Source: Promethearchaeia archaeon (lineage in GTDB: Archaea; Asgardarchaeota; Lokiarchaeia; Sigyniarchaeales; SOKP01). From it: a stretch of DNA of 11,506 nucleotides. The stretch lies in contig JAWOFX010000040.1 in assembly GCA_046497275.1 (NCBI GenBank), forward strand, positions 1 through 11,506, read 5' to 3'. The position numbers were made by a program, and so were the translations under genes. Positions 1 to 11,506 of this stretch are shown in pieces. Within the stretch, counting starts at the first letter, position 1; every line of letters starts with the position of its first letter. The notes beneath the pieces are model-generated. The model worked only from the letters and a program-made list of their open reading frames with translations, searched no databases and was not told where the DNA came from.

Positions 1-770
1 CCAGGTCCTCCTGGAGGGACATACCATGGAAAATTGGTTCTACAAGAGATCGCATTTGCTTTCACTACTACATAATCATCGCCATGCGCATAACTTGGAG
101 CCATTTCTGGAGTGGTTAATATTAATGCCGCTGCTCCGTCGGACATTGCACAGCAGTCGAAGCGTCCAAGGGGATCCGCAATCATAGGTGCTCTCATAAC
201 TGTATCGACATCTACTTTACTTCTGAAATGAGCTTTAGGATGATAATATCCGTTCTCATGGTTTTTCACCGCTACTCGAGCGAGATCTTCTTTAACCCAT
301 CCAAACTCCTTAAAACTCCTTGTTGCTGCCATTGAAAACATTGCCGGAGCTGAGGGAGTTGGAAAGACCGGATGGCCAAAAATTCTAAATCCGGGAAGTC
401 CACTCGAACCTTCATCCATTAGTTTTTCAACACCGCAAGCCATTACCACGTCGTAGGCACCGGATGCTATCGCAAAACACGCATTCCTAAAGGCATCCAT
501 TCCAGATGCACAGTAATTTTCTGTTCTTGTTACTGGTTTACCTCCCAATTTTAGAATATCTTCAACGGTAGAACCAGATAACCCTGTAAAGTAATAGAAT
601 ATTCCCACCCACACAGCATCAATATCGTCCTTAGTTATGCCTGCATCGTCATACGCACCATGAGCCGCTTCATAAAGTAAATCATACTGATTGTAATCCC
701 ATAATTCCCCGTATTTCGTCGCATCTGCTCCAATTATTGCTACTTTATCTCTAATTCCTTTTCTCACCAT
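1..770 (-). CDS. Thiolase (acetyl-CoA C-acyltransferase), SCP2/archaeal type; 5' part only, runs off the left edge
   Basis: Not in the ORF track. Manual translation from ATG 770-768 stays open for 256 codons to the window edge: MVRKGIRDKVAIIGADATKYGELWDYNQYDLLYEAAHGAYDDAGI...PVTRTENYCASGMDAFRNACFAIASGAYDVVMACGVEKL...KNHENG..HPKAH...LGRFDCCAMSDGAAALIL. It shows the thiolase nucleophile motif ENxCASG and the DC..SDGAAA motif. The C-terminal catalytic motifs lie outside the window. Confidence 0.9.
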   Translation of the reverse strand, partial: MVRKGIRDKVAIIGADATKYGELWDYNQYDLLYEAAHGAYDDAGITKDDIDAVWVGIFYYFTGLSGSTVEDILKLGGKPVTRTENYCASGMDAFRNACFAIASGAYDVVMACGVEKLMDEGSSGLPGFRIFGHPVFPTPSAPAMFSMAATRSFKEFGWVKEDLARVAVKNHENGYYHPKAHFRSKVDVDTVMRAPMIADPLGRFDCCAMSDGAAALILTTPEMAPSYAHGDDYVVVKANAISCRTNFPWYVPPGGP

Positions 771-771
771 T

Positions 772-2232
772 TTATATTTCACCTCCAACTATATCAGGTC
801 GTCCCCGAACGGGTCGACATTTCCAATAATAATTAATAAAGTCCGCACCTTCATGTTCCTTTCTAAAGGTTAGCTCAACTTTCATACCTATCTCAACATT
901 CTTTTCGGGATTTTCAATTTCTGTCATATTCATTAACACTCTTCCTCCCCCTTCTAAATCAATTACACACCGAGGGACAGGAGTGTCATAATAATTTCCA
1001 CCTACAAGATGATCAAGAGTAAAAGTAAAAATCTCACCCTTATATGAAAGCTTAATTTTCTCTAATTGACCATCTGTTTGACAGACATAACATGATTTAT
1101 GGTTTACTGGATATTGAATTGCTCCACAATTTTTACATTTTAATCCATAATTTCTATATACAGAATCTGCATCCCGCCATATAGTGACTGCTGAGCTTTT
1201 TCTTGTGTATCTATCCTTTTCTAATAACTCTTTATTATCTAAGAATCTATTATAATTTTTTACCTGTTCCATAGATTTCTGATGACCGTTCAAACCAAGT
1301 CTTGTTTTACCAAGATCTCTTACAGCTTTTCTGTCTCTCACTTTCATTAAAATAGCGTCAGCTCCATCTCCATATCCTACCATCAAAATATTGGCATCTT
1401 CTTCTGGTCGTCTTAAGGCTCCGATCAATAACATCATAGGCATTGGAGTACCAGTATCACCAATTTGGAAGAACATTCCATTTTGAGCAACCCCTCGTTC
1501 AAATTCCATTCTCTTCGAGATACCCGCATGCATTTTAGGATTATTATAATAGTAGGCGGCATGATGAATTTCTTTAGGACTTAAATTATTTTTTTCCAAG
1601 ATTTTATTCATAACGGTTAGAAGACTCTGCATATAAAATTTAGAATCCATTTTAACCTCAAACGTCCGAATAAATTCATCTTTCTCTCTCCTTTTCCAAG
1701 GTCCAATGATATTTTTAGCAATAGAATATGTATCTTCAATAGATATTGGGATATTTTCATCATTTGCAATTAAAAGAGCGCCCGCACCATCAGCAAATCC
1801 ATATTCCCACATAGTTTGTGGTTCTGGTTCTCTTTGATCAGCAGCAAGAACTAAAATACTATTTATATCATCATTTGCTTTAATCGTCTCATAAGCTCGT
1901 GCAACAGCCGTTGTTCCTGCTTTAAGTGAATCTGTAAAATCTGCAGTAACAATATCATCACGCAAATCTAAAACTGCTGAAATAATCGAAGCAGAATCCT
2001 TCTCAGTGTATACTTGCGTTGTAGTTGCATAATATAACCCATCAACTGATTTGGGATCAAAACCAGCAAGACAGTCAAGTCCGGCTTCCACTGCCATAGT
2101 CAAACTGTCCTCATCTGCTAAAGCGAATGCTTTAGTCCCTGGTACGACCGGAAAATCCCATGCATTAGCAATAGCTTTTCGAGGCAAAAGATAGCGAGGT
2201 AAATAGGCTCCATATGATTTTATTCCAATCAT
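772..2232 (-). CDS. HMG-CoA synthase/KAS III-fold domain (predicted non-catalytic) fused to a C-terminal DUF35 (Zn ribbon + OB fold) acyl-CoA-binding domain, 486 aa
   Basis: The N-terminus follows the HMGCS pattern (MIGIKSYGAYLPRY, DEDSLTMAVEA, KAGT, GDGA, GYGDGADA). The C-terminus has C366xxC369...C381xxC384 followed by GEIFTFT...VIDLEGGGRV...VEIGMKVELTFRK...YYWKCRP, typical of DUF35. Confidence 0.85.
   Translation of the reverse strand: MIGIKSYGAYLPRYLLPRKAIANAWDFPVVPGTKAFALADEDSLTMAVEAGLDCLAGFDPKSVDGLYYATTTQVYTEKDSASIISAVLDLRDDIVTADFTDSLKAGTTAVARAYETIKANDDINSILVLAADQREPEPQTMWEYGFADGAGALLIANDENIPISIEDTYSIAKNIIGPWKRREKDEFIRTFEVKMDSKFYMQSLLTVMNKILEKNNLSPKEIHHAAYYYNNPKMHAGISKRMEFERGVAQNGMFFQIGDTGTPMPMMLLIGALRRPEEDANILMVGYGDGADAILMKVRDRKAVRDLGKTRLGLNGHQKSMEQVKNYNRFLDNKELLEKDRYTRKSSAVTIWRDADSVYRNYGLKCKNCGAIQYPVNHKSCYVCQTDGQLEKIKLSYKGEIFTFTLDHLVGGNYYDTPVPRCVIDLEGGGRVLMNMTEIENPEKNVEIGMKVELTFRKEHEGADFINYYWKCRPVRGRPDIVGGEI
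779..786 (-). promoter_or_regulatory. Shine-Dalgarno site (GGAGGTGA) for the thiolase, embedded in the last codons of the upstream gene
   Basis: The minus strand reads GGAGGTGA-AATATAAA-ATG. The site is 8 nt before the thiolase ATG; the upstream TAA and the ATG are separated by 1 nt. Confidence 0.7.
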
Positions 2233-2266
2233 TTATCTTTATTCCTTTTGTTATTTATTTTATTTA

Positions 2267-2274
2267 TTTTATAA
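2267..2274 (-). promoter_or_regulatory. Putative TATA box of the HMGCS-like/thiolase operon
   Basis: TTATAAAA on the minus strand about 35 nt before ATG 2232, with AAGGA in the short predicted leader. The AT-rich context makes chance matches likely. Confidence 0.4.
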
Positions 2275-2365
2275 TTAAATATCTAATATATTTTGAAATG
2301 TTGAAGGATAAAAATATTATCACATTTTTCAAAAAAACTAAATAACAATGAAATTAAGAAGAATA

Positions 2366-3253
2366 TTACATTTTACAACTTCTTATTTCTTCGGCGAATG
2401 ATATTTGTATTGTAGATTCCGTAATGTTATATTTGTGGTGTACATAATCTATAACATGTTGGAGAAGCTCATCTTGATTAACATCTCTTTTTATTTGAAT
2501 GTGTGTTGTAAGAACTAATATCGCCGGAGTTATTGTCCATAAATGAGTATGATTCACTTGCAAGATATCTTCAAAATTTTTTTCCAAATCTTCCTCAATT
2601 ATCTCCACATTCAAATCACTGGGGGCCATCTCAAGTAAAATTCTCCCAGAATCTCGTAAAATATTTACAGCCCAAGATATAATAAGCCCAGCAATAAGAA
2701 AACTGATCAATGGATCAAGAAATGAAAATTGGGTGAAATAAATGATTATAGCAGCAATTACAACCCCGACTGAAGAAATGGCATCTCCAATCATATGATA
2801 AAATACTCCTTTAATGTTTAGATCTTCCTTAGGACTTCCCTGTAAAATCAATATGCTCGTAATATTAACAGCAAGACCAATTAATGCGACAAAAATCATA
2901 TATATTATATCTATTTCAACAGGGTTCAGTAAACGTTCTATTGCTTCAAAAAGAATAAAGGCCACCATAACTAACAAAAATAATCCATTTATAAAAGCTG
3001 CAAGGATTTCGGCTCTATATAGCCCAAAAGTCCTATGGTGACAAGTAGGTTTTTGTGCTAAATAAATCGCAAATAAACTAATACTAATAGCAAAAGCGTG
3101 AGTAAACATATGTCCTGCATCAGTTATGAGTGCTATGCTATTAGCTATTAATCCCCCCAAAAGTTCGATAATTAATACACTAACAGTAATTACCAATGAA
3201 ATAATTAACCGTTTTTTTTCTACTTCTCTATATTCGAAAATCCTATCTTTCAT
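2366..3253 (-). CDS. Cation diffusion facilitator (CDF) divalent metal exporter, CzcD/ZitB-like overall, 295 aa
   Basis: Six hydrophobic segments, SxALxxDAGH in TM2, TFGLYRAEILAAFING, HMIGD in TM5, DP motif in TM6, and a C-terminal domain with HTHLW...HIQI...STIQ. Confidence 0.93.
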   Translation of the reverse strand: MKDRIFEYREVEKKRLIISLVITVSVLIIELLGGLIANSIALITDAGHMFTHAFAISISLFAIYLAQKPTCHHRTFGLYRAEILAAFINGLFLLVMVAFILFEAIERLLNPVEIDIIYMIFVALIGLAVNITSILILQGSPKEDLNIKGVFYHMIGDAISSVGVVIAAIIIYFTQFSFLDPLISFLIAGLIISWAVNILRDSGRILLEMAPSDLNVEIIEEDLEKNFEDILQVNHTHLWTITPAILVLTTHIQIKRDVNQDELLQHVIDYVHHKYNITESTIQISFAEEIRSCKM

Positions 3254-3333
3254 ATGTGCATGATTTTTTGATGTAATTTAAAACCACCAATACCTGTTCT
3301 GCTAATTAATGGAGAGCGATCAGATTTTTAATT

Positions 3334-3347
3334 ATTATTATAATAAT
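3334..3347. promoter_or_regulatory. Palindromic TATA-like element ATTATTATAATAAT (possible bidirectional promoter for the CDF gene and the adjacent structured element)
   Basis: Perfect 14-bp palindrome containing TTATAAT on both strands. The same heptamer lies 22-25 nt before the ATGs at 5025 and 11386. It is AT-only, so weak evidence. Confidence 0.35.
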
Positions 3348-3378
3348 TCATAAAATTAGTTAGTTATTTTGAAAGAGT

Positions 3379-3505
3379 GGCTCCTGTTCGGTTTAATAGG
3401 CGTCAAAAAGGAAAAAAGACACCAAAATAAAAGAATAAGGAGAAGAAAGTGTGCGTTTAGCAACACTAACCAAAAGACAAAAATCCAGGGAACCTTACAG
3501 GAGCC
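3379..3505. ncRNA. Candidate structured RNA (alternative: MITE with 15-bp imperfect TIRs)
   Basis: 51/127 nt are G+C (40%) in very AT-rich flanks. The ends GGCTCCTGT-TC-GGTT (3379-3393) and AACC-TT-ACAGGAGCC (3491-3505) are complementary at 13/15 positions. Internal hairpins at 3399-3423 (GGCGTC/GACACC) and 3450-3467 (GTGTGC-GTTTA-GCAACAC). No Rfam family recognised. Confidence 0.45.
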
Positions 3506-3529
3506 TTATTTTTTATTTTTTCCTTTTTT
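3506..3529 (+). terminator. U-tract terminator-like run directly after the structured element
   Basis: TTATTTTTTATTTTTTCCTTTTTT (three T6 runs) begins at the first base after the terminal stem. Confidence 0.35.
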
Positions 3530-3925
3530 GTCCAAATTTTTTATTTATAAGATTTAATGGTAATTTTTTGTATAAAATCTTTATTATTATTAGATAAGCA
3601 AGCATACCAAAATTTTTAAACCTCTCTCTTATCAAATATTAAACAACTCATTTCAAAATTTAGCAAATTCAATTTTTATAATAATATGCAAATTTATAAT
3701 CGATATTCTTATCTTCTCTTATTTCAAAAGGGAATGTTTCGAGGTTCAATATTTCTTATTTTTTTGGTCTATATTTGGAATAAATACTTCAAAATTGTAA
3801 AAATAAATAAATCATATTTGTAATATTTTAACTAATAAAAGTATGTTTTAGTGTAAAAAATTCAAATTTTTAAAAGCTAAAAATATCAATTTATTAGAAT
3901 ATTATATTCATGAGAAGAGATAAAA

Positions 3926-4204
3926 ATGAATTATTGTCCGGAATGTGGATCAAAGATAGAAGCCAATTCTAGTGTTTGTAGATATTGCGGGTTTGTATTA
4001 AAAAAATCTGAAGCTCCAAATGAAAAAGATAAAAGAATAGAGGAATTGGAAAAGAAAATTGCTCTCTTAGAAAAAAATAAGACATCAACAAAATCTTTAG
4101 GTGATAATGAAAATTCTCCATGGATATTCATTATGCCAATTGCGGTGGTAGCAATTTTTTTCCTTTTTATCTTCTTGATAGTATTTGTCGCTACCAGCAG
4201 ATAA
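3926..4204 (+). CDS. Zinc-ribbon protein with short coiled coil and C-terminal transmembrane anchor, 92 aa
   Basis: CPECG...CRYCG at the N-terminus, heptad-like EKDKRIEELEKKIALLEKNK, and a hydrophobic WIFIMPIAVVAIFFLFIFLIVFVA segment followed by only TSR. Confidence 0.8.
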   Translation: MNYCPECGSKIEANSSVCRYCGFVLKKSEAPNEKDKRIEELEKKIALLEKNKTSTKSLGDNENSPWIFIMPIAVVAIFFLFIFLIVFVATSR

Positions 4205-4230
4205 ATTTCATAAAAAATCCTTTTTAAAAA

Positions 4231-5025
4231 CTAAATTATACTTCTTTTTTGAGGAGATAAATTCTCCAAGCCAAATACTTTAATAATTCGAATATCCATA
4301 AAAATATAAAAAGCACTAACCAATATAATTGAGATTATAGATATTTCATGAGAAGTTACCAAATCGTAAGAGATATGAAGAATTATTACCATTAAAACAC
4401 TGCCCTTAGACCAATTAAAAAGAAATGTTAATACTATAGACCCAGAAAGCATTAATGGAAACATAAGAAGTAAACCATAAAGCAGATTAAATCGATAAAA
4501 AAATGTTGGGAAATGCCAAAACCACCAAATAATAGTCAGAAGTAAAGTTGAAATAAACGCATTAAACCGTGTTTGAAATTTAGGTAACAAAAATCCACGC
4601 CACCCGATCTCTTCAAAAAAGCCATAACAGAAACTTGGTAATAAAAATATTATAAAGGTAAGAATGGAATCAATAGAATTTTGAACTAAAAAGGTTGAAA
4701 GATTAAAAGATCCAAAAAGAGATTCAAACAGCAATACAACAATTAAAATTAAAAGAGGAGAAAATGCAAAAAGCAATATTTTCCATCCAGAATATCTTAA
4801 CACTCTTTCTTTTAATAATAATAGTCCTTCTTTTTTGTTAGAAAGATAGATCGCGATTATTCCTCCAATTGTAGGACCAATCGAACCCAAGGAGTGCCAA
4901 ATTTCGCGTTCGACAAAATTTAAATCATTATATAGTGCAGCTAATGGAAATAAAATCAACCAAGTAATAAAATAAGAAATTGAGATAAAAACAATTATGG
5001 TTAAATTTGAGCTTGATTTTTTCAT
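4231..5025 (-). CDS. CPBP family (Abi/Rce1-like, CAAX type II) intramembrane glutamic protease; start probably 5025 (ORF track start 5034)
   Basis: Multi-TM protein with EEIGWRG (EExxxR), WWFWHFP (xxxxH) and ILHISYD (HxxxN/D). The TATA-like box at 5047-5053 fits a leaderless start at 5025 better than 5034. Confidence 0.9.
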   Translation of the reverse strand: MKKSSSNLTIIVFISISYFITWLILFPLAALYNDLNFVEREIWHSLGSIGPTIGGIIAIYLSNKKEGLLLLKERVLRYSGWKILLFAFSPLLILIVVLLFESLFGSFNLSTFLVQNSIDSILTFIIFLLPSFCYGFFEEIGWRGFLLPKFQTRFNAFISTLLLTIIWWFWHFPTFFYRFNLLYGLLLMFPLMLSGSIVLTFLFNWSKGSVLMVIILHISYDLVTSHEISIISIILVSAFYIFMDIRIIKVFGLENLSPQKRSII

Positions 5026-5046
5026 AAGCTTCATACAATTATTGCA

Positions 5047-5053
5047 ATTATAA
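5047..5053 (-). promoter_or_regulatory. Putative TATA box of the CPBP gene
   Basis: TTATAAT on the minus strand about 22 nt before ATG 5025. Confidence 0.4.
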
Positions 5054-5098
5054 GAGAAAAATGAATTTTAAAATTAAATAATTTAGAATTTTTTAAAG

Positions 5099-5118
5099 CG
5101 TCATTAGAGTCGTCATTA
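5099..5118. repeat. Direct repeat CGTCATTA x2 with 12-bp period
   Basis: CGTCATTA at 5099-5106 and 5111-5118, the most GC-containing stretch in the ilvD-CPBP spacer. Confidence 0.5.
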
Positions 5119-5137
5119 TTAGTTCTAAGGAATCTTT

Positions 5138-6805
5138 TTAGATTCTCAATATTGCTCCTTTATCTGCGGAGGTGACTAATGCCCTATACTTTAAGAGAGT
5201 CTTACTTGTTATTTCTTTTTCGATTGGAATCCATTTTTCAAAGCGATTTTCTATTTCTTTTTTCTCCAGTTTAACATCTAAACGACGATTGGGAATATCT
5301 ATTTGTATCATATCACCATTTTGAATAATAGCAATTGTTCCTCCTACATAAGCCTCAGGAGAAACATGTCCAATACATGGACCCTCGGTCGCGCCTGAAA
5401 ATCTTCCATCAGTAACAAGAGCAACTTCATCCATATCCTGCCTTAGCATCAAGTTTGCTGTCATCGCCACTAACTCAGGCATACCTGGTCCTCCTTTAGG
5501 ACCTTCATATCTTATAATGATAACGTCTCCATTTTTAATTATATGTTTTGAGAGTGCCTGAATAGCATCTTTTTCTGAATTGAAAACTCTTGCTGGCCCC
5601 TCAAATTCTAACATATTTTTATTGGAAATGGCAGATTGTTTTACAACTGCTCCATTTGGAGCCAAATTACCTTTAAGAATAACTGTACCTCCTTGTTCAA
5701 AAACAGGATTATCTAAGGTTCTGATTATATCATCATCTAATACCTTTATTCTACGAATATTTTTCTTCAATGGTTTACCTGTGACTGTCAAACAATCTAA
5801 ATGTAAATAATCCTGGATCCTACTCAAAACTGCTGGGATCCCCCCAGCTTTATATAAATCCGAAGTTCCATACCTTCCCGAAGGAGAAACATTAACAATC
5901 ATAGGTATTTCTTTACTAAATTTATTAAAAATTTCTAAATCAAATTCAATTCCCATTTCATTCGCGATTGCGGGTAAATGTAATGCTGAATTGGTGGAAC
6001 CACCTAGAGCCACATCAGCTATCACAGCGTTTTCTAAAGATTTCTTAGTTAAAATTTTTGAGGCTGTAATATCTTCCTCCAATAAACTCATAATTTGTCT
6101 TCCTGAATTCTTTGCTATTACATATTTCATTCGAGTCATAGCTGGTATTGTGGAAGCATTAGGAAGTGTCATGCCCATTACTTCCATTAAACACTGTATG
6201 GTATTTGCTGTCCCCATAAATTCACATGCTCCGTAGGTGGCACCAGAAACACATTTTGTTTTTTCAAAAAAATCATCATATAATTTATTATCAATTCCCT
6301 TATAATTAGGGGAAAATTGGATTTCAAAAAGATTTGGTCCACCAGGTACACATATAGTGGGTATATTGAGTCTTATTGCTGCCATTAAAACTGCTGGATT
6401 TATTTTATCGCAACTTGATAGAGTTACTAGTGCATCTAATCTATGAGCTTCCACCATTGCCTCAATAGAATCAGCAATAATTTCTCTTTGGGGTAAAATA
6501 TATCTCATACCCACATTTCCATTCGCCCATCCATCGCAAGGAGCCACAGTACAGAATTCAAAAGGTAATCCTCCAGCCTCTATGATTCCCTCCTTTACGG
6601 CTGTCGCTAAATTATTCAAATGTTTATGTCCTGGATTCAATTCATTCCAAGTATTCAGAACTCCGATAAATGGTTTATTTTTCAATTCTTTTTCTTCTAA
6701 CCCCAAACCACTAATAATTCCTAGGGGGGCGAAATAGTATGGAGTATTCTTGATTAAATCAAAAATCTCGTTACTTCTCTTTTTTAAGTGAATAGTATCT
6801 TTCAT
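5138..6805 (-). CDS. ilvD: IlvD/Edd family Fe-S dehydratase (dihydroxy-acid or sugar-acid dehydratase; substrate uncertain), 555 aa
   Basis: KPFIGV..NPGHKHL, PC90DG, SC132DK, GAC194EFMGTANT, GGSTN..LHL, LKGNLAPNGAVVK, RYEGPKGGPGMPE, TDGRFSGAT, GHVSPEA. The symbol is family-level only. Confidence 0.9.
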   Translation of the reverse strand: MKDTIHLKKRSNEIFDLIKNTPYYFAPLGIISGLGLEEKELKNKPFIGVLNTWNELNPGHKHLNNLATAVKEGIIEAGGLPFEFCTVAPCDGWANGNVGMRYILPQREIIADSIEAMVEAHRLDALVTLSSCDKINPAVLMAAIRLNIPTICVPGGPNLFEIQFSPNYKGIDNKLYDDFFEKTKCVSGATYGACEFMGTANTIQCLMEVMGMTLPNASTIPAMTRMKYVIAKNSGRQIMSLLEEDITASKILTKKSLENAVIADVALGGSTNSALHLPAIANEMGIEFDLEIFNKFSKEIPMIVNVSPSGRYGTSDLYKAGGIPAVLSRIQDYLHLDCLTVTGKPLKKNIRRIKVLDDDIIRTLDNPVFEQGGTVILKGNLAPNGAVVKQSAISNKNMLEFEGPARVFNSEKDAIQALSKHIIKNGDVIIIRYEGPKGGPGMPELVAMTANLMLRQDMDEVALVTDGRFSGATEGPCIGHVSPEAYVGGTIAIIQNGDMIQIDIPNRRLDVKLEKKEIENRFEKWIPIEKEITSKTLLKYRALVTSADKGAILRI

Positions 6806-6927
6806 TTATATCATCTAAATTATTATTTCTAATCCATAAAAAGCTTTATTAAAATTACTCTTCAATATAGACTATCAAATTAGTTTATATTAATCCTAGA
6901 AGAATTTTAAACTAAAGAAAGGAAAGA

Positions 6928-7427
6928 ATGTTGTTTCCTAAATACAAAAATATCCATATCAAAAGAGATATATCCCGTATTTTTCCGAATTTAAGGACTA
7001 TCTCAAAGACAACAAAATTCACATTCAACACCTCTCTTCTTCACGAAATGGAATACAGATTACCGTAGAATTTATCAATATCCCCCCGGATCAATTTTAT
7101 TATCCTCATATAAAATTTATGTGTAGCATTCATTCCGCTTTAAATTCGTTAGGAATGCTATTAAAAGTTCTAAAGAAATATGAATTCAAAAAATACGGAG
7201 TCGCAATTTATGAACGCCCCGCCCTCAATCATCCAGGAGACGAAGAATATACCCGATATTATTGCGAACAATTGAAGATACCGCTTATCATCCTTAAAGG
7301 AAGGGAAAACGCCTTTTTTCATCTTCAGAGGAATCGAGCCCCCAAGATCGGCAAAATGGGAAGGTGGTGTAGCAGAGTGTTTAAGACCGGGGCAATTTCT
7401 TTTCGAGCACCGTTAAAATTGGATTAA
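6928..7427 (+). pseudogene. Frameshifted, 3'-truncated PAPS-reductase (CysH/DndC-like) family remnant
   Basis: ATG 6928 follows a purine-rich AGAAAGGAAAG but its frame closes after 46 codons. The frame of the 7119 ORF is open from 6942 to 7427 (161 codons) with no upstream ATG. It contains IYERPALNHPGDEEYTRYYCEQLKIPL and RAPKIGKMGRWCSRVFKT, matching the family pattern (F.DTG.E.PET.EY...L.I.L ... P...RWC...K). Confidence 0.55.
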
Positions 7428-7869
7428 ATCCAGCCGCTTGAAACACTTTGATTAATTTATCTGATGCCCCATATCCTATATTTATTCTAATTGAATCGCA
7501 TCCCCAACTTGAAAGTATTTGGACTGCTCTTTCTGCTAGGATTTTCCCCACTTGTTTTCCAATATAATCCTTTTTCACAGCCCAATTATCTAAATACCCA
7601 ATATATTGACCTAAAGTATTTTTAACCGCTTCAACCATTCCCATACCTACGACTTCACCTGTTTCCTTCAATTCAGCGATTAATGTGATTCTTTTCAAGT
7701 TAGGTTTGAATTGTCTTAATCCTGAGGATTTCTTCCATTTATCCTCTTCTAACCCAATATCGTATTTGTCATGAAGTTGTTGAAGGATCTCCAAGGTTGC
7801 TTCATAATCAGAAGTCCGATAATTACGGATTATTATCTCTTCCTCTTCTAAGATTTCTTCTTTGGACAT
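7381..7869 (-). CDS. GNAT-fold N-acetyltransferase, divergent, 162 aa
   Basis: IIIRNYRTSDY beta1, GEVVGMG beta3, GYLDNWAVKKDYIGKQVGKIL motif A region, GCDSIRI beta5, and a terminal GF motif. SD-like TGAGG lies in the 20-nt gap after the upstream gene. Confidence 0.85.
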   Translation of the reverse strand: MSKEEILEEEEIIIRNYRTSDYEATLEILQQLHDKYDIGLEEDKWKKSSGLRQFKPNLKRITLIAELKETGEVVGMGMVEAVKNTLGQYIGYLDNWAVKKDYIGKQVGKILAERAVQILSSWGCDSIRINIGYGASDKLIKVFQAAGFNPILTVLEKKLPRS

Positions 7870-7889
7870 TATATTTTTTCCTCATTTTA

Positions 7890-8900
7890 TTATACTTTTT
7901 CTTTTCTTAATAGTTCAATATCTATTTTTTTCGAGAGAAGTTTTTCATTATTTTCCTCCTCAACAAGAAAAAATAAATATTCATCTATATGTGGAATTAT
8001 AGGAGATATAAATAATAGCTCTTCTTTTGGATACCATTCCTCTACGGTTTGATTCATAATCTCTTTTTCGAAGAATTCCTTTACATGAGTGATTTTCACG
8101 GAGATATTTTCAAATTTTTCATCTGTATTATTATTAACCAATATTTCAAGTTCATTTGAGTCTTCTACAATATGGATATCCATGATTTCAAGAGGTTTTT
8201 TAAAACTAATCTCTCCCTTAGCTTTTTTCGTTGGATCAAAAAGTTTAATGTTTGAAAATGAAGAATCTCCCATAATATGTGATACATCAATACCCTTTAA
8301 AGATAAAAAAGATATCGCTTTTTGCTTTCTTATTGAGGTTGAATCCGTTTCCGTTATAACTAAAGAGAAGAATTCCTTACATGTATTTTTTATATCTTCT
8401 CGTATTTTTTCTTTTGTTTGTTGCCCTTCTTTAATACATTGTTTTATTTTTGGAGTTTTAATTACTTCTTCTCTTGCAATTTCACATTCAATCACTTCAT
8501 ATAATTGTTCTTCATATTTTTTGCGGATTAATTCCGTAATCTGCCTAATTAATTCGTCTCCAAAAATGTCAAGATCATTCGGTAATGAAATTATAATTAT
8601 TATCGTTTCAGGAGTATCCTCTTCTAAGCCTGCTCTCCTTTTTTCTCTTTTAGATTTTGCTAGAAATTTCTTCCCAAAAAAAGTAAAACCTTTATATTCC
8701 AAGTCGATATGATCCAATGCTTCACTTTCTTCCATTTCTAAAAACCAAATAGGATGATATTTTATTGGTCTCATAAAGGATTTATCATCTTTTAAATCCT
8801 CATTTGGAAACATTATAAGTGGTATATGCCCCTTCTCCTCGTCGAAATAGAGGACATAAACATAGCATAATTCTTCAAATTCTTCTAAGGGATTCTTCAT
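7890..8900 (-). CDS. Cytoplasmic protein with N-terminal uDENN/longin-like domain, helical middle and C-terminal Ig-like beta-sandwich (tentative), 336 aa
   Basis: The ORF is clearly coding (SD-coupled to the GNAT gene, acidic/lysine-rich composition like the other host genes). The domain call rests on YVYVLYFDEEKGHIPLIMFP (F-D-x3-G-x7-P), a beta-hairpin GFTFFGKKF...ETIIIIISLP followed by a helix, and alternating beta-strands at aa 235-328. No TM segment or signal peptide. Confidence 0.6.
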   Translation of the reverse strand: MKNPLEEFEELCYVYVLYFDEEKGHIPLIMFPNEDLKDDKSFMRPIKYHPIWFLEMEESEALDHIDLEYKGFTFFGKKFLAKSKREKRRAGLEEDTPETIIIIISLPNDLDIFGDELIRQITELIRKKYEEQLYEVIECEIAREEVIKTPKIKQCIKEGQQTKEKIREDIKNTCKEFFSLVITETDSTSIRKQKAISFLSLKGIDVSHIMGDSSFSNIKLFDPTKKAKGEISFKKPLEIMDIHIVEDSNELEILVNNNTDEKFENISVKITHVKEFFEKEIMNQTVEEWYPKEELLFISPIIPHIDEYLFFLVEEENNEKLLSKKIDIELLRKEKV

Positions 8901-8920
8901 TTTGCTATTATTCTTACTAT

Positions 8921-8932
8921 ATTTAGCTAAAT
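8921..8932. promoter_or_regulatory. Perfect 12-bp palindrome ATTTAGCTAAAT, possible operator in the divergent promoter region
   Basis: Self-complementary, 21-32 nt upstream of ATG 8900. Confidence 0.3.
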
Positions 8933-9038
8933 TAAAGTGTTGTAAATTTTAATATCAACAAAAGAGTTATATATTTCCTTAACTAAAAATTTTTTTAATA
9001 ATATAAATAATTATTAAAACTTTTTAAATGAGGGTAAA

Positions 9039-10127
9039 ATGAAAATAACAGATGTACGAACAAATTTACTCGAGCTTGACTTTAAAATAAAGATAGGAAG
9101 CATGCCTCGATTTAAAGCTTCTGGCCTTTATACAAACCTGATTACAGATGAAGGAATTGACGGTTGGGCATTATCTCACTGGAATTTGAGTAATTTAGCA
9201 CAAAAACAATTCATAGATGAAGCATTAAAGAAACTAGTAATTGGAAAAGATCCATTCATGACAGAAGAGATTTTTAATGAGATCTATCAAAATTCAAATC
9301 GAATCATGTTTGGGATACCTCAAGCAACTTCAGCAATTCAAATTGCATGTTGGGATATTATTGGAAAAGCAACTCGACAACCAATCTATAAACTATTGGG
9401 AGGGAGAAAAAGGAAGGTAAAGGCGTATGCTTCTATGCCAAGGGGTTATAAGGCAAAAGCTGCTGTCGGAGCAGTAGAAGCGGTATTAAATCCCGATTTA
9501 GGTGGATTTAAAGCAGTTAAATTAAGAATAGGAAATGGGGCAAAAAAGGATGAGAGATTATTAAAAGAAGTAAGAGATGTATTCCCGAAAATAGATATAA
9601 TGGTGGATGCTAACTCTGCTTATCATTCCGTAACTGAAGCTTTAGAGATTGCACGTATTTGCGATAAATACGACATTAAATGGTTAGAAGAACCAATCCC
9701 TACTGATAATCTGAACGCCCTTGCTAAACTGCGTGAAATATCCCCAGTTCCTATTGCTGGAGGAGAAAATGATATGGGCATTTTCCGATTTGAAGATATT
9801 TTGTCAAGGGGCAGTTTTGATATTTTACAACCAGATGTGACACGAAGTGGCGGATTTTTACAATTAAAGAAGATAGATGCGATGGCGGAAGTGAAAGGTG
9901 TAAGATGTATCCCCCATATATTTGGTTTTGGACATATTCTAGCTGCGAATCTTCATTATGTCATGTCCACGAGATGTGAATGGTGTGAATTCCCATTTAT
10001 CCCTGATGAATACCAACTCTTAGAGGAACCGATTAAATGTGAAAAAGGATACGTAAAAGCGTTAGAAAAGCCTGGTCTCGGGGTAGAGATCAATCAAACA
10101 ATGTTCGATGATAATGTAGTTTCTTAA
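9039..10127 (+). CDS. Enolase superfamily, mandelate racemase subgroup enzyme (probable acid-sugar dehydratase or racemase), 362 aa
   Basis: ACWDIIGK..QPIYKLLGG, K161-L-R163, metal ligands D190 (MVDAN), E217 (WLEEP) and E243 (GGEN), plus the QPD266/PH293 dyad. SD-like TGAGGG upstream. Confidence 0.93.
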   Translation: MKITDVRTNLLELDFKIKIGSMPRFKASGLYTNLITDEGIDGWALSHWNLSNLAQKQFIDEALKKLVIGKDPFMTEEIFNEIYQNSNRIMFGIPQATSAIQIACWDIIGKATRQPIYKLLGGRKRKVKAYASMPRGYKAKAAVGAVEAVLNPDLGGFKAVKLRIGNGAKKDERLLKEVRDVFPKIDIMVDANSAYHSVTEALEIARICDKYDIKWLEEPIPTDNLNALAKLREISPVPIAGGENDMGIFRFEDILSRGSFDILQPDVTRSGGFLQLKKIDAMAEVKGVRCIPHIFGFGHILAANLHYVMSTRCEWCEFPFIPDEYQLLEEPIKCEKGYVKALEKPGLGVEINQTMFDDNVVS

Positions 10128-10205
10128 AATTAATATTTATTTTCTCTCTTTTTAGAATTTATATATTTGCTAAGGAAAAAAATAGAAATTATTAATCAAA
10201 ATTGC

Positions 10206-10228
10206 AACTTAAGTTATCATTAAGTTAT
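10206..10228. repeat. Palindrome AACTTAAGTT overlapping direct repeat TTAAGTTAT x2 (11-bp period)
   Basis: Palindrome at 10206-10215; repeats at 10209-10217 and 10220-10228, about 100 nt upstream of the FkbM gene. Confidence 0.35.
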
Positions 10229-10325
10229 GAATTGAATATTGCTAGATTTTAAAAAAGTTTAAATATCTAAATATCATCTTTAATTCATATTAATTCGTGA
10301 AAAATCCAACAATACAAGAGGATTT

Positions 10326-11291
10326 ATGATGAATCCATCAGCTATAAAAAGAAAAATTATACGTGACCTTGAAAAAGAATATAAACTGACAGCGTTTCAA
10401 AAAGAAAGGATAAACTGGGAGATAACTAGTATTCGGGGCGATATTGAATTTGCACAACATTTCAATGACTACATTAAAAAAAATCGAAAGAAAATCAAGC
10501 ATTTTCTTTCTGACTTAGATTTGGAAAGTAAGGAAGAAATGGAAAAAATACTTGAAAACTTAGACTTCATGAGTAATCATGATATAGTTGAGATTATTGA
10601 GAATTTTATGCCAAAAATGGGAGAATTAATGGAACATTTAAATTCTATTGAGATCATAAGAAATAAATATAAATTACCAATCGAGATCCATGAGGAAGCC
10701 ATTTTCAAATATAAACATGGATTGAATTTTATTCCTAATGATGTCATAGATAATTTAGCAAATAAGGTTTTTCTTGATTGTGGAGCTTATATGGGAGATT
10801 CTGCTTTAGTTTTTGAGAAAGATTGTAATGCTTCGAGAATTTATTCTTTTGAACCCGTACCTGATAATTATAAATATCTTTTAGATCTTATAGCCTTAAA
10901 TAATCTGAAAAAAGTTATTCCAATTAAAAAAGGTCTTGGAGAAGTTTCAGGAAGAAAAAGTTATAGCGCTCTTGGATTTTGTTCTCGTATTTCTGAAAAT
11001 GGAAATGAAGAGATGGAAATTATAACAATTGATGATTTCGTTTTAGAAAACAAAATAAAAGTTGGTTTGATTAAAATGGATCTTGAGGGTTATGAAATGG
11101 AAGCATTGAATGGGGCGAAATACACAATTAGAAAAAATAAACCAATTTTATTAATATCAATATATCATAATCCCGAAGAGATGTTTGAATCAAAAAATTT
11201 AATACAAACCTTTGTACCAGATTATAATTTCAAGATAAAACATCTTGCAGATGTAAGACCTCTGGGAGAAGTGCATTTAATCGCATGGTAA
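10326..11291 (+). CDS. FkbM family SAM-dependent methyltransferase with helical N-terminal extension, 321 aa
   Basis: VFLDCGAYMGDS, IYSFEP..DNY, ITIDDFV, LIKMDLEGYEMEALNGA, KPILLISIYH. SD-like GAGG upstream. Confidence 0.9.
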   Translation: MMNPSAIKRKIIRDLEKEYKLTAFQKERINWEITSIRGDIEFAQHFNDYIKKNRKKIKHFLSDLDLESKEEMEKILENLDFMSNHDIVEIIENFMPKMGELMEHLNSIEIIRNKYKLPIEIHEEAIFKYKHGLNFIPNDVIDNLANKVFLDCGAYMGDSALVFEKDCNASRIYSFEPVPDNYKYLLDLIALNNLKKVIPIKKGLGEVSGRKSYSALGFCSRISENGNEEMEIITIDDFVLENKIKVGLIKMDLEGYEMEALNGAKYTIRKNKPILLISIYHNPEEMFESKNLIQTFVPDYNFKIKHLADVRPLGEVHLIAW

Positions 11292-11341
11292 TTTAAAAGC
11301 GATTTGATTTTTTCAATAAAATATTTATATATTTAGTTCTT

Positions 11342-11360
11342 AGAAAAAAATTATTATAAT
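11342..11360 (+). promoter_or_regulatory. Putative BRE + TATA for a leaderless ABC ATPase transcript
   Basis: Purine run AGAAAAAAA followed by TTATTATAAT; the TTATAAT ends 25 nt before ATG 11386 and no SD is present. Confidence 0.45.
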
Positions 11361-11385
11361 TTGGCTTGAATAATTTTATTTAATT

Positions 11386-11506
11386 ATGAGTGATCCAATA
11401 ATCCAAACGTTTGATTTAACTAAGATTTTCGATAAAGAAACTCTCGCTGTTAATAAATTAAATATTTCTGTTAAACCGGGGATATATGGGTTTTTAGGTC
11501 CTAATG
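11386..11506 (+). CDS. ABC transporter ATP-binding protein, 5' end only
   Basis: Not in the ORF track. Translation MSDPIIQTFDLTKIFDKETLAVNKLNISVKPGIYGFLGPN(G) runs off the edge at the start of Walker A (GPNG...). Confidence 0.85.
   Translation, partial: MSDPIIQTFDLTKIFDKETLAVNKLNISVKPGIYGFLGPN

Follow-up and report, generated by a model that had tools for sequence, protein, structure and literature searches.

A probable heteromeric thiolase with a catalytically dead HMGCS-like/DUF35 partner in a Sigyniarchaeales archaeon

The fusion gene and its thiolase neighbor

The stretch of DNA that we analyzed, hereafter the window, comprises 11,506 nucleotides and is the whole of contig JAWOFX010000040.1 from a promethearchaeial genome (GCA_046497275.1). 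It carries two adjoining genes on its minus strand. The first (772-2232) is an intact frame for a protein of 486 amino acids that joins a thiolase-fold domain related to hydroxymethylglutaryl-CoA synthase (HMGCS; residues 1-340, positions 1213-2232), recognized by the NF003274 model, an alignment to 6ESQ_I, AlphaFold and Foldseek, to a linker and a C-terminal DUF35 module made of a zinc ribbon followed by an OB fold (775-1212, stop codon TAA at 774-772). The second (3-770, start codon ATG at 770-768) is the 5' part, 256 codons long, of an SCP2/archaeal-type thiolase gene (PF00108, NF004810); it is cut short at residue 256 by the end of the contig. The thiolase ATG lies 1 nt after the TAA of the fusion, a spacing that suggests translational coupling of both genes, and a Shine-Dalgarno-like motif, GGAGGTGA, can be read on the same strand in the last codons of the fusion (779-786), 8 nt before this ATG. 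The arrangement is widespread: a scan with a 9-sequence alignment as query retrieved about 100 related loci from Asgard archaea, Chloroflexota, Binatia, Desulfobacterota, Actinomycetota and Alkanophaga, and in about 90 of 100 the thiolase gene directly follows the fusion with tight spacing.

The N-terminal domain of the fusion keeps the fold of an HMGCS and none of its catalytic residues. Its AlphaFold model (pLDDT 90.6) has as best Foldseek match the archaeal HMGCS 6ESQ_I (TM 0.91, rmsd 1.8 Å), that is, the HMGCS fold of the thiolase superfamily, followed by PhlA (TM 0.88) and then MucA. In an HMMER alignment with 6ESQ_I, the Glu of GSESHPY is replaced by T71 (codon 2022-2020, in ATTTQVY starting at residue 69), the Cys of FACKAGT by L103 (codon CTT, 1926-1924, in DSLKAGT starting at residue 101), the His of VFHQPN by Y228 (codon 1551-1549, in AYYYNN starting at residue 226) and the Asn of LGNT by D259 (codon 1458-1456, in IGDT starting at residue 257). 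The Glu-Cys-His-Asn tetrad of HMGCS has thus given way to T-L-Y-D, exactly as a previous sequence-only reading of this DNA had claimed from the motifs. The sole cysteine within residues 1-345 is C54, kept in 116 of 121 Asgard homologues. The fusion scores 155.3 bits on NF003274 and 104 bits on TIGR00748, below the respective cut-offs of 244 and 353 bits of these two archaeal HMGCS models. Judging from motifs and scores, the protein is not the HMGCS of the mevalonate pathway and to annotate it as HMG-CoA synthase would be a mistake, as the same reading had warned; this domain is most plausibly a thiolase partner without catalytic activity of its own.

The DUF35 module has conserved its zinc ligands, again as claimed before. 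All four zinc ribbon cysteines (C366, C369, C381 and C384, codons 1137-1081) are present, and they are invariant both in the Asgard homologues (121/121) and across a wider alignment. The module scores 36.4 bits on PF01796 (OB_ChsH2_C), above the gathering cut-off of 27.1, and is matched by the DUF35 protein of 6ESQ (chain E) with an E value of 1e-12; its profile scores are 102 bits for archaeal DUF35 versus 62-64 bits for PhlB.

The thiolase retains its nucleophile, Cys87 in the motif NYCASG (codon 512-510), which had also been recognized from the window. Cut by the contig end, it scores 292 bits over 251 residues on NF004810 (PRK06157) against a cut-off of 403, which the full-length orthologue P0124, 84% identical over the shared part, exceeds with 502.9 bits. 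Because the contig ends where it does, the HDxF and GHx motifs lie outside the window, and both were read from orthologues: P0124 carries NYCASG, HDCF and GHP, the nucleophile (as Cys86) and HDCF are found in 81 of 81 partner thiolases, and FGHP is invariant in an alignment of 26 partner thiolases. The partner thiolase therefore looks catalytically competent, the HDCF and GHP of the window copy being deduced from its 84%-identical orthologues.

The thiolase gene of close relatives also contains a conserved 29-nt intervening sequence, which is absent from the window. A repeat or MITE origin of this sequence was rejected (one copy in genome G166 and none in G000). A clean canonical bulge-helix-bulge is not apparent either, since the cuts that would restore Ala-Met-Ser leave 2 of the 4 central pairs, and cuts shifted by -1 give 3 of 4 without flanking helices.

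Conservation, origin and genomic context

The loss of the catalytic tetrad is a stable trait of a large family. Neither Glu nor Cys occupies the first two tetrad positions in any of the 121 Asgard homologues, whose commonest tetrads are TLYD (72 sequences) and TTYD (34). Among 135 representatives of clusters defined at 50% identity, 116 have Thr at the Glu position and 97 have Leu at the Cys position. The family of dead fusions includes more than 300 such clusters, and a bacterial member finds matches in more than 7,000 non-redundant (90%-identity) database proteins at E ≤ 1e-20. Similar fusions had been expected to exist in bacteria; they are in fact abundant there, this architecture being common in anaerobic bacteria, and many of these proteins carry the source label 'hydroxymethylglutaryl-CoA synthase'. 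The Asgard copies group in a single clade, which is nested among sequences of Chloroflexota type. For the HMGCS-like domain, pN/pS is 0.15-0.19 with saturated synonymous sites and dN/dS about 0.04-0.05, which denotes strong purifying selection. Stable replacement of the tetrad under such selection implies that this domain has a function, though not that of an HMGCS.

The mevalonate role is filled elsewhere in the genome. The sequence-only reading had advised looking for a separate intact HMGCS, and contigs C90 and C111 of the same genome do encode HMGCS with intact Glu, Cys, His and Asn, in isoprenoid contexts that include genes for a GHMP kinase, a cis-prenyltransferase, a squalene/phytoene synthase and an FMN-dependent dehydrogenase. 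These intact-residue candidates of the window's family are a different enzyme, of bacterial/eukaryote type. The canonical archaeal-type HMGCS was found in none of 12 genomes of this family and none of 2 genomes of family f2, and it is present in most other Asgard families searched.

In bacteria, the recurrent neighbors of the module are beta-oxidation genes, which encode acyl-CoA dehydrogenases (13 loci), enoyl-CoA hydratases (10), SDR proteins (9), family III CoA-transferases (6) and 3-hydroxyacyl-CoA dehydrogenases (5). The genome to which the window belongs is also rich in such enzymes, with 7 matches for 3HCDH, 19 for enoyl-CoA hydratase and 13 for acyl-CoA dehydrogenase. However, neither the Pfam scan of the window nor the gene tables of related Asgard loci revealed any acyl-CoA pathway gene adjoining the module; its neighbors there are genes for a CDF transporter, a CPBP protease, a GNAT protein and others. 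Genomic context consequently lends no support to a given substrate or direction in Asgard archaea. The GNAT protein, a 336-aa protein and the CDF transporter were considered as conserved operon partners and discarded, as they reflect only synteny among close relatives.

Predicted complex and competing explanations

Complex prediction for the natural pair of locus L010 gave an ipSAE of 0.75 (median of 3 runs) versus 0.35 for the best control. The mark is reached by 58 of 80 solved complexes and by 2 of 110 mismatched pairs; since similar complexes have been solved (6ET9, 5M3K, 9VBO and 7PXP), passing it may be due to this resemblance and not count as independent evidence. At least 94% of the contacts agree among runs and the partner pLDDT is at least 92. 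The prediction, which had been suggested together with the scaffold idea, places the thiolase on the DUF35 part: all confident predicted contacts fall within fusion residues 343-469, and the HMGCS-like domain makes no thiolase contact in the 1:1 model.

We consider it likely that the two genes encode a heteromeric thiolase in which the dead fusion acts as a scaffold, for the thiolysis or condensation of 3-ketoacyl-CoA and most probably its cleavage. The 486-aa fusion would be a pseudoenzyme composed of an archaeal-HMGCS-fold domain devoid of nucleophile, base and oxyanion residues, and of a DUF35 part whose zinc ribbon and OB fold would clamp the thiolase. The dead HMGCS-like part would probably serve only to keep the quaternary frame of an ancestral thiolase/HMGCS/DUF35 complex and perhaps also part of its CoA-binding chamber. 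All the chemistry would take place in the thiolase, by means of Cys87, the His of HDCF and the His of GHP. The reaction, reversible in principle, would most likely proceed physiologically as thiolytic cleavage, within a beta-oxidation-type or fermentative acyl-CoA route.

A mainly condensing role seems unlikely to us, although several observations speak for it. In that case, the module would catalyze the entry step of an ACP-independent synthesis of fatty acids, butyrate or a storage polymer, with the dead HMGCS-like domain as a docking platform, resembling the ketothiolase/DUF35-centered fatty-acid synthase complex proposed for Sulfolobus. Thiolases can work in both directions, Asgard genomes have been reported to contain abundant KT/DUF35 pairs, for which a function in fatty-acid synthesis has been proposed (bioRxiv 10.1101/2024.07.05.601840), the Asgard loci show no beta-oxidation neighbor, and the presence of at least five other thiolase/DUF35 sets in the genome makes specialization plausible. 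By contrast, no reductase or dehydratase gene adjoins the module in Asgard loci, and the genes next to its bacterial relatives, for acyl-CoA dehydrogenases and NAD-type 3-hydroxyacyl-CoA dehydrogenases, make up a degradative context. Moreover, the assayed analogue from Pseudomonas fluorescens yielded no condensation product, though an unfavorable equilibrium could hide one.

It is about equally unlikely that the dead pocket has been kept as an additional site for acyl-CoA binding or gating, which would give the thiolase a specificity other than for acetoacetyl-CoA or a condensing drive; the preservation of Thr71, Leu103 and C54 and the dN/dS of about 0.05 would fit such a role. If this were true, the Asgard clade would possess a bacterial-derived, ACP-independent route building or trimming fatty acyl chains, with a bearing on the handling of fatty acids by the archaeal ancestor of eukaryotes.

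It is quite improbable that the thiolase is the acetoacetyl-CoA thiolase (ACAT) of the mevalonate pathway, feeding the free-standing bacterial/eukaryote-type HMGCS in a Loki-type family that lacks the canonical archaeal one. This idea draws on that lack, on the score of the thiolase orthologue above the cut-off of an 'acetyl-CoA acetyltransferase' model and on the best solved relatives of the orthologue, the archaeal ACATs 7YVY and 6ESQ_A, which are mevalonate enzymes. However, the two proteins do not replace each other across families: canonical HMGCS and dead fusion coexist in f8, f9 and f18, f21 has neither in the genomes searched, and the fusion is missing in 10 of 45 genomes of the window's own family. 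In addition, canonical Asgard ACATs are closer to the thiolases of C14 and C20 (41-43% identity, about 300 bits), their closest counterparts in this genome, than to that of the window (only 32-36%), and the module lies away from the isoprenoid genes, which the intact-residue HMGCS genes adjoin. We have therefore rejected it as the main explanation on the basis of phyletic patterns and of the comparison with canonical Asgard ACATs.

The sequence-only reading had instead likened the fusion to PhlA joined to PhlB, scaffolding the thiolase in a PhlABC-like acyltransferase. Its first half stands, namely a non-catalytic scaffold with a thiolase partner, but a Friedel-Crafts C-acyltransferase of the PhlABC/MucABC type, acting on a phenolic or other small-molecule acceptor, is very hard to reconcile with the data. 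The overall architecture matches, with dead HMGCS-like, zinc-ribbon/OB and catalytic thiolase-like units; the HMGCS-like profile gives PhlA a score no lower than that of true HMGCS (229-232 versus 224 bits), and PhlA also has IGDTG, with Asp at the Asn position. This closeness is nonetheless confined to the HMGCS-like domain, the DUF35 module and the thiolase being nearer to their archaeal counterparts, in the latter case with profile scores of 319 bits for archaeal ACAT versus 145-152 bits for PhlC and 95 bits for MucB. Loss of HDxF is the defining change of PhlC and MucB (PMC12960953), whereas HDCF is invariant in the partner thiolases described here. The tetrad differs as well, T-L-Y-D as opposed to the C-G-Q-D of PhlA (by alignment) and of the published mut4 variant (E82C/C114G/H238Q/N270D; PMC12960953), and the Pfam scan of the window and the gene tables of related Asgard loci show no PKS or NRPS gene near the module, including type III PKS and NRPS-PKS genes.

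Finally, a decaying pseudogene or annotation artefact without function, which the loss of every catalytic residue might evoke, has a negligible chance of being correct and is contradicted by selection and conservation, given the intact 486-codon frame, Asgard homologues 66-94% identical, the low dN/dS, a confident structure model and the conservation of the replacement Thr and Leu themselves in more than 100 divergent clusters.

Significance and comparison with known systems

The scaffolded thiolase that we favor matters mainly for correct annotation and metabolic reconstruction: counting such fusions as HMGCS would misassign the entry step of the mevalonate pathway in Asgard archaea. In addition, the nesting of the Asgard copies among bacterial ones adds another example of acyl-CoA metabolism of bacterial type in these archaea.

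Several characterized systems share parts of this architecture. The benzoylsuccinyl-CoA thiolase BbsAB (7PXP) and the ketothiolase/DUF35 pairs of Sulfolobus likewise consist of an SCP2-type HDxF thiolase reliant on a DUF35 zinc-ribbon/OB partner, and they illustrate how DUF35-assisted thiolases act on varied acyl-CoAs but, unlike the module described here, they are devoid of any HMGCS-like domain. PhlABC of P. protegens (5M3K/5MG5) and MucABC of Streptococcus macacae (9VBO/9VBT) have the three types of unit, with a non-catalytic HMGCS-like one, and PhlA shares with the fusion the Asp mentioned above. However, these acyltransferases have lost HDxF, have remodeled acceptor pockets and are encoded by three separate genes within PKS or NRPS clusters, whereas here HDCF is kept, the two scaffold parts are fused and there is no biosynthetic cluster. 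All three modules are homologous to those of the archaeal thiolase/HMGCS/DUF35 complex described in 2018, which provides their best or near-best solved relatives. That complex has an active HMGCS and a free-standing DUF35 protein, and it channels acetoacetyl-CoA into HMG-CoA (PMC12960953); in our case no such channeling is possible, as DUF35 is joined to a dead HMGCS unit.

The closest known system appears to be the ACAT/HMGS-DUF35 complex of P. fluorescens, in which an intact ACAT accompanies a dead HMGS fused to DUF35 and which has been expressed and assayed (Liao et al., Nat Commun 2026;17:2196, PMC12960953). We base this parallel on architecture and motifs and not on a sequence alignment; no named Pseudomonas protein occurs among the best 120 matches to a Pseudomonadota member of the family, which are mostly metagenomic or from Chloroflexota. 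Both systems have an HMGS-like domain fused to DUF35 that has lost the E-C-H-N tetrad, an adjacent ACAT-type thiolase with Cys, HDxF and GHx (the last two taken from orthologues in the Asgard case) and no PKS or NRPS neighbors. The P. fluorescens complex cleaves acetoacetyl-CoA and forms neither HMG-CoA nor a condensation product (PMC12960953). By analogy with this single report, thiolysis of acetoacetyl-CoA without synthesis of HMG-CoA would be expected from the Asgard module. The functional novelty initially claimed for the fusion is therefore superseded. The same study counted about 1,000 'minimal' bacterial HMGS-ACAT-DUF35 loci and proposed that such complexes might be an 'evolutionary intermediate' (PMC12960953). 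Our observations qualify this idea: with dead sites conserved, strong selection, a large family and bacterial members beside beta-oxidation genes, the features look like those of a stable, dedicated thiolase scaffold. The Asgard module differs from its Pseudomonas counterpart in its archaeal host and in forming a clade of its own. Since this architecture is already known from Pseudomonas, where it was described and assayed in 2026, and since it is frequent in anaerobic bacteria, we regard the module as an unremarkable archaeal representative of a known kind.

The fusion, its lost catalytic residues and its partner thiolase

Our analyses show that the 486-aa fusion encoded at window positions 772-2232 (minus strand) carries an HMGCS-like domain in which every residue of the catalytic tetrad has been replaced. 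In the HMMER alignment, T71, L103, Y228 and D259 occupy the columns of the catalytic Glu, Cys, His and Asn of the solved archaeal HMGCS 6ESQ_I; PhlA shares the Asp in the Asn column, and the sole Cys of the domain (C54) lies outside the nucleophile column. The pattern is family-wide: Glu or Cys occurs at the first two tetrad sites in 0 of 121 Asgard homologues, with TLYD (72) and TTYD (34) as the commonest tetrads, and 135 representatives of 50%-identity clusters have mostly Thr (116) and Leu (97) at these two sites, with variable His and Asn positions. The four zinc ligands of the C-terminal DUF35 OB domain (PF01796, above the Pfam cut-off) are invariant across the alignments. In the AlphaFold model of the fusion (pLDDT 90.6), the closest structural match of the N-terminal domain is archaeal HMGCS (TM 0.91, 1.8 A), followed by PhlA (0.88) and MucA (0.85-0.86). 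With the tetrad replaced and the model superposing on archaeal HMGCS, the fold has therefore been kept and the chemistry lost. The gene is nonetheless not decaying, since dN/dS in the HMGCS-like domain is ~0.04-0.05 (pN/pS 0.15-0.19 against two relatives, with saturated synonymous divergence). The coordinates and residues of the sequence-only reading were thus all correct, as was its claim of catalytic loss; it was also right that an HMG-CoA synthase annotation would be wrong, the HMGCS-like part (residues 1-309) reaching 155 bits with the NCBIfam model NF003274 versus a cut-off of 244.

A single nucleotide separates the TAA of the fusion from the ATG (770-768, minus strand) of an SCP2/archaeal-type thiolase (Pfam, NCBIfam), which is preceded, 8 nt upstream and within the last codons of the fusion, by a GGAGGTGA motif. 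The window is one whole contig of 11.5 kb, in a genome of 3.85 Mb in 188 contigs that the names of near-identical proteins assign to Asgard archaea of the Promethearchaeota/Lokiarchaeia type. This thiolase copy stops at the contig end after 256 codons; its HDxF and GHx motifs were read from orthologous loci. The fusion of the Asgard locus L010 shares 79% identity with the window's, and its thiolase 84% over the portion that the window contains; the downstream gene there codes for a full-length thiolase of 394 aa with NYCASG, EVHDCF and FGHP. This orthologue scores 502.9 with NF004810, “acetyl-CoA acetyltransferase”, above the curated cut-off of 403, and among solved proteins it is closest to the archaeal acetoacetyl-CoA thiolases 7YVY and 6ESQ_A (204 and 202 bits), versus 74-79 bits for PhlC. 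In the 81 thiolases found beside such fusions, neither the nucleophile Cys nor H-D-C-F varies, and F-G-H-P is invariant in a 26-sequence alignment.

Complex prediction for the natural L010 pair, from custom alignments, gave an ipSAE of 0.75 (median of three runs) versus 0.35 for the best control. Of 80 solved complexes, 58 attain the ipSAE mark, as do 2 of 110 mismatched pairs. At least 94% of contacts are shared between the runs, partner pLDDT is at least 92, and all confident predicted contacts join fusion residues 343-469 (linker, zinc ribbon and OB fold) to thiolase residues 122-153, 195-200 and 244-259, a 1:1 prediction being uninformative on contacts of the HMGCS-like domain in a higher-order assembly. 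This modelling supports binding between thiolase and fusion, although the pass may reflect likeness to homologous complexes, since such complexes are already solved. The sequence-only reading was also right about the scaffold role of the fusion, and the best-supported reading is that of a thiolase with a predicted obligatory, non-catalytic HMGCS-like/DUF35 scaffold partner. The substrate of the thiolase would be a 3-ketoacyl-CoA, with thiolysis as the likeliest direction of the reaction.

In several relatives, the thiolase gene is split by a 29-nt insert after codon 207, between FDCCA and MSDG: in L007, L008 and L009, whose fusion is 94% identical (L007:10088-10116, plus strand), and in the one other genome searched from the window's genus (L012:838-866, minus strand). 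The insert is absent from L010 and from the window, where the uninterrupted site lies at 148/149, at thiolase codon Met208. It is single-copy, and its two versions agree at 27 of 29 positions even though synonymous sites on either side are saturated (pS ~0.7); dN/dS between the two insert-bearing lineages is 0.029 in the upstream and 0.016 in the downstream half, indicating strong purifying selection. Simple frameshifting is excluded because the frames do not overlap: the original one stops within the insert and the downstream one opens only past it. The fold of the insert is a hairpin of 8 bp with an exon-exon helix flanking it; at cuts restoring Ala-Met-Ser, a canonical bulge-helix-bulge is not formed (2 of 4 central pairs). 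Judging from the sequences, the insert is probably removed at the RNA level. Elsewhere in the window, a dihydroxy-acid dehydratase gene (ilvD, 555 aa; 5138-6805, minus strand, with 7119-7427, plus strand) lies between GNAT and CPBP-protease genes. In L007-L009, the relatives with 94% identity, these two genes are direct neighbours, suggesting that the window's lineage has recently undergone an insertion or rearrangement.

Metabolic and genomic context

A mevalonate module can be rejected, since the genome encodes two other HMGCS homologues with an intact tetrad beside isoprenoid genes, which answers the earlier call to look for a separate intact enzyme. One, on contig C90 (7209-8837, minus strand; L001:637-2262; 542 aa; tetrad by motif inspection), neighbours a GHMP kinase and a cis-prenyltransferase; the other, on C111 (54233-55852, plus strand; L003:1471-3087; 539 aa; tetrad by alignment to S. 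aureus mvaS), neighbours a squalene/phytoene synthase and an FMN-dependent dehydrogenase. They are paralogues of bacterial/eukaryote type (PF01154/PF08540), each with an internal insert and a Cys-rich C-terminal extension of ~110 aa, in which DUF35 had no Pfam match and the profile alignment to the zinc ribbon was weak. A search of 12 genomes from the window's family yielded no canonical archaeal HMGCS, an enzyme that most of the other Asgard families covered do have. In other Asgard archaea, the thiolases adjacent to it are closer to those on contigs C14 and C20 of the window's genome than to the window's own. Families f8, f9 and f18 carry both canonical HMGCS and the dead fusion, which is therefore no replacement for the canonical enzyme.

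The thiolase gene lies directly downstream of the fusion in ~90 of 100 fusion loci, the exceptions being loci truncated at contig ends and a group from Acidobacteriota. In the Acidobacteriota loci L069, L092 and L093, which lack a thiolase gene directly downstream, a partner gene may lie at another site, or the fusion may serve a different function. Recurrent neighbours in bacterial loci are acyl-CoA dehydrogenase, enoyl-CoA hydratase, SDR, family III CoA-transferase and 3-hydroxyacyl-CoA dehydrogenase genes, with an acyl-CoA ligase in one locus. No pathway genes were found near the Asgard loci, whose neighbours differ by lineage; the window's genome contains many beta-oxidation-type enzymes and at least five other thiolase/DUF35 sets. 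Some Dehalococcoidia/Chloroflexota loci (L045, L049, L052, L054 and L095) have two fusion-thiolase pairs within a few kb, some in tandem, and some genomes have further copies elsewhere, a paralogue expansion that suggests substrate specialisation of the scaffolded thiolases.

Distribution and ancestry

An exhaustive HMMER search retrieved 308 clusters at 50% identity (E <= 1e-30); among the best 150 of the 308 matches, most are ~470 aa long and align over nearly the whole query. Named archaeal members are Asgard (Loki, Hel and Hermod labels) and the alkane-oxidising Candidatus Alkanophaga. As the sequence-only reading had anticipated, similar fusions exist in bacteria, with named members from Dehalococcoidia and other Chloroflexota, Binatia, Desulfobacterota, Myxococcota, Acidobacteriota, Actinomycetota, Armatimonadota and Nitrospinota. 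Occurrence across the Asgard phylum is uneven: of 201 genomes searched, the fusion was found in 48, including 35 of 45 in the window's family and every genome of f8 and f18; none turned up in those searched from f5 (0/24) or f7 (0/48).

In a quick maximum-likelihood tree built from 116 rows of the HMGCS-like domain, with SH-aLRT as the only measure of support, a sample picked by similarity to the Asgard query, poorly supported deep branches and a root not fixed within the dead-fusion clade, the dead fusions all group in a single clade (support 91) that excludes genuine archaeal-type and bacterial-type HMGCS. The 24 Asgard rows likewise group together (support 100), beside a Chloroflexota/Binatia group and within an otherwise bacterial radiation. 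The tree is consistent with an old family, mainly bacterial, from which Asgard archaea would have acquired the fusion by transfer. The Alkanophaga copy (L047 and L053, about 4001-6645), the same dead-fusion/thiolase pair, nests in a Dehalococcoidia group (support 100), separate from the Asgard clade, which suggests that the module passed from bacteria to archaea a second time.

Comparison with published systems

The sequence-only reading likened the pair to PhlABC. The likeness is confined to the architecture: the orthologous thiolases keep HDCF, and their family profile scores 319 bits to 6ESQ_A versus 145-152 to PhlC and 95 to MucB. In both Friedel-Crafts acyltransferases, the E-C-H-N tetrad is absent (PhlA and MucA) and so is HDxF (PhlC and MucB) (Liao et al., Nat Commun 2026, PMC12960953). 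The same study describes 1,030 bacterial HMGS/ACAT/DUF35 loci, 1,001 of them without secondary-metabolism neighbours. One of these 1,001, from P. fluorescens, combines an ACAT that has Cys, HDxF and GHx with an HMGS-DUF35 fusion that lacks the tetrad; its complex cleaves acetoacetyl-CoA, an activity lost in the HDxF His mutant, and makes no HMG-CoA (PMC12960953). By every sequence feature used in that work, compared at the level of architecture and motifs, the window pair is of the P. fluorescens ACAT/HMGS-DUF35 type and falls outside the PhlABC/MucABC type. The functional novelty claimed for the module therefore does not hold, this kind of module having already been described in 2026 (PMC12960953). 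What sets the present case apart is the Asgard clade, which appears to be of bacterial ancestry.

Follow-up and report, generated by a model that had tools for sequence, protein, structure and literature searches.

The window, i.e., the whole 11.5-kb stretch of DNA that was analysed, is contig C137 of a 3.85-Mb draft genome (30.4% GC, 188 contigs, 98.9% complete) of an archaeon of the Lokiarchaeia. It carries a cation-efflux (CDF) gene on the minus strand (2366-3253, with the start codon at 3253) and a small zinc-ribbon open reading frame on the plus strand (3926-4204). Between these two lies a conserved block at 3370-3514, annotated here as a small structured RNA gene on the minus strand; its boundaries are approximate, as they were drawn from the extent of the conservation. 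On that strand, about 117 nt separate the 3′ end of the element from the CDF start codon downstream. The islands occupied by the RNA family to which it belongs have a GC content of 36-49%, against 30% genome-wide.

A scan of the whole window with Rfam 15 (4227 families) at the gathering thresholds returned zero matches, the models for the NiCo/czcD, yybP-ykoY, fluoride and cobalamin riboswitches, 5S RNA, Y RNA, snRNA and Hgc RNA included. At E-values of up to 10, the sole match in the section 3200-3950 was to a snoRNA at 21 bits, which is noise, and ARAGORN found neither a tRNA nor a tmRNA in 3200-3700. These scans bear out a preliminary description of the locus, which had recognised no consensus of a known metal-responsive or other riboswitch, nor of a tRNA, in the element. 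The archaeal SRP RNA model, for its part, has a full-length match in the source genome.

Architecture and fold of the element

On the minus strand, the element starts with a conserved A-rich 5′ flank, AAAAAAUAA (3506-3514); the family consensus directly before the first helix is AANNAU, and A occurs at positions -6, -5 and -2 in 77-91% of the family copies. The outer part of the closing helix, P1, consists of GGCUCCUGU (3497-3505) as the 5′ strand of the RNA and ACAGGAGCC (3379-3387) as its 3′ strand, a pairing borne out by sequence, folds and covariation. Beyond a 2×2 internal loop, P1 continues with an inner segment in which GGUU (3491-3494) pairs with AACC (3390-3393); this segment, defined by sequence and fold, is conserved in orthologues from the same genus and variable across the family. 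Between P1 and the hairpin P3 (3448-3467; fold and covariation) lies an invariant 19-nt core, CUGGAUUUUUGUCUUUUGG (3470-3488; alignments A2 and A4), which contains an AU5G tract. An unpaired, C/U-rich joiner, CUUUCUUCUCCUUAUUCUUUUAUUUU (3424-3447), the canonical form of which in the alignments of the family is CUGAUUUCGCCCUCCUCCCCCUAUUUUAUUUU, leads from P3 to the hairpin P2 (3399-3423; fold and covariation), where GGUGUC is paired with GACGCC with one G·U pair. The 3′ strand of P1 is followed by a conserved 3′ tail, ACUCUUUC (3371-3378; WCCYUUU in the flank profiles of the family), and conservation with G130, a genome of the same genus, ends just past it. It is possible that this tail is an oligo-U termination site.

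The canonical order of parts in the family, from 5′ to 3′, is thus AANNAU, the P1 5′ strand (GACUCCUGCC plus a variable extension), CACC-CUGGAUUUUUGUCUUUUGG-U, P3, CUGAUUUCGCCCUCCUCCCCCUAUUUUAUUUU, P2, a short linker, the P1 3′ strand and WCCYUUU. Every one of these parts is present in the window copy, with the C/U-rich joiner shortened to CUUCUCCUUAU. P2 is absent from one conserved class of paralogues, to which one of the other copies in the source genome (C25) belongs.

The preliminary description, which was made from the sequence alone, had already placed most of this structure correctly: the closing stem of GGCTCCTGT at 3379-3387 with ACAGGAGCC at 3497-3505, the GGTT at 3390-3393 with AACC at 3491-3494 across a 2×2 loop, and two hairpins, at 3399-3423 and at 3450-3467 (about 3448-3467 in the present analysis); all three helices covary in about 100 copies. 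A second AACC, at 3469-3472, had been proposed as an alternative partner for the GGTT. It exists at that position, but the alternative fold lacks support from the family, and the motif lies in the invariant core. The candidate signals in the flanks are likewise located where they had been reported, i.e., TTATAAT at 3338-3344, runs of T6 after 3509 and, on the minus strand, TTATAAA at 3550-3544. Situated about 40 nt before P1, the latter is, by its sequence, a candidate for an archaeal TATA box; across the family copies, no positional TATA signal was found on either strand of this AT-rich DNA.

The minimum-free-energy (MFE) folds of both strands recover the closing stem and the two hairpins, and both are better than those of dinucleotide-shuffled controls, a comparison suggested in the preliminary description: z = -3.57 for the minus strand, with none of 200 shuffles as good, and z = -2.79 for the plus strand, with one of 200 as good. 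The search for homologues and covariation, suggested there as well, yielded about 100 distinct copies, of which 52 were aligned to build a covariance model (R1); the 103 matches were realigned with that model. In this plus-oriented alignment, all of the 20 base pairs of P1, P2 and P3 show double changes, and 93.2% of the cells are paired, against 24-47% when the partners are slid by one to three columns, which is the fairer comparison, as alignments are fitted to the model; none of 500 shuffles attained the observed covariation. The minus-oriented alignment (model R2) gave the same picture, with double changes at 21 of 21 pairs and 93.8% of the cells paired (31-55% when slid). P3 comprises six pairs, each with double changes, and 96% of its cells are paired; the four core pairs of P2 are paired in 98%; and P1 has double changes at every pair. 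An example of the latter is the compensatory replacement of GGCUCC/GGAGCC in the window by GGUCCC/GGGACC in G132.

The R2 match in the window covers 3367-3517 with 90.2 bits and spans model positions 1-143 of 143, and the R1 match covers C137:3373-3511 with 78.3 bits; as the window copy sat in the seed alignments of both models, its full-length match, comprising P1, P2, P3 and the core, is partly so by construction. The C25 copy, which was outside the seeds, scores 38-39 bits with the family models.

Further pairings were considered. A small hairpin within the core (GGAU/GUCU plus ACC/GGU), put forward by RNAalifold, lacks support: its columns are invariant in the family of the window and it is lost in the sister family. 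Because this hairpin is not kept there, the core tract (3470-3488) is probably single-stranded. A switch between the P1 5′ strand and a purine-pyrimidine box, for which hand-picked examples had suggested covariation, was rejected in a permutation test over 22 distinct P1 classes (self 12.4 versus cross 11.8, p = 0.12). At about 25 of 89 loci, some of them with matching variants, an upstream AAAUAAAAUAGGG motif could form a candidate helix with the CCCUAUUUUAUUU joiner, in a selection-biased test and in DNA where 10-mers of A and T alone find chance matches. For neither of the two long joiners did a covarying partner emerge.

A multi-copy RNA family in Lokiarchaeia

A search of the source genome with R1 detected exactly three copies: one on contig C60 (103.5 bits), the one in the window (78.3 bits) and one on contig C25 (38.3 bits). 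There are no full-length repeats of the element in this genome; the C60 and C25 loci share an exact stretch of 23-28 nt. Their closing stems differ, with GGCTCCTGT/ACAGGAGCC in the window and GGCTCTCAG/CTGAGAGCC and CCTTGCT/AGCAAGG in the other copies, and the architecture is alike.

Of the 135 genomes in the same GTDB family, 127 carry between 1 and 17 copies of a 21-nt core pattern when up to three mismatches are allowed, while the reversed control is close to zero. The copies of the RNA family number roughly 500 in all. When 301 genomes from across the phylum were scanned for the pattern, the core turned up in 89 of the 91 genomes of the family of the window; the rest of that sample gave core matches at two mismatches only, at the level of the control, together with one exact match on a small contig. 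Several ancient classes of paralogues persist across genera, and the orthologous copies are syntenic across genera.

In the sister family, a single diverged copy is present in four of five genomes (26-43 bits with the minus-strand model). Two of these genomes are closed to one contig, and their copies lie at G284:C1:1198521-1198666 and G341:C1:1882141-1882281. These copies keep P1, P3 and P2 as well as the stretch AUUUUGUCUUUUUGG and UGAUUUC(G/A)CC; in two of the genomes (G284 and G332), an extra hairpin replaces or accompanies the C/U tract. Five near-complete genomes (95-100%) of other families had no match with the first, less sensitive model. The RNA family is therefore at least order-wide in Lokiarchaeia. 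Almost every public record with the core has Promethearchaeota in its title. A spread across the Asgard archaea, to which the titles of metagenome-assembled genomes (Hermod-, Hod-, Thor- and Odinarchaeota) and of Clostridia, Saccharibacteria and Patescibacteria bins could have pointed, was rejected, since the phylum scan confines the core to one family; these outlying titles probably reflect labelling or binning.

Keyword searches of the open-access literature found no report of this RNA family. The family and its fold are new and without a described relative, although structured small RNAs that stand alone are in themselves a familiar class. One likeness is to HgcC, HgcE, HgcF and HgcG, the GC-rich genes for small RNAs in AT-rich archaea that were reportedly described by Klein, Misulovin and Eddy in 2002. 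Like those, the element forms a stand-alone, GC-enriched intergenic island in an AT-rich archaeon, is structured and has no assigned function; unlike them, it comes from another lineage, the Rfam scan is empty, and the lokiarchaeal family is multi-copy with an invariant U-rich core. Y and vault RNAs resemble it in their length of about 100-140 nt, in ends joined by a long stem, in the existence of paralogues and in a U-rich 3′ end, whereas the lokiarchaeal family conserves the interior and not the stem, and has no Rfam match. The Ro60 protein (TROVE domain, PF05731) had no match in the 98.9% complete source genome, while control genomes matched. An identity as Y RNA was rejected on account of this absent partner gene.

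Coding strand and neighbouring genes

A single transition in a Watson-Crick pair produces either G·U or A·C; selection on an RNA retains the former and purges the latter. At the interior positions of the helices, the minus orientation has 64 G·U against 8 A·C, and the plus orientation 54 A·C against 12 G·U (71 A·C plus C·A against 27 over all positions). The excess of A·C on the plus strand implies that the wobble pairs belong to the minus strand, in agreement with the preliminary description, which had remarked that mismatches in the window become G-U pairs there. The alignment and the model were rebuilt in the minus orientation to exclude an artefact of the model, and the ratio between the strands held either way. 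In the window itself, the U·G pair of P2 corresponds to C-G in G130. The minus strand also has the lower MFE in 92 of 99 copies, which we have not counted as evidence for the strand, as U/G-rich strands fold better in general.

Two adapter-flanked metatranscriptome contigs from two studies match the element with zero mismatches, at 3384-3492 and at 3388-3477. In both of these short contigs, the Illumina read-1 adapter is at the low-coordinate side, i.e., read 1 lies on the plus strand. Stranded libraries are for the most part built so that the first mate is read from the strand opposite to the RNA. The orientation of the adapters thus points to the minus strand, provided that these libraries follow the usual convention. 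The 3384-3492 contig has a k-mer depth of 39.9 where the CDF contig from that run has 11.4, and for the 3388-3477 contig the depths are 6.5 versus 3.05; these contigs attest to the presence of the element in RNA libraries as a short discrete piece, rather than to transcript levels or ends. One further RNA-library contig (2806-3526) continues from the element into the CDF gene, and 3565-3666 is without cover by RNA contigs.

The preliminary description had weighed a stand-alone small RNA, a leader of the CDF gene and a miniature inverted-repeat transposable element (MITE). The first of these is upheld, albeit on the strand opposite to the one proposed. A plus-strand small RNA that uses TTATAAT as its promoter and terminates at the triple T6 tract would accord with the T-rich runs that follow the closing stem in many copies, with the conserved AAAGGNG that precedes it and with a plus-strand fold that also beats its shuffles. 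The distribution of wobble pairs and the position of read 1 in both RNA studies speak against it, however, and runs of T and A flank the element on both sides in a genome of 30% GC and discriminate poorly, so that we deem transcription from the plus strand very unlikely. A MITE or other mobile DNA with terminal inverted repeats is next to inconceivable. The copies are indeed dispersed and numerous, with inverted terminal arms, and several are located at contig ends of draft assemblies. Yet the arms vary and covary around a constant interior and the orthologous copies occupy syntenic positions across genera, for which reasons we dismiss a mobile element; the three copies in the source genome, with their three different arms, have only the 23-28-nt core in common, the asymmetry of the wobble pairs between the strands speaks for selection on a transcript, and a target-site duplication is absent, as the preliminary description had itself remarked (flanks GAAAGAGT and TTATTTTT).

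More can be said for a cis-acting 5′ leader of the CDF metal exporter, a riboswitch or attenuator sensing metal or another ligand. The element lies on the correct strand and ends about 117 nt before the start codon, one RNA-library contig spans it together with the 5′ region of the CDF gene, G130 retains the arrangement, and the largest group of orthologues precedes a radical SAM gene in the same orientation. The conserved junction with variable, covarying helices and the occurrence of several copies per genome recall riboswitch aptamers such as those for purines, TPP and NiCo. In contrast to those, the position relative to genes is inconsistent, the set of neighbours incoherent, an expression platform is not evident, and neither NiCo nor yybP-ykoY nor any other Rfam riboswitch class matches. 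Even within the genus, the RNA does not always accompany the CDF gene: in G133, the fetched locus of the CDF homologue is without the RNA, and in G132 the RNA orthologue is elsewhere. Elsewhere in the family, the downstream genes are unrelated (a radical SAM enzyme, a DEAD-box helicase, a Roadblock protein and many without a Pfam match). Among the 85 copies with enough flanking sequence, the next gene downstream points the same way in 60, of which about 33 represent one syntenic locus, and is convergent in 23, at a distance of 31-140 nt in 15 of these. In the sister family, the copies stand alone, each facing a convergent gene (in the three examined of the four found). Identity with G130 is 93% in the RNA block, versus 56% in the spacer to the CDF gene, where there is also a 42-nt indel, 66% in the upstream flank and 81% at the start of the CDF coding sequence. 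A role as leader of the CDF gene is, with all this, as improbable as transcription from the plus strand, if not slightly more so, and the suggestion of a metal-sensing leader is not sustained.

No protein gene is recurrently linked to the copies, other than by the synteny of one paralogue (with genes for a radical SAM enzyme and a small membrane protein). That syntenic locus, which accounts for about a third of the sampled copies, precedes a radical SAM gene that has an HMPTM-type zinc ribbon; a cis role is possible for this one paralogue.

Possible roles of the RNA

We are confident that the minus strand of 3370-3514 harbours a genuine RNA gene that stands alone; it is likely, if less firmly so, that its product acts in trans rather than on a neighbouring gene. 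The combined interpretation that we favour, and think probable on balance, is that the locus is a gene in its own right, encoding a structured non-coding RNA about 125-145 nt long that belongs to a multi-copy lokiarchaeal family and acts in trans. P1 closes a junction bearing the variable hairpins P3 and P2, which are joined by two long, highly conserved, apparently unpaired strands. The analysis shows the fold and its conservation, the coding strand, the occurrence in RNA libraries and the independence from adjacent genes; by inference, the RNA would work as a stable RNA-protein particle or as a riboregulator.

A function of the core as an antisense guide was rejected: a genome search that tolerated G·U pairs gave five full-length targets against three for the control, and three of the five are the opposite strands of the genes themselves. 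Neither are 12-mer seeds of the core enriched in the source genome. The joiners have no covarying partner and the core no antisense target; it is most economical to regard the joiners as surfaces for protein binding or tertiary contacts.

One candidate ligand for the core is an Sm-like protein, the ring of which might assemble on the invariant AU5G tract between two helices. The consensus of Sm sites is RAU4-6GR. The sequence between P1 and P3, GGAUUUUUGUC, has the AU5G and the 5′ purine, with a U at the 3′ position; the sister family has UAUUUUGUC. Strings like ATTTTTG are common in DNA of 30% GC. The source genome has four matches to the LSM domain above the Pfam cut-off, and the known ligand of archaeal Sm rings is U-rich single-stranded RNA (PMC3710371). 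We offer binding of an Sm-like protein at the core as a tentative suggestion. The family has further traits in common with Sm-class snRNAs and with the small RNAs bound by Hfq or Lsm proteins, viz. the AU5G tract between helices, ends closed by a stem, a short U-rich 3′ tail, paralogues with a constant core that looks like a protein site, and LSM-domain proteins encoded in the same genome. It differs from the Sm-class snRNAs in its partial agreement with the site consensus, in the lack of homology to any snRNA in Rfam and in an order of elements other than that of U1, U2, U4, U5 and U7. To our knowledge, archaea have no spliceosome. That the RNA would be the RNA of an archaeal Sm-ring particle in the full sense, a set of paralogues whose AU5G is encircled by Sm-like proteins while the other strand and the helices engage RNA targets, strikes us as a distinctly long shot.

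The C/U-rich joiner, which is CCUCC-like in most copies, could conceivably pair with purine-rich sites resembling Shine-Dalgarno sequences. GGAGG and GGTGA motifs are enriched about 9-19 nt upstream of the start codons in the source genome, and approximately one tenth of its genes have motifs of this type there. The CCUCC-like tract is not conserved in every copy of the sister family, nor across the order, and we consider such an anti-Shine-Dalgarno function doubtful.

The RNA might alternatively be a housekeeping component, the scaffold or catalytic RNA of a lineage-specific RNA-protein complex, e.g., in RNA processing, and not a regulator. This would fit the near-universal occurrence and invariance of the core across the family, the retention of ancient paralogue classes across genera, a conservation above that of neighbouring coding sequence and the conserved joiners without a detectable antisense target (five against three in the control). 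The variation in copy number from 1 to 17 would, however, be unusual for an essential scaffold; no protein gene was found linked to the RNA, nor any likeness to a known particle RNA, and the sister family has just single copies of weak similarity. We hold a housekeeping role to be rather unlikely, yet a serious alternative and by no means as remote as a leader of the CDF gene.

Eukaryotes have their closest known relatives in the Asgard archaea, whose non-coding RNAs are almost uncharted. An RNA family specific to one of their lineages provides a testable entry to RNA regulation or RNA-protein particles in Lokiarchaeia, and makes it possible to ask directly if there are RNAs dedicated to the Sm-like proteins of archaea. 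Were the core to prove the seat of an Sm ring, the RNA would be a prokaryotic counterpart, or an independent analogue, of the snRNP architecture in the closest archaeal relatives of eukaryotes.

Genomic setting of the RNA

The largest orthologue group of the structured RNA comprises another copy in the genome under study (L002, on contig C60) and 33-39 related loci, all situated in a conserved divergent intergenic region. The gene on one flank encodes a small membrane protein (approximately 131 amino acids) for which no Pfam match was found; on the other flank, some 190-310 nt downstream, lies a co-oriented gene of the radical SAM type that includes an HMPTM-type zinc ribbon.

The exact 19-nt core of the RNA also occurs on contigs in records titled as MAGs of Clostridia, Saccharibacteria and Patescibacteria (L070, L099 and L128); L128 contains two full model matches as well. 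Most likely, these are Lokiarchaeal contigs that were put into the wrong genome's bin.

Elsewhere in the window, an ORF of 486 amino acids (772-2232, minus strand) combines a weak N-terminal match to ketoacyl-synthase III-type proteins with a C-terminal OB fold of the ChsH2/DUF35 type. The parts of the archaeal HMG-CoA synthase, thiolase and DUF35 complex are usually separate, and this ORF looks like a fusion of such parts.

LSM-domain genes and an RNA-library contig

The genome has four matches to the LSM domain that score higher than the Pfam cut-off (76, 61, 57 and 28 bits), at C113:8322-8516, C85:6473-6688, C125:3020-3217 and C102:26133-26264 (L180-L183); the fourth is partial, covering profile positions 2-45. 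Archaea with at least four Sm genes were not known to the authors of a 2013 review (PMC3710371).

In one public metatranscriptome run (X5), the adapter-flanked contig over the RNA is identical to the window up to position 3492, after which seven differing letters (ACGAATG) precede the adapter. This divergent end (junction at 3492/3493) could stem from another strain or a paralogue merged in assembly, or could be a library artefact.

Sequence complementarity and an additional hairpin in the joiner

Of the 89 related loci, some 25 (among them L052, L058, L080, L111, L075 and L028) have the motif AAAUAAAAUAGGG about 15-37 nt 5′ of the RNA, on the RNA strand; it is the exact complement of the RNA's own CCCUAUUUUAUUU joiner. 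Some loci feature matched, locus-specific variants of motif and joiner (UAAUAUAGGG with CCCUAUAUUA, and AAAAUAGGA with UCCUAUUUU). In the window itself the motif is not clear. It could be the arm of a pseudoknot, a promoter element or a chance match in AT-rich DNA.

In some copies (related loci L138, L148 and L103), an additional hairpin is inserted within the C/U-rich joiner, and the diverged single copies in two sister-family genomes (G284 and G332) also form a hairpin there. The joiner therefore tolerates, or ancestrally was, a fourth helix.
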